Of a DNA stretch of 64,000 bases, positions 1 to 64,000 are shown piece by piece. Both the position numbers and the translations under genes were made by a program. The notes under the pieces were generated by a model. The model was not told the DNA's origin, ran no database searches, and saw only the letters and a list, made by a program, of their open reading frames with translations. Positions within the stretch are counted from its first letter, which is position 1. Every line of letters starts with the position of its first letter. The stretch lies in IMG/VR virus record IMGVR_UViG_3300042401_001499; one strand, 5' to 3'. Source of the stretch: a virus. Its lineage: Duplodnaviria; Heunggongvirae; Uroviricota; Caudoviricetes.

Positions 1-34
1 AAGTAGTTCACTAATATATGATAACGGTACAGCT

Positions 35-2890
35 GTGATGGTAGGAACTACAACACCAGCAGCAAGACTTACAGTTACAAGTGCAGGAACAGGTACAGGA
101 ATAAACGGTACAGCAATATACGCCTATTCAAACGGAGGTCCAACAATAGACGCTGGAGCTGCCAACTCAAGTTCAATAGTTGCAACAAATAATTCGGTAA
201 ATAGTTCAACTTTAGTAGCACAAAATATAGGATCAGGTCCGATTTTCTCTCTAAAGAATAATACTGATGCAGTTGTTGTCCACGTACTAAATAATGGTAA
301 CGTAGGTATTGGAACAACAACTCCAACCTTAGGGAAATTACAAGTAAGTGGAAACGTACATGCAACTTCATTTACAGGTTCTTTATTTGGAACTTCATCA
401 TGGGCAGTAAGTGCATCTGTATCTGTAAATTCAAAAATAACTGATAACCCTTCTTTTAGTAGTACCTATTACCCGGTTTTTGTACAAGCGGCTGGGAATA
501 CTAATCTTCAAATTGATACTTCAACTTTTACATACAACCCATCAACAAACCTACTAACAACTACTGCCTCATTTGCATTAACATCTTCATTCTTAAACGG
601 AGGTACAAATGCATTTGTACAAAATGGAAACAGTTTTGGTACAATAGCAACACTAGGAACCAATGATAATCAATCATTACAGTTTGAAACAAACAATTCT
701 ACTAAAATGTTTATTTCTTCTAGTGGTAACGTAGGTATTGGAACAACAAGTCCATCAGAAAGATTAACTGTTTCAGGAAGTGTTAACATAAACTCAGAAG
801 GGTCATATATGGGTGTTGATGCCCAAGCAACACCTAGATTAGGATTTGTTAAACTCTCTGGAGCTCAACCCTTCTTAGCATTTGCTCAGAGTTCTTTTGA
901 TTTAAGAGTTTCAAGCGGTACTACTATATCAACAAGTAATACATTCTCTCCGGTTTTAACAGTAAAAACTACAGGTGAAGTAGGAATAGGAACTACACTT
1001 CCTGATAGTAAATTAACAGTAGGTTTAAGAGCATCTACTGATGGAAATATTAGACTAAGTGCTGCAGGAACTGGTATTGATGCCGGTGCTTCACTATTGT
1101 GGGATATGAATGTTGGAGGAGGAAATGCAATTTCACATTTAGCTGAAATAAGACCTGAATCATATGCAACTGGTGCAAATAAAAACATATTGAATTTCTA
1201 CGTAGGTGCTTGGAATAATAATGCCGATTCTGGAACTACAAAAATGACTATTACTCAAGATGGTACTGTAGGTATAGGAACAATAAATCCTTTAAAAAGA
1301 TTAGACGTAGTTTCTTCAACGAACGATAGTTTTGATGCTATTGTATTAAGACCTTTAAATCAAACTCAAACACTAAGTTTAGGTTGGGAAGGTATTGAAG
1401 CTTCTTACAATTTTATTGTAAAAGCAGGAGGTTCTGAAAGAATGAGGATTGATATTGGGGGTAACGTAGGAATAGGAACAACAACTCCAACATCAAAACT
1501 ACATGTAGTTGGAGATATATTAGGTTCTACAAAATTAACTATAGGTTCTGGACATACCAATACCGGAGCATCATCAACAATAGCAGGAGGAGTATCTAAC
1601 ATAGCATCAGGAAATTGCTCTTTTGTAGGAGGTGGTCAAAGTAACCAAGCATCAGCAAGTTACTCAACAGTAGGAGGTGGTGTCATTAATAAAGCATCAG
1701 GAAGTTACTCAACAGTAGGAGGTGGTGAAAATAACTACGCAACAGGTACATACTCAACAATAGCAGGTGGTCAAAATAACCAAGCAACAAATCAATACTC
1801 AACAGTAGCAGGTGGATATGATAATCAATTAACAGGTTATCTCTCAACAATAGGAGGTGGTTATAATAACAGAGCAACAAACCAATCAGCAACAATAGCA
1901 GGTGGTCAATCAAATTCAGCAACAGGATTACTTTCAACAGTAGGAGGTGGATTTCTTAATAAATCAACAGGTGAATACTCAACAATAGCAGGTGGTAATG
2001 AAAACCAAGCAACAGGAAGCTACCCAACAGTAGGAGGTGGATGTAAAAATCTAGCTTCAGGAATATTTTCTTCTATTTTAGGTGGAGTTTTAAACCAAGC
2101 ATCAGGTCAATACTCAACAGTAGGAGGTGGTGTCATTAATAAAGCATCAGGAAGTTACTCAACAGTAGGAGGTGGTGTCAGTAACCAAGCAACAGGTTAT
2201 ATATCAACAATAGCAGGTGGTAATGCTAACTGTGCAATAGGTTATATATCAACAATAGCAGGTGGTAATAGTAACCAAGCATCAGGAAGTTACTCAATAG
2301 TAGGAGGTGGTGTTTCCAACCAAGCAAAAGGAGAATGTAGTTTTATAGGAGGTGGTGGAAGTAACATAGCGTCAGGAAGTTTATCTGGTATTTTAGGTGG
2401 ACTAAGTAACACTGTTACTCATGCCTGTTCCTTTGCTATAGGATCTAGCTTAACATCAACTAGTGGATCTACTACTTATATGAACAATGCTACAGTAGCA
2501 TGCCATTTACAAGTTGGTGGAACTACTACTATGAATACTACAACTGGTAGAATTGATGCTAGTAATGATGTTGTAGCATTTGCAACTTCTGATTATAGAT
2601 TAAAAGAAAATATTCAACCTATTAAAAATGCTTTATGTAAATTAATAGGAGTTAGTGGTAACACATTTGATTGGAAACCTTTAACCCAAGAAGAAATTCA
2701 AACTATACATGGAAATAAAGGTAGAGATGTAGGTGTTATAGCCCAAGAAATAGAAGCAATATTACCAGAAGCAGTAACTACTAGAGATAATGGATATAAG
2801 GCTGTTAATTATGAAAAAATTATCCCTCTATTAATTGAAGCAATTAAAGATCAGCAAAAACAAATTGATGAACTTAAATCTAAATTATAA
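35..2890 (+). CDS. Long tail fibre with GNVGIGTT repeats, 14-aa beta-helix repeats and C-terminal peptidase S74 intramolecular chaperone (may begin upstream of window)
   Basis: Repeated GNVGIGTTxP motifs; about 20 STxxGGxxNxAxGxY repeats; C-terminal SDYRLKENI...DVGVIAQEIEAILPEAV...AVNYEKIIPLLIEAIKDQQKQIDELK is the S74 signature. Confidence 0.9.
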   Translation: MMVGTTTPAARLTVTSAGTGTGINGTAIYAYSNGGPTIDAGAANSSSIVATNNSVNSSTLVAQNIGSGPIFSLKNNTDAVVVHVLNNGNVGIGTTTPTLGKLQVSGNVHATSFTGSLFGTSSWAVSASVSVNSKITDNPSFSSTYYPVFVQAAGNTNLQIDTSTFTYNPSTNLLTTTASFALTSSFLNGGTNAFVQNGNSFGTIATLGTNDNQSLQFETNNSTKMFISSSGNVGIGTTSPSERLTVSGSVNINSEGSYMGVDAQATPRLGFVKLSGAQPFLAFAQSSFDLRVSSGTTISTSNTFSPVLTVKTTGEVGIGTTLPDSKLTVGLRASTDGNIRLSAAGTGIDAGASLLWDMNVGGGNAISHLAEIRPESYATGANKNILNFYVGAWNNNADSGTTKMTITQDGTVGIGTINPLKRLDVVSSTNDSFDAIVLRPLNQTQTLSLGWEGIEASYNFIVKAGGSERMRIDIGGNVGIGTTTPTSKLHVVGDILGSTKLTIGSGHTNTGASSTIAGGVSNIASGNCSFVGGGQSNQASASYSTVGGGVINKASGSYSTVGGGENNYATGTYSTIAGGQNNQATNQYSTVAGGYDNQLTGYLSTIGGGYNNRATNQSATIAGGQSNSATGLLSTVGGGFLNKSTGEYSTIAGGNENQATGSYPTVGGGCKNLASGIFSSILGGVLNQASGQYSTVGGGVINKASGSYSTVGGGVSNQATGYISTIAGGNANCAIGYISTIAGGNSNQASGSYSIVGGGVSNQAKGECSFIGGGGSNIASGSLSGILGGLSNTVTHACSFAIGSSLTSTSGSTTYMNNATVACHLQVGGTTTMNTTTGRIDASNDVVAFATSDYRLKENIQPIKNALCKLIGVSGNTFDWKPLTQEEIQTIHGNKGRDVGVIAQEIEAILPEAVTTRDNGYKAVNYEKIIPLLIEAIKDQQKQIDELKSKL
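1560..2420 (+). repeat. Coding tandem repeat, ~42-nt unit, within tail fibre; includes a perfect 67-bp direct repeat (1661-1727 and 2111-2177)
   Basis: tactcaacagtaggaggtggtgtcattaataaagcatcaggaagttactcaacagtaggaggtggtg occurs twice; tcaacartagsaggtggt recurs throughout. Confidence 0.9.
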
Positions 2891-3309
2891 TGGCTTTACC
2901 AAGTAGTGGTCCAATAAGCTCCAGCATGATTCAAACAGAGTTTGGAGGTTCAAATCCTATAGCTATATCAGAATACTATAAAGGTGGAGCAAATGTACCT
3001 AATACAGGTACAAATGTTAATATACCAACAAGTGGGCAAATAAAATTTAGTGATTTTTATAACGGAAGTGATTTAGAGTCATATGAATATTTATTAGGAT
3101 TTGGTGAGAATGCCGAAGATGCTTGTTTTTTTGCATCAGACAACTTTTATTATCAAGCTGTAGATGAATTTAATTTTAGTCAAAACCTATATTCAAATGC
3201 AGGTTTAACTACTTTTGCGAATGCTAATTGGTACAGTAATGGGTTTGCTAGTAGACAATGGTCAGGAACTGCATGGTTAGGAGGAGGAGCTGAATTATGT
3301 CCTTTATAA
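2890..3309 (+). CDS. Small tail-fibre-associated protein
   Basis: N-terminal MALPSSGPISSSMIQTEFGG...ISEYY...GQIKFSDFY motif typical of proteins next to phage tail fibres; overlaps fibre stop (TAATG). Confidence 0.6.
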   Translation: MALPSSGPISSSMIQTEFGGSNPIAISEYYKGGANVPNTGTNVNIPTSGQIKFSDFYNGSDLESYEYLLGFGENAEDACFFASDNFYYQAVDEFNFSQNLYSNAGLTTFANANWYSNGFASRQWSGTAWLGGGAELCPL

Positions 3310-3407
3310 AACATAGAACATCTTAAACAAATAAAAAACTTATTAAAAGTAAGTTGGAAATGTAAAAAATAATTCGTACATTAAATTAATTAATAAATCA
3401 TTACAAT

Positions 3408-3728
3408 ATGGAAATTACATGGAACATAACGGATATGAAAAGAGACATATCGGGAGTTGTAAAAATTATTTACTATTCTATAACAGTAAAAGATACAGAC
3501 TCTAACTACGAGGATGTGTATAGTTATACCTTAAATGTGGAAAGGAAACCAGATTCTCCTGAAATAATTAACTACCAAGATTTAACACAAGAAGAAGTAC
3601 TTACTTGGGTTAAGAATAAATTAGGTCAAGAAAGAGTAACAAAAATAGAAAATAGGTTGACAAATAAAGTTATTAATTTCAAAATACAGAACAATAACTT
3701 AAATTTAGAAACAGGGCTTCCATGGTAG
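3408..3728 (+). CDS. Putative tail fibre assembly chaperone (paralog of 9002-9394)
   Basis: ITWNI...YQDLTQEEVLTWV...LPW pattern; position after fibre genes. Confidence 0.55.
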   Translation: MEITWNITDMKRDISGVVKIIYYSITVKDTDSNYEDVYSYTLNVERKPDSPEIINYQDLTQEEVLTWVKNKLGQERVTKIENRLTNKVINFKIQNNNLNLETGLPW

Positions 3729-4543
3729 AAAATAAAGAAGAAATTAATACTTCTTTACCTAACTTTTTAGTATTAGGGGGTATGAAATGTGGGAGTACTG
3801 CTTTACATCATAATCTAAACCAACACCATCAAGTCTACTGCCCAGATGAAGAAACTAAACAAAGAGTTATTAACGATAGTGAATTTAGTATAAGTGATTT
3901 TAAAGGAGGATTAAGTAGACCTGACAATAAAGAAATTGATTTTTTTAATGTAAATTATGAAAAAGGAATCAAATTTTATGAAAAACTTTTCGATGTAGAT
4001 AAACCATTTAGAGGTGAAGTTAGTCCTAACTATTTTTACAACCCAGAAGGATTAGCTTCTAGAATAAAATTTTCTTTAGGTAATATTAAATTAATTATTT
4101 CTCTAAGAGATCCCTTAAAACGAGCCTATAGTCATTGGAATCACATCCAAAACCAAAATCCTTTTTGGGGTGAAAAATACTATAATATATCATTTGAAGA
4201 TGCACTAAAAGTAAATGATGAAGAAAATAAGTTGATTAAAAGAAGTACTTATTTTCATAGAATAAAAAAATGGGAAGAATATTTTACACCTAATAATATT
4301 TACGTATTATTACAAGAATCAATGTTGGCTAATCCATTGGAGGAACACAATAAGATTATGGAATTTTTAGGAGGTGAACCATTTTCCAATGATGTTACTT
4401 TTGGAATTCATCATAAAAGAATATATAGTGAGGAATTTAATAATTCATATTATGATAATTTTTCAAATATTTTTAAGAATGATGTTAATTCATTAAAAAA
4501 TGAGTATCCTAATTTAGATTGGAACTTATGGGGTAATTACTAA
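3722..4543 (+). CDS. Sulfotransferase (heparan-sulfate 3-O/N-sulfotransferase-like fold)
   Basis: 5'-PSB loop PNFLVLGGMKCGSTAL; KEIDFF; GEVSPNY; 3'-PB motif LRDPLKRAYSHW. Confidence 0.9.
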   Translation: MVENKEEINTSLPNFLVLGGMKCGSTALHHNLNQHHQVYCPDEETKQRVINDSEFSISDFKGGLSRPDNKEIDFFNVNYEKGIKFYEKLFDVDKPFRGEVSPNYFYNPEGLASRIKFSLGNIKLIISLRDPLKRAYSHWNHIQNQNPFWGEKYYNISFEDALKVNDEENKLIKRSTYFHRIKKWEEYFTPNNIYVLLQESMLANPLEEHNKIMEFLGGEPFSNDVTFGIHHKRIYSEEFNNSYYDNFSNIFKNDVNSLKNEYPNLDWNLWGNY

Positions 4544-4552
4544 AAACTTAAT

Positions 4553-5170
4553 ATGGTTATATCAACTGAACACAAATGCATTTTTATTCATATAAATAAA
4601 ACAGGAGGAAGAAGTATATCAACCTCCTTATTTCAAAGAGTAAAATCCCACCTTACAGTAAGAGAATTATTTGAATTAGGATATAATAGTAAAATACATC
4701 CTAACGAACGACTTCAAATTGCCCAATATGATCCTGAAACTATTTTAATAAAAAATAATTGGGAGAATTATTTTAAATTTTGTTTTGTAAGAAATCCTTG
4801 GGATAGAAAATTATCTGATTACTTTTTTAATATAAAAAAAAACAGAACTGATATCCCCAATACCAGCTTTACTCAGTATATTAAAGAAAACCACAAAAAT
4901 ACTGATCTTTGGGACTTACCAGGATTAGAGTGGATTGAATATAAAGATGGAAATATAGATCCTTCTATTTTTATAGGTAGATTTGAAAATCTTCAAGAAG
5001 ATTTTAATATAGTATGTGATAATATTAACCTACCAAGAAGAACACTCCCAGTTTTAAATAAAACAGAACATTTACCTTATTGGAAATACTATACTGAAGA
5101 AACTAAAGCCTTAGTAGAAGAAAAGTATAAAAAAGATATAGATTATTTTGGTTATGAATTTGGAAAATAA
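4553..5170 (+). CDS. Sulfotransferase family 2 protein
   Basis: FIHINKTGGRS; FCFVRNPWDRKLSDY; FIGRFENLQEDF; DIDYFGYEF. Confidence 0.9.
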   Translation: MVISTEHKCIFIHINKTGGRSISTSLFQRVKSHLTVRELFELGYNSKIHPNERLQIAQYDPETILIKNNWENYFKFCFVRNPWDRKLSDYFFNIKKNRTDIPNTSFTQYIKENHKNTDLWDLPGLEWIEYKDGNIDPSIFIGRFENLQEDFNIVCDNINLPRRTLPVLNKTEHLPYWKYYTEETKALVEEKYKKDIDYFGYEFGK

Positions 5171-6407
5171 ATACACTTTAGGAATATTAACTGTACTTAT
5201 AGGTAGAGAAAATTGTATTGATCCTTTATTTGATTATTTTAAAGAAGTTATAATACCTCATCAATTTGATACCCCAACATTATATTTTGTAAAAGGTTTT
5301 AATAAAGACTTTGAGTCCTTGTTTAAAGAAAAAATTGAACAGTATGGACTAAGACAAAAGTATAAGGATATTGTGGTAGTAGAAGGAGTACCTAAAGTAC
5401 GAAATGAAAGTACCTGGGAACAGTGGGAAAGCTTAACTAGAATTGAAAATTCTACTGACAAACATAAATCAACAGCAGAAAACCTACACAGAGGCATATC
5501 AGAAGTAGTTAATAACAATAAATACATACACATAGTTGATGATGACACAATACCGCCAAATTTTAGTATAACTAAGATGAGTCAACTACTATTAAACAAT
5601 CCCGAAGTAGGAATGGTATCTGGATTATATTTTTGTAAAGGGTGGACTCCTCCTTCTTTAATAAAAGGAAAACAAGAGCTTAAAAGAAAATTAGTAGTTA
5701 GTAAATCAGCAGAGAAATGGCAAAGTTGTACTTTAGATGATTTAGTTGATATTGATTGCAACAATAATGAGGTAGGATTTGTTGGAAATGGCTGTATACT
5801 TCTACCAACTGAATACCTAAAAAACATACTTCCATTAAATGATGTTGAAGAAGAATTCAACAAAAAAGGACCAGACTGGTATATAAGTTATAAAATGAGA
5901 GAACAGGGTAAAACAATCAAACTAATCCCATCAGTTCTATGTAGACATTTAGATGAAAATGGTAATGAAGTAGGTGTACATTCATCTCATTTTGATAAAG
6001 TTAAAGAGTCTACAAAGGAAGAAGACAAGTATTTAGTTTCGATTTTTTCTTCTCAAATAAATTATATTTCTTTACTTGAGAAATTTGATTATATTAAGAT
6101 TATAGTTTTTGATGAAGCAAAAGTTTTATTTTATAAAAAATATTTAAAACAAAATAGACATTTACTAAAAGAGGATAGAATTGAAATTATACAAAGTAGT
6201 GTAAATTCCTATAGAGAAGAATACAAAAATTTTCATGCTTATTTAGAAAAGGTACAATTTCATATACTACATGAATGTTGCCTAGAATTAATGAATACTA
6301 AGGCTAGTTATAATATAACAATACAACCCAGCTGGGATAGAACCATTACTCTTGCTACTCATTATTCCCTTAGTAGTAATAATTTAAAATCATTTATAAC
6401 AAATTAA
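5148..6407 (+). CDS. Glycosyltransferase, GT-A fold (GT2-like)
   Basis: YIHIVDDDTIPP DxD motif; VGMVSGLY; VGFVGNGCILL; GPDW; VLCRHL. Confidence 0.7.
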   Translation: MVMNLENKYTLGILTVLIGRENCIDPLFDYFKEVIIPHQFDTPTLYFVKGFNKDFESLFKEKIEQYGLRQKYKDIVVVEGVPKVRNESTWEQWESLTRIENSTDKHKSTAENLHRGISEVVNNNKYIHIVDDDTIPPNFSITKMSQLLLNNPEVGMVSGLYFCKGWTPPSLIKGKQELKRKLVVSKSAEKWQSCTLDDLVDIDCNNNEVGFVGNGCILLPTEYLKNILPLNDVEEEFNKKGPDWYISYKMREQGKTIKLIPSVLCRHLDENGNEVGVHSSHFDKVKESTKEEDKYLVSIFSSQINYISLLEKFDYIKIIVFDEAKVLFYKKYLKQNRHLLKEDRIEIIQSSVNSYREEYKNFHAYLEKVQFHILHECCLELMNTKASYNITIQPSWDRTITLATHYSLSSNNLKSFITN

Positions 6408-6409
6408 AT

Positions 6410-6673
6410 ATGACACAACAAGCAGTACAATTAACCGAAGAAGAATATTTTGATTTTACTACTCTAGACAGCAATTGGAATGAGATAGTATATCAGATGG
6501 GTTTACTAAAAATAGAAGAATTAAATCTCCAACAAAGAGAGTATATTCTAGAAATGAAAAAAAATGACTTAACAAATCAGAGACAAAAACTATTGGAAAC
6601 AATATCTATTAAGCACGGTCAGGGTACAATCAACCTAGAAGAAAAATGTTTTATTCCATACTTGGAAAACTAA
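6410..6673 (+). CDS. Small coiled-coil protein (paralog of 9442-9714)
   Basis: QLTEEE...GLLKIEELNL...HGQGTINLE motif. Confidence 0.6.
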   Translation: MTQQAVQLTEEEYFDFTTLDSNWNEIVYQMGLLKIEELNLQQREYILEMKKNDLTNQRQKLLETISIKHGQGTINLEEKCFIPYLEN

Positions 6674-6696
6674 AAACAATTTAGATACAGTTATAG

Positions 6697-7572
6697 ATGA
6701 ATATATTATTCCAAATAGACGGAGGTCTAGGAAAAAACATTATGGCTACAGCCATGACTAAGGTTATAAGAAAACATCACAAAGATGCCCATATTGTAGT
6801 TGTTACGGGATATCCTGATGTATTTCTAAATGACCCCAACTTAAATGAATGTTTTCAAATAGACCAAATGAGAGGAGCGTACTTAAAGTACATTAAGAAC
6901 CAAGATTGTAAAATCTTTGTACAAGATCCATACCACCATACTTCTTTCATAACTGAAAAAGAATATCTACTTACTACCTGGTGTAAACTTTATGATTTAC
7001 AGTACGATAATGAACAACCAGAATTATACATAACTCAACCTGAAATAGAGTATTACAAACCTTTCTATGATGTGGAAAAGCCTATAATGGTACTCCAATC
7101 AAATGGAGGACCGCAAGAACAAGGATTCAAATACGCATGGACAAGAGATATACCAGAATCTATTGTTAATAAAGTAATACAACACTATAAGAAGGATTAT
7201 ACAATAGTTCACATTAAGAGAGAGGATCAATACACTTATCCTGATACTCTACAAGCATTAGATGGATTTAGAAGTATAGCTATTTTATTACAATTATCTA
7301 AAAAACGTTTATTAATAGATTCATTTGGTCAACACCTAGCCGCCGCTATGGGAGTAAAATCTACTGTATGTTGGTCCACTACAAATCCTAAGATATTTGG
7401 ATATGAACTACACGATAACGTTTTAGCTAACCCTTTCACAAAACCCCCACAACTACAAAACTCAATATACCAACCCTTCAACCTATCTCAGGATATATCA
7501 TCTATTCCTTATAATAGTACAAGTGAGGTATTTGATATAAATAAAATTATAGAATCAATTGATAAACAATAA
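6697..7572 (+). CDS. Glycosyltransferase, GT-B fold (GT9/heptosyltransferase-like)
   Basis: GGLGKNIMATAM start; LLIDSFGQHLAAAMGVKSTVCW is GT9-like. Confidence 0.7.
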   Translation: MNILFQIDGGLGKNIMATAMTKVIRKHHKDAHIVVVTGYPDVFLNDPNLNECFQIDQMRGAYLKYIKNQDCKIFVQDPYHHTSFITEKEYLLTTWCKLYDLQYDNEQPELYITQPEIEYYKPFYDVEKPIMVLQSNGGPQEQGFKYAWTRDIPESIVNKVIQHYKKDYTIVHIKREDQYTYPDTLQALDGFRSIAILLQLSKKRLLIDSFGQHLAAAMGVKSTVCWSTTNPKIFGYELHDNVLANPFTKPPQLQNSIYQPFNLSQDISSIPYNSTSEVFDINKIIESIDKQ

Positions 7573-7584
7573 TAAAATATAACT

Positions 7585-8016
7585 ATGATATACTGGTTTA
7601 CAGGACAGCCATCACATGGTAAGACCATTTTAGCAGATTTGTTAAAAGAAACTCTACTTCCTAACGCATATAGAGTAGATGGAGATGATTTAAGAGATTT
7701 ATTTACTAATAAGGATTTTTCAATTAAAGGAAGAATCATGAATGTTGATGCTGCACAGAAGATATCACATTATCTACATAACCAAGGACATGACGTTATA
7801 GTATCGCTAGTATCTCCGTATATTGATCAGAGAGAAGAATTCAAACAACTATTAGGAAATACTATTGTAGAAATTTACATACACACATCAGAACCTAGAG
7901 AAAGAGATAATTTTGCAGTAAAAGGGTATCAAGCACCTTTAGAAAATTTTATAGATATTGATACAACAGAAGATGCTCCTGAACAATCAGTATCAAAAAT
8001 AATAAATCAAATTTAA
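7585..8016 (+). CDS. cysC: Adenylylsulfate (APS) kinase
   Basis: YWFTGQPSHGKT P-loop; VDGDDLR; IVSLVSPY; YQAPLENFIDIDT. Confidence 0.85.
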   Translation: MIYWFTGQPSHGKTILADLLKETLLPNAYRVDGDDLRDLFTNKDFSIKGRIMNVDAAQKISHYLHNQGHDVIVSLVSPYIDQREEFKQLLGNTIVEIYIHTSEPRERDNFAVKGYQAPLENFIDIDTTEDAPEQSVSKIINQI

Positions 8017-8354
8017 TGGAAAAAAATAATACCTACTTTGTAGACATAGACGGAACCATTTTTATATACCGCAAATTTGAAACATATAAAACTAGTAAGG
8101 TCCAAGTCATTGATTCTACAAAACAATATCTTCAAGAAAAGCATCAACAAGGACATTGTATTGTTTTAACAACAGCAAGACCTGAGTATTTAAGAGAACA
8201 TACTATACAAGAATTAAAAGAAAATGATATACCATTCAATCAACTTGTAATGGGGATTGAAAGAGGACCTAGATATTTACTTAATGATATGGATCCAAAC
8301 AACCCAGGAGAACGAGCAATAGCAATTAACTTAGAAAGAAATAAAGGAATATGA
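8016..8354 (+). CDS. HAD-superfamily phosphatase
   Basis: FVDIDGTI motif I; VLTTAR motif II; LLNDM motif IV. Confidence 0.8.
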   Translation: MEKNNTYFVDIDGTIFIYRKFETYKTSKVQVIDSTKQYLQEKHQQGHCIVLTTARPEYLREHTIQELKENDIPFNQLVMGIERGPRYLLNDMDPNNPGERAIAINLERNKGI

Positions 8355-8749
8355 AAAAGTATTTAGCACAAGCCGCATTTCAATCATCGTATAATGATAT
8401 AAAATACTCAATGTACATAGGACGCTGGCAACCATGGCATTCAGGGCATCGATGGTTAATCGACCAAAGACTAGAGGAAGGTAAAAATGTTTTAATCTGT
8501 ATTAGAGATATTGAACCTGATGAGAAAAATCCTTGGACAGCCCAAGAAGTAGTTTTAAATCTAAATGAAGAATTAAAAGATTTAATACAAGAGGGGAAAG
8601 TAAAGATTATTGTAATACCTGATATTGAATCTGTAAACATTGGAAGAGGAATAGGGTACGACGTAATAGAACATATACCACCAGATGCTATTAGAGAAGT
8701 ATCTGCTACCAAAATCAGAAAACAAATGAAAGAAGATGGTAGATTATAA
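8351..8749 (+). CDS. HIGH-family nucleotidyltransferase (cytidylyltransferase-like)
   Basis: MYIGRWQPWHSGH (HxGH) and VSATKIR (KMSKS-equivalent). Confidence 0.8.
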   Translation: MKKYLAQAAFQSSYNDIKYSMYIGRWQPWHSGHRWLIDQRLEEGKNVLICIRDIEPDEKNPWTAQEVVLNLNEELKDLIQEGKVKIIVIPDIESVNIGRGIGYDVIEHIPPDAIREVSATKIRKQMKEDGRL

Positions 8750-8942
8750 GAGACATTTACTTAAAACTATTACCTACAGAATATTAGGAACATTAACAAC
8801 TATAATAGCTGCATACTGTATAGGAGGTTCTCTTAAAGTTGCTTCTTTATTAGGATTAGGGGAATTGATAATAAAACCAGTAATATACTTTCTACATGAA
8901 AGAGTATGGTATGGGTATATTAAATTCGGATTAAAAAAATAA
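8736..8942 (+). CDS. DUF2061-like small membrane protein
   Basis: RHLLKTITYRILGT...IYFLHERVW. Confidence 0.75.
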   Translation: MVDYKRHLLKTITYRILGTLTTIIAAYCIGGSLKVASLLGLGELIIKPVIYFLHERVWYGYIKFGLKK

Positions 8943-8965
8943 AATAAAATAAAATAAAATAAAAT
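8936..8965. repeat. (AAAAT)x6 microsatellite
   Basis: Six exact AAAAT units between DUF2061 stop and next gene. Confidence 0.9.
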
Positions 8966-8977
8966 AAAAAATACACA

Positions 8978-8984
8978 TATTTAT
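8978..8984 (+). promoter_or_regulatory. Candidate late-promoter motif TATTTAT (representative)
   Basis: Found shortly upstream of starts at 8978, 9822, 12000, 12588, 13639, 16367, 23396, 28255, 31463, 32484, 40986, 56619; motif is also common by chance in AT-rich DNA. Confidence 0.5.
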
Positions 8985-9001
8985 AAATAAAAACAAATAC
9001 A

Positions 9002-9394
9002 ATGACAACATTTAATTGGACAATCTCAGCTACAGAAAGAGCTGTAAGTTTAGACGGATTACCGGACGTAATCCAAGTGGTACACTGGAGATACAGAGGT
9101 ACAGATGAAAACGGTGTAACAGCTGAAACATATAGTGCAACAGCAGTAGGTGCTCCAAACCCACAAGACTTTACTCCATATGATGGAATAACAGCAGCAG
9201 ATGTAGAGGGATGGTTAGAAAATCTTCTAGATGTAACTACTATGCAAACAAGTTTAGAAGCACAAATAGCTTCACTTATCAACCCAACAACTATAACAGG
9301 ACCACTTTACAGTGCTCCAGTAACAGGTTCAGTAGAGGTAATATTATTAGCAGAGGTAACAGGATCAGCAGATGTAACAGGATCAGTTGCATAA
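9002..9394 (+). CDS. Putative tail fibre assembly chaperone (paralog of 3408-3728)
   Basis: FNWTI...VHWRY...FTPYDGITAADVEGWL. Confidence 0.6.
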   Translation: MTTFNWTISATERAVSLDGLPDVIQVVHWRYRGTDENGVTAETYSATAVGAPNPQDFTPYDGITAADVEGWLENLLDVTTMQTSLEAQIASLINPTTITGPLYSAPVTGSVEVILLAEVTGSADVTGSVA

Positions 9395-9441
9395 TTAAAA
9401 ATAAGTTCATATATTACTAAATAAACACAAAATCGTTACAA

Positions 9442-9714
9442 ATGGAAACTAAAAAGTTATCACAAGAGGAATTGAAACAAATTCAAGACATTCAAAACAA
9501 AAGTCAAGCTATTACAGTAGAGTTTGGGCAAATTGAATTATTAAAAATTCAATTAAAATCAAGAAGAGCTAACGCAGAAGAATTCTTGAAAGAATTAGGA
9601 CAAGAAGAAAAAACATTAGCTGAAGCATTAGAAGCTGCTTACGGAAAAGGGTCTATCAATCTAGAAAAAGGAGAATTTACTCCTTACGAAGAAGAAGCTG
9701 AAGTAGTAGAGTAA
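9442..9714 (+). CDS. Small coiled-coil protein (paralog of 6410-6673)
   Basis: KLSQEEL...FGQIELLKIQL...YGKGSINLEKGEF. Confidence 0.6.
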   Translation: METKKLSQEELKQIQDIQNKSQAITVEFGQIELLKIQLKSRRANAEEFLKELGQEEKTLAEALEAAYGKGSINLEKGEFTPYEEEAEVVE

Positions 9715-9738
9715 TTTCTACTAAAAGTAAAAAGAATA

Positions 9739-9763
9739 AAAGGAGGGTTTTGACTCTCCTTTC
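9739..9763 (+). terminator. Intrinsic terminator-like hairpin
   Basis: aaaggagg-gttttga-ctctccttt hairpin after stop of 9442-9714. Confidence 0.6.
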
Positions 9764-9856
9764 CTATTTATTATGGAATACAGAACCTAGCACTATAGGG
9801 TGGTTTCCCAAAACCAGATGATATTTATAATAAATTAAAAAACAAATTTATAAAAC

Positions 9857-11983
9857 ATGGCAGAATCAATTATCTCTCCAGGAGTATATACAAGAGAAAA
9901 CGACACCTCTTATATCACACCAGCACCAATTCAGGCAGGAGCAGCATTTGTTGGACCAACAGTTAAAGGGCCGGACAATCAGCCTCTTATTGTTACATCA
10001 TATAGTGACTACGTAAGAAAGTTTGGTGAAACCTTTTTATCAGCTTCTAACAGACAGTATGAATTCCTTACTTCTGTAGCAGTAAAAAACTATTTTCAAA
10101 ATGGTGGACAAACAGCTATAGTAACTAGAATTGTATCAGGAACTTATGACGGAGCAACTAGTACAAATATCCAAAGTGGAATTCTTGCAACAACAGCTTC
10201 ACTTACAATTAGTAGTGCAAGTTTAGCACCATTTATTACACCAACAGGATCTTTCTCAATTAATGGAATTAACATTGCAGTAACAGGAAGCACTCCTCCA
10301 GCAAATACACCAACAACTCTTTTTGTAGCTTCAGGATCAACACCAGCAGATTCAATAACAGCAATTGTAACAGCTTTTAATTTTAGCTCATCAGTAGCAC
10401 TATACAGTGCATCACTTGGGAATATTAAAGCAGCAGCATCTGGAACTACAGGATTGCTTTTCAATACGACTGCTTCTTTAGTAGGAACTAACACTTTATC
10501 AAGTACACTAAACGGATATACAAGTGTAGTTGGGGCTACTACTACAAACTTCAGTGGAGCAACAGGAACAACTACTATAGCAATAAAAACTTTAGGAAAA
10601 GGAATTCTTTACAATAACTCTACATCAGCTACAGACTCAGGAGCACTAAACTCAGACGGATCTTTAGTATCAGGATCAGCAGATAACGTAAGATGGGAAA
10701 TTGCAAATGTAAATAATGCATTAGGAACATTCTCAATACTAGTAAGACAGGGAAATGATAGTACAAATAACAAAACTATACTAGAGACATTTAATGTAAA
10801 CCTTGATCCAAACTCAGATAATTATATTGAGAAAGTAATTGGTAACCAACATATTGAAGTAGGTACAGATGGTTCAACATCTTATAACTACCCAGTAGGT
10901 GAGTATCCAAATGCTTCTAACTATATTAGAGTATCAGCAGTTAATTTACCAACTAACTACTACCTAGCAAATGACGGTATCACAGTTAATACAGATGCTA
11001 ACGGTATTACTTTTGCAGCATCTTTACCGCAAGTAAACTCAGGATCATTTCAAGGAGCACTAGGAGCAGTAAAAGCAGGAGCTAAATTCTTTGGAGATAT
11101 TACAAATGGATCTACAGATGCACAAGGATTAGTAGCAGCAAACTATACAGTAGCTCTATCATTACTTGCAAATAAAGATGAATATCAATTCAACATAGTA
11201 TCAACACCGGGTTTAATCTACAAAAATAGTGCTTTCACTTCAACAGTAAACGCATTTATTGCTTTAGCAGAAAATAGAGGAGATTGTATTGCAGTAGTAG
11301 ACTTAGTAGAACAGGGAGAGGTAGTAGCTAACGTAACAACAGAAGCAGCTTCATTGAATAGTTCATATGCAGCAACTTACTGGCCTTGGTTACAAATCAA
11401 ATCTGCTACAGGTAGAAACGAATGGACTCCAGCAGGAACAGTAATTCCAGGAGTATATGCATTCACAGATGCTTCATCAGCACCATGGTTTGCACCAGCA
11501 GGATTAGTAAGAGGAGGAATCGGAGGAGTAATTCAAGCAGAAAGAAAATTAACTAAAGGTGATAGAGATACTCTTTACTCAGCTAAAGTTAATCCAATTG
11601 CTACATTCCCAGGATCAGGTATATCAGTATTCGGACAAAAAACATTACAAACTAAAGCATCAGCATTAGATAGAGTTAACGTAAGACGTTTACTTATAGA
11701 ACTTAAGAAGTTCATTGGTGACCAAGCAAGAAACTTAGTATTTGAACAAAATACTATAGCAACTAGAAATAAGTTCTTAGCGACGGTTAATCCATATCTT
11801 GAATCAGTAGTACAAAGACAAGGTCTTTATGCATACAGAGTTGTAATGGACGATACTAACAACACAGCAGATGTAGTTGATAGAAATCAATTAATAGGAC
11901 AGATATTTATCCAACCAGCTAAAACAATTGAATTTGTTGTATTAGATTTCACAATCGAACCAACAGGAGCAACGTTCGGATAA
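9857..11983 (+). CDS. Tail sheath protein
   Basis: SPGVYTREND start; AFVGPTVKGP; WFAPAGLVRGG; NPIATFPGSG..VFGQKTL; RVNVRRLLI; FEQN; IQPAKTIEFVVLDF. Confidence 0.95.
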   Translation: MAESIISPGVYTRENDTSYITPAPIQAGAAFVGPTVKGPDNQPLIVTSYSDYVRKFGETFLSASNRQYEFLTSVAVKNYFQNGGQTAIVTRIVSGTYDGATSTNIQSGILATTASLTISSASLAPFITPTGSFSINGINIAVTGSTPPANTPTTLFVASGSTPADSITAIVTAFNFSSSVALYSASLGNIKAAASGTTGLLFNTTASLVGTNTLSSTLNGYTSVVGATTTNFSGATGTTTIAIKTLGKGILYNNSTSATDSGALNSDGSLVSGSADNVRWEIANVNNALGTFSILVRQGNDSTNNKTILETFNVNLDPNSDNYIEKVIGNQHIEVGTDGSTSYNYPVGEYPNASNYIRVSAVNLPTNYYLANDGITVNTDANGITFAASLPQVNSGSFQGALGAVKAGAKFFGDITNGSTDAQGLVAANYTVALSLLANKDEYQFNIVSTPGLIYKNSAFTSTVNAFIALAENRGDCIAVVDLVEQGEVVANVTTEAASLNSSYAATYWPWLQIKSATGRNEWTPAGTVIPGVYAFTDASSAPWFAPAGLVRGGIGGVIQAERKLTKGDRDTLYSAKVNPIATFPGSGISVFGQKTLQTKASALDRVNVRRLLIELKKFIGDQARNLVFEQNTIATRNKFLATVNPYLESVVQRQGLYAYRVVMDDTNNTADVVDRNQLIGQIFIQPAKTIEFVVLDFTIEPTGATFG

Positions 11984-12027
11984 TATTTAGAAAAACAGAT
12001 ATTTATAATTAAATAAGTAAAAATAAA

Positions 12028-12516
12028 ATGGCAGTATTAGATCCGAATGAAATAATGTTCAGAGCCTTCGAACCAATGGTTCAACACAGGTTCGTAATGT
12101 ATATAGACAATATCCCAGCCTTCATGATTAAAAACGTGAAAGCTCCTAACTTCACAGATTCAGAGATCAAACTTGATCACATTAACTCTTACAGAAAAAT
12201 AAGAGGAAAAAGAAACTGGGAGAATATGGATATGACTTTATACTCACCAATCACACCTTCAGGTGCTCAAGCAGTAATGGAATGGGCTCGTCTAGGATAC
12301 GAATCAGTAACAGGTAGAGCTGGATATTCAGATTTCTATAAGAAAGATTTAACTCTTAATATTCTAGGACCTGTAGGAGATATCGTAGGGGAATGGATTA
12401 TCAAAGGAGCTTTCTTAACAAAAGGAGATTTTGGACAATTTGACTGGACTTCTGCTGACGGAGTAGTAGAGATAGGAATCTCAATAGCAATGGATTATTG
12501 TGTATTGAATTACTAA
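12028..12516 (+). CDS. Tail tube protein (T4 gp19-like)
   Basis: Follows sheath; FEPMVQHRF, KIRGKRNW, YKKDLTLNILGPVGDIVGEWIIKGAF. Confidence 0.9.
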   Translation: MAVLDPNEIMFRAFEPMVQHRFVMYIDNIPAFMIKNVKAPNFTDSEIKLDHINSYRKIRGKRNWENMDMTLYSPITPSGAQAVMEWARLGYESVTGRAGYSDFYKKDLTLNILGPVGDIVGEWIIKGAFLTKGDFGQFDWTSADGVVEIGISIAMDYCVLNY

Positions 12517-12537
12517 TAAAATTCAAATAAAAATTAA

Positions 12538-12562
12538 CAAGCCTGGCAATCGTCAGGCTTTG
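12538..12562 (+). terminator. Intrinsic terminator-like hairpin
   Basis: caagcctg-gcaatcgt-caggcttt followed by T-rich run. Confidence 0.65.
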
Positions 12563-12625
12563 TTGTTTTAAAAAAGTTTTATTCATATATTTATATATAG
12601 AAAAAGTTACTAACAAATAAAATTT

Positions 12626-13375
12626 ATGGAAAACAAATTTAACCTACCAACCGAAACGGTAGACCTTCCTTCAAAAGGACTTCTTTATCCAAAAGATTCC
12701 CCACTAGCAGAAGGTAAAATTGAAATGAAATATATGACCGCTAAGGAAGAAGATATTTTAACAAATTCAAATTACATTAGACAAGGAGTAGTTATTGATA
12801 AATTACTACAATCACTAATCATCTCACCAATCAACTACTCAGACCTGCTTATAGGGGATAAGGATGCAGTTATGATGGCTGCACGTATTTTAGGGTACGG
12901 AAAAGATTATGACTTTCAATACGCAGGAGAAAAAGTAACAGTAGATTTATCTACATTACAGCTTAAAGAATTAGACGAAAGTATAATAAAAGAAAAAGGT
13001 AAGAATGAGTTTGAATATAAACTTCCAAATACAGATAATAATATCACCTTCAGGCTATTAACACAAAAAGACGATAGAGATATTGATGCTGAATTAGAGG
13101 GATTAAAAAAACTAAACAAGAACGCTAATAACGAATTGACAACACGTCTAAAGTATATGATATTGTCAATCAACGGAAACTACGAAAGAGGTACAGTGAG
13201 ACAGTTTGTAGATACAGCCTTCTTAGCTAGAGACTCTAGAGCATTCAGAGAATACTATGCTCAGATATCCCCAGGAGTAGAAACAAAAATTAAATTTGAA
13301 ACAGAGTTTGGTGAAGAGGAGGACATCAACATTCAATTTAATTCTAACTTTTTTTGGCCTGAGTCCGGAAACTAG
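12626..13375 (+). CDS. Tail assembly chaperone / baseplate hub assembly protein (T4 gp26-like)
   Basis: VDLPSKGLLY...IEMKYMTAKEEDILT; between tube and tape measure. Confidence 0.75.
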   Translation: MENKFNLPTETVDLPSKGLLYPKDSPLAEGKIEMKYMTAKEEDILTNSNYIRQGVVIDKLLQSLIISPINYSDLLIGDKDAVMMAARILGYGKDYDFQYAGEKVTVDLSTLQLKELDESIIKEKGKNEFEYKLPNTDNNITFRLLTQKDDRDIDAELEGLKKLNKNANNELTTRLKYMILSINGNYERGTVRQFVDTAFLARDSRAFREYYAQISPGVETKIKFETEFGEEEDINIQFNSNFFWPESGN

Positions 13376-13628
13376 AGGAAACATTTTTAGGCAAATACAT
13401 GAAATAGTCTTTCATGGACAAGGAGGTTATGATTGGGAGGCAGTTTACAATATGCCAGTATGGTTAAGGAGATTTACCTTCAGCACACTGCAAGAACATT
13501 ACGATAAGTTAAATGCAGAAAATGATGATGAACTTAAACCAGTTAAAAACGGCAATAAAGTAGCACCACCAGATATTGTTCAAAAAGCAATGACACCAAC
13601 ATACAGTACGAAGGCATCTAATAAATGA
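13350..13628 (+). CDS. Probable frameshift extension of the tail chaperone (G-T type product)
   Basis: +1 frame opens across the T7 run at 13349-13355 and reads FFGLSPETRGNIFRQIHEIVFHGQGGYDWEAVYNMPVWLR. Confidence 0.65.
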   Translation, partial: FFGLSPETRGNIFRQIHEIVFHGQGGYDWEAVYNMPVWLRRFTFSTLQEHYDKLNAENDDELKPVKNGNKVAPPDIVQKAMTPTYSTKASNK

Positions 13629-13636
13629 TGCCTTTT
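13610..13636 (+). terminator. Intrinsic terminator-like hairpin
   Basis: gaaggcatc-taataaat-gatgcctttt. Confidence 0.6.
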
Positions 13637-13661
13637 GCTATTTATATGTATATAAAACACT

Positions 13662-16352
13662 ATGGCAAATCAAGGACCGCAAAAGACTTTTGACGACTAT
13701 GCAAAGGCAATAGAAGCCTTAAACAAAAAAATTATAAGTTTAGATGGAAATGGATTCCCAAATCTAACTAACGAGCTAAAGGGAATGCAAGGCGACACCG
13801 CTAGAGCTACGAAGCTATTTGAACTAATGTCTAGGGAGGCTCATGATTTAGAAGATGTCTTTGGAGCAATATCCACTACAATAAAAAACGTAGTAGCAGA
13901 TTTAGATAAGTCAACAAAGGCAACTACTCTTTTTAAAAGAGGGTTAAATAGCGTAGAGGGGATAGCTAGGAAATTAGCAGATCATAAAAATGATGAGAAC
14001 GTACTTACTGTAAAGCAGTTAGGTAATCTGAATAAGCAGTTAGGTTTAGAAATACAAAGCTTAGACAAAGCTCGAGAAAGAGCATCTGAAGAACAGAAAG
14101 CACTGCAGACAAAGATAAGGTACGGTAAAGCTTCCGCAGCAGAGATAAGATACTCTGAAGAACTATCCAACTACACCAAAGAAATAAACTCAGCTTTAAA
14201 TCTAAAGAATAGTTACCTTGATAAAATTGTAAAGCATTCTGAAAGAGAAATCCAAATTGAAAGAGATATTCAAAAGACAATTGGACTTACTGGAATGGCT
14301 TTTAAAGGAATTGCAGGAACACTTCAAAAAATAGGAGTAGAGTCTCAAGCTATAGAAGATCTTAATAAAAAAATTCGAGATACAGCAAAAGAAACTGGAA
14401 GTGCTTGGAAGACAGCAGGAACAGCAATTAAAGGGACTTTTCAAATGGTAGGAGAAAGTTTAAGAGATCCTGCTGTTCAAATCGCCTTTGTAACAAAGTA
14501 TTTTAAGACTCTATATGAAATAGGTTCACAGTTTAGTGCAAGAACTTTTGAAATACAAAAATCATTAGGACTTTCTACTTCTGCAGCAAAAGCTATGAAC
14601 CAGGAGTTCTACAACATGCAGCAAAGTACAAATAACATATATGCAAACTACAAAGACCTAGCAGCTGCAAATGCAAACCTAAATGAATCTTTAGGAACAT
14701 CAGTAACTTTTTCTGCAGATATGCTTACAACACAGGCTAAGTTGATGGAGGTAACAGGATTAACCTCTGAAGAGTCTGCTAAAATTTACGAATACTCACT
14801 TCTTACTGGGCAATCTCAAGAACAGGTCTATAACTCAATGGGTAAGACAAATAAAGGAGTCCTTAGTAATAAGAAAGTAATGCAAGAAGTCCTAAAAACA
14901 AGTGGACAATTAGCAGCACAATATAAAAACAACCCAGAATTACTTGGAAAAGCAGTTGTACAGGTACAGAAGTTAGGAATTAGCCTACAGCAAGCTAAGA
15001 ATATGTCTAGCGGGTTACTAAACTTTGAAGATTCAATCTCTTCAGAATTAGAAGCAGAATTACTAACAGGACAAGAACTTAACTTAGAAAAGGCAAGAGC
15101 ACTAGCTCTTCAAGGAAAGACAGCAGAAGCAGCATCAGAAATGCTAAGACAAACAGGAGGTTTAGCTAAGTTCCAAAGCATGAATGTTCTCCAGCAGGAT
15201 GCATTAGCTAAATCTATGGGAATGTCTACAGATGAATTAGCAGATTCATTAGTAAAAGCAGAACAGTTAAATAAACTAGACGGTGTTCAAAAAAGAGCAT
15301 TAGATGAAAGAGTAAGTGCACTGAAGAAAGCAGGAGAATTTGAAAAAGCATCTCAATTAGAAAAACTAGTACTACAGGATAAGACCGTTACACTAGCGGA
15401 ACAAGAATTAGACACCCAGAGTAAAATTGACAAATCAGTAAGCTCTATTAAAGAATCTTTAAAATCAGCAATTGCAGGACCTCTCGCTAGTGTAACAGAT
15501 AAACTGGCAAGTGTATTAGCAGCAATGGCAGCCAATCCTGTAATAAAAGCAATGCTAGGAGTAGCAGGAGGAGCAGCAGCTATTTTAGCAGGGGTTATGG
15601 CAGGAGCAATGGCTATAAGTGCTGCAAAGAGTATGTTATTTGGAAGTAGAGGTTCAAGCGTAGGTAGACCAATGTTTACCAAAGACGTAAGCGGTGGCGG
15701 TGGAGCTGCATCTACAATAGGGGATGTATCTGAATCTTTAGGAGGAGGAAAAAGTGCAGGAATGGGAAAACAACTTAAAACTTTAGTTAAAAATCCAAAA
15801 GCAATGGGAAGAGCTCTAAGACGTTCCGGCGGAGGAAGCATGATGAAGGGATTAGGAAAAGGTTTACTAAAGGGTGGTCTAAAGAGTATTCCAATGTTAG
15901 GTGCACTAATAGGAGGAGGAATGGAAATAGCCGAAGGAGGCTTTAATGTAGAATCACTAAGTAGAGCAGCACTATCAGGAGGTGGAGCTTTCCTTGGCGG
16001 ACTAGCAGGTTCAGCAGTAGCACCAGGAGTAGGTACAGTCGCAGGCGGAATTGGAGGAAGCATGGCTGGAGACTGGTTAGGAGATAAAATCTTTGGAGAA
16101 AGAGGAGAGAAACCAGAAGAGATGCAAGACTTTATACTACGTCCAGGACAAAAACCTCTTAAATTTAGAAAAGACGATGTAATAATGGGTGGAACTAGTC
16201 TAACAGGAAACGCAACTGGCGGTACTGGAGGAGGAAATGTAGAAGCTTTATTAAGAGAGTTGATAGCAGCAGTTAAAGAAGGAGGTAATATAAGCATAGG
16301 GGCAAATAAACTAAATGAAGCTATAGGTATCAACCTACATCCAATGAGATAA
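13662..16352 (+). CDS. Tape measure protein
   Basis: Long helical Ala/Lys/Gln-rich ORF after chaperone; LLNFEDSISSELEAELLTGQELNLEKAR; Gly-rich hydrophobic C-terminal segments. Confidence 0.9.
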   Translation: MANQGPQKTFDDYAKAIEALNKKIISLDGNGFPNLTNELKGMQGDTARATKLFELMSREAHDLEDVFGAISTTIKNVVADLDKSTKATTLFKRGLNSVEGIARKLADHKNDENVLTVKQLGNLNKQLGLEIQSLDKARERASEEQKALQTKIRYGKASAAEIRYSEELSNYTKEINSALNLKNSYLDKIVKHSEREIQIERDIQKTIGLTGMAFKGIAGTLQKIGVESQAIEDLNKKIRDTAKETGSAWKTAGTAIKGTFQMVGESLRDPAVQIAFVTKYFKTLYEIGSQFSARTFEIQKSLGLSTSAAKAMNQEFYNMQQSTNNIYANYKDLAAANANLNESLGTSVTFSADMLTTQAKLMEVTGLTSEESAKIYEYSLLTGQSQEQVYNSMGKTNKGVLSNKKVMQEVLKTSGQLAAQYKNNPELLGKAVVQVQKLGISLQQAKNMSSGLLNFEDSISSELEAELLTGQELNLEKARALALQGKTAEAASEMLRQTGGLAKFQSMNVLQQDALAKSMGMSTDELADSLVKAEQLNKLDGVQKRALDERVSALKKAGEFEKASQLEKLVLQDKTVTLAEQELDTQSKIDKSVSSIKESLKSAIAGPLASVTDKLASVLAAMAANPVIKAMLGVAGGAAAILAGVMAGAMAISAAKSMLFGSRGSSVGRPMFTKDVSGGGGAASTIGDVSESLGGGKSAGMGKQLKTLVKNPKAMGRALRRSGGGSMMKGLGKGLLKGGLKSIPMLGALIGGGMEIAEGGFNVESLSRAALSGGGAFLGGLAGSAVAPGVGTVAGGIGGSMAGDWLGDKIFGERGEKPEEMQDFILRPGQKPLKFRKDDVIMGGTSLTGNATGGTGGGNVEALLRELIAAVKEGGNISIGANKLNEAIGINLHPMR

Positions 16353-16395
16353 TAAAATAAACAAACTATTTATAATAAAATAAAAAACAATTAAT

Positions 16396-16620
16396 ATGGG
16401 ACTATTAGATTTACTACCAACATCTAACTTAGGGTTAGACGGAGCAACACCAACACGTATACCAAGTGCTAATCCAGCATCAACCCTACACTATCAATCA
16501 TCAATTACCGATGTACCAAACATCGATCAAAGCCCTTCTGCATTAGACATAAACGGTATCAAACCAACTATCTCTCCTACAGGACAACAACTTCCATATT
16601 TGGATCATTTACCTAGATAA
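16396..16620 (+). CDS. Small late/virion hypothetical protein
   Basis: ORF in tail module preceded by TATTTAT motif. Confidence 0.55.
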   Translation: MGLLDLLPTSNLGLDGATPTRIPSANPASTLHYQSSITDVPNIDQSPSALDINGIKPTISPTGQQLPYLDHLPR

Positions 16621-16628
16621 GAAGCTAA

Positions 16629-18317
16629 ATGGCAAGCGGACTAATTACAAAGAACACAGACCTTAAAAGTCTGAAGTATGGCTCTATGCCTCTTGGAAGT
16701 GATAAACCTTATGTTACTAAAAACATAGGAGATGCACCAAGTAGCCAAATAGGGTCAGAAATTTCACATCGCATTGACGATGTTTCCCGTATTGCCCAAA
16801 TGCTTGTAAATAAGCCGGGAATAAAATACCTACTAAACGAAGCATTACTACAGCAAGTAAACGTAGGTCAAAGAATTAAAAAAGCACAACAGGGAGGAAA
16901 ATCTTTAGTTGGAGCAGTTTTACAGCAAGCTGGAAGCACACTTCTTACAACAGTAAAAATTGCAGGATCAACTCTAGCACAAGTTCCTGTAAATGGAACA
17001 GGTACACATTTCTTAAAAGGATTTAGAACCGACACATATTTACGACCAGGTGCAAATGAAAAAATACCAGGAGCATTTGCTTCATTTTTTGGAGCAGGTG
17101 GAGTAGAAGGAGCACAGTATGCCCTAAGAGGAGAAACTGTACCAACTAATGTACAGACACAGTTCTATAAAGAAGGAAGTACTGTTAATAACGGAGACAT
17201 TAAGAACCCTACAACAGGTAAACCTTCAACCCTTTCTTATGATGCAAAAGTATTTACAGAAGATTACGGAACAGTAAATACTAACATAGTAGATAACACA
17301 CCGCTACCAGAAGGAGATGCAAACAGACTAGCTGCATATAATGCAACAGCAGGGCAGGTAATAACAGTTACCCCATCAGGTAGTGCGTTAAGGCAGACCA
17401 CAGCCAGCCCAGGAAACTTAGGTATATCAAACTTAACAGCTACAGGTAGTTATGGTCCAGATACTCTTAAGATATTTCAACCAACAACCTCAAAATACTC
17501 AGGACCAGAAACCGGTTCATATCTTGAGCAAGAAAAGAAATTTGGAACTTTAAACAGAAATGTAACAAAAGAATTTAGAATAAAATTAGGAGATCAAGGA
17601 GATGCGCTTGATGATAAAAAAGCAGCAAGAAGGAAAAACGAGTACTGGTTCATATCAGATGTAGATAAACGTAATCCAAGCGGATCTTTAGCGATTGATC
17701 AGATGAATCTAATAGGTGTGAAGGATGCAAAAGTAGATGGAAACACAGCTGGTAGAGATCTAATTAAATTTAGATTTCATATTCTTACAGCAGATGGAGA
17801 AGAAAAAATATTATACTTCAGAGCCTTCCTAGACTCGTTCGCAGATAACTACTCAGGACAATGGAACCCAGTAAAGTATTTAGGTAGAGCAGAAGATTTT
17901 CAAATCTATGGTGGCTTTCAAAGAAAAATTTCACTATCTTTTAAAATAGCAGCAGCTACTAGGTCAGAGATGAAACCATTGTATCAGAAAATGATTTGGC
18001 TAGCCTCAGCAACTGCTCCAACATATGCAAATGAAGGACAGTTTATGAGAGGAACTATTACAAAAATAACAGTAGGAGATTATATTTATGAACTGCCCGG
18101 AGTCTTAAATAGTGTAAATTATACTTGGAATACAGAATATCCTTGGGAAATAGCAATGCTAGAGCCAGAAGGAGTACAAGGAGATGCAGAAATGCAGGAA
18201 TTGCCAATGATAATGGATTGTAGTATAGACTTTACCCCAATTCATACATTTACACCTGAGACAGGACTTAAGAAATTCTTCACAGCAGGAACAAGGTCGG
18301 AAAATACATACATATAG
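16629..18317 (+). CDS. Baseplate / tail-tube initiator-like protein
   Basis: C-terminal LYFRAFLDSFADNY...YLGRAE..IYGGFQRKISLSF..ITVGDY..PGVLNSV pattern of contractile-tail tube-initiator proteins. Confidence 0.6.
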   Translation: MASGLITKNTDLKSLKYGSMPLGSDKPYVTKNIGDAPSSQIGSEISHRIDDVSRIAQMLVNKPGIKYLLNEALLQQVNVGQRIKKAQQGGKSLVGAVLQQAGSTLLTTVKIAGSTLAQVPVNGTGTHFLKGFRTDTYLRPGANEKIPGAFASFFGAGGVEGAQYALRGETVPTNVQTQFYKEGSTVNNGDIKNPTTGKPSTLSYDAKVFTEDYGTVNTNIVDNTPLPEGDANRLAAYNATAGQVITVTPSGSALRQTTASPGNLGISNLTATGSYGPDTLKIFQPTTSKYSGPETGSYLEQEKKFGTLNRNVTKEFRIKLGDQGDALDDKKAARRKNEYWFISDVDKRNPSGSLAIDQMNLIGVKDAKVDGNTAGRDLIKFRFHILTADGEEKILYFRAFLDSFADNYSGQWNPVKYLGRAEDFQIYGGFQRKISLSFKIAAATRSEMKPLYQKMIWLASATAPTYANEGQFMRGTITKITVGDYIYELPGVLNSVNYTWNTEYPWEIAMLEPEGVQGDAEMQELPMIMDCSIDFTPIHTFTPETGLKKFFTAGTRSENTYI

Positions 18318-18326
18318 GGTAGGTTT

Positions 18327-18623
18327 ATGAAAAGATACGAGAACATAAAAGTAGTACAATCACCAGAAGGAAAGCAGTATAGAACAACAACAATCTATCC
18401 AGAAACTCCTATAAGTGAAAATGACTATTATATTATTACAACTGCAGGAGATCGTTATGATAATCTAGCAGATCAATTCTACAGTGATCATACACTTTGG
18501 TGGGTAATAGCATCAGCAAATAATTCAGAAAGAGCTTCTTTAATTGTAGAACCAGGAATTCAACTTAGAATACCAGGAAATATAGATACAATCATAAACA
18601 ATTACAATAAGGTAAATAAGTAA
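18327..18623 (+). CDS. LysM-like baseplate wedge protein
   Basis: GDRYDNLADQFYSDHTLWWVIASAN...PGIQLRIP. Confidence 0.75.
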   Translation: MKRYENIKVVQSPEGKQYRTTTIYPETPISENDYYIITTAGDRYDNLADQFYSDHTLWWVIASANNSERASLIVEPGIQLRIPGNIDTIINNYNKVNK

Positions 18624-18627
18624 AAAA

Positions 18628-21309
18628 ATGGCGGATGGTAAAATCATAGGAGGACCCTTCAGCAAGGAAGTTATAGCACAGTTAGCTTTACGAAGTAAGA
18701 TTGTTTCTAAAGCCACTAGAGAGAATAAGGAACTCATATATTTAACATCAAAAACAGGATGGGTAAAACTAACCTCAGGAGTTAATGTAGGAGGTTCTTC
18801 TGCTTTAGCCAAGAAGTATATAATGGTTGGCGGTGTTAAAGGAAGAACCGGTACAGATACTTATAGTAATTTTTCAGGAGAAAATGGAAAAGGTTTTAGA
18901 CCAATGCCAGGTATAACTGGAGTTCAAATAAACTCATTAGGGCAATTCGGACAATTAAAAGAAGCTACAGTCACTTTTAACTGTTGGGATAGATCTCAAA
19001 TAACAGAACTAGAACTTCTTTTTATGAGACCTGGATTTACAGCATTACTTGAATGGGGACATACTGTCTATGCAAAATTAGAAGGTGAGTTTGAGAAAAC
19101 TCCAAAAACTGTTGGATCTTTTTTTGATGCAGGCACTTCCAAAGAGCAGCTCTACAATGAAATAAAAGCCTTAAGGAAAGAAAGCGGATGTAACTACGAA
19201 GGTATGTTCGGCTTTATAAAAAACTTTTCATGGACCTATCGACAAGATGGAGGATATGACTGTACAACTAGTTTAGTTTCTATAGGAGAAATTATGGAAT
19301 CTCTAACAATAGATGTAGATACTCCGGCACTTACAACCATAGTAGGAGATAAAACAAAAATAATACCTGCTACAATGCTGCAGAATGTTTTAAAGACCAT
19401 TAAAGAAAGCCCTACAAATGGTTCTTGGAAAGACATAAAAACCAAATTCCCACAATTTGCTTCTAAGCACATAACAGTGGGGGGACGTGATACTTTAGAT
19501 GTAGTAAAATTCTTTTTAAGGAGCATAAAAACAGGAGAAACAATAAACACAGATACAGGGCAGAGTTTTAGCTACATGTCACTGAAGAGCTTCTGTGAAT
19601 TAGTCAATACAGTTATTATAGTAGATAATAACAAAAAAAACGTGATAAGGCTAAATACAGACATACTTAAGTTAAATAGTCAAGGTGGGGATAATACAAA
19701 AATACCTACCTGCAGATTTAGAACTTACAAGAACCATACATCAAGTGATCCAGGAGTTTGTATGTTAATGACCGACGGGTCTAAGAACTGGCCTTATGAG
19801 GAGAACCTTTTTGCTAAAATGCGATCAAACGCAGAAGGCTCTACTGATGAAATTTTAAATATTTACGTAAATGTAAACCTTCTTGAAAGTGCAATGACAA
19901 ACCTACTTGCAATGCCAGAGAAGGGCGATAGGAATTTACTAAACTTAATGAACCCAATCTTTGCAGAAATAAACTCTGTACTAGGAGATATTAACGATAT
20001 AGGTTTACAGTATGAAGAAGAGGAGTTTACCTACTACATAGTAGACAGAAAAGTGCAAGTTGAGACAAAGGACGTTTCGATCCTAAATGTTACAGGACTT
20101 AAATCAACTGTTTCACAATTCAACTTTACAACCAAGCTATCTCCAGCCATTACAACTATGTGTGCAATTTCAGCACAAGCAGGAGCAACAGATGTAGGAC
20201 TAGAAGCAGGAGCATTACTAAGATGGAATGAAGGGTTAGAGGATCGAATTATTACTAAGAAGTCTATGAAGGTAGACGAACCAGCCTTTCCAACTGTTCC
20301 AACAACTTTTCCAATAGCAGGAGTTCCACTACCTACAGCAGCTGTACAGCCAACACCGGAACAACAAAGAGATGTTCAGCAGACCGATAGAAGAAATACA
20401 ATTAAAGATGCACTAGCACAAGTATATAATTCTGGACAATACGACAGTGAAGCAATAGCAGTTGCAAGAGCTCAATTTGGACCATATTCAACAAACTACG
20501 TACAATTCTATGCAGAGGATAAAGTCAATGTGGGAAATGCAGGACCAGCAGGCATCATACCTTTCCAGGTAGGAATTGAAATGGATGGAATCTCAGGTAT
20601 AAAAATTGGACAAGCCTTTAAAATTAACGAAGGAATAATGCCAGCAAAATACGATGGAGTAGTTGGATTTATAGTAACAGGAATTGATCATAACATTGCA
20701 GGGAATAGATGGGTAACTAATCTTAAAGCTCAAACTATTGTACTAAAAGGTACAACAGAGAAACTAAGCGTTCCAACATACTCAGATGGCTTTACAGGAA
20801 CAGGAGTTTCAACAACTGAAGTAGCCGGACTAACTCCTATAACAAACTTTAAAGCAGAGAATGGACCTGCTAAAGTAGCAGCAGAACAGTACTTAGGGAG
20901 AAACCTTAGTGATACAGAGTGGAATCAACTGGTAAGAGCAACCTTTGCAGAAGCAGGAGTAAATCAAACAGAGAGAGCTTACGTAATGGCAACTATTTTA
21001 AATAGAACTCGTGTAGCTAAATCTACAGTAACATCTATATTAACAGCCAAGAATCAATTTCAATCAGTAACAGGGACTGCAAGTAACGGACGTCAGCCAA
21101 GTTCTAATTACAGAAATGGACCAGATAAGGTAAATGAAAAGAACATTTACGGTGCTGCAACAGGTATTTTAAAGAATGTACCTAAAACCATTATAAACTT
21201 TACAGCAGCAAATAGAGCAGCATATGGAGCAGGAACTAATATAGCATATCTTGACACATTGAAAAAGAAAGGTGGAATACAGATAGGACAGACAGTCTTC
21301 TCATCATAG
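18628..21309 (+). CDS. Baseplate hub protein with C-terminal SleB-like cell-wall hydrolase domain
   Basis: Hub motifs RPMPGITGV, LFMRPGFTALLEWG, MDGISGIKIGQAF; C-terminal LVRATFAEAG..ERAYVMATILNR..ILTAKNQFQSV. Confidence 0.75.
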   Translation: MADGKIIGGPFSKEVIAQLALRSKIVSKATRENKELIYLTSKTGWVKLTSGVNVGGSSALAKKYIMVGGVKGRTGTDTYSNFSGENGKGFRPMPGITGVQINSLGQFGQLKEATVTFNCWDRSQITELELLFMRPGFTALLEWGHTVYAKLEGEFEKTPKTVGSFFDAGTSKEQLYNEIKALRKESGCNYEGMFGFIKNFSWTYRQDGGYDCTTSLVSIGEIMESLTIDVDTPALTTIVGDKTKIIPATMLQNVLKTIKESPTNGSWKDIKTKFPQFASKHITVGGRDTLDVVKFFLRSIKTGETINTDTGQSFSYMSLKSFCELVNTVIIVDNNKKNVIRLNTDILKLNSQGGDNTKIPTCRFRTYKNHTSSDPGVCMLMTDGSKNWPYEENLFAKMRSNAEGSTDEILNIYVNVNLLESAMTNLLAMPEKGDRNLLNLMNPIFAEINSVLGDINDIGLQYEEEEFTYYIVDRKVQVETKDVSILNVTGLKSTVSQFNFTTKLSPAITTMCAISAQAGATDVGLEAGALLRWNEGLEDRIITKKSMKVDEPAFPTVPTTFPIAGVPLPTAAVQPTPEQQRDVQQTDRRNTIKDALAQVYNSGQYDSEAIAVARAQFGPYSTNYVQFYAEDKVNVGNAGPAGIIPFQVGIEMDGISGIKIGQAFKINEGIMPAKYDGVVGFIVTGIDHNIAGNRWVTNLKAQTIVLKGTTEKLSVPTYSDGFTGTGVSTTEVAGLTPITNFKAENGPAKVAAEQYLGRNLSDTEWNQLVRATFAEAGVNQTERAYVMATILNRTRVAKSTVTSILTAKNQFQSVTGTASNGRQPSSNYRNGPDKVNEKNIYGAATGILKNVPKTIINFTAANRAAYGAGTNIAYLDTLKKKGGIQIGQTVFSS

Positions 21310-21333
21310 AGTTTAAAAATTAAATATAGTAGA

Positions 21334-21999
21334 ATGTACATACCTAAATCGAGATATAAAAAACCTAAATCAACTGACGGTACAGAGTTTGTAGAAGTTA
21401 AGTCTAGAAAACTGTATAAGGGTTTTTATATAGAAACTTATAAAGGAAAGTTTTTTGCAGGAAAAACACCTGAAGAGGGAGGAGTTGAATTAGAAAAAAT
21501 TAAAAAGGATATAAAATTTCCGCTAGGTCTTTTAGGACTTCTAGCAGGATTCTTTTTAAAAAAACCAACTCAATCTGAAAAAGATAAAGGAGTAACAAAA
21601 AGAAATTTTATACAGGATAAAAACAACAACAAAATAATAGAAACAGATCCAGACACATATGCCCAGGCTAAAGAAAGTCTTGTAAATAGTGCATTTGCAG
21701 AAATAGATTGGATTATAGGAGGACCAGCCAATGATGTAATGTTTGGAGAATATTTATATGAAGGAGCAGAATCTAAGAATAAAAAAACAATTCAAGCTCT
21801 AGAGACTACATTACCGGGAATCTCTACCTTTGTAACCGATTATACCTACCTGGTGGAAGATACTACAACTACTACTACAACAGTAGAAAATCTAGCAGTA
21901 TCTCAATCGGCCTTAGATCAAGCACAAACCTTCCTAATACAAGATCCAGATATACAACTAGAAAATTTTCGAAAAGCAAATTTCGATTTAAGAAAATAA
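21334..21999 (+). CDS. Hypothetical protein at end of baseplate module
   Basis: Intact 221-aa ORF. Confidence 0.55.
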   Translation: MYIPKSRYKKPKSTDGTEFVEVKSRKLYKGFYIETYKGKFFAGKTPEEGGVELEKIKKDIKFPLGLLGLLAGFFLKKPTQSEKDKGVTKRNFIQDKNNNKIIETDPDTYAQAKESLVNSAFAEIDWIIGGPANDVMFGEYLYEGAESKNKKTIQALETTLPGISTFVTDYTYLVEDTTTTTTTVENLAVSQSALDQAQTFLIQDPDIQLENFRKANFDLRK

Positions 22000-22005
22000 A
22001 ACATA

Positions 22006-22042
22006 TAAGGCTTGCTTTTGCAGGCCTTTTTTCTTATATTAA
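22006..22042 (+). promoter_or_regulatory. Fused terminator/promoter (TTG 22012, TA 22035)
   Basis: aaggcttgc-tttt-gcaggcctttttt hairpin contains TTG; TTCTTATATTAA follows at fixed spacing. Confidence 0.7.
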
Positions 22043-22059
22043 AGAAAAGGTTATAAGAT

Positions 22060-23385
22060 ATGTTCTATATTATAGAGACAGAGGAGCAAATACAGCTTCT
22101 AAAAAATTTAGGCAGGAAAGGAGGGTATGTGGAAGTCATTTCTTCAAATGATAACTATCATCCACTTCTTACAACTACCGTAGCAGTCTACTTAAGACCT
22201 TTAGATCACCCTGAAGGGTATATTATTCCAATAAGTCATGATGAAGGATTAAATCTAACAAAAGACTGTGTCTCTGACATATTAAAAGAATACACAACAC
22301 TTTATACATTTGATAAGAAAGAATTGATGTACCACTTCATATTACCTTCTGTCATAGATCTTTCCTTGCTTCATTCAATGACTTCTTATAATAGACTTGA
22401 ACTTCCAAGATCTAACTCAACTTGCAATTGGTATTACAATCGTTTTTATGATTTTAAAGAAATAAATGCTATAATTCCTATATCAAAGTTATTTGAAAAA
22501 TGTGAAGAGAATTATAAGTCTTTAGGGAAGATATTGCATATTGCAATACCCAATGGCTTTGATTTTTACAATAAGACTGCAACGTCTGTTTTCTTTATGA
22601 TTGAAAGAGCTGGATTGAGAATAACCTATCAATCTTTTTTAGAATTATTTAAACCAAACAATCCTGTTTATAGTATTGATAACAATATCATATATACTTC
22701 GTATAATTTATATAATACAACTTCTCGTCCAACAAATGCTTTTAATTCAGTAAATTTTGCAGCAATTCCAAAAGCACCTGAGTTTAGAAAAGCAATTATT
22801 CCTCAGAACGATGTTTTTGTTGAAATGGACTTTGATGGATATCATTTAAGATTATTATGCGAGCAAATCGGATATGAATTAACAGATGAGTCAGCTCACG
22901 TTCAATTGGCAAGACTTTACTTTGGAAAGGATGAAATAGCTGAAGATGAGTATGCAAAAGCAAAACAAATTAACTTCCATGCCATTTACGGAAAGATTCC
23001 ACCTGAGTATGCTTTCCTAGAAATCTTTGATAAGATACAGAATTATATAAACGGTCTTTGGAAGCAATTTAAAGAACAAGGATACGTAGAGGATCCAATA
23101 TCAGGAAAAAGATTTACACAAGATCTTCCAGAAATGCATCCGCAGAAGCTTATGAATTATATGATGCAAAGCTTGGAAACCTCAAGAAATATTCTTATAT
23201 TAAAAGATGTGCTTATGTTTCTTCAAGATAAGAAAAGCAGCTTAGCACTTTATACTTACGATGCCTTTGTATTTGATTTTGACAAAGAGGATGGAAAAGA
23301 GACGTTAGAATCTCTAGAAAAAATAATGAATCAGGGAGGAAAGTACCCTATAAAATTCAAATACAGTAGTAACTTAGTTTTGTAA
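22060..23385 (+). CDS. polA: Short family A DNA polymerase with divergent motifs
   Basis: Motif A EMDFDGYHLR; motif B AKQINFHAIYG; NYMMQS; motif C YTYDAFVFD; thumb YNTTSRPTN..NFAAIPK. Confidence 0.8.
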   Translation: MFYIIETEEQIQLLKNLGRKGGYVEVISSNDNYHPLLTTTVAVYLRPLDHPEGYIIPISHDEGLNLTKDCVSDILKEYTTLYTFDKKELMYHFILPSVIDLSLLHSMTSYNRLELPRSNSTCNWYYNRFYDFKEINAIIPISKLFEKCEENYKSLGKILHIAIPNGFDFYNKTATSVFFMIERAGLRITYQSFLELFKPNNPVYSIDNNIIYTSYNLYNTTSRPTNAFNSVNFAAIPKAPEFRKAIIPQNDVFVEMDFDGYHLRLLCEQIGYELTDESAHVQLARLYFGKDEIAEDEYAKAKQINFHAIYGKIPPEYAFLEIFDKIQNYINGLWKQFKEQGYVEDPISGKRFTQDLPEMHPQKLMNYMMQSLETSRNILILKDVLMFLQDKKSSLALYTYDAFVFDFDKEDGKETLESLEKIMNQGGKYPIKFKYSSNLVL

Positions 23386-23404
23386 AATAAAAACATATTT
23401 ATAA

Positions 23405-23860
23405 ATGATACAAATAGATGTAGCGCCAACAATGTTCGATTACGATATCGAATCAAATTACAATTACGCTGACATGAGCAACAAACTTTTCTGTACATTC
23501 TCCTCAGAAGAAAATCTTGAGGAAATATTAAGTACGATACAGGGCAAATACAAGATCATTTATAATAAAATTTTCGTTCTTTATTCAAAGAGCCAAGATG
23601 AATATATCTGTACATATAACGTAGAATTCGGAAACGTTTCTAATTTTCTAGAAAATACTATTTTAGTTCATAGAAAAAAAGAATCAAATACCCTATACAC
23701 AATCAATTCATTAAATCGACTAATTGAATCTCTAAACGGAGGAGTATTAGATACAAACTTCAGAGTTGAATGGAATGACTATCAAAACTGTATACTTTTA
23801 ACAAAAGGAGCAGAATTAAAAAGAGTCAACACAAAATTATTTAGAATATTAGAATTATAG
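23405..23860 (+). CDS. Conserved hypothetical protein
   Basis: NKLFCTF...HRKKESNTLYTINSLN; intact ORF. Confidence 0.6.
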   Translation: MIQIDVAPTMFDYDIESNYNYADMSNKLFCTFSSEENLEEILSTIQGKYKIIYNKIFVLYSKSQDEYICTYNVEFGNVSNFLENTILVHRKKESNTLYTINSLNRLIESLNGGVLDTNFRVEWNDYQNCILLTKGAELKRVNTKLFRILEL

Positions 23861-23926
23861 TTGGAATATTAAAATATTCTTCTTATCTTATATAAATAAA
23901 AGTTTTAATTAAAAATCAGTTACATT

Positions 23927-24778
23927 ATGGATTTAAACGCAATTAAATCAAAGTTAGCCGCTCTAAACAGTGGTGGAAATCAAGACCGTGAGAAAGTAGA
24001 CTTCGATAAGATTTACTGGAGACCGGCAAACGGAAAATCAACTATTAGAATCGTACCTTCGGCATTCAATGCTGCAGATCCTTTCACAGAGTTGAAACTA
24101 CACTACAACATCGGGAAATTTCCTATGATGTCTCTTTCAAACTACGGAAAACAAGATCCAATCGAAGAATTCGTAAAAGAATTAAGAAAAACATCTGACA
24201 AAGACAATTGGTCTCTTTCAGGAAAACTATCACCTAAATCTAGATTCTTTGCTCCTGTTGTTGTAAGAGGAGAAGAAGAAAAAGGAGTTCGTCTTTGGTC
24301 ATTCGGAGTTAACATCTACAAAGCATTATTGGCTTTAGCAGAGGATGAAGACATTGGAGATTTTACAGACGTAATGAGTGGATGGGATATGGTTGTTGAA
24401 AACACACCAGCTGCAGGACCAGGTCAGTTCCCAACTACTACGGTTCGTATCAAACCAAAACAAACTACATTATCAGATGACGATAGTAAAGTGAACTCTT
24501 GGCTAAAAGACCAACCAAACGCTTTAGAAGTACAAACTCAGTACGACTATGAATACATCAAGAAAAAATTACAAGAGTACTTAAATCCAGGAGAAGAAGT
24601 AGCATCAGCAGCTCCAGTAGCAGCAGAATCAATTGCACCAGTATCTACTCCATCAGCAGTAGCTGAACCAACTGACTTAGATAGAGCTTTAGGAAGCAAT
24701 AAGACAGACTTTACTTTAGAGACTGCAGTTGAGGGTAACAAAAGTACAGTAAATAAATTCGACGATTTATTCAACTAA
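23927..24778 (+). CDS. Single-stranded DNA-binding protein (T4 gp32-like)
   Basis: YWRPANGKSTIRIVP; DPIEEF; acidic C-terminus NKFDDLFN; precedes RecA. Confidence 0.8.
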   Translation: MDLNAIKSKLAALNSGGNQDREKVDFDKIYWRPANGKSTIRIVPSAFNAADPFTELKLHYNIGKFPMMSLSNYGKQDPIEEFVKELRKTSDKDNWSLSGKLSPKSRFFAPVVVRGEEEKGVRLWSFGVNIYKALLALAEDEDIGDFTDVMSGWDMVVENTPAAGPGQFPTTTVRIKPKQTTLSDDDSKVNSWLKDQPNALEVQTQYDYEYIKKKLQEYLNPGEEVASAAPVAAESIAPVSTPSAVAEPTDLDRALGSNKTDFTLETAVEGNKSTVNKFDDLFN

Positions 24779-24781
24779 GAA

Positions 24782-25861
24782 ATGGCAGTTAGAAAAACAG
24801 CCCCTAAAACCGCTAGCGAGATAATCAAAGGCGGTTTCAGTCTCGATAACTTTAAGAAAAACAAAGGGTTTAGTAATTCTTCTGTAAAATTTAAAGAACA
24901 AGACTGGATTAAAGTCTCAGATGCTTTTTCAGAAGTAACATCCCTTAAAGGAATACCTATGGGGCATATTACCCTCTTAAGAGGACATTCTGATACAGGA
25001 AAAACTACTCTACTATTAGAAGCAGCAGTTGAAGCACAAAAGAGACAAGTACTTCCGGTATTCATTATTACCGAGATGAAATGGTCTTGGCCTCATGCTC
25101 AAATGATGGGTCTTCAAGTTGAAGAGGTAGTTGATGAGGAAACAGGAGAAATAACTGACTACAAAGGATTTTTCTTATATGCAGATAGAGGAACTCTAAA
25201 TACCATAGAAGATGTAGCAGTTTATATCTTGGACTTAATCGATGAACAAAAGAAAGGAAATCTTCCTTACGATTTATGTTTCTTCTGGGATTCAGTTGGA
25301 TCAGTACCAAGTGATTTATCAGTAAGATCAAATAAGAATAATAACGAATGGAATGCTGGAGCAATGTCTACTCAATTTGGAAATAACGTAAATCAAAAGA
25401 TTATGTTATCAAGAAAAGAAGCAAGCAAGTATACAAACACTCTAGTAGCAATCAATAAAGTTTGGACTGCAAAACCTGAACATCCAATGGGTCAACCTCG
25501 ATTGGAGAATAAAGGAGGAAAAACAATGTGGTATGATGCAACAGTTATTATTACCTTCGGAAATATTACAAATTCAGGAACAAGTAAGATCAAAGCCGTT
25601 ACAAAAGGTAAAGAGTTTGAATTTGCTAAAAGAACCAAAGTTCAGATAGAAAAGAACCACATCGATGGTATTCAATCTAGAGGAGCAATCATTATGACCA
25701 GTCATGGATTTATTGCAGACGATAAGAAAGCAATTGATACATATAAAGACACTCATAAAGGATCTTGGGCAAATACGTTAGGGTCAACAGACTTTACAGT
25801 AACAATCGAAGCCGAAGTAGGAGAAGACTTAAGAACTGATATGGAAATGCTCGATGAGTAG
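24782..25861 (+). CDS. recA: RecA/UvsX recombinase
   Basis: GIPMGHITLLRGHSDTGKTT Walker A; FFWDSVGSV Walker B; INKVW; KGGK. Confidence 0.85.
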   Translation: MAVRKTAPKTASEIIKGGFSLDNFKKNKGFSNSSVKFKEQDWIKVSDAFSEVTSLKGIPMGHITLLRGHSDTGKTTLLLEAAVEAQKRQVLPVFIITEMKWSWPHAQMMGLQVEEVVDEETGEITDYKGFFLYADRGTLNTIEDVAVYILDLIDEQKKGNLPYDLCFFWDSVGSVPSDLSVRSNKNNNEWNAGAMSTQFGNNVNQKIMLSRKEASKYTNTLVAINKVWTAKPEHPMGQPRLENKGGKTMWYDATVIITFGNITNSGTSKIKAVTKGKEFEFAKRTKVQIEKNHIDGIQSRGAIIMTSHGFIADDKKAIDTYKDTHKGSWANTLGSTDFTVTIEAEVGEDLRTDMEMLDE

Positions 25862-26876
25862 TTATTTAGATATACTAAATAAAATCGAACAAAAACCAGA
25901 CAGAAAACTAAACGACCATGTTTTGATTGTAGATAGTATGAATACCTTTATAAGGTCTTTTGCAATGCTACAGTCTATGAATCCACAAGGCCATCACACC
26001 GGTGGTCTTGTTGGTTTTTTAAGGTCATTAGGTTTTCTAAATAGAACAATTGACCCTACTAGAATCATTTGCGTATTTGACGGACAAGCTTCCTCTTCAA
26101 GTAGAAAGAATATTGATCCTGAATACAAAGCAAATAGAAATATTAAGAGGATTACCAATTGGGAAATATTCGATGATAAAGATGACGAGTTCCAAAGCAT
26201 GACAATGCAAATGGGACGATTGGTTGAATACTTACAGTGCTTACCTCTAACTCTAATCTCTATTGATAAGATAGAAGCAGATGATACTATATCTTATCTA
26301 GCTCAGAAATTTGCAGCTAATAATAAAAAGGTAACAATTGTTTCTTCTGATAAAGATTTTTTACAGATAGTGGATGAAAATATAGAAGTTTATTCCCCTA
26401 TCAAGAAAAAAACCTACGGAAAAAAAGAGGTACAGGAAGAAATAGGAATGATCCCTGAGAATTATTTAATAATGAAAGCACTATTAGGTGATAACTCAGA
26501 TAACCTTACAGGTATAAAAGGATTAGGACCTAAGACACTCATAAAAGAATTCCCAGGACTAGTAAAAGATCCTTTATTTGAATTAAGTGATATTCAGAAA
26601 ATTTGTAATGAAAAATTACAGACTAAGAAAATATTCGCACAAATACTGTATGATTGGAATAAAGTAAAAACTAACTATGAATTGATGAATCTTTTAGAGC
26701 CAAGGTTGGGAGATTACGAAATAGTTCATATATTAGATAAGATAAAAGAGCCAATACCTGCTTTACAGGTTGTTACTTTTTTAAAAATGTTAGAGGCAGA
26801 TCAAATCGAAGCTCTAAACAAAAACGTTGAAGGATGGTTAGAGATTTTTAGACCGCTTTCAACATATCAAAAATAA
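25854..26876 (+). CDS. 5'-3' exonuclease / flap endonuclease (T4 RNase H-like)
   Basis: LIVDSMN; VFDG; YKANR; EADDTI; IVSSDKDFLQ; LLGDNSDNLTGIKGLGPKT. Confidence 0.92.
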   Translation: MSSYLDILNKIEQKPDRKLNDHVLIVDSMNTFIRSFAMLQSMNPQGHHTGGLVGFLRSLGFLNRTIDPTRIICVFDGQASSSSRKNIDPEYKANRNIKRITNWEIFDDKDDEFQSMTMQMGRLVEYLQCLPLTLISIDKIEADDTISYLAQKFAANNKKVTIVSSDKDFLQIVDENIEVYSPIKKKTYGKKEVQEEIGMIPENYLIMKALLGDNSDNLTGIKGLGPKTLIKEFPGLVKDPLFELSDIQKICNEKLQTKKIFAQILYDWNKVKTNYELMNLLEPRLGDYEIVHILDKIKEPIPALQVVTFLKMLEADQIEALNKNVEGWLEIFRPLSTYQK

Positions 26877-26896
26877 GTTATAATAAAATAAGTTAC

Positions 26897-28249
26897 ATGA
26901 CATCATTAGCAAAATTATCTTCCTACGGAAAAGGATTCCAATTAAAAGTATTGGGAGCATTACTAACAGACAAAAAATTCTTGCTTAACACAAGAGATTT
27001 ACTACAACCAGATTATTTTGATTCAGATGCACATAAGTGGATCCTAGAAACTACTATCAAGTATTATGATAAGTATCATACTACAATTTCATTGGAAGCA
27101 TTGAAAATTGAATTACAGAAAGTAGAGAATGATATCTTACAAGTAGCAGTTAAAGCAGAATTAAGAAACTGTTACGAAGCCACTCAAGAGGATCTAGCAT
27201 ACGTTGTAGAAGAATTTACTACCTTTGCCAAAAACCAAGAACTTAAAGCAGCATTACTAAACTCAGCAGACCTATTAAATCAAGGAGACTTTGATGGAAT
27301 TAGAGGATTGATTGAAAGAGCTATGAGAGCTGGTATGGATAAGAATATGGGTCATGAATATAATAAGGATGTAGAGAGTCGTTATAGAGAAAACTACAGA
27401 CCAACTATTCCAACACCTTGGCCGATTATGAATGAAACCATTGGAGGTGGTTGGGGCCCTGGCGATTTAATTATTATGTTTGGTAATCCTGGAGGAGGAA
27501 AGTCTTGGACGATGGTGGCAGCAGCAGCACATGCAGTACTAATGGGATTCAATGTAAACTTCTATACTCTAGAACTAGGAGAAGATTATGTAGGAAAACG
27601 TTTTGACTGTTACTTCACAGGACATGGAATTGAAGAAGTAAATAAACATAGAGGAGAGGTTGAGAAGATTGTAGGTAAATTAAAAGGAAAATTAATTGTA
27701 AAAGAGTATCCACCAAAAGGAGCTTCAATCAATACAATTAAATCTCACATCCAGAAATGTATCGATATGGATCACAAACCAGATATGGTTATTATTGATT
27801 ATGTCGATTATTTAAAAGCACCTTCTAAATCTCGTTTCACAGAGAGAAAAGATGAAATAGATGATGTGTTTATTGGAGCAAAAGGACTAGCTAAGGAACT
27901 TCAAATTCCTATTCTAACACCATCTCAAGTTAATAGAATGGGTGCTAAGGATTCTGTTATCGAAGGAGATAAAGCAGCAGGTTCTTACGACAAGATGATG
28001 GTAGCAGATATTTGTTTATCTCTTTCTAGAATGAAAGAAGATAAGGTTTTAGGAACGGGAAGAATTCACGTTATGAAGAACAGATATGGAATGGATGGTA
28101 TGACCTGGGATGCAAAAGTAGATACAAATAATGGTCATATTGAGATTTTAGGAAACATGTTACTAGACGAATCTGGCGACAAACCTAAAGGAAGTTATAA
28201 AGAAATAGCTAACAAGTTCTTTGAGTTGGAGAGTCAAGTTCCATTCTAA
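26897..28249 (+). CDS. dnaB: Replicative DNA helicase (DnaB/gp41-like)
   Basis: GNPGGGKSW; YTLEL; VIIDYVDYL; PSQVNR; KNRYG. Confidence 0.92.
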   Translation: MTSLAKLSSYGKGFQLKVLGALLTDKKFLLNTRDLLQPDYFDSDAHKWILETTIKYYDKYHTTISLEALKIELQKVENDILQVAVKAELRNCYEATQEDLAYVVEEFTTFAKNQELKAALLNSADLLNQGDFDGIRGLIERAMRAGMDKNMGHEYNKDVESRYRENYRPTIPTPWPIMNETIGGGWGPGDLIIMFGNPGGGKSWTMVAAAAHAVLMGFNVNFYTLELGEDYVGKRFDCYFTGHGIEEVNKHRGEVEKIVGKLKGKLIVKEYPPKGASINTIKSHIQKCIDMDHKPDMVIIDYVDYLKAPSKSRFTERKDEIDDVFIGAKGLAKELQIPILTPSQVNRMGAKDSVIEGDKAAGSYDKMMVADICLSLSRMKEDKVLGTGRIHVMKNRYGMDGMTWDAKVDTNNGHIEILGNMLLDESGDKPKGSYKEIANKFFELESQVPF

Positions 28250-28303
28250 AAGCCTATTTATTTCTACAGTCATAATCTATAACGAATATTAAAAAAAGCG
28301 AAT

Positions 28304-29281
28304 ATGAGTCTAAAAGACGAACGCATAGTTTACAAACCATTTGAATACCCACAAGCACACGATTACTGGCTTAAAGCGCACCAAGCGCACTGGTTACATA
28401 CAGAAGTTCCAATGTCACAAGACGTAACAGATTGGAATTCGAACTTAAAACCACACGAAAAAAATGTTATAGGCGGAATCCTAAAAGGATTTGCTCAAAC
28501 AGAAACAGTTGTAAACGATTACTGGACATCTTTAGTAACAAAATGGTTTAGAAAACCAGAAGTTATCATGATGGCAGTTACTTTTGGAGCTTTCGAAACA
28601 ATCCATGCTGAAGCATATGCTCTACTAAACGAGCAATTAGGATTAGATAATTTTGCAGAATTCTTAGAAGACGAATCAACAGCAGCTAAAATTCAATCTT
28701 TACTGGATGTTAGAGACGGAAATGCAGGAGAAACAGATTGGCATGAAGCAGCTAGATCTCTAGCAATATTCTCAGCATTTACCGAAGGAGTAAATCTATT
28801 CTCTTCTTTTGCGGTACTATTATCATTTAAGATGAGAAATAAGTTAAAAGGAGTAGGTCAAATAGTTGAATGGTCTGTAAGAGATGAATCACTTCACTCA
28901 GAAGCAGGATGTTGGTTATTTAGAACTTTAATGGAAGAATATCCAGAACTAAAAACAGAAAAACTTATCAACGATATTAGAGAAGCAGCAACACTTGCTC
29001 TTCAACTAGAATTTAACTTTATCGATAAGATATTTGAAATGGGAGATTTAGAGAATTTATCTAAAAACGAACTAAAAAACTTTATTAAACACAGAGTAAA
29101 TACTAAGATGGGAGATTTAGGATTAAAACCTTTAATACCTTCAGATCAAATCGATAAAGGAGCTTTAAAACAAATGTTATGGTTTGATGCAGTAGTAGCA
29201 GGTAAACAACATACAGATTTTTTCGCATCAAGAGTAACGAATTATGCCAAAGGGCATATGGATTGGGACAACGCATTTTAA
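28304..29281 (+). CDS. nrdB: Class I ribonucleotide reductase beta subunit
   Basis: YKPFEYP; QTE; ETIHAEAY; EGVNLFSSF; RDESLH; HTDFF. Confidence 0.95.
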   Translation: MSLKDERIVYKPFEYPQAHDYWLKAHQAHWLHTEVPMSQDVTDWNSNLKPHEKNVIGGILKGFAQTETVVNDYWTSLVTKWFRKPEVIMMAVTFGAFETIHAEAYALLNEQLGLDNFAEFLEDESTAAKIQSLLDVRDGNAGETDWHEAARSLAIFSAFTEGVNLFSSFAVLLSFKMRNKLKGVGQIVEWSVRDESLHSEAGCWLFRTLMEEYPELKTEKLINDIREAATLALQLEFNFIDKIFEMGDLENLSKNELKNFIKHRVNTKMGDLGLKPLIPSDQIDKGALKQMLWFDAVVAGKQHTDFFASRVTNYAKGHMDWDNAF

Positions 29282-29290
29282 TTTAATTTT

Positions 29291-31000
29291 ATGGGAGTAG
29301 ATTACAGTGCCTGGAAACCAGGCGTAGATTATCCGGAATGGATGAATGAAGTATCTTTGGCAACAATTTCAAACGGATATTTACTTCCGGATGAAAATCC
29401 AAAGAAGGCTTATAGAAGAGTTGCTGATGCAGTAGCTAAAAGATTAGATCGTCCTGATCTAGCAAACAAGTTTTTTAAATACATGTGGAAGGGTTGGCTA
29501 AACCTAGCTTCACCTGTACTCTCAAACACTGGAACTGACAAAGGACTTCCAATCTCATGTTTCGGTATAGATACTCCTGATTCAATCAGAGGTATTGGAT
29601 TAACCAATGCAGAACTGATGAGACTTACCTCTTTAGGAGGAGGAGTAGGAATTGGACTAGGAAGAGTTAGAGGAAGAGGAAAAAAGATTGCCAATGGCGA
29701 TACAGGTAACTCAGAAGGAATTATACCTTGGGCTAAGATCTATGATTCAACTATCATTGCTACAAATCAAGGATCAGTTCGTAGAGGAGCAGCTTCTGTA
29801 AATCTAGACATCAATCATATTGATATAAAAGAGTTCTTACGTATTAGAAGACCACAAGGAGATCCAAACCGTCAGTGTTTAAATTTACACCAATGTGTTT
29901 CTATCGATGATAAGTTCATGAAGAGATTAGAGCATAGAGATCCTGAAGCAATGGAACTATGGGTTGAGATTCTTAAATCAAGAGTTGAGACAGGAGAGCC
30001 TTACATTATGTTTAAGGATAATGTTAATAACGCTAATCCACCTGCATACGTTAAAAATAACTTAGATGTTACAATGACTAACATATGTTCGGAGATTGCT
30101 TTACATACTGACGAAGAGCATTCATTTGTATGTTGTTTATCTTCTTTAAATATTACAAAATACGAAGAGTGGAAAGATACTGATTTAGTTGAAACGGCAA
30201 TTTATTTCTTAGATGGAGTATTAGAAGAGTTCTTAGTTAAGACAAATGGTAAAGATTCTTTAATTAGAGCACACCGTTCTGCTAAGAAAGGAAGAGCATT
30301 AGGATTAGGAGTTTTAGGATGGCATTCATTCTTACAATCAAAAGGATTACCTTTTAATTCAATCGCATCTACTTCTTGGACAAATAGAATATTTGCACAG
30401 ATTAAAACACAAGCAGAAGCAGCTTCTAGAAAATTAGCTGAAGAGTATGGTGAACCAATCTGGTGTAAAGGAACAGGAATGAGAAATACGCATTTAATTG
30501 CTATTGCTCCAACAGTTTCTAATTCAACAATCTCAGGAGGAGTATCAGCAGGTATTGAACCAATTCCAGCAAACGTTTATACTTTCAATTCATCTAAAGG
30601 AACTTTCATTAGAAAGAATCCAGTATTAGAAAAATACTTAGAAGACAAAGGACACAATACAGAAGAGGTATGGCAGCAAATTTTAAAGGATAGAGGATCA
30701 ATTGCAAATCTACCTGAAGACATTATGCCGTTTGATGATAAAGAAGTATTCTTAACATTTGCAGAAATAAACCAATTGGCTTTAGTAGAACAAGCTTCGG
30801 TAAGACAGAAGTATGTTGACCAGGCTCAATCACTAAACTTAGCATTCGATCCGGGAGATAGTCCTAAATTTATAAACCTTGTTCACCAGACAGCTTGGAA
30901 ACTTGGATTAAAAACGTTATATTATTTAAGAACCGATTCTGTCATAAATGGGGATATCGGGAGTAGAACTTCTGAAGACTGTTTAAGCTGTGATGGATAA
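29291..31000 (+). CDS. nrdA: Class I ribonucleotide reductase alpha subunit (no ATP cone)
   Basis: LASPVL; ISCF; GGGVG; TNICSEI; VCCLSS; AIAPTVSNS; DQAQSLN; KTLYY; C-terminal CLSCDG. Confidence 0.95.
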   Translation: MGVDYSAWKPGVDYPEWMNEVSLATISNGYLLPDENPKKAYRRVADAVAKRLDRPDLANKFFKYMWKGWLNLASPVLSNTGTDKGLPISCFGIDTPDSIRGIGLTNAELMRLTSLGGGVGIGLGRVRGRGKKIANGDTGNSEGIIPWAKIYDSTIIATNQGSVRRGAASVNLDINHIDIKEFLRIRRPQGDPNRQCLNLHQCVSIDDKFMKRLEHRDPEAMELWVEILKSRVETGEPYIMFKDNVNNANPPAYVKNNLDVTMTNICSEIALHTDEEHSFVCCLSSLNITKYEEWKDTDLVETAIYFLDGVLEEFLVKTNGKDSLIRAHRSAKKGRALGLGVLGWHSFLQSKGLPFNSIASTSWTNRIFAQIKTQAEAASRKLAEEYGEPIWCKGTGMRNTHLIAIAPTVSNSTISGGVSAGIEPIPANVYTFNSSKGTFIRKNPVLEKYLEDKGHNTEEVWQQILKDRGSIANLPEDIMPFDDKEVFLTFAEINQLALVEQASVRQKYVDQAQSLNLAFDPGDSPKFINLVHQTAWKLGLKTLYYLRTDSVINGDIGSRTSEDCLSCDG

Positions 31001-31011
31001 AAAATAAAAAT

Positions 31012-31461
31012 ATGGTATACTTTATAGTAGTAGTACTTCTAGTAATTGGAGCACTAGTTTATATTACAAACATAGCAAAAGCTGAAGTAAAAAGATTAGA
31101 ACAGGTTATAGTTGAAAAAGAACTAGAACTGGTTGAAGAGATTAAGAAAGCAAGGAAAGATTCAACATTTAGATCCTCAGCAGTTAACTGGGGTAAGACA
31201 ATTGAACACTTTGTTCCTTTCATGACTAAGTTTCCAGTACCACCTGAAGATGTAGTCTTTTTAGGAATGCCAATTGATTATGTAGGATTTACTAATACAG
31301 ATAGCAAAACTAAATGTGAGGTACATTTCATTGAAGTAAAATCAGGAAATGCATTCTTAATGGGTAAGCAGAAAAACATTAAGCAAGCAATTCTAGACGG
31401 AAGAGTTCACTGGCATGAAATTGCAGTAGACGGTAACAGAGCAGAGATCACAGAAGAATAG
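31012..31461 (+). CDS. Holliday-junction-resolvase-like PD-(D/E)xK nuclease with N-terminal hydrophobic helix
   Basis: FLGMPIDYVGF...FIEVKSG; GKTIEHFVPF. Confidence 0.8.
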   Translation: MVYFIVVVLLVIGALVYITNIAKAEVKRLEQVIVEKELELVEEIKKARKDSTFRSSAVNWGKTIEHFVPFMTKFPVPPEDVVFLGMPIDYVGFTNTDSKTKCEVHFIEVKSGNAFLMGKQKNIKQAILDGRVHWHEIAVDGNRAEITEE

Positions 31462-31474
31462 CTATTTATATGAA

Positions 31475-32473
31475 ATGAATATACTAGCCAAAATAGTAAA
31501 ATTGTTATACCCTCTACTAATACTAGGGGGTATTTTATCTACACAGAGTCAAACCTTTACGCACTCAGGATATATCTATGGTTCAAATGCAGTAGGCATA
31601 TCTGGTATACCAGTTTACCTGTATAAAAGAACAACACCAACATTAACAGGATTTACATCTCAGAATAACTACAACGGTCATTCCTACTATAGGTCAACAG
31701 GTTCTATGACCTGGACTGCTGCAAGACAGGCTTGTTTAAATATGGGAGGACATTTAGTAACTGTAACAACAGCAGCTGAAAATACTTTTATATTTAACCT
31801 ATGGCCTAATGGATGGATTGGATTAACAGATGAAGCAGTAGAAGGGCAATGGAGATGGGTAACTGGGGAAACCTTTTCTTGGGCTAATTGGAATGGAGGT
31901 GAACCTAATAATTCCAATAATGAAGACTATATACAATTTGTAGGAGGAGGGAAGTGGAATGATTTACCAAATACATCACTTCCTTATGTATTGGAATTTG
32001 AGTATATAGTAGACTATACACCTTGGACTTTATTAACAACTTCAACAACAGATGCTTCGGGTAGATATTCTTTCTCTACATCAACAAACCCCTCAATAGA
32101 ATACTACATTACTTTTACTCCACCCTCCTTACCATCTTTAATTAACCTAGATGCTCAAACCTCTAATACCTTAGTAACAAATCCTCTTCTAATGAGAAGT
32201 AAAGATTTCTATAGATTTGATGTTAATAGTGATGGAAAAGTAACCATATCAGACACCTACTTAATATATGCTAAAAAGAATGGATTATTTACATCATTCC
32301 CTGCCTCACCGCCGGATAGTAGAATATTCACCACAACACAATGGAGTACATTTAGTAACAGTACAGTAAATCAAAAGATAGCATATCCTGGAGTACAGTC
32401 TATAACAATCAATACACCAACCTCAGGAGGAGCATCTTCATTCTATATTACAAGAGTGGGGTACACTAACTAA
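31475..32473 (+). CDS. Secreted C-type lectin domain protein with dockerin-like EF-hand
   Basis: Signal peptide ending near SQ; TWTAARQAC..GGHLV; WIGLTD; GEPNN (EPN); WND; DVNSDGKVTISD. Confidence 0.85.
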   Translation: MNILAKIVKLLYPLLILGGILSTQSQTFTHSGYIYGSNAVGISGIPVYLYKRTTPTLTGFTSQNNYNGHSYYRSTGSMTWTAARQACLNMGGHLVTVTTAAENTFIFNLWPNGWIGLTDEAVEGQWRWVTGETFSWANWNGGEPNNSNNEDYIQFVGGGKWNDLPNTSLPYVLEFEYIVDYTPWTLLTTSTTDASGRYSFSTSTNPSIEYYITFTPPSLPSLINLDAQTSNTLVTNPLLMRSKDFYRFDVNSDGKVTISDTYLIYAKKNGLFTSFPASPPDSRIFTTTQWSTFSNSTVNQKIAYPGVQSITINTPTSGGASSFYITRVGYTN

Positions 32474-32549
32474 AAACTTACAATATTTATTATAGACAAA
32501 GTGCAAGAGCACCAGGTTTTATTAAAAAAAATAACTTAAAAAAAAAGAA

Positions 32550-33641
32550 ATGAAGAAATTACTTTTAATGTTAAGTTTAGTTTTAGTAACACTTACTGGG
32601 TATTCACAAACTATTGCACCAGATGCTACTAAACCTTACTTAATTTTTGATCAAGCCTACAACCTACAACCAGTTGGGGCAGCAACACCAACATCTGTTG
32701 CAATCTACTACGATAATGCAGGATCTACTGCCATTAAAGCAGTACAGTTTAGATTATGGTACGACAAGACCGTATTTGATTCACCTACCGTAACTTACGT
32801 AGGATCAGAAATAAACAACTATTTCCAAACTCTAGTAAACACAACAGAAGGTAGCGTAACAGTTACATGGGTTTATACAGGAGCAAATGCTTCATTCGAC
32901 TTAACTGATGGGCAAATGTTTAATGTAGCTCTTCCTTTTAAAGCATCTTACACAAATGGTGCAGTAGCATCAATGGCTTTTACAGGAGCAACAGCTTATC
33001 CATCTTATGGAACTTTAGCCAATGGAACTGATACAGTATTAGGATTACAAAACTATGGTGGAGCATTTACAGAACCAGTATTTAACTATGCAGCTACATT
33101 CCTAAACGACCCAACCAATCCTGCAACAGACGTACCAGTTATCTTACAGAAATCTTCAAACGGAACAGTTTGGACTGATGTAATGACTGTACCAACTCTA
33201 GCAACAGGAGTAGCAGCATTTACAACAAACCTAGATCAGACATACTGGCAAATTAGAGTAAAAGTAGCACCAGGCTTAACAGCACCAGCTGCTTTATCTA
33301 CAGCAGATTCTAATATGATTGCTCAAATGGCTACAGGAATTCAAACACCAACAGGTACTCAATTCTATACAGCTAACCCTAATCAAGCAAACAATATAAC
33401 AATCTCGGATTCATATACAGTATTCTCTAGATTAGCTCAAGGTAATTCAACTTACCCAAACAATCCAGATGTATTATTCTTTACAGAAGCTCAATATACT
33501 TCAATAGCAGCATCTGCTACAAGTTTAGAGGCTACAATCCCAGGTCAAGTAACATTCCTATCAGCTAACATCAATAACACAGTTGCTGCTAATTACTATT
33601 TACTGGTACTAGGAGATGTAAACGGAACAGGACGTAACTAA
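32550..33641 (+). CDS. Secreted cohesin-like + dockerin-like protein
   Basis: Signal peptide GYSQ; IKAVQFRLWYDKTVF cohesin-like strands; ANPNQANNITISDSY and C-terminal LGDVNGTG. Confidence 0.65.
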   Translation: MKKLLLMLSLVLVTLTGYSQTIAPDATKPYLIFDQAYNLQPVGAATPTSVAIYYDNAGSTAIKAVQFRLWYDKTVFDSPTVTYVGSEINNYFQTLVNTTEGSVTVTWVYTGANASFDLTDGQMFNVALPFKASYTNGAVASMAFTGATAYPSYGTLANGTDTVLGLQNYGGAFTEPVFNYAATFLNDPTNPATDVPVILQKSSNGTVWTDVMTVPTLATGVAAFTTNLDQTYWQIRVKVAPGLTAPAALSTADSNMIAQMATGIQTPTGTQFYTANPNQANNITISDSYTVFSRLAQGNSTYPNNPDVLFFTEAQYTSIAASATSLEATIPGQVTFLSANINNTVAANYYLLVLGDVNGTGRN

Positions 33642-33642
33642 T

Positions 33643-34374
33643 ATGATACGTTGGATAGTAATATTATTTATATCCATAAACTCACTCTACTCCCAGGTAC
33701 AATTTCAAGTGCCTGGGATTACTGTGTTACCTACTCAGACTATTGAACTACCTGTAACTGTTTTAACAAATGGAAATACAGTAGGTAGTTTAGAATTTGC
33801 TTTAAACTATGATCAAAGCATACTACAATTCTCAGAGATAGTACTATCGGAACAAGCACAAACCTGGGTATCATATACAATGGATGCAGGTAATGGAAAA
33901 GTAAGATGGGGTGGTTATGATAAATCCCACGGAGGACATTCTATAACTACACCTTCAGAATTATTTATACTTAAGTTTATAGTACTAAATCCAAACTGGA
34001 TTATAACTCCAATCACGGTTGGAAGAAAAACAGCAGGAGATGTACAGGGATGGGATATAGCAGTAACAAATACTAATGGGTATATCAATTATAATAGAAC
34101 TGCAATACCTATCGATGAAACAAAAATAAACGGTATAGTACATCCAAATCCAACAGATGGACTTGTAACAGTAGATTTAATACTACCAACAAGTGATTAC
34201 TATAGAGTATCAGTAGTAAACATGTCAGGTACAGAGTTAAGAAGGAGAGTTGAACATTATATAAAAGGAGCCAATATAACAGAAGAAGATCTTAGTTCTT
34301 ACTCAAGTGGCACCTATTTATTAAATATAACCAGTAAGAACTTTACTAAAACATTTAAAATAATTAAAAAATAA
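33643..34374 (+). CDS. Secreted cohesin-domain protein with T9SS C-terminal sorting domain
   Basis: Signal peptide YSQ; IELPVTV..VGSLEFALNYDQSILQF; CTD VHPNPTDGLVTV...SSGTYLLNI...TKTFKIIKK. Confidence 0.8.
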   Translation: MIRWIVILFISINSLYSQVQFQVPGITVLPTQTIELPVTVLTNGNTVGSLEFALNYDQSILQFSEIVLSEQAQTWVSYTMDAGNGKVRWGGYDKSHGGHSITTPSELFILKFIVLNPNWIITPITVGRKTAGDVQGWDIAVTNTNGYINYNRTAIPIDETKINGIVHPNPTDGLVTVDLILPTSDYYRVSVVNMSGTELRRRVEHYIKGANITEEDLSSYSSGTYLLNITSKNFTKTFKIIKK

Positions 34375-34377
34375 ATC

Positions 34378-34695
34378 ATGTCAGAAGAAACAAACGAAGG
34401 TGGATTATCAGGATTGAAAAAAACAATCTTAGGAACTTTAACAACTATTGTAACAGCAGGAGGAGTTTGGTTAACAACTCATTTATTTGGAGGAGAAGCT
34501 ACAGATAAAGAAGAAGTAAAAACTGAAGTAGCAGCACCAGCAGCTGCAGCACCAGTTATCATCAACTTATCAAACAATAACACCAACCAACAAAAACAAC
34601 AATCAAACAATTCCAATTCAGCTAAAGCAGCACCTGCACCAGTTCAACAAACAACTCCGGTACAAGCAGCACCAGCTCAAAAAGAATCATGGTAA
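34378..34695 (+). CDS. Single-pass membrane protein with Ala/Pro/Gln-rich tail
   Basis: TILGTLTTIVTAGGVWL hydrophobic segment; low-complexity C-terminus. Confidence 0.6.
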   Translation: MSEETNEGGLSGLKKTILGTLTTIVTAGGVWLTTHLFGGEATDKEEVKTEVAAPAAAAPVIINLSNNNTNQQKQQSNNSNSAKAAPAPVQQTTPVQAAPAQKESW

Positions 34696-35402
34696 AAAAA
34701 ATACTATTCATATTATTTCTACTAGCAAGTATAATAGGCTCTGCTCAAAAAGTAGGGTCTGTTAAAACGGAGGTCTACCAAGCTGATTTTGAAAAGAAAC
34801 AGTCATTAGCTGTAGTGTCTGATTATACAGGAGACATAGTGATACCTATTCAGATACTTAAGATTGGTATCAATGAGGAACTATATGAAATATACCCTGA
34901 ACTAAAAGACAAAAGAGTTGGTTTAGGAGTTGCAAATATAGTACTAGAATATTTAGAGTCAACTGATAGATTCAAATTTACAGAAGACAGAGAAGAAATA
35001 AAACAAAAAATGATAGCCCAGCACATAGCTTCTTCTAAGGGTATATCAGAAAATAAAATAGTTGTAAAGGGAAATGTTATACTTGCAAAATATTTTGTTT
35101 ACATAGAAGTATATGATTTCAGTATTGGAGAGGATGAAGAAGTTACAACCTCAGGAGCTGAAATAAGACAAAAAACAATATTAGGGTTACAAATAAGATT
35201 TGTGGATGCACAAACTGGTGAAATTATTACTGGATCAGGATCCGGTGAAGCAGTTACAGTGAAGAAAGCAAGCCTATTAGACGGACTCGATGATATTAAA
35301 TTTAACCAATCCACAATCGGAGTATCTACCAAAAAGTCATTAGAAACTGCCTCTTCAAGAGTAGTATCAAAATTGATTAAAAAGGGGATATTTCCGAACT
35401 AA
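34689..35402 (+). CDS. CsgG/HfaB-like exported protein
   Basis: Signal peptide GSAQ; GLGVANIVLEYLESTDRFKFTEDR; LGLQIRFVDAQTGEIITGSGSGEA is CsgG-fold-like. Confidence 0.7.
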   Translation: MVKKILFILFLLASIIGSAQKVGSVKTEVYQADFEKKQSLAVVSDYTGDIVIPIQILKIGINEELYEIYPELKDKRVGLGVANIVLEYLESTDRFKFTEDREEIKQKMIAQHIASSKGISENKIVVKGNVILAKYFVYIEVYDFSIGEDEEVTTSGAEIRQKTILGLQIRFVDAQTGEIITGSGSGEAVTVKKASLLDGLDDIKFNQSTIGVSTKKSLETASSRVVSKLIKKGIFPN

Positions 35403-36829
35403 TGAAAAAATGGATTTCTTTATTTACTTTATTATTAACTCTGACATCGTTAGCACAGTCAGGGTACAACTACAGTTTTACAGATCCATGTACTCTATCT
35501 GTAAGGAGCGTATTCGTTCCTACTGGTAGCGGAGTAGTAGTTAATTATTTTGACAACTACAGTACATTCTCTTCTACAGACTTCTCATCAGGAGTCTTCG
35601 ATGCTTGGATAGCTCAAGTATCTCAACAAAACTCATCATCACCTTGTCAATCTGTAACAACTACAGTAACAAATAATGTAACATCAGCTGTAGTAGCAAA
35701 TACAGTTGGCATAGTAACAAATGTTGTAGCAATATCATCACTAGCACAATCTATGGCTAGTTTAAGTAGCTCAATAGGAAGCTCAATGTCAGCCACAGCA
35801 GGAGGTATCTCAAACATGGGAACTGGTAATGCAGTGGATAATAACCAAAGCAATTCAAATGGAAAATCAGATAACAAAAGCGGAGGAAGTACTGGAGGTA
35901 CTCAAACAAACAACCAAAATGAAGGAAGCACTACCCCTAGTACAACAACTGGAGGAAATACTAATCCAGCAGGAGGAACAAGTACAGGCCAAGGAGGAAA
36001 CACTCCTAGTACAAATCAACCAACTCAAGGAGGAGAACAAACGTCTCAACCATCTGTAGAAGGAGGCTCTACATCAGGTGCTTCTGGTAGCACTGCTAAC
36101 TCAATTTCTAACTCTATAGATGGAGGAGGAAGCGAAGGTGGAAGCTCATCAGGAAGCGGATCACCAAGCTCTAAAAAACAAGCAGCAGCTAAAACATCTT
36201 CAGGAAGTCTAATTGCTTCAGGAGATATGGTTGCAATATCAAATGCTGATGGAGTAACAGCAAATCAATATAAGATAGTAGCAAGTATTACTCACGCTAA
36301 TACTAGAGGTACAAGAATTAAAGGAGTACTATTCAACTTCACAACAGGAGTTAATAACGTAAATGTAACTTTATACAAATCATATATTAATAAATCAAGA
36401 AGTTTAAATACCATTGTAGCAAATTCAACTATGATGGATTTTGAAAAGAATATCTTCAATACTACAACTGCTTTAGAATCATACAAAGTAAATAAAACCT
36501 TAACAGGAATGTTTGGTTTGAATTTTACAGCAGGTAAAATGGGAGAAAGAGGTTTTTATAATTTATCAGCAGTAGGAGGAGGTCATGTTAGTGTAAAAGT
36601 AACTGAGAGAACTTCAACTAGCTTTTTGGTTTTAGCAATTTATTCACCATTCACTCAATTTTATGATGGGAAATGGTTTGGAGCAGGAATATTATTCGTA
36701 CCATTTAGTTCATGGGATTTTAAAATAACAAAGACGTTCAAATACAATGTAAGTTTGACAGGAGTTTATGAGATGAATCAAAGTTTTCTTAACTATCAAA
36801 TATTAACAGGAGGCAAAATATCATTCTAA
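35402..36829 (+). CDS. Exported protein with Gly/Ser/Thr linker and probable C-terminal outer-membrane beta-barrel
   Basis: Signal peptide SLAQ; ~150-aa G/S/T/N linker; alternating amphipathic strands; ends GGKISF. Confidence 0.6.
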   Translation: MKKWISLFTLLLTLTSLAQSGYNYSFTDPCTLSVRSVFVPTGSGVVVNYFDNYSTFSSTDFSSGVFDAWIAQVSQQNSSSPCQSVTTTVTNNVTSAVVANTVGIVTNVVAISSLAQSMASLSSSIGSSMSATAGGISNMGTGNAVDNNQSNSNGKSDNKSGGSTGGTQTNNQNEGSTTPSTTTGGNTNPAGGTSTGQGGNTPSTNQPTQGGEQTSQPSVEGGSTSGASGSTANSISNSIDGGGSEGGSSSGSGSPSSKKQAAAKTSSGSLIASGDMVAISNADGVTANQYKIVASITHANTRGTRIKGVLFNFTTGVNNVNVTLYKSYINKSRSLNTIVANSTMMDFEKNIFNTTTALESYKVNKTLTGMFGLNFTAGKMGERGFYNLSAVGGGHVSVKVTERTSTSFLVLAIYSPFTQFYDGKWFGAGILFVPFSSWDFKITKTFKYNVSLTGVYEMNQSFLNYQILTGGKISF

Positions 36830-36831
36830 TC

Positions 36832-37284
36832 ATGAAAAAACTACTATTACTACTACCGCTTTTATTCTTATTATCATCAGATACTCCTAAGGAGTGTTAC
36901 AAAGTAACCAAAGTTACAACTCTAGTGGAAGCACCTGAGATGAAAAAAGAAAGAATCTTATTTGGAATTAAACAAATGACTGAAGAAGTATTATCTGAAA
37001 AAGTAGGACTATGTGAAGATGGACTTCCAGTTGAAGTTGAAGTAATGTCTATTGAAGCTCCAACCACATCTACTTCCTTTGGACCATTTGCAAAAGAGAA
37101 AAAAGAAACCATTGTAAAACTTAGAATCATAATTGGAAAGGATGATTACTGGGGACAGGGTAAGGCAAACGTTACAGTTCAGTCTACATTCTTAGACCTA
37201 AATGACGATAATTTACCATTTAGTAAGACTGCATTCTCAGGAGCAGTTAAAAAAGCTTTAGTGGAAGCCGTTGGAGAAATGTAA
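36832..37284 (+). CDS. Exported hypothetical protein
   Basis: MKKLLLLLPLLFLLSS signal peptide; last gene of secreted operon. Confidence 0.6.
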   Translation: MKKLLLLLPLLFLLSSDTPKECYKVTKVTTLVEAPEMKKERILFGIKQMTEEVLSEKVGLCEDGLPVEVEVMSIEAPTTSTSFGPFAKEKKETIVKLRIIIGKDDYWGQGKANVTVQSTFLDLNDDNLPFSKTAFSGAVKKALVEAVGEM

Positions 37285-37301
37285 AAAAGTTCGTATCTTT
37301 A
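37271..37301 (+). promoter_or_regulatory. Host-type (Bacteroidota sigma) promoter; one of 18 copies
   Basis: TTG starts exactly 23 nt before TA of TTCGTATMTT at 3354, 22012, 23861, 37271, 37475, 40106, 41556, 41839, 44762, 46289, 47597, 50063, 50271, 53871, 57774, 58759, 61671, 62666. Confidence 0.85.
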
Positions 37302-37305
37302 CGAT

Positions 37306-37509
37306 ATGAATAAGCACTCTTTCAAATTCAAAAATAAAATTTACGAACTTACAGATCTCTGGGAAGAGACTTGTATAAATGACTCCAAGGACTTTCAAAT
37401 GGAGCAGTTCAACTATTTGCTAAAGATAAAAGACTTTACTACGATGGAAAATAGGGTAAATAATCAAATAATGCTTGGATATTTAAAAGAAAGTTCGTAT
37501 ATTAAATAA
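37306..37509 (+). CDS. Hypothetical protein
   Basis: Intact ORF directly after promoter. Confidence 0.55.
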   Translation: MNKHSFKFKNKIYELTDLWEETCINDSKDFQMEQFNYLLKIKDFTTMENRVNNQIMLGYLKESSYIK

Positions 37510-37527
37510 TAATCAAAAATCAAATTT

Positions 37528-37665
37528 ATGTCAAAGAATTCAGCAAAAAGAATTTATCAGTCGGTAATGGAATGGATCCCAACCTTAAATCGACCAAAAG
37601 AAGTAAAAGAGCAATCAGCAACTAAGTTTTCTAAAGCAGATCACTACAAATCAAAAGGAGCATAA
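37528..37665 (+). CDS. Small hypothetical protein (45 aa, not in ORF track)
   Basis: MSKNSAKRIYQSVMEWIPTL...KSKGA; TTTATG start context, TAATG coupling to thioredoxin. Confidence 0.55.
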   Translation: MSKNSAKRIYQSVMEWIPTLNRPKEVKEQSATKFSKADHYKSKGA

Positions 37666-37931
37666 TGTCTAAGAAAGTTATTAAGTTTTTCGCCGATTGG
37701 TGTGGACCTTGTAAAGTCTATGCACCAACTTTTGAATCAGTAAAGCAAGAACTACAAAGCGATGAAATTGAATTTGTAGAAATCAATGTTGAGAATGATC
37801 CTGATAACTTAGCAGGAGAATACGGAGTAAGAGGAATTCCTCATACAGTAATTCTAGAAGAAGGAGCAGAAACAAGAGCTGCATCAGGAAGACTAGGAGA
37901 GGAAGAGTTAAAAGAATTTATTTTAAACTAA
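37665..37931 (+). CDS. trxA: Thioredoxin
   Basis: FFADWCGPCK; YGVRGIPH. Confidence 0.95.
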   Translation: MSKKVIKFFADWCGPCKVYAPTFESVKQELQSDEIEFVEINVENDPDNLAGEYGVRGIPHTVILEEGAETRAASGRLGEEELKEFILN

Positions 37932-37941
37932 AATTAAGAAA

Positions 37942-38253
37942 ATGTTACGAAATCCAAACACAATACCAGCAGGTGATACAGTTATAGAAGATCCACAAAT
38001 GGAACCTTTCTTTATTACTCATTCCTCATCAGGAGGATATACAGTTTACGAAAGAGTAAATAGAGGGAAAGACGATAAAGCGTACCTACGAACTGTATGT
38101 TATCCATCTACATTTAATCATGCACTTAAAACTGTTTCAAAAGAGTTACTAAACATAAATGGTAATAAACACTTTAGGACAATAAAAGAGTATATTGAAA
38201 CTTGGAACTCTATCGAACAGAGTATGAAGACAATGACTACAATAGACGCATAA
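37942..38253 (+). CDS. Hypothetical protein
   Basis: Intact ORF. Confidence 0.55.
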   Translation: MLRNPNTIPAGDTVIEDPQMEPFFITHSSSGGYTVYERVNRGKDDKAYLRTVCYPSTFNHALKTVSKELLNINGNKHFRTIKEYIETWNSIEQSMKTMTTIDA

Positions 38254-38255
38254 AG

Positions 38256-38399
38256 ATGGGAGAAGTTATAGGACACCTTTGCGGGACTTGTGGAGAAAAT
38301 CATCCAAGTCTATTAACTCTACCTGCACTTTTAGTTGTATTCGGAGGATATTATTCGTATATTAAGTGTAAAATAAAATCATTATGGAAAAAAAATTAG
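38256..38399 (+). CDS. Small membrane protein with CxxC/His motif
   Basis: MGEVIGHLCGTCGENHPSLLTLPALLVVFGGYY. Confidence 0.45.
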   Translation: MGEVIGHLCGTCGENHPSLLTLPALLVVFGGYYSYIKCKIKSLWKKN

Positions 38400-38725
38400 T
38401 ATTACATCAAGTAAAATTCTCACCTAGTTCAATCTTCAGTAAAGAAGATGTATTGAGAATAGTTGACAGTGTCGACGAAAATCCAATCAAAGTTTATAAA
38501 ATAGAAACAGTTATGACAGAAGATCCAGCAGAGAAATTAGTCTCTTTATTTGAATACCTAGGCCGTGCTGCAGGTACTGAATTAGGAAAACAAGTTGCTA
38601 CAGCAGCAACAAGGGCCCATGAAACAATGGACATTAGAATAGTGAATACAAAAACCTACAAAGGAAAGGTAATGCTTTACAGAGAGATATTCCTAGATGA
38701 ATATTTTCAGAAAAAAAGAGCATAA
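38384..38725 (+). CDS. Hypothetical protein
   Basis: Intact ORF. Confidence 0.55.
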   Translation: MEKKLVLHQVKFSPSSIFSKEDVLRIVDSVDENPIKVYKIETVMTEDPAEKLVSLFEYLGRAAGTELGKQVATAATRAHETMDIRIVNTKTYKGKVMLYREIFLDEYFQKKRA

Positions 38726-38779
38726 TAAAAGGGTTTGCCTATACCCTATTAATACCTGGCACAAATTAAATTATAAATT

Positions 38780-39643
38780 ATGTCTAAAAAACATGTTGTA
38801 GTATCCTTAAGTGGAGGAATGGACTCAAGTACTTTATTACTTAGATGCCTAAAAGAGTATGACACAGTTACTGCTATTAGCTTTGACTATGGTCAAAAAC
38901 ACAGAGTAGAGCTAGAGAGAGCTCAATCATTGGTAAACTATATTGGAGAAGAATCATCATCACAGACTGAATTACGTTATCGTCAAATTAAACTAGACGG
39001 ATTAGTTGATCTATTAGATTCAGCTTTAGTAACTGGGGGTAAAGATGTACCAGAAGGTCATTACGAGCAAGACAATATGAAAGAAACAGTTGTTCCTAAC
39101 AGAAACAAGATGTTCGCTTCTATTGCTCAAGCAGTAGCTTTATCGGTTGCAAATCGTACAGGAGAGACTTGTGATATTGCAATGGGAATTCATGCAGGTG
39201 ATCATGCTGTTTATCCAGACTGTAGACAAGAATTTAGAGATGCAGATGATAATGCCTTCAGAATGGGTAACTGGGATGCTGAAAGAGTAGGTTATTTTAC
39301 ACCTTATCTTGATACAGACAAATTCGGTATCTTACAGGATGGAGAAGTTTTATGTAAAGAGTTGTATTTAGATTTTGATGAAGTTTATTCAAGAACTAAT
39401 ACTTCTTATAAACCAATATGGATACCAGGACCTGAAAGTAAATCAAGAGTAGAAGAAACTCACAGAACAAAATGGGGTGAATGGTACTCAGATTATAAAT
39501 CAGCATCTTCAGTAGAACGTATCGAAGCATTTATCAAACTAGGAAGAAAAGATCCAGTTGCTTATGCAGACGAAACAGGACCAGTAACATGGGAAGTAGC
39601 AAGAGATGCAGTTCAAAAAGTATTAACAGAACATAATAATTAA
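38780..39643 (+). CDS. queC: 7-cyano-7-deazaguanine (preQ0) synthase
   Basis: VVSLSGGMDSST; FDYGQKHRVE; VPNRN; GIHAGDHAVYPDCRQEF. Confidence 0.93.
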   Translation: MSKKHVVVSLSGGMDSSTLLLRCLKEYDTVTAISFDYGQKHRVELERAQSLVNYIGEESSSQTELRYRQIKLDGLVDLLDSALVTGGKDVPEGHYEQDNMKETVVPNRNKMFASIAQAVALSVANRTGETCDIAMGIHAGDHAVYPDCRQEFRDADDNAFRMGNWDAERVGYFTPYLDTDKFGILQDGEVLCKELYLDFDEVYSRTNTSYKPIWIPGPESKSRVEETHRTKWGEWYSDYKSASSVERIEAFIKLGRKDPVAYADETGPVTWEVARDAVQKVLTEHNN

Positions 39644-39647
39644 GATC

Positions 39648-40097
39648 ATGAATGAAACGACAACAACCTTAAATGGTTATTCAGGAACAACAACAAGTAA
39701 CCACTCGGGAATAACCACAGGCCTCTATACAGGTAACATAGGAATGGGAACCTGTAATCCCTCTGAAAGACTAACAGTATCGGGTAACCACTCTAATGGA
39801 ATAGGAGCAATAGGTACAGCGGTAACACCGGGATTACAATTATCAGGAAATGCAACAATTATTTATTCAACAAATCAATTTCAAAATAACATGACACCAA
39901 AACAAGTAAACGTAGCAGTATTCACAATCACAAGAGATGAAGATACAAATGAAATCAATTCAACTAAATTCTTAAAAGAATTATGGATTGAACAAAAAAA
40001 CGGAACATCAATTGATTTATTAGTTGCAAAACAATTAGGAAATGATTTTGATCCTGAACTTACTATTATTAAAACTCTTTCTATAGTAAATTTCTAG
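39648..40097 (+). CDS. Hypothetical protein with one tail-fibre-like GNIGMGT.NPSERLTVSG motif
   Basis: Motif matches GNVGIGTTSPSERLTVSG in 35-2890. Confidence 0.55.
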   Translation: MNETTTTLNGYSGTTTSNHSGITTGLYTGNIGMGTCNPSERLTVSGNHSNGIGAIGTAVTPGLQLSGNATIIYSTNQFQNNMTPKQVNVAVFTITRDEDTNEINSTKFLKELWIEQKNGTSIDLLVAKQLGNDFDPELTIIKTLSIVNF

Positions 40098-40162
40098 TAA
40101 AAAAGTTGGAGAAGTAAATTAAAGTTCGTATATTTAAGTATTATTAATAAAAGTAAATAAAA

Positions 40163-40324
40163 ATGAAAAAAGTATTTTTAACATTAGCCTTAGTGGCTTT
40201 AGTGGCAGTAAGTTGTAACAAGGTGACTCCGTCATCAAAATTAACAACAGTAGATTCAACAGCAGTTCAAACTGATTCAGTATCAGTTGACACAGCTGCA
40301 GTAGATACTACAACTGTAAAATAA
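40163..40324 (+). CDS. Small lipoprotein (53 aa, not in ORF track)
   Basis: MKKVFLTLALVALVAVS-C lipobox; mature part rich in D-S/T motifs. Confidence 0.75.
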   Translation: MKKVFLTLALVALVAVSCNKVTPSSKLTTVDSTAVQTDSVSVDTAAVDTTTVK

Positions 40325-40332
40325 AACACCCC

Positions 40333-40525
40333 CCAGTAGATAGGTCCGCCAAGAAAGTCTTTAAACAACGTGGGAACTGCGGCTCTCCCAATGTGGCTGG
40401 AATGTTTTATAAAATACCAATGCTCGCTGTTAATTGATGATGGTGTTAAACGGATGAAAAAGGGTTTATAGTAATCTAGAGTACAAGCAAATCATCAATC
40501 AGAAACCCTGAAAGACCAAGGTTGG
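40333..40525 (+). ncRNA. Putative structured ncRNA with pseudoknot
   Basis: Complementary segments 40433-41/40491-99 and 40461-67/40503-09 interleave; 40357-62/40511-16; GC-rich non-coding island. Confidence 0.55.
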
Positions 40526-40533
40526 TAAAAAAA

Positions 40534-40621
40534 GAATAGGTTGGTGTCAACGGGAAAGTTCCTGCTAGGGTTAACATGGACGATAAGTCTGGATGAAGGT
40601 TCGAATCCTTCACCTATTCCA
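40534..40621 (+). ncRNA. tRNA-like RNA (acceptor + T arm, no recognisable anticodon arm)
   Basis: gaataggt/acctattc acceptor; gaagg-TTCGAAT-ccttc T arm. Confidence 0.55.
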
Positions 40622-40664
40622 AATTTTAAGATTACCGTTCTTTGAATTTAAAAAAAACAAAACT

Positions 40665-40946
40665 ATGGAACAAATTTTAGCATTTGTTTTAGGTGTTGGT
40701 GCAGTTGCCTTTGTATGGGCAGTTGTGGTAGCGTTTAAGACAACGAAAAAAGTAAAACAGATTGAATATTCAATCACAGGACATCGAGAATGGATTCAAA
40801 ACAACGATGCAATGGTTAACAGAAGAATTGATCAAGAAATTGATCGAGTAGATCTAATCTACACAAATGTATTATCAACTATAGATTCTAGGTTAGATAA
40901 ATTAGAAGCAAAGATTACAAAAGAAAAACAAGTACTAAAAGGATAA
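40665..40946 (+). CDS. Membrane-anchored coiled-coil protein flanked by 12-bp inverted repeat
   Basis: ILAFVLGVGAVAFVWAVVV helix; IR at 40633-44 and 40954-65. Confidence 0.65.
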   Translation: MEQILAFVLGVGAVAFVWAVVVAFKTTKKVKQIEYSITGHREWIQNNDAMVNRRIDQEIDRVDLIYTNVLSTIDSRLDKLEAKITKEKQVLKG

Positions 40947-41008
40947 ATTAACGCAAAGAACGGTATTCTTTTTAAACAATATACCTATTTATAGGAAAAT
41001 ACATATCA

Positions 41009-41530
41009 ATGAAAAAATCACAACTAGTACAATTAATAAAAGAATCTTTAAATGAATCATCTAAAGATAGTATAGCTCAGAAAGAATTCAAAATGAATTA
41101 CAGTCAACTGGGTGCAAAAGAAAAGGAATGGGTTGATGATGAAATCGATAACATCGAATACAAAAAGAAAAAGAAAGTTCTTAAAGAAGAAAAATCAGTA
41201 GATCAATTAATGACTGATTTAGGAGATGCAATTCTTGCAGACAACAATGCAGCAATGAAAATTGCTTTCAAGAATTTGAAAACAGGATTGATAGGAAGAA
41301 TAAAAAATAAATTAGAAAAAAAATATACAAACGAGAACTACGAAGAAGTAGATGATAAGTATGATACAGGGGGATACGTTGAAGCAATGGGTCCTGAACT
41401 TGACAAACATATAAAAGCAATTGCAGGTATATTCCAGGAATGGGAGGAAGGTCCAGCAACTGAACCGGGAATGGTAGGATATGCTACGTACGATTTAATA
41501 GAGTACATCAAAAGAGCAATAAGAAGATAA
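41009..41530 (+). CDS. Probable late/virion hypothetical protein
   Basis: MKKSQLVQLIKESLNE N-terminus; TATTTAT at 40986. Confidence 0.55.
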   Translation: MKKSQLVQLIKESLNESSKDSIAQKEFKMNYSQLGAKEKEWVDDEIDNIEYKKKKKVLKEEKSVDQLMTDLGDAILADNNAAMKIAFKNLKTGLIGRIKNKLEKKYTNENYEEVDDKYDTGGYVEAMGPELDKHIKAIAGIFQEWEEGPATEPGMVGYATYDLIEYIKRAIRR

Positions 41531-41605
41531 AGCAAAAAAATAAATCAACCATTAGTTGGTTCGGAAAGGAAAAGTTCATATATTTATATATAGAAAGCAA
41601 TTAAA

Positions 41606-41761
41606 ATGAAAGCACAACAAAACATACATCAATTAAATCGCACAGCAGAAAGAGCACTGATATTATCAGCCAGTTCGTTATGGAGTGATATTATATTTGA
41701 AGGAAGTGTTATTGGCTTTACGTATAATAATCAACCGAAACAAGGTGGTACCGAGGTATGA
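41606..41761 (+). CDS. Small peptide (51 aa) upstream of tRNA array
   Basis: MKAQQNIHQLNRTAERALILSASSLWSDIIF...; between promoter 41556 and terminator. Confidence 0.5.
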   Translation: MKAQQNIHQLNRTAERALILSASSLWSDIIFEGSVIGFTYNNQPKQGGTEV

Positions 41762-41793
41762 TATAGAGATATAACATATAAATTCTAATAAGA

Positions 41794-41829
41794 AGCTCGG
41801 ATCAAATAAAAAGATTCGAGTTTTTTTTT
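41794..41829 (+). terminator. Intrinsic terminator
   Basis: gctcggatc...gattcgag followed by long T run. Confidence 0.7.
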
Positions 41830-41917
41830 ACAAAAGAGTTGCTAGAAAGAATAAAAGTTCGTATATTTAGGTATAAGAAATAAGAATAAGAGTTCATTGA
41901 CATATTGGATAAAATTT

Positions 41918-42001
41918 GGAAGGCGGCCGAATGGACGAGGAGCTTGTCTTGAAAACAAGTAGCGGGTAACACCGTTGTGGGTTCGATTCCCATGCCTTCC
42001 T
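41918..42001 (+). tRNA. tRNA-Ser(TGA)
   Basis: ggaaggc/gccttcc; cttgt-CT TGA AA-acaag; long variable arm; TTCGATT. Confidence 0.9.
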
Positions 42002-42007
42002 CAATAT

Positions 42008-42078
42008 TGCCCGTTCGTATAAAAGTAGTACACATGTCTTTGACACATGCGGAGAAGGAGCGTTACCTTCATGGGCAA
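42008..42078 (+). tRNA. tRNA-Gln(TTG), non-canonical T-loop AGCGTTA
   Basis: tgcccgt/atgggca; catgt-CT TTG AC-acatg. Confidence 0.85.
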
Positions 42079-42090
42079 CAAATTAAATTT

Positions 42091-42161
42091 CTAGTAGCGA
42101 AGCTAGGTTACATGCCTCACTTGGACTGAGGAGTACGCAGGTTCGAATCCTGCCTATTAGA
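42091..42161 (+). tRNA. tRNA-Pro(TGG)
   Basis: ctagtag/ctattag; cctca-CT TGG AC-tgagg; TTCGAAT. Confidence 0.85.
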
Positions 42162-42166
42162 CAATC

Positions 42167-42237
42167 GCCCTCTAGGCTTTAAAGTGAAGCACCTAGCTTT
42201 TAACTAGGGTAAGAAGGAGCATTACCTTCAGGGGGTA
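42167..42237 (+). tRNA. tRNA-Lys(TTT), non-canonical T-loop AGCATTA
   Basis: gccctct/agggggt; cctag-CT TTT AA-ctagg. Confidence 0.85.
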
Positions 42238-42296
42238 CACGGATGAGATTGTTACTAATTCATAGAACTGCATGGTGTGAGCGTAGAATTAGATTT

Positions 42297-42367
42297 GCCT
42301 CGTTGGCGTAATGGGAGCGTATTTCTTTTACATGGAAATGGCAGTGGTTCGATTCCACTACGAGGTA
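42297..42367 (+). tRNA. tRNA-Val(TAC)
   Basis: gcctcgt/acgaggt; tttct-TT TAC AT-ggaaa; TTCGATT. Confidence 0.85.
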
Positions 42368-42368
42368 C

Positions 42369-42564
42369 TAAGTAAGTTAATATGCTGTGAAAGCTTCAAT
42401 GAGCGCAAGTTGAAGTTAGGTGGGTTCGAGCCCCTCTACTGTAGTAATAGCCTAAGTCGGAGGCAGCCAAGTAGCAGATAACATATTATAGCCGATTTGG
42501 GTTGTGCACCTCGTCCGAGAAGCCCTAATAGTTCCTAATAGTTCGGTATGGAACAACTTACTTA
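42369..42564 (+). ncRNA. Putative ~195-nt structured ncRNA between tRNA-Val and tRNA-Tyr
   Basis: 10-bp closing stem taagtaagtt/aacttactta; several internal stems; 10-bp pseudoknot 42451-60/42492-501. Confidence 0.6.
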
Positions 42565-42568
42565 AAAT

Positions 42569-42639
42569 GGGGACAACAGGCAAGGTGCCGAGCAGCTCTG
42601 TAAAAGCTCACTGGGTAGGTTCGATTCCTACTGGCCCCA
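42569..42639 (+). tRNA. tRNA-Tyr(GTA), short variable loop, two mismatches
   Basis: ggggaca/tggcccc; agct-CT GTA AA-agct; TTCGATT. Confidence 0.75.
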
Positions 42640-42745
42640 CAAAGTCATGGCATCAAATCCCGGTAGGGGTGCTGACTTAAAATAAACAACGATGGTGAAA
42701 ATGGAGTCCTGCAGGCTAACCAGAAGTAACAACGAGGGGATAATT

Positions 42746-42818
42746 GGGGATTAAGCTAATCTAGTGAAAGCGCTAGCCTGAAGAGTTAGAGAGATCGGAG
42801 CGTAACCGATAGTCCCCA
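42746..42818 (+). tRNA. tRNA-Phe(GAA), non-canonical T-loop AGCGTAA
   Basis: ggggatt/agtcccc; ctagc-CT GAA GA-gttag. Confidence 0.85.
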
Positions 42819-42824
42819 CAATAT

Positions 42825-42899
42825 TGGTCTGAAGCTTAAGAGGTATACAGCGGAGGTTTGTTAAACCTAGGATAGCAGGTTCGAGTCCTGTCAGACCAG
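42825..42899 (+). tRNA. tRNA-Asn(GTT)
   Basis: tggtctg/cagacca, G73; aggt-TT GTT AA-acct; TTCGAGT. Confidence 0.85.
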
Positions 42900-42901
42900 C
42901 A

Positions 42902-42961
42902 AAACTACTGAAATTGAATGACACGAGCTTCATACGTTCGAAAGGAGTCATGCAGTAGTTT
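42902..42961 (+). ncRNA. 60-nt hairpin carrying an anticodon-like arm (CAT), no D or T arm
   Basis: aaactactg/cagtagttt, atgac/gtcat, cgagc-TT CAT AC-gttcg. Confidence 0.4.
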
Positions 42962-42966
42962 AAAAT

Positions 42967-43120
42967 GTTCGTATAGATGTGCTGTGGATACGCAGGGAAC
43001 ACATCGAGTGGGTTAATGATGGTAGTAGGTACACAACACTCCTTAATACTAGGATTGGAGCGAAGGGTTGATGCATACTGCAGGTAATTAACAAGACTGG
43101 TTCGATTCCAGTTACGGGCG
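42967..43120 (+). ncRNA. 154-nt tRNA-like RNA with enlarged D arm and ~70-nt insertion at anticodon position
   Basis: gttcgta/tacgggc acceptor; gatgtg/cacatc; gttaat/attaac; actgg-TTCGATT-ccagt. Confidence 0.6.
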
Positions 43121-43125
43121 CAATT

Positions 43126-43197
43126 TCTCCTATAGTAGAATGGTTAGCACACATCTCTGATAAGGATGAAATGGAAGTTCAATTCTTCCTAGGAGTA
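43126..43197 (+). tRNA. tRNA-Ile(GAT)
   Basis: ctccta/taggag; catct-CT GAT AA-ggatg; TTCAATT. Confidence 0.85.
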
Positions 43198-43199
43198 CA

Positions 43200-43305
43200 A
43201 AAGTTACCACGCTTGTTCCGTCAGTGGTTGTAAAGTCGAATCAATAAACGGAACCCCAAATGGAGGTCTTGCCTTAGTAGACTAAAGATTCTAAACGACA
43301 ACTTT
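43200..43305 (+). ncRNA. Putative pseudoknotted ncRNA
   Basis: accac/gtggt hairpin whose loop gttccgt pairs with acggaac; aaagtt/aacttt ends. Confidence 0.5.
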
Positions 43306-43309
43306 AAAT

Positions 43310-43392
43310 GGAAAGTAAATCAACTAGGAGTTGAGACCGCTTGCTAAGCGTATCGTGCCTTCGGGCATGGGGTTCGATACCTCTACTTTCCT
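43310..43392 (+). tRNA. tRNA-Ser(GCT)
   Basis: ggaaagt/actttcc; TT GCT AA loop; gtgcc-ttcg-ggcat variable arm; weak anticodon stem. Confidence 0.75.
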
Positions 43393-43529
43393 CTTTAAAA
43401 ACCTGGTCCCTGTCCTCATAAAGTGTTTAAGGAACACAGGAGTTGAATGTGCATTCGGGGCGGATAGTGGTGGGACACTGATAAATAAAATCTTAAGCAC
43501 AAAGATAAGTTAACGGGTTCTTATCAACT

Positions 43530-43598
43530 ACCGACTTGATCTAGGATCGAAAATATCTCATAAGTATTTTCAGACAAGAGCGTAACTTGTAGTCGGTA
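43530..43598 (+). tRNA. Atypical tRNA with CAT anticodon (3-nt D loop, 8-bp anticodon stem, AGCGTAA T-loop)
   Basis: accgact/agtcggt; gatc-tag-gatc; gaaaatat-CT CAT AA-gtattttc; acaag/cttgt. Confidence 0.6.
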
Positions 43599-43602
43599 CA
43601 AA

Positions 43603-43679
43603 GCTAAAGTGGTGAAATTGGTAAACACTCCCATCGAGAGATGGTGCGGATTTTGTAGGTTCGAGTCCTACCTTTAGTG
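43603..43679 (+). pseudogene. Degenerate tRNA-Leu-like gene (GAG?)
   Basis: gctaaag/ctttagt, Leu-type D arm and TTCGAGT T arm intact; anticodon arm folds as ccatc-gaga-gatgg with 4-nt loop. Confidence 0.55.
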
Positions 43680-43684
43680 TATAT

Positions 43685-43756
43685 GGTGTTTCTAGCTTAA
43701 TCGGTAAAGTGCTTCACTGTGAATGAAGAGAACAGGGTTCGAAACCCGGAAACACA
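43685..43756 (+). tRNA. tRNA-His(GTG) with encoded G-1
   Basis: g+gtgtttc/gaaacac; cttca-CT GTG AA-tgaag; T stem slightly irregular. Confidence 0.8.
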
Positions 43757-43851
43757 CGACGACGCCCAAAGGACGATCGACCTGGCCAGAGACTAGTTCT
43801 TGCAAACTCAATGCCTAAAGTTGAGCGGCCAATCTATGGGATTGGCTTTAC

Positions 43852-43924
43852 ATCCCTGTGGTGAAACGGTAAACACAACGAGTTTAAGCCTCGTAAGCTG
43901 CAGGTTCGACTCCTGTCAGGGATA
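43852..43924 (+). tRNA. tRNA-Leu(TAA), short variable loop
   Basis: atccctg/cagggat; acgag-TT TAA GC-ctcgt; TTCGACT. Confidence 0.85.
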
Positions 43925-43929
43925 CAAAT

Positions 43930-44002
43930 GGTCTTGTAGCATAAATGGAAATGCACTTGAATACGAATCAAGAGATTGTAGGCTCGAATCCTACCAGGAC
44001 TT
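43930..44002 (+). tRNA. tRNA-Arg(ACG)
   Basis: ggtcttg/caggact; cttga-AT ACG AA-tcaag; T-loop CTCGAAT. Confidence 0.8.
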
Positions 44003-44007
44003 CAATT

Positions 44008-44079
44008 GCCCTATTAGTTAAACGGATATAACGAATCTCTTCTAAAGATTAATTCTAGGTTCGATTCCTGGATGGGGTA
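44008..44079 (+). tRNA. tRNA-Arg(TCT)
   Basis: gccctat/atggggt; aatct-CT TCT AA-agatt; TTCGATT. Confidence 0.85.
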
Positions 44080-44142
44080 CAAAAAAATCGTATTGGAAGA
44101 AAGTTTGATCAACTTTCGTAGGTTAAGCGATATCCTACAAAT

Positions 44143-44213
44143 GCAGGTCACAGACAAGGTGTCGGTACGGTCTCCAAAACTGCTACGGGTAAGTTCGATT
44201 CTTACGGTCTGCG
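44143..44213 (+). tRNA. tRNA-Trp(CCA)
   Basis: gcaggtc/ggtctgc; cggt-CT CCA AA-actg; TTCGATT. Confidence 0.8.
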
Positions 44214-44245
44214 CAAAATAAATTGTTTCATTTAAAATTAAAATC

Positions 44246-44752
44246 ATGAGTAAGTACCAAAGAACACTGGTAATTGATTCAAGCTTTATGGCAAGATCTA
44301 TTATCTCTACCGAAAGAGCTTTCGTGATTTCGTATAAGGGTAATGCAGAAGTTATAGCTGAACATCCAGAAACATTCGGATTAGTAAATCCGGATTTAAA
44401 AATTAATAAACCTTCAATCATTAGGGTTTACAAATACGTAAAACAAGACATTCAAAAAGTTCCTCTAACAAGAGAGAACATTTATCGAAGAGATAATTAC
44501 GAATGTGTTTATTGTGGATCAAGTTACTTGAAGTCACTAACACTTGACCATGTCATCCCACAATCAAAAGGTGGAGCAAATGCTTGGGATAATTTAGTAA
44601 CAGCATGTAGAACTTGCAATTCAGAAAAAGCAGATTTAACTCTTGAGGAATATGGTAAAGACATAGTAGAACCAAAAAGACCTCATTATCTAATGCTTAT
44701 GAAACAGTTAACATACATTCCAAAAGAATGGGAAACATTTTTATTTTTCTAG
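44246..44752 (+). CDS. HNH endonuclease inside tRNA array
   Basis: RENIYRRDNYECVYCG; TLDHVIPQSKGG; WDNLVTACRTCNSEK. Confidence 0.92.
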   Translation: MSKYQRTLVIDSSFMARSIISTERAFVISYKGNAEVIAEHPETFGLVNPDLKINKPSIIRVYKYVKQDIQKVPLTRENIYRRDNYECVYCGSSYLKSLTLDHVIPQSKGGANAWDNLVTACRTCNSEKADLTLEEYGKDIVEPKRPHYLMLMKQLTYIPKEWETFLFF

Positions 44753-44808
44753 TAAAAAAAGTTGCTAGAAAGAAATAAAGTTCGTATCTTTAAGTATAAG
44801 AAAGAAAC

Positions 44809-44870
44809 ATCACCTACTACGTAACGCACGATCGACGACACGTACTGTCTGGCAGGTCAGGCTAGGTGAT
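44809..44870 (+). ncRNA. Putative 62-nt structured RNA just after promoter 44762
   Basis: atcaccta/taggtgat closing stem; tacgt/acgta. Confidence 0.4.
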
Positions 44871-44874
44871 AAAT

Positions 44875-44944
44875 GGGCAGGGTGGTCTTGGAGGCCGGTG
44901 GCATTGCAACAGCTACAGACAGAGTTCGATTCTCTGCTTGCCCT
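44875..44944 (+). tRNA. tRNA-Cys(GCA)
   Basis: gggcagg/cttgccc, U73; TT GCA AC loop; TTCGATT. Confidence 0.8.
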
Positions 44945-45040
44945 CATTGAAGGTTCGACCCTCTACCATCTTGTATTACACCTACAGATGGATATCGAGA
45001 GGGAGCTACCGATTGATAAGTGACCGCACATGCGGTAAAT

Positions 45041-45113
45041 GCCCGAGTGGTGGAACGGTAGACACGCTAGTCTTAGGAACTAGATACTGAGGGTTCGAAT
45101 CCCTCCTTGGGTA
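45041..45113 (+). tRNA. tRNA-Leu(TAG), short variable loop
   Basis: gcccgag/cttgggt; ctagt-CT TAG GA-actag; TTCGAAT. Confidence 0.9.
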
Positions 45114-45190
45114 CGATAGTAGGACCGGGTTACCGGATATGGGTTCCTTAATTGGACAGAAGGACTGGAGTCCTAGTCGCCTACAAAATA

Positions 45191-45262
45191 AAATTAGAGT
45201 TCGCTTATAGTAAAGCAGCAGGGGCTAACCTGCAGAAGGGATTCCAACACCCACTCTAATTT
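45191..45262 (+). pseudogene. Degenerate cloverleaf (tRNA relic)
   Basis: aaattagagt/actctaattt; gctt/aagc; gcagg-GGCTAA-cctgc (6-nt loop); ggg/ccc. Confidence 0.45.
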
Positions 45263-45266
45263 ACTT

Positions 45267-45340
45267 GCTCTCGACGCACAAATGGTGGTGCACCGGATTT
45301 GTAACCCGGAATAGAGCCAGTTCGATCCTGGCCGAGAGCT
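45267..45340 (+). tRNA. tRNA-Thr(TGT)
   Basis: gctctcg/cgagagc; ccgg-TT TGT AA-ccgg; TTCGATC. Confidence 0.85.
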
Positions 45341-45348
45341 CAATAAAT

Positions 45349-45421
45349 GCGAATGTCGTATAACGGCTCATTACTCTTGACTTCCAATCAAGGAATGAGG
45401 GTTCGATTCCCTCCATTCGCT
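45349..45421 (+). tRNA. tRNA-Gly(TCC)
   Basis: gcgaatg/cattcgc; cttga-CT TCC AA-tcaag. Confidence 0.9.
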
Positions 45422-45427
45422 CAAAAT

Positions 45428-45499
45428 GGCCCTATCGTCTATCGGTTAGGACACATGGTTTTCATCCATGAAAGTCGGGTTCGACTCCCGGTGGGGCTA
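45428..45499 (+). tRNA. tRNA-Glu(TTC)
   Basis: ggcccta/tggggct; catgg-TT TTC AT-ccatg. Confidence 0.9.
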
Positions 45500-45504
45500 C
45501 AATT

Positions 45505-45576
45505 GGGGCTATAGTATAACGGCTATTACAATGGTTTTGCAAATCATAAATTGGAGTTCGATTCTCCATAGCTCCA
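45505..45576 (+). tRNA. tRNA-Ala(TGC)
   Basis: ggggcta/tagctcc with G3:U70; atggt-TT TGC AA-atcat. Confidence 0.9.
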
Positions 45577-45581
45577 CAAAA

Positions 45582-45653
45582 GGTCTATTCGTTCAACGGC
45601 TAGGACACTACCCTGTCACGGTAGGGATGAGAGTTCGATTCTCTCATAGACCG
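45582..45653 (+). tRNA. tRNA-Asp(GTC)
   Basis: ggtctat/atagacc, G73; ctacc-CT GTC AC-ggtag. Confidence 0.9.
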
Positions 45654-45659
45654 CTATAT

Positions 45660-45733
45660 CGCGAGTTGGTAGAAGATGGTATCTCGCTAGGCTCATAACC
45701 TAGAGGTCGGGGGTTCGAATCCCTCACTCGCTA
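45660..45733 (+). tRNA. tRNA-Met(CAT), initiator-like
   Basis: C1 mismatch (cgcgagt/actcgct); ctagg-CT CAT AA-cctag. Confidence 0.8.
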
Positions 45734-45738
45734 CTAAT

Positions 45739-45813
45739 GTCCTTTTAGCTCAGCCCGGTTAGAGCAGCTCGCTCATAACGAGAAGGTCACAGGTTCGAAT
45801 CCTGTATAGGACA
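45739..45813 (+). tRNA. tRNA(CAT), Ile2 or elongator Met
   Basis: gtccttt/ataggac; ctcg-CT CAT AA-cgag; TAGCTCAG D arm. Confidence 0.8.
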
Positions 45814-45843
45814 CAAAAATTTTATCCAATAAAAATAAAAGTT

Positions 45844-46284
45844 ATGAGAAGAGAGCCTGATTTTAAAGACTTAAATTACCAATTGGGAATGTATGTTGGA
45901 GAACATATTACGTTTAAATATCTTCCAGTACTATCTACAGATGCACTAAGAACAAATACAATAGTACCAGTATCTGAAGAAGATGCTGAAAGACATAGAA
46001 TTGTAGATGATACGCTATACAGTTGCAAAACAGACAGGCAAAAAAAGTTCGCAGTCTATAAAGCTCTAAACAATGAACTTGCTAGAAAATATCTCTCAGA
46101 AAAATTAGATTGCATAGTACCTAAAGTCTATCCAACAGATATGGATAAATTTAAAGAAGGACTAATGGATCAGTTATGGGATACAGATTTATCTCATTAT
46201 CTTCCAGAAGATGACTTCTATCAAGTGGGACATGAAATGGGTTGGGCAGATCATATTATACTTACTTTAAAAATAAATGATTAA
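45844..46284 (+). CDS. Hypothetical protein
   Basis: Intact ORF after tRNA array. Confidence 0.55.
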   Translation: MRREPDFKDLNYQLGMYVGEHITFKYLPVLSTDALRTNTIVPVSEEDAERHRIVDDTLYSCKTDRQKKFAVYKALNNELARKYLSEKLDCIVPKVYPTDMDKFKEGLMDQLWDTDLSHYLPEDDFYQVGHEMGWADHIILTLKIND

Positions 46285-46341
46285 AAGTTTGGATATTAAA
46301 AATATTGTTCGTATATTAAATAAAAATAAAAGATCATAGTT

Positions 46342-47253
46342 ATGAAAAATTCATTAGCAGCAAAAGGGTTATCAATGTCACAAGCACAATCAATCTCAAA
46401 CTTGTGCAATCAACGTTCAAAAGATATTACAGCACAATTGGCTGATATCAATAACGTTTCAAAAGAATTAGTAATAGGTTCAGATACCTATACTGAGGTT
46501 AAAGGAAATCCAATTCCAGCAAACGTAGTTGAATTATTAACTGCTAAAGCAAGATTATCTGCCACTCAAGCATTCTTGATGGAGAACATCAAGGCTAAGG
46601 ACGAATTGATTAACAAAATCAAATACGAAGGATTTCAGTACTCAGTAGAGGCTCCAGTTCGTCCACAAACAATCTCAGAAAACATTCCAACAGAAGTGGA
46701 TGAGGATTTTGGTTGGGATACTTTAACAACAGCCGAATACAATGAATTTATAGAGGCAGAGGCTTATGCTTCACATATTGGACAATTTATCCACAAAGGA
46801 GGTAAATTGGATCGATTGAGAGCAGAACTTCCTACCATTAAAACTTTAGAGTTTATGGAAATTGAAGTAGGAAAGAAAACTCCACTTAAAATAACTATTC
46901 ATCATACTGCAGCACAATTGCTTACAATCCATGAGGAGTTAGCAGCATTACACAGAGGGTATGAGCAAAAAGTGAATTACTTCAAATCTAAGATTAAAAA
47001 TGCTACTACTTCTGAGAATGCTAAAATTCAGAAAGAGAGAGGAGAAATTCAAGCAAGAGTTAACCAACAAAACTCAGACCTAGCAAATGCTTATAAATTA
47101 GCATATGAGCAATGGACTGCAGAGCAACGTAAAGCTCAACACGAGTTTGAAGAAAAACGTCAAGCAAAAATTCAAGATGCTGTCAATTTAAAAATTGAAG
47201 TAGCAGAAAGATTTCAATCTGTAGTAGATGAATTTTTAAATCAATTAAAATAA
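46342..47253 (+). CDS. Alpha-helical/coiled-coil hypothetical protein with its own promoter, followed by large structured RNA
   Basis: 303-aa ORF; promoter at 46289; long heptad-rich C-terminal half. Confidence 0.75.
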   Translation: MKNSLAAKGLSMSQAQSISNLCNQRSKDITAQLADINNVSKELVIGSDTYTEVKGNPIPANVVELLTAKARLSATQAFLMENIKAKDELINKIKYEGFQYSVEAPVRPQTISENIPTEVDEDFGWDTLTTAEYNEFIEAEAYASHIGQFIHKGGKLDRLRAELPTIKTLEFMEIEVGKKTPLKITIHHTAAQLLTIHEELAALHRGYEQKVNYFKSKIKNATTSENAKIQKERGEIQARVNQQNSDLANAYKLAYEQWTAEQRKAQHEFEEKRQAKIQDAVNLKIEVAERFQSVVDEFLNQLK

Positions 47254-47257
47254 TTTG

Positions 47258-47567
47258 GTGCTAAGAAGGTAAGCACAAGCTGATCCTTCAGAGCTTTATG
47301 CTGGGATAGTAGGGTTTTAAATATAAACTATATGATATATTCAATATTCAACTACAGACATAAACACCTCCGGGTGTTTGTAAACTCGCTTCCCTACAAA
47401 CTTAAACCAAAACTGAGATAGAACTCAACAGCTAGACAGGTTACATCCCGTAAAGGGTGATTGGCTAGCGACTCTAGACTTAGTTTTTGTCCTTGCCCTT
47501 GTGGTAGTGGAAGGTTTTTGACTTTGATTTTGCATTTGACATCGTCTATATGCTTTACATCCCAGCA
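47258..47567 (+). ncRNA. Putative ~310-nt multi-domain structured RNA
   Basis: 9-bp stem tgctgggat/atcccagca; nested stems aaaactgag/cttagtttt, gctag/ctagc, aaacacc/ggtgttt; 5' kissing-loop pair gaagg/ccttc. Confidence 0.65.
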
Positions 47568-47645
47568 ACATTTTTTAAAAATAATTAACAAAAAGCTTGC
47601 TTACGCAGGCTTTTATTCGTATATTTAGGTATAAGAAAAAGAGAT

Positions 47646-48296
47646 ATGAAAATTACATTAGAAAAAGATCAAAGAATCTTCTTTACATCAGACACACATT
47701 ACGCTCACTCAAACATCTGTAGTGCTACTACAAACTGGACTGAGTCTTCGAACTTGACAAGAGAATTCAATTCACTTGATCATATGAACCAAGTACTTGT
47801 TGATAACATCAACAACATGGTTGGTGAAGATGATATCTTAATTCATTTAGGAGATTTTAGCTTTGGAGGATTTGATAAGATACAAGAATTCAGAAGTAGA
47901 ATCCTTTGTAAAAACATTCACTTGGTACTTGGAAATCATGATCACCACATTGAAAGAAACAAAGAAGGAGTTCAAAAACTATTCTCTTCAGTACAAAACT
48001 ACTTGAGATTAGAAGTAAGAAAGCCAATTAATAAGGCATTAACAGACAAGCATATTTTCGTTTGTATGCACTATCCAATTGCGTCATGGCATGATATGAA
48101 CCAAGGAGTAATTCACTTGCATGGCCACGTGCATTTACCTTCACACCTACGAATAGCAGAGGGTAAAGCAATGGATGTTGGAGTAGATGGAAATGGTTTA
48201 GAGCCTTTATCACTAGGAGAGATCCTTATGATTATGAAAGACCAACCAATTAGAAAATTAGAGTTACCAAAGGATCATCACGAAAAAAGAATCTAA
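47646..48296 (+). CDS. Calcineurin-like metallophosphoesterase
   Basis: FTSDTHY; HLGDF; LGNHD; HYP; HLHGHVH; DVGVD. Confidence 0.9.
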   Translation: MKITLEKDQRIFFTSDTHYAHSNICSATTNWTESSNLTREFNSLDHMNQVLVDNINNMVGEDDILIHLGDFSFGGFDKIQEFRSRILCKNIHLVLGNHDHHIERNKEGVQKLFSSVQNYLRLEVRKPINKALTDKHIFVCMHYPIASWHDMNQGVIHLHGHVHLPSHLRIAEGKAMDVGVDGNGLEPLSLGEILMIMKDQPIRKLELPKDHHEKRI

Positions 48297-48297
48297 T

Positions 48298-48684
48298 ATG
48301 AAAGAGTTATTTTTATTAAGAGGATTACCTGGATCAGGTAAATCAACATTTGCAAAGGCATTAACAGGTGTTTATACTATAGAAGCAGATAAGTACTTTA
48401 TGGATGGAGATGAATATAAATTTGATCCGTCTAAACTAAAAGATGCACATGCTTGGTGTCAAAATACTACACGGGTTTGGATGACAACTGGTGTAAAAAG
48501 AATCACAATAGCAAACACATTTACTCAGGAATGGGAAATGCAACCATACTACGATTTAGCTAAAGAGTACGGATACAGAGTTTACTCTTTGATTGTAGAA
48601 AATAGACATGAAGGGGTAAATGAACATGGAGTACCAGAAGAAAAATTAGTACAAATGAAAAATAGATTCGAGATCAAGCTATGA
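48298..48684 (+). CDS. P-loop polynucleotide kinase-like protein (AAA_33 type)
   Basis: LLRGLPGSGKST; IEADKYF; AHAWCQ; ANTFTQEWE; NEHGVP. Confidence 0.85.
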   Translation: MKELFLLRGLPGSGKSTFAKALTGVYTIEADKYFMDGDEYKFDPSKLKDAHAWCQNTTRVWMTTGVKRITIANTFTQEWEMQPYYDLAKEYGYRVYSLIVENRHEGVNEHGVPEEKLVQMKNRFEIKL

Positions 48685-48899
48685 GAGTAGTAGAAGAGTT
48701 TGATGTTCAAGGAAGAGTTATTAAACAAAAAATAGCAGGCCCTTACTATGATTCTATTTGGACTTACGAGTATCAAGGAGATACAGTCATTGAAAAAAGA
48801 AGTGATGCTGTTTGGACTAAAATTATAAATCATAAGGATAAGACATCTAAATTAGTTTATCCTGATAAAAAAGAATACAATATAACTTATAATACATAA
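48681..48899 (+). CDS. Hypothetical protein
   Basis: Overlapping coupled ORF. Confidence 0.5.
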   Translation: MRVVEEFDVQGRVIKQKIAGPYYDSIWTYEYQGDTVIEKRSDAVWTKIINHKDKTSKLVYPDKKEYNITYNT

Positions 48900-48902
48900 G
48901 AA

Positions 48903-50045
48903 ATGGAAAATAATAACAGTGTTTGCTTTATAGCAAAAATAAATGAAGTAAGAGCAATTGAAGGAGCAGATAACATCGAACTTGTAATCGCAGGTGGGTG
49001 GAATGCTATTACTAAAAAAGGTGAATTTAAAGTAGGTGATGAAACAATCATTGCAACTACTGATGCAGTTATACCAGAATCTCTTTCTGAGGAAATGGGA
49101 GTTGCTTCTTACCTAAGAAAAGGAGGTAGAGTAAGAACTGTTAAACTAAGAGGAGTTTATTCTGAATGTTTAATCATTCCAATGACTTACCTTAGGGGTA
49201 AAGCCACAATGGGGGATTGGGATTTAAAAGAAGGAAGTGACTGCATGGAACTATTAGGTATCACCAAATACGAACCACCAGTTAAACAAATTCAACTTGC
49301 TTCAGGTAGAAAAATCAAATGGAGAGACAATCAAAACTTCCATATCTATTACAAATTCCCAAACCTTAAAAACGTTGATGGAATGTTTACAGAAGAAGAT
49401 ACAGTAGAGATTTCTCGTAAAATTCATGGTACAAATGCTAGATACGGTATTGTAAAAAAGACTAAATTGTCATTCTGGGATAAAGTAAAAAAATTCTTTA
49501 GATTAGCTGATAAGTGGATTAACTACGAATACATTTACGGTTCACATAACTGTGAGAAAGGATCTGACTCTCAAGGATTTTATTCTGAAGATGTTTGGAA
49601 AACAATTGCTGAGAAGTATGATATTAAAGCTAAGCTTTGGAAATATGTTAAAGATACAGCTAATATTGTAGACATTGGAAGTGGTATAGTACTCTATGGA
49701 GAAATTTATGGAGCAGGTATTCAAAAGAACTATGACTATGGATTGGATGATATTAAATTTATAGGATTTGATACAACTATGAAAGGTGACTATAATTCAC
49801 CAGCGGGTACTTACGGTGCATTTCATTCACTAGACTTACCTTATATTGAAGTACTTTATTTTGGACTTTGGAATCAAGAAGTACAGGATAAGTTTGTATT
49901 TAACAACTTCATTGAAGGAACAAAAGTACCACATGAAGGAATTGTAATCAAACACAGTTCAGGAGATAGAAAAAAAGTAGCAAAGGTAATCAATCCAGAC
50001 TATTTGATCTACGGAGAGAAGAATGATGTAGGAGATTCACATTAA
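48903..50045 (+). CDS. RNA ligase, DRB0094-type with N-terminal tRNA-binding OB fold
   Basis: IEGADNIEL OB fold; LRGVYSECLI; motif I RKIHGTN; YGEIYG; GFD; EGIVIK; KVINPDYL. Confidence 0.9.
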   Translation: MENNNSVCFIAKINEVRAIEGADNIELVIAGGWNAITKKGEFKVGDETIIATTDAVIPESLSEEMGVASYLRKGGRVRTVKLRGVYSECLIIPMTYLRGKATMGDWDLKEGSDCMELLGITKYEPPVKQIQLASGRKIKWRDNQNFHIYYKFPNLKNVDGMFTEEDTVEISRKIHGTNARYGIVKKTKLSFWDKVKKFFRLADKWINYEYIYGSHNCEKGSDSQGFYSEDVWKTIAEKYDIKAKLWKYVKDTANIVDIGSGIVLYGEIYGAGIQKNYDYGLDDIKFIGFDTTMKGDYNSPAGTYGAFHSLDLPYIEVLYFGLWNQEVQDKFVFNNFIEGTKVPHEGIVIKHSSGDRKKVAKVINPDYLIYGEKNDVGDSH

Positions 50046-50111
50046 AATAATTGTTAAAAGGCTTGTTTATATGAGCCTTTTTTCTTATCTTTAAGTATTA
50101 AAATAAAGGTT

Positions 50112-50282
50112 ATGAGAGGAAGAAGAGTTTATTGTGAAGATATATCTCCGGTTCTAAAATCAATTAGAACGTCTAAGAAACACGGAAAGACAGTAGAAAT
50201 CAACGGTCTACAGTACGAACATATAGGAGATGATATGTTGTATTGTTTAAAGACTTCAACCATTAAAAAGTTGGAGAATTAG
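50112..50282 (+). CDS. Small hypothetical protein (56 aa)
   Basis: MRGRRVYCEDISP... after promoter 50063. Confidence 0.5.
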   Translation: MRGRRVYCEDISPVLKSIRTSKKHGKTVEINGLQYEHIGDDMLYCLKTSTIKKLEN

Positions 50283-50330
50283 AATAAAGTTCGTATATTT
50301 AGGTATTAGAAATTTAAAACAAAAAAGGTT

Positions 50331-50462
50331 ATGGAAATAGTTTGGCATTGGAATTTTTTAGAAACACTAGGAGCTATAGTTTTGGTAATTATTGCTGCAT
50401 GGGTAATACTACCCATAGTGGGTGTAATTTTCGTAAATGGAAAATTTAAAGGTTGGTGGTAA
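50331..50462 (+). CDS. Small membrane protein (43 aa)
   Basis: MEIVWHWNFLETLGAIVLVIIAAWVILPIVGVIF. Confidence 0.55.
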   Translation: MEIVWHWNFLETLGAIVLVIIAAWVILPIVGVIFVNGKFKGWW

Positions 50463-50480
50463 AATTTAAAAAGAAATAAG

Positions 50481-50558
50481 ATGAAACAAGTAAAAACATT
50501 TGCAATCACATTTGTAGCAGCATTAGTATTAATGATCGTAGTAGTAAATTTAAGATAA
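50481..50558 (+). CDS. Very small membrane peptide (25 aa)
   Basis: MKQVKTFAITFVAALVLMIVVVNLR. Confidence 0.4.
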   Translation: MKQVKTFAITFVAALVLMIVVVNLR

Positions 50559-50559
50559 C

Positions 50560-51177
50560 ATGGAAGACTTTTTCGAAGATTTAAAAAACAGACCAAGACC
50601 AAACTTATTCAGAAGAATATACCTTTGGTGGGCACATGATGGAAAGTATTATCACAAATACTTCAAACAAGGAGTAAAGAATCTATGGTACTGGTTTCCA
50701 ATCATCTGGAAGGATAGAGATTGGGATGGTCATTACATCTTTGAGATACTACAGCACAAATTGGAAGCACAAGCCAATTACATTGGAAGAAGAGATCTTC
50801 ACACAAGAGCACAGCTTGATGCTAAAAGAATGAGACTTTGCATCTCTTTAATTAAGAAAGTGCAAGAGGAAGACTACACAATGGAGTATATGGACTACCA
50901 TAAGGACAGAGTTTGGTTTACAGATGTTGAAGACAGACCAGGAAATTCTCTATATAATTCAGAAGAAGTATGGGAAAAGTATGATGAATATTTTGCTAAA
51001 TATCCTTTAGTTTATAAAAGAGTAATGAAAGGAGATGGAGTATTTACTTTAGATGGTAGAAATGAATCTGATATAAAAAGAGTCATTGCAATGAATATTG
51101 CTCACCTTAATCACGACAGAGCAAGAAAATTGTTATTTAAAATAATGGAAGAGAACATCGAGGGTTGGTGGGACTAA
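50560..51177 (+). CDS. Hypothetical protein
   Basis: Intact ORF; Trp-rich YWFPIIWKDRDWD motif. Confidence 0.6.
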   Translation: MEDFFEDLKNRPRPNLFRRIYLWWAHDGKYYHKYFKQGVKNLWYWFPIIWKDRDWDGHYIFEILQHKLEAQANYIGRRDLHTRAQLDAKRMRLCISLIKKVQEEDYTMEYMDYHKDRVWFTDVEDRPGNSLYNSEEVWEKYDEYFAKYPLVYKRVMKGDGVFTLDGRNESDIKRVIAMNIAHLNHDRARKLLFKIMEENIEGWWD

Positions 51178-51188
51178 AAACAAAAGAA

Positions 51189-51596
51189 ATGAAAAAGAAA
51201 ATATACTTAGATGATGTAAGAACACCTAAAGATTCATCTTGGACCGTAGTAAGAAACTACGAGCAATTTGTTGACACAGTTACTTACATTGGATTGGAAA
51301 ACATAGATGTAATCTCCCTAGATCACGATTTAGGAGATACAGCAATGGCTGAATGGCATAAAAATGTTTACCATAATTACGAATTAAATTATGATAATAT
51401 TACAGAGAAGACTGGAATGGATTGCACTAAATGGTTGGTCAATCAATGGTTGGATGGAGCTCCTATTGTGGATGTTGTAATACATTCTGCAAATGCAGTT
51501 GGTAGTGGAAACATGATGGGATACATAAATAACTACAGACATATTCACAGATTACCTCAGAATTGTGTAAGAGTACAAATAGAACATACAGTATAA
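51189..51596 (+). CDS. Cyclic-phosphate-processing receiver-like domain protein
   Basis: IYLDDVRTP; ISLDHDLG; TGMDCTKWL; IHSANAVG. Confidence 0.75.
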   Translation: MKKKIYLDDVRTPKDSSWTVVRNYEQFVDTVTYIGLENIDVISLDHDLGDTAMAEWHKNVYHNYELNYDNITEKTGMDCTKWLVNQWLDGAPIVDVVIHSANAVGSGNMMGYINNYRHIHRLPQNCVRVQIEHTV

Positions 51597-51790
51597 TGAA
51601 TAAGGTAAAAGCATTCTTTGATGCAACAGGAGCATTCTTTCTTTGGTGTTGGAAATATCCAACAACTCCAATTGAAAATTTTCAAGATGCAAGATTTAGA
51701 TATCAAGCACAAACTGATCCTGAACTTAAAGAAACATTTGATGAACTTGAAAAATTAATAAGAGAACATGACACTAAAGGAGAAGTTTAA
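51596..51790 (+). CDS. Hypothetical protein
   Basis: Coupled ORF. Confidence 0.5.
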   Translation: MNKVKAFFDATGAFFLWCWKYPTTPIENFQDARFRYQAQTDPELKETFDELEKLIREHDTKGEV

Positions 51791-51995
51791 ACAATGGTTA
51801 GATACTGACCCAAGACTTCAAATAAGAGAAGTACAACTTGAAGTAATAGCAGAAGAATTTGCTATTGGGTTTGCAGATTGGATCTCAGAACAACCAGAAG
51901 TAAAGATTATAAAAAAATCAGGATTAGATAATTGTTATATAAAAATGACTTCAAAAGAACTATTAAAAATTTACAAAGAAGAAAAAGGATTATGA
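51768..51995 (+). CDS. Hypothetical protein
   Basis: Coupled ORF. Confidence 0.5.
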   Translation: MTLKEKFKQWLDTDPRLQIREVQLEVIAEEFAIGFADWISEQPEVKIIKKSGLDNCYIKMTSKELLKIYKEEKGL

Positions 51996-52348
51996 TAGGA
52001 GGAGCACAACCAAAAGTATTATTAAAGCTAAATGATAGTAATGAACTATTATTAGATGAAATGTTTGTACAAATTTATGGAAAAGAAGAAGATCATAAAT
52101 ACAAACTAGTTCGAGAAAGAGATGGTCTAACAAAAACATCTATGGATGTAAAATGGTTAGAGTTTGGAGAAGACGGAAGATATAAAGCAGACCTTCCAGA
52201 AATAGCAGTTGGAAGAAGTTTAATTATGTCTCCTTTTAATCATTCATTTACCTGGCAAACAACATCAGTAACAGAGATTGTAGAGCAGAGAGACGGTTAT
52301 ATTAAATTTAAAACAGAAAACAGTAACTACGAATTATTTAAACTTTAG
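51992..52348 (+). CDS. Hypothetical protein
   Basis: Coupled ORF; FTWQTTSVTEI motif. Confidence 0.55.
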   Translation: MIGGAQPKVLLKLNDSNELLLDEMFVQIYGKEEDHKYKLVRERDGLTKTSMDVKWLEFGEDGRYKADLPEIAVGRSLIMSPFNHSFTWQTTSVTEIVEQRDGYIKFKTENSNYELFKL

Positions 52349-52351
52349 ATT

Positions 52352-52582
52352 ATGATTTGGATTTTATTACTTTACGTTTTACCATTAGTACTTAGTATAC
52401 TAGGAGCATATCTTATGGTAAAAAGAGATGGAGGATCAGTAACGGAGTTTTTAGAACCACTTCCTTTCCTCTTTATTCCATTAATTAATATACTATTCAT
52501 AGTAGCTGGAATATATTTTTCAATAGAAAAGTGGATGAAAAATGATGAGTCAGTACAAAACTTTTTAAATAAAAAGCTATAA
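52352..52582 (+). CDS. Two-helix membrane protein
   Basis: Two hydrophobic segments. Confidence 0.55.
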   Translation: MIWILLLYVLPLVLSILGAYLMVKRDGGSVTEFLEPLPFLFIPLINILFIVAGIYFSIEKWMKNDESVQNFLNKKL

Positions 52583-52627
52583 TGAAACAATACAAACTAA
52601 TAAAAGAAAGATTAAATTTAAAATAAA

Positions 52628-53140
52628 ATGAAACTAAGTAAATTACTAAAACAATGGATGTTAGAAGGATTAGTTTCTACTGATAAATTAGAAACTGAGT
52701 ATTTTGAATTAAACGAATTAAACATAGACTCTTTAAATAGCTATGAATACGAAGAAATTAAACTTCCAATTTATACCAAATCCTACAAATTTAATGATAG
52801 ATGCGGTAACGAACTAGTAGTAGTTTACACAAAAGGCATTGATGAGTTTAAAAGTGGGTATAGAGTTAAAGGAGTTGATAGTTTAGTTTTTGATCCTACA
52901 AAATTTTTAAATATAGAGGATGGAGTTAAACCCTGTCCTGATGATAAAAGGATCAATACTGTATATAAAATTCTATTGGAAGAAATAGTACCTGAGTATC
53001 TATTAAAGAAGAAACCTAGTAAAATTTATTTTAATCCAATTTCAGCTTCAAGAGATAAACTAACAGGTATTCTTATAAGTAAGATAATTAAAGTTCACCC
53101 TCAATTAATAACAAGTAACAATTACTTAGTAAATAAATAA
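52628..53140 (+). CDS. Hypothetical protein
   Basis: Intact ORF. Confidence 0.55.
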   Translation: MKLSKLLKQWMLEGLVSTDKLETEYFELNELNIDSLNSYEYEEIKLPIYTKSYKFNDRCGNELVVVYTKGIDEFKSGYRVKGVDSLVFDPTKFLNIEDGVKPCPDDKRINTVYKILLEEIVPEYLLKKKPSKIYFNPISASRDKLTGILISKIIKVHPQLITSNNYLVNK

Positions 53141-53141
53141 A

Positions 53142-53864
53142 ATGAAAACACGCATCACGATTCTGTCCGATACACATACAAGACATGGATTGATCCCTCT
53201 TACAGATCTACCTGGAGGCGACATTCTTATCCATGCAGGAGACATAATGAACTCAGGATACAACAAAAATGATATCTGGGATTTCTGTCATTGGTTTCAA
53301 TCACTAAAGCAATATGAAGATAAAGTATTCATAGCAGGTAACCATGATCGCATGTTTCAAAATCATCCTGAGGATGTGAAAGAATGGGTAGACAAGTTTG
53401 GAGATATAATCTATCTTCAAGATGACGACTTCGTTATCTACGGTGATGGACCAGAAGGAAATTCTCCTCAAGACAACATTCGTATTTACGGTTCACCTTG
53501 GCAACCAGAATTTTATTCTTGGGCATTCAATTTACCAAAAAATGGAATTGAGATAGCAGCAAAGTGGGAAGGTATTCCTTCAAACACAGACATCTTAGTT
53601 ACACATGGTCCAGCATTTGGAACCTTAGATACAGTAGTAGGAAGACCTTGGGATGGATTAGGATGCGAGTTATTAGCTCAAAGAATTGAAGTTATTAAAC
53701 CAAAAATCCACATCTGTGGCCACATTCATTCAGGATATGGTTATGAGTTTAAAGATGGTACACACTTCTTCAATGCATCAGTATTGGATGAGGCTTACGA
53801 GTACACTCAAAAGCCAATAACCTTTGATTGGGATAAGGAAAAAAATACAGTAACATTTATTTAA
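53142..53864 (+). CDS. Metallophosphoesterase (MPPED-like)
   Basis: ILSDTH; IHAGD; IAGNHD; YGSPWQP; LVTHGP; HICGHIH. Confidence 0.9.
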   Translation: MKTRITILSDTHTRHGLIPLTDLPGGDILIHAGDIMNSGYNKNDIWDFCHWFQSLKQYEDKVFIAGNHDRMFQNHPEDVKEWVDKFGDIIYLQDDDFVIYGDGPEGNSPQDNIRIYGSPWQPEFYSWAFNLPKNGIEIAAKWEGIPSNTDILVTHGPAFGTLDTVVGRPWDGLGCELLAQRIEVIKPKIHICGHIHSGYGYEFKDGTHFFNASVLDEAYEYTQKPITFDWDKEKNTVTFI

Positions 53865-53919
53865 GAAAAGTTGGCTCTTCGGAGCCTTTTTCTTATCTTT
53901 AAGTATAATTAAAAAGGTT

Positions 53920-54156
53920 ATGGAAGATCAAGGTACATTATTAGAACAAGCATCATTTATATTCTCACAAGATGCTAATTGTCTATCAGACAGGGATGAG
54001 TATGAATCTTTAGAGATAGAAGCACGTTCAAGTATAGGAATTGATAGAGACGAGGATTGTTTCTTTATACTAAAAACAGACAAATGGTCAGTAGGTTCAA
54101 TAGAGGAACTAGAAACATTATTTGATAGAATAAGACAAGTAGTAATTAAAAAATAA
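53920..54156 (+). CDS. Hypothetical protein
   Basis: ORF after promoter 53871. Confidence 0.55.
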   Translation: MEDQGTLLEQASFIFSQDANCLSDRDEYESLEIEARSSIGIDRDEDCFFILKTDKWSVGSIEELETLFDRIRQVVIKK

Positions 54157-54161
54157 AGGTT

Positions 54162-54506
54162 ATGTTTAAAAGATTTTTCAAGTACACACCAACATCACAG
54201 GAGCAACAATTCATAGATATTGTTAACAAGTTATTAGTACATCCTAAAACATCCTTAAGGATGACACCTCTAACAGATAAGTATTTTCTTATCAATGAAC
54301 AGAAGCATTACTATATCTTACTTCAGAACACAGGTATTCAATTAACAAATTCAAAATTCTCATTTTGTAAGTCTTTGCATCCAAAAGCATATGATATGGT
54401 TATAGAAAATATCCATACACATATTGAAGCAAACAGACAAGCACTAGAGGATAAGTTATTTAGAAACGAAACAAATATGCTGGAGACAGTATTAAATAAT
54501 TTATAA
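54162..54506 (+). CDS. Hypothetical protein
   Basis: Intact ORF. Confidence 0.55.
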   Translation: MFKRFFKYTPTSQEQQFIDIVNKLLVHPKTSLRMTPLTDKYFLINEQKHYYILLQNTGIQLTNSKFSFCKSLHPKAYDMVIENIHTHIEANRQALEDKLFRNETNMLETVLNNL

Positions 54507-54745
54507 TGGAACTAAACCGTCATATAACACTATTTCTCCTTAAGAATGGATTTTTAAAAAAAACAGAAGGTGGTATCTATACTAACCCAAAATGTACTGT
54601 TACAGTTTTAGACGACTGTTATAAAATTAATTATGATCATCCAGAACATGGAGAAGTTTCAACATACACAGACTCTTGGTCAATCCCTCATTTAGTAGGA
54701 GTATTAACTTGGCACGATTTAATAGATAAAAATTATAATAAATGA
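54506..54745 (+). CDS. Hypothetical protein
   Basis: Coupled ORF. Confidence 0.5.
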   Translation: MELNRHITLFLLKNGFLKKTEGGIYTNPKCTVTVLDDCYKINYDHPEHGEVSTYTDSWSIPHLVGVLTWHDLIDKNYNK

Positions 54746-54960
54746 AACAATTCTTAGCATCAACCATTGTAAATGGTAATGAAATTAAATTAGTAAAAGA
54801 AAACAATGGATACTTTATCTATTGGGGAGAAGAAGGTAGAGCTAAGGCAAAACAAGAACTACTAACACCAAAAGGAAGAAAACCTTCACAAAACTCAGCA
54901 CATAAGAAATTCTTAGAGGCAGTAGAGTCAACACGATATTTAAAATTTAGTAAACTATAA
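54742..54960 (+). CDS. Hypothetical protein
   Basis: Coupled ORF. Confidence 0.5.
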   Translation: MKQFLASTIVNGNEIKLVKENNGYFIYWGEEGRAKAKQELLTPKGRKPSQNSAHKKFLEAVESTRYLKFSKL

Positions 54961-55145
54961 TGGCAGCACTAACAGACAACAAGTACGACGTATACAATTG
55001 GATTAAAAAAGTAATTGATTCTTGTACAACATATTTCCACTTCATTAGAGCATACAACCTTATAAATAACTTTAACGACAGATACCAGGATTGGGAGATG
55101 TCAGGAAGCTTACGAAACTATTTACATGATAAACAATTTAGATAA
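54960..55145 (+). CDS. Hypothetical protein
   Basis: Coupled ORF. Confidence 0.5.
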   Translation: MAALTDNKYDVYNWIKKVIDSCTTYFHFIRAYNLINNFNDRYQDWEMSGSLRNYLHDKQFR

Positions 55146-55146
55146 A

Positions 55147-55341
55147 ATGGGAGGATTATTTGATATGATGGATGATGCCATCGTACAGGAATTAGGAGTT
55201 GATCTTTATACTTACATTAAAATAATAGATCATAAATGTACTGAAGAAGAAGCAAACTTTATTATTCTGACTATAATGGAAGAAGATGTTGATAATCTAG
55301 AAAAAGCAAAAGAAATGTTTAATAAGTATTTAGATGAATAA
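55147..55341 (+). CDS. Small acidic hypothetical protein
   Basis: Coupled ORF. Confidence 0.5.
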   Translation: MGGLFDMMDDAIVQELGVDLYTYIKIIDHKCTEEEANFIILTIMEEDVDNLEKAKEMFNKYLDE

Positions 55342-56614
55342 ACTAGATAAACAATACACAGACCTTCTTCAAGACATTCTTGACAACGGAGTAAAGAAAC
55401 AAGACAGAACAGGTACAGGAACAATCTCAGTATTCGGAAGACAAATACGTCACGATATGAAAGATGGTTTTCCACTTCTGACTACCAAAAAGATGCCATT
55501 CAAAACAATAGTAACAGAACTACTTTGGTTCTTACGAGGTGATACAAATATCAAATGGTTAATTGAAAATGATTGCCATATTTGGACAGGAGATGCTAAA
55601 AAGAGATATGATGAAAGTTATTCAGAGTACTGGACAGCAGGAAACAATTCACCAAAGTTTGTTAATATCTCTACTAAGGAATTTGAAAAACGAATTATAA
55701 ATAGTGATGAGTTTGCTAGGAAGTGGGGTGATTTAGGTCCAATTTATGGTAAGCAATGGAGAAGTTGGGAAAATATTCAAACACAAGACTATACAATGTC
55801 AAGTGGATTAAATTCAGTCCGTAATGTAAAAACTCAAATAGACCAAATCCAAAATCTAATCAACAACCTTAAAACAAATCCAGACTCAAGACGATTAATG
55901 GTTAATGCTTGGAATGTTGGAGAATTAGACCAAATGGTTCTTCCACCTTGTCATTATGGATTTCAAGTTTATACAAGAGAGTTGAGTAGAGAGGAGCGAT
56001 ACAACTTAACGCCTTCCACAACAGGACACTCAGAAAAAAATATAGAGACTAGAAAGAAAATAAATAATTGTAAAGGTAATATTCCTGGAGTATCGTATCA
56101 CGAGGAATGGTTGGACAGTTTTAATATTCCAACCAGAGCAATCTCTTTAATGTGGAATCAACGTTCAGTAGATACATTCTTAGGTTTACCATTCAACATT
56201 GCTTCTTATGGATTGTTATTAGAGATACTAGCAAAAGAAGTTAATATGGTTCCTGATGAGTTGATTGGAAATCTTGGAGATGTTCATTTGTATTCAAATC
56301 ATATTGAACAAGCAAAAGAGCAAATTGGAAGAGATTTAAAATTCCCAGAAAGGGCAGAAATGTTAAAAGATAAAATGGGTGAGGAGCAATACAATAAAGT
56401 AGTTGATGAATTAATGCCATTTGGTGGAGGTATGAGTGAGTATTTTGAAACTTATAACATTCCATACAGTACTAGTAAACCTTTTCCATTACCGACACTA
56501 AAATTTAATCCTTGTCCTATAACAGGAATTGATATGGAGTATCAAAGCATAGCTCAATTTGAAATAGAGAACTATCAATCACATCCAGCAATTAAAGCAC
56601 CTCTTTCAAATTAA
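55334..56614 (+). CDS. thyA: Thymidylate synthase with three in-frame insertions
   Basis: DRTGTGT; FPLLTTKK; ELLWFLRG; LGPIYGKQWR; PDSRR; LPPCH; QRSVD; PFNIASY; YQSHPAIKAPLS. Confidence 0.95.
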   Translation: MNKLDKQYTDLLQDILDNGVKKQDRTGTGTISVFGRQIRHDMKDGFPLLTTKKMPFKTIVTELLWFLRGDTNIKWLIENDCHIWTGDAKKRYDESYSEYWTAGNNSPKFVNISTKEFEKRIINSDEFARKWGDLGPIYGKQWRSWENIQTQDYTMSSGLNSVRNVKTQIDQIQNLINNLKTNPDSRRLMVNAWNVGELDQMVLPPCHYGFQVYTRELSREERYNLTPSTTGHSEKNIETRKKINNCKGNIPGVSYHEEWLDSFNIPTRAISLMWNQRSVDTFLGLPFNIASYGLLLEILAKEVNMVPDELIGNLGDVHLYSNHIEQAKEQIGRDLKFPERAEMLKDKMGEEQYNKVVDELMPFGGGMSEYFETYNIPYSTSKPFPLPTLKFNPCPITGIDMEYQSIAQFEIENYQSHPAIKAPLSN

Positions 56615-56639
56615 TATCTATTTATTAGAAAATACTTAA

Positions 56640-57743
56640 ATGGCAACATATACAGCAGCACAAATGTATGGAACAGGATCTCAGGGTGAAACAATCACAG
56701 GAGCTACTTTATTTACATTTATCAATCCAGGACCTTCCTCATACTTTACATTTGAAACAATTCCAAATAGAACTGGAAGCTTTGTAGGTAAGCCAACATG
56801 TGCACAAGGGGCTTGGTTACCATCAACTCCGTACATGGGAGTTATTTCATCATCATATGTAGCATCAGCAGTAGTACAGCCAGGAACATCTTCAGTCTAT
56901 TTTAATCCTTCCTCATCAGTTGCAGGAACTGATTACAATTTTAGAGGTACAGGAACTTTTACGATGACCACTTTTAATCCTTCTGGATCTTTATTTGCAG
57001 CAGGAGAAAAAGGAGTTTGGTTTGATGCAGGAGATTTATCAACACTATTTCAAGATGTAGCAGGAACTATTCCTGTAACAGCAGTAGGTCAATTTGTAGG
57101 TAAGTGGTTAGATAAATCAGGTAATGGAAAACATGCTGTAGCATCAGCAAATGATACTACTCGACCAAAATATCAAATAGATGATGAAGGAAATCCAAAC
57201 GTAACCTTCACTAGAGCAGCAACCACTCAACTGGTTACTCCTTCAATTGACTTTACAGGAACAGCTCAAATGACAGTTTGTGCAGGATTACACGTATTAG
57301 AATCAGGTTCTGCAGGAGTCGCACTTGAACTAGGAACATCTGTTGCTACAGTCAATGGAACTTTTTCAATTGGTGCTCCAAGTTCAACAGCAGACCATAG
57401 TATAAATTTAAGAGGAACCTCGACAGTAAATGCAAGAGTAGCCAATGTAGTAGACGGTGATGACATCATTACTGGCTTATTTGATCTATCTCAAGCTACA
57501 AGAGTTCTTCAAGTTATTCCTCGCTTGAATTATATACAAATCCCAGATGCTCAAATTACATGGACAGGTACTACAGCAGGTGGAGGAAATTTTAGTAACT
57601 TACCTTTGTACATAGGTTCAGAAGGTGCATCAAAAACACTTCCGTTTGGAGGAAAAATATATCAAATTATAGTTAGAGGAGTCTTATCAACAGCAACTCA
57701 GGTCTACCAAATAGAAACATTTACAGATTCTAAATTAGATTAA
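56640..57743 (+). CDS. Probable virion/lectin-like protein (LamG/concanavalin-type C-terminal domain)
   Basis: GVWFDAGDLSTLFQD...VGKWLDKSGNGKHA...RP motif; TATTTAT at 56619. Confidence 0.65.
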   Translation: MATYTAAQMYGTGSQGETITGATLFTFINPGPSSYFTFETIPNRTGSFVGKPTCAQGAWLPSTPYMGVISSSYVASAVVQPGTSSVYFNPSSSVAGTDYNFRGTGTFTMTTFNPSGSLFAAGEKGVWFDAGDLSTLFQDVAGTIPVTAVGQFVGKWLDKSGNGKHAVASANDTTRPKYQIDDEGNPNVTFTRAATTQLVTPSIDFTGTAQMTVCAGLHVLESGSAGVALELGTSVATVNGTFSIGAPSSTADHSINLRGTSTVNARVANVVDGDDIITGLFDLSQATRVLQVIPRLNYIQIPDAQITWTGTTAGGGNFSNLPLYIGSEGASKTLPFGGKIYQIIVRGVLSTATQVYQIETFTDSKLD

Positions 57744-57821
57744 AAATATTATTAAAAATAATTAAAGAAAAGCTTGCTTCGGTAAGCTTTTTTTCGTATA
57801 TTATAATATCAAATAAGAGTT

Positions 57822-58136
57822 ATGAAAGCACAAAAGCTAAAAGTAAGAAAGATAATAAGAGAATACAAAGCAGCTACCACAAAAGAAATTTGGGAAGGAG
57901 TAAGAGACAATTTTACTTTTGGATTCATAGGAGCAACTCTAGTAGTCTTCATAGCTACAAGAGCCGATATGGCAGTACTATTAGGATATCTAATATACTA
58001 TAACTTTATGGGCACAATTGTTAACAGACCAAAATACGTAACAGACCTAGGAAAGCTAATAGTATTCCCAATACCTTCAGCACTTGGAGCATTTGCAGGA
58101 TATAAACTATCATACATCTTACTACAGTACATATGA
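57822..58136 (+). CDS. Membrane protein
   Basis: Three hydrophobic segments. Confidence 0.6.
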   Translation: MKAQKLKVRKIIREYKAATTKEIWEGVRDNFTFGFIGATLVVFIATRADMAVLLGYLIYYNFMGTIVNRPKYVTDLGKLIVFPIPSALGAFAGYKLSYILLQYI

Positions 58137-58471
58137 ATTTTATAACAGGACTACTGTACGGTATATTAGCACAAATATTTACATTCATACAATTGCAAGG
58201 ACAGTTTAGATGGGAATGGGCTAAGTCTCATCCATTTATGATGTCACTTATGGGTATACCTTTATCTCTCCTATACTTAGGATCAGTCAAACATATGGTA
58301 GCACATTTTGATGGACAGCTTTGGCCATCACGTCTTCTAGGCTTTGCAATAGGGGCAATAGTTTTTACAGCAATGTCTTGGATGTGGTTCAAAGAACCAA
58401 TGACTTTAAAAACTTTAATCTGCCTGGGGTTAGCACTTTGTATAATGGGCATACAATTATTTTGGAAATGA
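58133..58471 (+). CDS. Four-helix membrane protein (DMT/SMR-like size)
   Basis: Four hydrophobic segments; WFKEPMTLKTLICL resembles DMT-family loop. Confidence 0.55.
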   Translation: MNFITGLLYGILAQIFTFIQLQGQFRWEWAKSHPFMMSLMGIPLSLLYLGSVKHMVAHFDGQLWPSRLLGFAIGAIVFTAMSWMWFKEPMTLKTLICLGLALCIMGIQLFWK

Positions 58472-58770
58472 AAAACTTAGAAACATGTCATCACTGCGGT
58501 GAAGAAAAAGAGGATTGTTATCACGGATTTATAGCAATGTGTCTTCCAATTCCTGAAGCAGAAGCTAAGATTGAGAAGTGGGGAAGAAAAGATTGGTGGA
58601 AGAATCTAGAAAGAATAGATCTTACTCAGGATGAAATGTTAGAACTTGATAACCTTTCTTACTACGATCAACTGTTAAATACAGTTGGAAAAGGAGTTCA
58701 GTGCAATGACTGCGGAAAGAAAGAAGCAGAGCTATATAAAAAATATTATCCAGAAAATTTGGAATCTTAA
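58468..58770 (+). CDS. Hypothetical Zn-binding protein
   Basis: CHHC...C and CNDC motifs. Confidence 0.5.
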   Translation: MKNLETCHHCGEEKEDCYHGFIAMCLPIPEAEAKIEKWGRKDWWKNLERIDLTQDEMLELDNLSYYDQLLNTVGKGVQCNDCGKKEAELYKKYYPENLES

Positions 58771-58793
58771 AATAAATTTCGTATATTAATGCT

Positions 58794-58967
58794 ATGAGAC
58801 AATTAAATAATCACATCAAAGAAGTTATGGAAATAACTCCTACTAAGAAATCAACTGCACCTAAGAAGGTAAAAGTGAAAACAGACTACACTAAATCCAT
58901 TGTTTGGATTAGTGCAGGAGCAATCACAGTATTGCTATGGACAATAATTTACAACTTAATATTTTAA
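58794..58967 (+). CDS. Small membrane protein (57 aa)
   Basis: Basic N-terminus, C-terminal hydrophobic helix; after promoter 58759. Confidence 0.5.
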   Translation: MRQLNNHIKEVMEITPTKKSTAPKKVKVKTDYTKSIVWISAGAITVLLWTIIYNLIF

Positions 58968-58968
58968 T

Positions 58969-59430
58969 ATGAAATTTCAATCAACAAAAGTATTTGATGG
59001 ATACTCTACAGTATTTCGTCAATGGAGAGCAGAAGGTACTCATTGTAGTTTTCTTCACGGTTATGGCATTTCTTTCAAAATTATATTTGAAGGAGACCTA
59101 GACGAAAGAAACTGGGTGTGGGACTTTGGAGGAATGAAAAGAGCTAAGAACACTATTGATGGTATGGCTCCTAAAGCATGGATGGACTATATGTTCGATC
59201 ATACATATATCATTGCATTAGATGATCCTTTTCTATATAAAGCACATGCAATGCACGACGAAGGTATAGCTCAAGTCCGGGTAGTTCCAGCTACAGGAGC
59301 AGAACAATTTGCAAAATTTATTTATGATAAAGTATCTGAGTTTATTAAAATTGAGACAAATAATAGAGTAAGAGTAGAGAGTGTAGAATTTAAAGAACAT
59401 AGTAAAAACTCAGCAATATATGGAGAGTAA
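58969..59430 (+). CDS. queD: 6-carboxytetrahydropterin synthase
   Basis: THCSFLHGY; WVWDFGG; FDHT; TGAEQFA; EFKEH. Confidence 0.9.
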   Translation: MKFQSTKVFDGYSTVFRQWRAEGTHCSFLHGYGISFKIIFEGDLDERNWVWDFGGMKRAKNTIDGMAPKAWMDYMFDHTYIIALDDPFLYKAHAMHDEGIAQVRVVPATGAEQFAKFIYDKVSEFIKIETNNRVRVESVEFKEHSKNSAIYGE

Positions 59431-60205
59431 ATTGAAAAGAATAGAAGATTATAACAAAACACTTCCCATTGTAGAGCTTTATACAGCAGTGCAATCAGAA
59501 GGAAGTAGAGCAGGCTATCCAACGGTAGTAATCAGAACAACAGGCTGTACTCACAGATGTTGGTTTGGTGATGGTGGATGGTGCGACAGTTGGTACACCA
59601 GTATTCATCCTGAAAAAGGACATATTAGTTTCCAAGACATCATAAACATGTATGATGCAAATCCTCACATCACAGAGATGATGTTAACAGGAGGATCACC
59701 TACAATGCATCCAGCATTAGTAAACGAATTAACACATTTTGCACATGAAAGAAATATTTTCATTACGATTGAGACCGAAGGAAGTCATTTTCTTGAAACG
59801 GATTACCCAATTAATCTATTATCAATCTCCCCTAAGTTTTCTAACTCTGTCCCTAAGGTTGGTATTCTTACACCTCAAGGAGATGTGGTTGACGATAAAA
59901 TGGTTAAGCAACACAACAAATTAAGACTTAACTTTGATGCAATGTCTAAATCAATTTCATATCATTCTGACTATCATTTAAAGCCAGTATGGGATGGAGA
60001 GGATCAAGAAGCATTGAAAGAGATATTAGGATTAATAAAAGTTCTAGATATACCTCAGGACAAAGTCTGGTTCATGCCAGCAGGAGATTCAAGAGAGGCT
60101 TTATTCAAATCATATCCAAAAATGTTTGATTGGGTGAGAGATAATGGTTATAGATTAACCTGGAGACCTCACATCATTGCATTTGAAGACCAAAGAGAAG
60201 TATAA
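59420..60205 (+). CDS. queE: 7-carboxy-7-deazaguanine synthase (radical SAM)
   Basis: ELYTAVQSEG; RTTGCTHRCWFGDGGWCDS; LTGGSP; IETEGS; ISPK; WRPH. Confidence 0.9.
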   Translation: MESKLKRIEDYNKTLPIVELYTAVQSEGSRAGYPTVVIRTTGCTHRCWFGDGGWCDSWYTSIHPEKGHISFQDIINMYDANPHITEMMLTGGSPTMHPALVNELTHFAHERNIFITIETEGSHFLETDYPINLLSISPKFSNSVPKVGILTPQGDVVDDKMVKQHNKLRLNFDAMSKSISYHSDYHLKPVWDGEDQEALKEILGLIKVLDIPQDKVWFMPAGDSREALFKSYPKMFDWVRDNGYRLTWRPHIIAFEDQREV

Positions 60206-60206
60206 C

Positions 60207-60392
60207 ATGAGACCAGCAACTACAGTAGAAACATTGTACACTCTTCATACACTATGGAGAAAGGGACAGATACAAACAGCACAGGTAAAGCATTTAATTA
60301 AAACTAGCTGCTTCCTAGAACTAACAAGCATAACAAACGGAGGCATCACAGCCGAATCCATAGACGGTAAAACTAAATATTCAATTAAATAA
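60207..60392 (+). CDS. Hypothetical protein
   Basis: Intact small ORF. Confidence 0.45.
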   Translation: MRPATTVETLYTLHTLWRKGQIQTAQVKHLIKTSCFLELTSITNGGITAESIDGKTKYSIK

Positions 60393-60398
60393 ACAAAA

Positions 60399-60692
60399 AT
60401 GACGTTACAGGAACTAATTACTTTAGCAGGAGATAGAGATCTATCAAAATCATATCCAAAAGCAGATGGCCTTTACATCTGGGATTATAAATTACAATTC
60501 AATCAGGACTTTGAATTAGACTTAGTACTAATACCAAGCGATTCAGGAAAGACAGGATTCAAAGACAAAGTGTCAATTCAGGAGTTGGTAACCTATACAT
60601 TAGGTGAACACAGTCAGGAACTCTCATCAGAACAAATATTATCGGAATTACAAATTGTAGGTGTTGAAGGTATAACAGTAGCAAAAGTATAA
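60399..60692 (+). CDS. Hypothetical protein
   Basis: Intact ORF. Confidence 0.5.
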   Translation: MTLQELITLAGDRDLSKSYPKADGLYIWDYKLQFNQDFELDLVLIPSDSGKTGFKDKVSIQELVTYTLGEHSQELSSEQILSELQIVGVEGITVAKV

Positions 60693-60693
60693 C

Positions 60694-61272
60694 ATGAAAA
60701 AGTTTTTATTATTACTTTTACTTCCGCTAATAGGCTTTGGACAACTAAGAGATAGCATTTACGTAAAGACAGACATCTACGAAGTAATGTACTCTGAAAC
60801 ATTGGAACAACCATTATGGGTAAAGTATACAGTGGCTTGTACCGGAGCAGGAGCATCTAGAAAAGGAATGGACTTTTATACAGATAAAACAATCCATACC
60901 TCAGATGCAAAAGATTATGCATTCAATGTTTACGATAAAGGACATTGTGCACCTGCAGCAGATTTTAATTGTACTAGAGAGATGTTATTTAAAACATTCT
61001 CATATTTGAACTGCACCCTTCAGAACGAAAGATTAAACAGAGTGCATTGGAGATTGTTGGAAGATTATGAAAGATTACTAGCATATACCGAAGGACCAGT
61101 CAATGTTGAAATAAAAATAGTATTTGACAAAAGTCCCAAGAGAGTACCTGCAGGTGCAGCTATCCCTACCGCTTTCTATAAAATTATTAAAACAAAGAAT
61201 AAGTCACTTAAGTTTTTCTTTAAGAATGAACAACCAACCAAGCCGACGTTTGTCGACTATCAAATCAAATAG
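60694..61272 (+). CDS. Exported DNA/RNA non-specific endonuclease (NucA-like)
   Basis: Signal peptide GFGQ; YDKGHCAPAAD; TFSYLNCTLQ..LNR..W..LE; IPTAFYKI. Confidence 0.88.
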   Translation: MKKFLLLLLLPLIGFGQLRDSIYVKTDIYEVMYSETLEQPLWVKYTVACTGAGASRKGMDFYTDKTIHTSDAKDYAFNVYDKGHCAPAADFNCTREMLFKTFSYLNCTLQNERLNRVHWRLLEDYERLLAYTEGPVNVEIKIVFDKSPKRVPAGAAIPTAFYKIIKTKNKSLKFFFKNEQPTKPTFVDYQIK

Positions 61273-61274
61273 TT

Positions 61275-61670
61275 ATGGCATTAAAAATAGGAAATAAGAT
61301 ATTCATAAGCTGGGATGATATGAACATCCTAGTTGATGAACTCTGCAGTACGATTTCAAAATCAGGAGCAGAAATTAAATCAATTACAGGAATTGAAAGA
61401 GGAGGATTAATACCAGCGGTAATGATCTCACATAAGCTAAACATTCCTTATGTAACGAAAATCAATAAGTATACTCTTGTTGTAGATGATATTTGTGATA
61501 CCGGAGAGACGTTAAAAAAGACTGTAGCAGGTTTTACAGCAACACTTCATTATAAGAAGACAGCAATCTTTACACCGGACTTCTATTCAAAAGAAGTAGG
61601 AACAGAGTGGATTGTTTACCCTTGGGAAAGAAATGACTCAGAAACTATTCAAGATTATTTGAAAAAATAG
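61275..61670 (+). CDS. Type I phosphoribosyltransferase (purine PRT-like)
   Basis: GIERGGLIPA; LVVDDICDTGETL PRPP motif; WIVYPWE. Confidence 0.9.
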   Translation: MALKIGNKIFISWDDMNILVDELCSTISKSGAEIKSITGIERGGLIPAVMISHKLNIPYVTKINKYTLVVDDICDTGETLKKTVAGFTATLHYKKTAIFTPDFYSKEVGTEWIVYPWERNDSETIQDYLKK

Positions 61671-61741
61671 TTGTAGGATAGAATAAAAAATGTTATATTA
61701 AATAAAACGGAGTCGTAGAACCTCCATAAAAACAATCTTAT

Positions 61742-62452
61742 ATGTCAAATAAAAAATTTATCGACGGTACAGAATTAGTACAAGCCGGATTCGCTAATGG
61801 TATTTCATCTCAATTAGCTAAAAAACAATTAACAGATGGTCCAGAGGCAAGACTAACTGAAGTAGAAAAGCAACACATAATCGAAGATGCAGCAGAAGCA
61901 TTTGGTAACTTCTTAACAGCTTTAGGTACTGATTGGAAGAATGATCCAAATTCATCTGATACTCCAAAGAGAGTTGCAAAGGCTTATGTAAATGATCTAT
62001 GGGCAGGAAGGTATGCACCACTTACTCAAATCACAGCATTTCCTTCAGATGGATATGATGGAATAGTTCAAGAGAGTAACATACCAGTTACTTCAATGTG
62101 TTCACATCACCACCAAACAATCTCCGGAGAGGTAAGCATAGCTTATATTCCCTCTAAAGATGGAAAGGTAGTTGGGCTTTCAAAACTAAATAGAATTGTA
62201 GAGCAGTTTGCTAGACGTGGAGCAATCCAAGAACAGTTAACAGTTGCAATTCATAATGCAGTAGATAAAATCTGTGAAGGGAATCTAGGAGTAGCAGTAG
62301 CAATCTCAGCAACACATAACTGCGTATCATGTAGAGGAATTAAACATCAAGGAGCTTCAATGCAAACAGCAAAGCTAACAGGATGTTTCTTAGAAGAAGA
62401 TTCAGCAAGAGCAGAATTCTATTCAAATATTAAACTCGGAAAAAATAACTAA
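61742..62452 (+). CDS. folE: GTP cyclohydrolase I
   Basis: DTPKRVAK; SMCSHH; GLSKLNRIV; IQEQLT; HNCVSCRG. Confidence 0.95.
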   Translation: MSNKKFIDGTELVQAGFANGISSQLAKKQLTDGPEARLTEVEKQHIIEDAAEAFGNFLTALGTDWKNDPNSSDTPKRVAKAYVNDLWAGRYAPLTQITAFPSDGYDGIVQESNIPVTSMCSHHHQTISGEVSIAYIPSKDGKVVGLSKLNRIVEQFARRGAIQEQLTVAIHNAVDKICEGNLGVAVAISATHNCVSCRGIKHQGASMQTAKLTGCFLEEDSARAEFYSNIKLGKNN

Positions 62453-62463
62453 AATCAAACAAA

Positions 62464-62661
62464 ATGGATTATTGGCAAGTAACAGTGCAATTGGAGCACG
62501 AAAACGACAGAGGTCGTATTCAGAAAGTAAGAGAACTTTATTTAGTAGATGCAATTTCAGCAACAGAAGCTGAAGCTAAAATCTATGTAGAGTTCGAAGG
62601 AGAGTCTAACTTCACAGTAGTAGGAGTTAATCAATCTAAAATATTAAAAGTATTGGAATAA
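62464..62661 (+). CDS. DUF4494-like protein
   Basis: KVRELYLVDAISATEAEA motif. Confidence 0.65.
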   Translation: MDYWQVTVQLEHENDRGRIQKVRELYLVDAISATEAEAKIYVEFEGESNFTVVGVNQSKILKVLE

Positions 62662-62713
62662 AAAGTTGGACCTTCGGGTCCAATTTCTTATATTAATAAA
62701 AAAGTAAAAAGTT

Positions 62714-63238
62714 ATGATAACAGATCCAAAAGTACCTTTTATTGATGAGGTAGAAGAGTTTAATGCCGTAATGGGCAAACCTAACAACTATGAACCAACT
62801 ATCCCCGAAAGAAAAGAATGGGAGTTTGTATACAATTTCATCCTTGAGGAATTGGAAGAATATAGAGAAGCTTGCGAAAGAGGAGACATCGTTGAGGTTT
62901 TGGATGCTTTGTGCGATATTGCTTATGTTTCCCTTGGGAACGGTACTATGTTACATGGCCTTAAGGATAAGATATGGCCAGCATATCAAGAAGTACAGGC
63001 ATCAAATATGTCTAAAGCTTGCAAAACAGAAGACGAAGCTTTACAGACTGTCATTAAGAGAGCGCTCGAACAGAATGAAGCATGTCATCATGAAAAAGTT
63101 GGAGACTATTATATCGTCTATAGAACAAGAGATAGAAAAGTAATGAAGAACGTTAACTATTTCCGTCCGGACTTAAAACAATTCTTTACAGATAAAGAAC
63201 TTCAGAAGTCATATTTAAAACAACTAACAGGAGAGTAG
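62714..63238 (+). CDS. MazG-like nucleoside triphosphate pyrophosphohydrolase
   Basis: FILEELEEY; EVLDALCDIAYV; EVQASNMSK. Confidence 0.85.
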   Translation: MITDPKVPFIDEVEEFNAVMGKPNNYEPTIPERKEWEFVYNFILEELEEYREACERGDIVEVLDALCDIAYVSLGNGTMLHGLKDKIWPAYQEVQASNMSKACKTEDEALQTVIKRALEQNEACHHEKVGDYYIVYRTRDRKVMKNVNYFRPDLKQFFTDKELQKSYLKQLTGE

Positions 63239-63239
63239 T

Positions 63240-63437
63240 ATGCAAAAAGCATTAGACCATTTAGAGAAGCATAAAGTCTTTATTGAGACTTTAGGAACAG
63301 ATATGATACCTTTATCGGAAGCTTACAAGGCAGTGGAGTTATCAATCGATGAACAATTACAGGACACTTTATCTTTACTACAGGAACAACTCGGAGGATT
63401 GACAGAAGAACTAGAAATACCAGAAGAAAATGATTAA
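63240..63437 (+). CDS. Hypothetical protein
   Basis: Coupled acidic ORF. Confidence 0.5.
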   Translation: MQKALDHLEKHKVFIETLGTDMIPLSEAYKAVELSIDEQLQDTLSLLQEQLGGLTEELEIPEEND

Positions 63438-64000
63438 GATAGCTCACGAATCACCAAAAAGCATATTCAAACAGGTACAGAGTGTAACTGACTATGACTA
63501 TGCACTTGTACATTTATTTGAAGAAGATCCTGAATACCTACAGCAATTTCAAGAGGCAAAGGAAAAAGGAAGAGAGATTATTCTAGATAATTCTATCTTT
63601 GAATTAGAAGAAGCTTTTGATGCAGAGAAGTTTGCAGGATGGGTATTAGAGTTACAACCAGATTGGTATATAGTTCCTGATGCTTTAGAGGATGCAAAGA
63701 AGACTTGCTCACAAATGGCAAATTGGATAAACAAATATAAAAATCTTCCAGGAAAGAAGATAGGAGTTGTTCAAGGAACAACCTATCAGCAGATTAAATC
63801 TTGTTACGAATACATGGATAAGATTGCTGAAGTTGATATGATTGCAATTTCATTTGACTATTCTTACTATGTTAAATCAGTTCCGCATCCAAACAAATAT
63901 GTTTCCTGGATGATGGGTAGAGTAAAACTATTAGGAGATTTATTAAAGGATGGAATAATAAATGAGAATAAGAAGCATCACTTATTAGGATGCGGATTAC
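63430..64000 (+). CDS. dpdA: TGT-fold 7-deazaguanine transglycosylase (DpdA-like), truncated at window end
   Basis: Translated by hand: MIKIAHESP...IILDNSIFELE...YIVPDALED...IGVVQG...IAISF...HHLLGCG; TIM-barrel TGT-like motifs beside folE/queD/queE. Confidence 0.7.
   Translation, partial: MIKIAHESPKSIFKQVQSVTDYDYALVHLFEEDPEYLQQFQEAKEKGREIILDNSIFELEEAFDAEKFAGWVLELQPDWYIVPDALEDAKKTCSQMANWINKYKNLPGKKIGVVQGTTYQQIKSCYEYMDKIAEVDMIAISFDYSYYVKSVPHPNKYVSWMMGRVKLLGDLLKDGIINENKKHHLLGCGL

What the first reader, a model, noticed from the sequence alone, without database searches (positions are those of the whole stretch)
46289..47575. Orphan coiled-coil protein followed by a ~310-nt structured RNA with hexamer-periodic tract, directly upstream of RNA-repair genes
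Seen: a stand-alone transcription unit (promoter 46289) with a 303-aa helical protein, then ~330 nt of non-coding DNA. It has two 5' hairpins (47258-76, 47277-96) with complementary loops (gaagg 47265-69 / ccttc 47285-89), a 9-bp long-range stem (47299-307/47559-67) and nested stems (47362-68/47373-79, 47409-17/47479-87, 47431-35/47465-69). ccctac at 47392-97 can pair either with 47309-14 or with 47504-13, suggesting a switch. The 3' part repeats TTG with 6-nt period (tttttg tccttg cccttg ... actttg attttg catttg). Known: Ro/Rsr proteins with Y RNAs sit beside RtcB repair operons. Inference: an undescribed protein-RNA pair, possibly an RNP linked to RNA repair, or a templating or switch RNA.
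Basis: partly seen in the sequence, partly recalled or inferred. Interest (0 to 1): 0.8.

Follow-up and report, generated by a model that had tools for sequence, protein, structure and literature searches.

The report
New phage RNA with partner protein
The gene-free stretch encodes a real, elaborately folded RNA of about 315 bases that matches no catalogued RNA family and, across hundreds of uncultured phages, always sits just downstream of one protein gene of unknown fold, so it is most likely a new RNA-protein unit whose function is untested.

Summary
Mostly confirmed, with corrections. Window 47254-47575 (+) is a conserved structured RNA. Five helices (P1, P2, P3, P5, P8) keep pairing through compensatory changes in 64-81 distinct homologues. 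Two unpaired U-rich tracts keep UUG at a strict 6-nt period.

It has no Rfam match and is not coding: the minus-strand ORF is intact only in the window itself (1 of 64).

The 303-aa protein is not an orphan. It has 2,473 homologues in 808 clusters at 50% identity. Its confidently predicted helix plus beta-hairpin fold matches nothing known.

Protein gene and RNA co-occur in every testable locus, in both directions, including deep relatives with a reduced RNA core.

Not supported:
- the two-hairpin 5' drawing (it is one hairpin, P1);
- the proposed switch (47309-14 pairs with 47553-58, and 47392-97 with 47504-13);
- any templating role.

The tRNA and RNA-repair neighbourhood holds only in the closer relatives.

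Best reading: an RNA-protein particle, with the periodic tracts as a protein-binding platform. This is inferred, not shown.

The scan found this same pair before on other DNA (e1-1851540 and several first-reader notes).

The parts
46284..46320 (+). Promoter-like module (AAAGTTTGG, 17 nt, TTCGTATATT) ahead of the 303-aa gene
   Evidence: It is a repeat family with copies at 40100, 41833, 44757, 47594 and 50265. The word occurs 27 times against 7.7 expected. That it acts as a promoter is inferred.
46342..47253 (+). Gene of the 303-aa partner protein (p303): helices plus two beta-hairpins, many invariant His/Glu/Asn residues, pI about 6
   Evidence: No family or fold match.
47254..47575 (+). The structured RNA as a whole. 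The conserved part runs from GGU at 47257 to the invariant AC at 47568-69.
   Evidence: An nhmmer profile finds it in 77 of 77 protein-found loci that have downstream sequence. There is one copy in the window. The + strand is favoured.
47257..47297 (+). P1: a long 5' hairpin with a conserved UAA/GAU internal loop and a small apical stem (G47273-C47280) capped by ANAA
   Evidence: In the swap test, cognate strands give -12.9 kcal/mol and swapped strands -5.9.
47299..47306 (+). P2, 5' strand of the closing helix
   Evidence: All 8 pairs have compensatory changes.
47560..47567 (+). P2, 3' strand of the closing helix, followed by the invariant AC
47309..47314 (+). P3, 5' strand (GUAGGG)
   Evidence: Swap test: cognate -6.5 against swapped -3.1 kcal/mol. 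The + strand is better in 48 of 64 sequences.
47553..47558 (+). P3, 3' strand (CUUUAC)
47361..47379 (+). P4: a G+C-rich hairpin of changing sequence inside a variable A+U-rich region (47316-47385)
   Evidence: Mean z is -1.7, and 70% of homologues have z below -1.
47389..47397 (+). P5, 5' strand (CUUCC CUAC)
   Evidence: On the model-based alignment of 68 sequences, 7 of 7 pairs have changes on both sides.
47504..47513 (+). P5, 3' strand (GUAG U GGAAG, with one bulged U in the window)
   Evidence: The helix is kept with new sequences in the deep relatives L169, L172, L173 and L174.
47415..47426 (+). P7: GAG-AUAGAA-CUC hairpin
   Evidence: L047 has AGG/CCU. Some clades replace it with a longer hairpin, and the deepest relatives lack it.
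47431..47469 (+). P8 (47431-35 and 47437-39 paired with 47461-63 and 47465-69), enclosing the conserved GUUAC and the variable hairpin P9 (47444-47459)
   Evidence: 7 of 8 pairs have changes on both sides. P9 is covered.
47476..47501 (+). Tract A: invariant AGACUUAG, then UUUUUG, nnn-UUG, nCn-UUG. It is unpaired and has a 6-nt period.
   Evidence: It has no covarying partner.
47514..47551 (+). Tract B: GGUcUUUG, then three further UUG at 6-nt spacing, then the invariant CUAU. It is unpaired.
   Evidence: Periodic tracts are kept in deep relatives.
47590..47638 (+). A 10-bp hairpin (47590-47616) overlapping the next copy of the promoter-like module. This marks the end of the transcription unit.
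   Evidence: This module is the only part with DNA similarity to an isolated phage, Flavobacterium phage immuto. That it terminates transcription is inferred; the scanner called no terminator here.

Best explanation
The stretch is the gene of a new class of phage structured RNA, about 315 nt long. It is made from the 3' end of the operon that starts with the 303-aa gene.

The fold, from the 5' end:
- a 5' hairpin (P1);
- two stacked closing helices (P2, P3);
- an inner long-range helix (P5) that encloses two or three hairpins.

Two single-stranded U-rich tracts flank the 3' strand of P5. In them UUG recurs every six bases.

The most likely working mode is a ribonucleoprotein. The helices build a rigid scaffold that displays the two periodic tracts. 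Several copies or repeated modules of a protein bind those tracts. That protein is most likely the co-encoded 303-aa protein, which has two similar helix, beta-hairpin, helix modules and a conserved basic stripe (residues 211-229).

Shown: the RNA fold, its strand, its non-coding nature and its obligate linkage to the gene.
Inferred: transcription with the gene, release from the transcript, and binding of the protein to the tracts.
For: Fold:
- 24 of 29 RNAalifold pairs have compensatory changes.
- On a model-based alignment of 68 sequences, 95.9% of cells pair. Shuffles give 78.8% and slid controls 35-57%. No shuffle of 500 reaches the observed value on any measure.
- Cognate strands pair far better than swapped strands for P1, P2, P3, P5 and P8. 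Control regions show no difference.

Strand: G-U pairs favour the + strand. P5 is better on + in 60 of 64 sequences and P3 in 48 of 64.

Linkage:
- The RNA is present after the gene in 77 of 77 loci.
- A DNA pattern search for the RNA alone gave 67 evaluable true hits, and all have the gene upstream.
- All seven deep relatives with downstream sequence (L167-L170, L172-L174; those from the profile search have protein E-values of 1e-30 to 1e-40) keep P2, P5 and the periodic tracts. L173 was read by eye only; the covariance model missed it.
- The RNA starts 0-12 nt after the stop codon of the upstream same-strand ORF in 58 of 64 loci.

Platform:
- The tracts are conserved in sequence, have no covarying partner and show a strict 6-nt entropy cycle.
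- Evenly spaced triplets are how TRAP and HutP sites are built (my own knowledge).

Protein: confident model (pLDDT 85.8) with two helix/beta-hairpin/helix units. A conserved YFKAKVKN...ENARI stripe has net charge +4.
Against: - No experiment or read data show the RNA exists as a discrete species.
- The protein is slightly acidic overall (median pI about 6) and has no known RNA-binding fold.
- One to three small ORFs can sit between the gene and the RNA, so the two are not physically locked together.
- Linkage alone cannot tell binding from a shared pathway.
Confidence: 0.45

Rival explanations
1. An RNA-only machine of the ROOL/GOLLD type. The RNA folds, and perhaps multimerises, on its own. 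The 303-aa protein acts in the same pathway without binding it stably.
For: - Like ROOL and GOLLD, it is phage-encoded and lies by tRNA islands in many relatives (PMC12286853).
- In relative L065 a bona fide GOLLD RNA (306 bits) lies 1.3 kb downstream in the same island.
- The P1 internal loop matches the UAA/GAN tertiary-contact motif (and my own knowledge).
- The protein is acidic and has no RNA-binding fold.
Against: - ROOL and GOLLD have no fixed partner gene. Here the linkage holds in every testable locus across deep divergence.
- Long conserved unpaired periodic tracts look more like a ligand platform than like cage-forming kissing loops.
Confidence: 0.25
2. A decoy or sponge. The periodic U-rich tracts soak up a host RNA-binding factor, such as a tRNA-directed nuclease, an Hfq/S1-like protein or a defence sensor, while p303 loads or protects the RNA.
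For: - In the closer relatives it lies between a tRNA array and heal-and-seal RNA-repair genes. An RNA ligase recurs near a distant relative, L081.
- Units such as CUUUGAU resemble a Y-U-NNN-R anticodon loop (read from the sequence).
Against: - The tRNA/repair neighbourhood is missing in most relatives at 49-57% protein identity.
- No host factor is identified.
- The resemblance to anticodon loops is loose and was not tested.
Confidence: 0.15
3. A cis-acting 3' untranslated element. It would stabilise the upstream mRNA or control read-through into the downstream operon.
For: - It always lies at the 3' end of a same-strand ORF. In the window it lies before a hairpin and the next promoter module.
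- A U-run follows the invariant AC in some homologues (5 or more U in 25 of 64).
Against: - About 315 nt with five covarying helices and conserved single strands is far more than stabilisers or terminators need.
- It stays with p303 whatever gene follows, and other ORFs can separate it from p303.
- The downstream genes have their own promoter module.
- In L174 a tRNA starts about 3 nt after it, which suggests it is released by processing.
Confidence: 0.08
4. Not an RNA gene: either a small protein gene (minus-strand 48-aa ORF 47571-47425 or plus-strand ORF 47461-47628) or a DNA-level site such as an origin or packaging signal.
For: - ORFs of 48-65 aa exist in the window.
- The TTG repeats would read as Gln codons on the minus strand.
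Against: - The minus ORF is intact in 1 of 64 homologues and its length is spread evenly over all three residues modulo 3. The plus frame is open in 5 of 64. Conservation cycles with period 6, not 3.
- Compensatory changes with many G-U pairs on the + strand only do not fit a double-stranded DNA site.
Confidence: 0.02

Closest known systems
ROOL and GOLLD large ornate RNAs (Rfam; cryo-EM in PMC12286853)
   Same: - Phage-encoded, often beside tRNA islands, multi-helix fold, unknown function.
- A true GOLLD lies in the same island as this RNA in relative L065.
   Different: - About 315 nt, against roughly 600-800 nt.
- No sequence or structure match to either Rfam model.
- An obligate partner protein gene.
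- Two hexamer-periodic single-stranded tracts.
Ro60/Rsr with Y RNAs (YrlA) beside RtcB repair operons
   Same: A non-coding RNA encoded next to a protein gene and, in this window, next to RNA-repair genes.
   Different: - p303 has no TROVE or vWA domain and a different predicted fold.
- The RNA is three times larger and matches neither Y_RNA nor YrlA.
- The ligase here is the DRB0094/Rnl type, not RtcB.
OLE RNA with its Oap partner proteins
   Same: A large, highly conserved structured RNA that works with proteins encoded beside it, with function still unclear (PMC12054373, abstract only).
   Different: OLE is bacterial (Bacillota), about 600 nt and has membrane-protein partners. There is no homology.
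Triplet-repeat RNA sites of ring proteins: TRAP (GAG/UAG repeats) and HutP (UAG repeats)
   Same: A short conserved triplet repeated at a fixed spacing, in two clusters, in single-stranded RNA (my own knowledge of those systems).
   Different: - Those sites are in mRNA leaders and control attenuation.
- The proteins are small beta-rich rings.
- No TRAP or HutP domain is present here.
- Here the repeats are set in a large folded RNA.
VIPR vrRNAs with Vipr RAMP proteins (bioRxiv 10.64898/2026.04.26.720920)
   Same: A phage-encoded protein plus an RNA whose key part alternates conserved and variable positions ahead of a structured part.
   Different: - Period 5 (YNNGG) against period 6 (UUG plus 3).
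- About 100 nt against about 315 nt.
- Vipr is an RRM/RAMP protein, while p303 is helical.
- The variable positions here are not hypervariable between close relatives.

Membership tests
Any Rfam 15 family | Covariance-model match at or near the gathering score | tested here: not met
   No hit in the window at gathering thresholds. In 47150-47700 only chance hits, E 2-9 and far below gathering. No hit on the RNA in nine diverse homologous loci at E up to 1, while the same search found tRNAs, a group I intron and GOLLD nearby.
Ro60/Rsr - Y RNA system | Partner protein with TROVE (and vWA) domains | tested here: not met
   No Pfam, NCBIfam or PHROG family for p303. No Ro60 chain appears among the fold matches; absence from those lists is weak evidence on its own.
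Ro60/Rsr - Y RNA system | RNA of about 100 nt with a Ro-binding stem or tRNA-like module (Rfam Y_RNA, YrlA) | tested here: not met
   No match on this RNA. ARAGORN finds no tRNA-like gene in it.
Ro60/Rsr - Y RNA system | Neighbouring RtcB ligase | tested here: not met
   The neighbouring ligase has PF09414 RNA_ligase plus the PHA02142 OB fold, and matches TIGR02306 (DRB0094 type).
ROOL / GOLLD | Match to the family covariance models | tested here: not met
   No match on this RNA. GOLLD was detected at 306 bits elsewhere in L065, so the search works.
ROOL / GOLLD | Phage location near tRNA islands | tested here: met
   18-19 tRNAs lie 0.5-5 kb upstream in the window. tRNAs lie upstream in most relatives with at least 60% protein identity, but in few of the distant ones.
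ROOL / GOLLD | RNA-only homo-oligomeric cage | not testable with these tools
   Needs cryo-EM or native gels.
VIPR (Vipr RAMP + vrRNA) | RAMP/RRM protein, and tandem YNNGG units with hypervariable NN | tested here: not met
   The predicted fold is helices plus two beta-hairpins. The repeat is UUG plus 3 nt at period 6. The spacer bases are identical among homologues of 87-91% identity.
TRAP / HutP type triplet-repeat sites | Conserved triplets at fixed spacing in unpaired RNA | tested here: met
   Three exactly spaced UUG in tract A in 72 of 81 sequences, and up to four or five in tract B. No covarying partners.
TRAP / HutP type triplet-repeat sites | TRAP or HutP protein domain encoded nearby | tested here: not met
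   No such Pfam family in p303 or its neighbours.
Small protein-coding gene | Open frame kept in homologues, with period-3 conservation | tested here: not met
   Minus ORF intact in 1 of 64. Plus frame open in 5 of 64. Conservation has period 6, not 3.
tmRNA / tRNA-like RNA | Acceptor and T-arm module | tested here: not met
   ARAGORN and Rfam find none. No T-arm lies next to the closing helix in the alignment.

The most novel reading that the evidence does not exclude
The pair is a new kind of phage ribonucleoprotein. A folded RNA scaffold displays two hexamer-periodic U-rich tracts. A protein of a new fold reads them unit by unit, as an oligomer or through its two repeated modules. The assembled particle acts on host or phage RNA metabolism during infection, for example on tRNA or its repair. 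This would be a recognition principle and a protein family with no described relative.
Probability: 0.25. Interest if true: 0.85.

Novelty: new variant of a known kind. Interest (0 to 1): 0.72.

Why it matters
- Large, ornate non-coding RNAs with strong covariation are rare. Each class found so far (RNase P, OLE, ROOL, GOLLD, raiA) has opened a line of structural and functional work.
- This one is abundant in environmental phages: the partner protein alone has 808 clusters at 50% identity.
- It comes with a built-in handle for experiments, namely one obligate partner gene.
- It carries an unusual, deeply conserved six-base periodic motif that suggests a testable binding mode.
- It adds to the evidence that phage tRNA islands are hot spots for unexplained RNA machines.
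- It gives a defined minimal core from the deep relatives (P1, P2, P5 and the two tracts) for biochemistry.

Tried and rejected
- **Rfam searches.** At gathering and permissive thresholds, on the window and on nine homologous loci: nothing on this RNA.
- **Protein family and fold searches.** Pfam, PHROGs, NCBIfam, PADLOC, a PDB sequence profile, Foldseek against PDB, BFVD and AFDB, the VIA-align wide search and ESM Atlas. They returned only the protein's own family and noise-level helical matches, best Z 7.6.
- **Homodimer prediction for p303.** The verdict was 'no answer': score 0.46, but one control scored 0.78. This is neither for nor against self-association.
- **Whole genome.** None is held for this window.
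- **Isolated phages.** tblastn of p303 against 50,697 phage records found no match. Only the terminator/promoter module resembles Flavobacterium phage immuto.
- **GTDB genomes.** Five hits, all on MAG contigs. There is no evidence of prophages.
- **Candidate pairings rejected.**
  - AGACU 47476-80 with AGUCU 47543-47.
  - Tract A with tract B.
  - The P1 loop CACAAG with CUUGUG 47498-503: no mutual information.
  - The P7 loop AUAGA with UCUAU 47545-49: both are invariant, so it is untestable, and there is no compensation in L053 or L055.
- **Extended P6 or triple-helix idea.** The linker length varies, so no fixed register holds.
- **Terminator role.** A U-run after the invariant AC is present in only 25 of 64 homologues.
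- **Published catalogue.** The 10,006 viral structured RNAs of PMC10690425 are 29-151 nt long. Its supplementary alignments are not held, so I could not check whether a fragment of this RNA is listed there.
- **mafft-xinsi/qinsi.** Not installed.
Full report
**What is at the coordinates**

The window is A+T-rich phage DNA. It carries 18-19 tRNA genes at 41918-45814 on the + strand. Next comes an ORF at 46342-47253 (+, 303 aa), then a 392-nt gene-free gap, then genes for three RNA-repair enzymes:
- a metallophosphoesterase (47646-48296);
- a P-loop kinase (48298-48684);
- an RNA ligase with the PHA02142 OB fold, DRB0094 type (48903-50045).

The gap is richer in G+C (0.35-0.43) than ordinary spacers here (0.14-0.28). 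As a single sequence the + strand folds better than shuffles, z = -3.35.

A repeated module, AAAGTTGG, about 17 nt, TTCGTATATTTAGG, lies before the 303-aa gene (46284-46320) and again at 47594-47638. At the second site it overlaps a 10-bp hairpin (47590-47616). The ten-base word occurs 27 times in the window against 7.7 expected. So the gene and the gap look like one transcription unit. That is an inference from motifs.

**The protein is not an orphan**

- The word-indexed search found 2,473 homologues.
- The exhaustive profile search found 808 clusters at 50% identity, 467 of them below E 1e-10.
- Eighty viral contigs with 49-96% identity were fetched.
- It is absent from 50,697 isolated-phage records. 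In GTDB genomes it occurs only on MAG contigs.
- An alignment of 32 diverse members shows about 50 invariant residues, including six histidines and several Glu, Asn and Gln.
- AlphaFold2 gives a confident model, pLDDT 85.8 and pTM 0.76. It has two similar units of helix, beta-hairpin and long helix, plus C-terminal helices.
- No library gave a meaningful match: Pfam, PHROGs, NCBIfam, PADLOC, PDB sequences, Foldseek on PDB, BFVD and AFDB, and the Foldseek-independent search, whose best Z of 7.6 is at noise level for helical models.
- The protein is mildly acidic, median pI about 6, with one conserved basic stripe at residues 211-229.

**The gap is conserved as a separable module**

- BLASTN and an nhmmer profile find the stretch 47254-47575 downstream of the gene in all 77 fetched loci that have downstream sequence.
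- Its core stays 75-90% identical where the protein has dropped to 50-65%.
- As a reverse test, a degenerate DNA pattern from the 3' part, searched in all viral contigs without reference to the protein, gave 82 stretches.
  - Nine are chance matches inside unrelated ORFs, and the profile also misses them.
  - Six are at contig ends.
  - All 67 others have the protein gene upstream.
- One to three small ORFs (64-102 aa) can be inserted between the gene and the RNA, and other genes can follow it.
- The RNA still begins 0-12 nt after the stop codon of whatever same-strand ORF precedes it, in 58 of 64 loci.
- There is one copy per window.

**It is a structured RNA on the + strand, not a coding or DNA element**

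RNAalifold on 64 sequences below 93% identity predicts 29 pairs, and 24 of them have compensatory changes.

A covariance model of the inner domain realigned 68 sequences:
- 95.9% of cells pair, against 78.8% in shuffles and 35-57% when partners are slid.
- 14 of 16 pairs have changes on both sides.
- No shuffle of 500 reaches the observed value on any measure.

An alignment-light test compared duplex energy for cognate strands with strands swapped between sequences below 75% identity:

| Helix or control | Cognate (kcal/mol) | Swapped (kcal/mol) |
|---|---|---|
| P1 | -12.9 | -5.9 |
| P2 | -11.4 | -4.0 |
| P3 | -6.5 | -3.1 |
| P5 | -13.9 | -8.5 |
| P8 | -6.4 | -3.7 |
| Control: tract A with tract B | no difference | |
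| Control: AGACU with AGUCU | no difference | |

The sequences are related, so the p-values from this test are overstated. The controls show the effect is specific.

- G-U pairs make the + strand the better folder: P5 in 60 of 64 sequences, P3 in 48 of 64, P8 in 41 against 15.
- The minus-strand 48-aa ORF is intact in 1 of 64 homologues, with lengths spread over all three residues modulo 3. The plus-strand frame is open in 5 of 64.

**The fold, in window coordinates**

- **P1**, 47257-47297: one long hairpin. It has a conserved internal loop, UAA opposite GAU, which fits the UAA/GAN tertiary motif as I recall it. A small covarying apical stem, G47273-C47280, is capped by ANAA.
- **P2**, 47299-306 with 47560-567: the closing helix, followed by an invariant AC.
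- **P3**, 47309-14 with 47553-58.
- **Variable region**: A+U-rich, with a G+C-rich hairpin P4 at 47361-79 whose sequence changes while the hairpin stays.
- **P5**, 47389-97 with 47504-13.
- **Inside P5**: P7 (GAG-AUAGAA-CUC, 47415-26), and P8 (47431-39 with 47461-69) enclosing the conserved GUUAC and a variable hairpin P9.
- **P6**, 47410-14 with 47482-86: only weakly supported.

Each of those words has a different, covarying partner. Nothing therefore points to a switch.

**The periodic tracts**

Two unpaired tracts flank the 3' strand of P5.
- Tract A: AGACUUAG-UUUUUG-nnn-UUG-nCn-UUG (47476-47501).
- Tract B: GGUcUUUG-ann-UUG-auu-UUG-nn-UUUG-a...CUAU (47514-47551).

Column entropy cycles with period 6, from 0.20 at the most conserved phase to 0.86, and not with period 3. 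The conserved positions have no covarying partner anywhere in the RNA. Three exactly spaced UUG occur in tract A in 72 of 81 sequences.

The spacer bases vary at the general rate. They are identical among homologues of 87-91% identity, so they are not programmable guides.

**Deep relatives define a minimal core**

Five protein homologues taken from the exhaustive profile search (E 1e-30 to 1e-40) were traced to contigs with downstream sequence (L169, L170, L172-L174), and two more came from MAG contigs (L167, L168). All seven have the RNA.

In L169, L172, L173 and L174, the P7/P8 domain is reduced or lost. P1, P2 with its AC end, P5 (with entirely new sequences) and two hexamer-periodic pyrimidine-rich tracts ending in G remain. 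L173 was read by eye only, because the covariance model missed it. The tracts and the helices that frame them are therefore the oldest part.

**Context**

- In relatives with at least about 60% protein identity, the pair usually follows a tRNA array and often precedes the phosphoesterase, kinase and ligase genes.
- In most relatives at 49-57% identity, neither lies within 3 kb. Neighbours there include an SPFH protein, a peptide deformylase, a methyltransferase, an intein-bearing AAA ATPase, a helicase and, once, an RNA ligase.
- The repair link is thus lineage-specific.
- In L065 the RNA is followed by a group I intron hit and a full GOLLD RNA.
- In L174 a tRNA-Arg gene starts about 3 nt after the RNA. 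RNase P would therefore cut its 3' end there.

**How it most likely works**

Shown:
- a folded + strand RNA;
- obligate linkage to one protein family;
- conserved single-stranded six-base repeats.

Inferred:
- The RNA is made from the operon transcript and released.
- It acts with p303 as a particle.
- The tracts are the binding platform, by analogy with the evenly spaced triplets bound by TRAP and HutP (my own knowledge) and, more loosely, with the alternating conserved and variable repeats of VIPR RNAs.

I put this at about 0.45. The rivals are:
- an RNA-only machine like ROOL or GOLLD (0.25);
- a decoy for a host factor (0.15);
- a cis-acting 3' element (0.08);
- a coding or DNA element (0.02).

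A homodimer prediction gave no verdict.

**Comparison with the known, and novelty**

The RNA fails the membership tests for Ro/Y RNA, ROOL/GOLLD, VIPR, tmRNA and every Rfam family. It shares with ROOL and GOLLD only the phage tRNA-island habitat and its ornate fold (PMC12286853).

Literature searches found no description. The catalogue of 10,006 viral structured RNAs covers only motifs of 29-151 nt, and its alignments are not held, so a fragment could be listed there.

This scan has met the same pair before on other DNA: e1-1851540, which was followed up, and several first-reader notes. My results agree with that follow-up. They add a corrected helix map, rejection of the switch, the strand and coding tests, the deep minimal core and the period-6 analysis.

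I rate it a new family within a known kind, namely phage large structured RNAs and RNA-protein pairs. There is a real chance that the periodic-tract recognition is something new.

Noticed in passing
L065:4274-4461 and L065:5528-5942: In a relative (partner protein 53% identical) the RNA (L065:3910-4228) is followed within 50 nt by a group I intron hit (RF00028, 61 bits), and 1.3 kb later by a full-length GOLLD RNA (RF02032, 306 bits). Three large structured RNAs therefore share one tRNA island.
   Followed up: no
L065:2843-2920: ARAGORN calls a tRNA with anticodon TTA (it would read the UAA stop codon) just upstream of the partner gene in this relative.
   Followed up: no
L174:4419-4491: In a deep relative a tRNA-Arg(TCT) gene starts about 3 nt after the 3' closing strand of the RNA. 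tRNA 5' processing would therefore define the RNA's 3' end.
   Followed up: partly
window 40100-40147, 41833-41880, 44757-44803, 46284-46320, 47594-47638, 50265-50312: A repeated promoter-like module (AAAGTTGG, about 17 nt, TTCGTATATTTAGGTATAAG). Its second box resembles the Bacteroidota -7 motif TAnnTTTG. It is the only part of the region with DNA similarity to an isolated phage (Flavobacterium phage immuto, 83% over 65 nt).
   Followed up: partly
window 44246-44752: An HNH endonuclease gene (PF14279/PF01844) sits inside the tRNA array. The same gene recurs upstream of the pair in many relatives.
   Followed up: no
window 42746-42899 and 44875-44945: The tRNA callers disagree. Rfam finds tRNAs at 42746-42818 and 42825-42899 that ARAGORN misses. 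ARAGORN finds a tRNA-Cys at 44875-44945 that Rfam misses at its gathering score.
   Followed up: no
L041:2636-2718: A weak YrlA (Y RNA-like) hit, 31.9 bits against a gathering score of 69, lies upstream of the partner gene in a relative from a 434-kb contig. It is probably tRNA-related noise but was not checked.
   Followed up: no
L003:3918-4190, L005:4229-4501, L013:3918-4208, L023:4199-4486, L024:3918-4205: A conserved 90-96-aa ORF (motif CL.DYE..IRFL..GC...VGCK) is inserted between the partner gene and the RNA in several relatives. Its function is unknown.
   Followed up: no
L078:4681-5868 and L063:4233-4856: Unusual neighbours in distant relatives: a peptide deformylase fused to an HNH_3 domain, and a RuvB-like AAA ATPase interrupted by an intein.
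   Followed up: no
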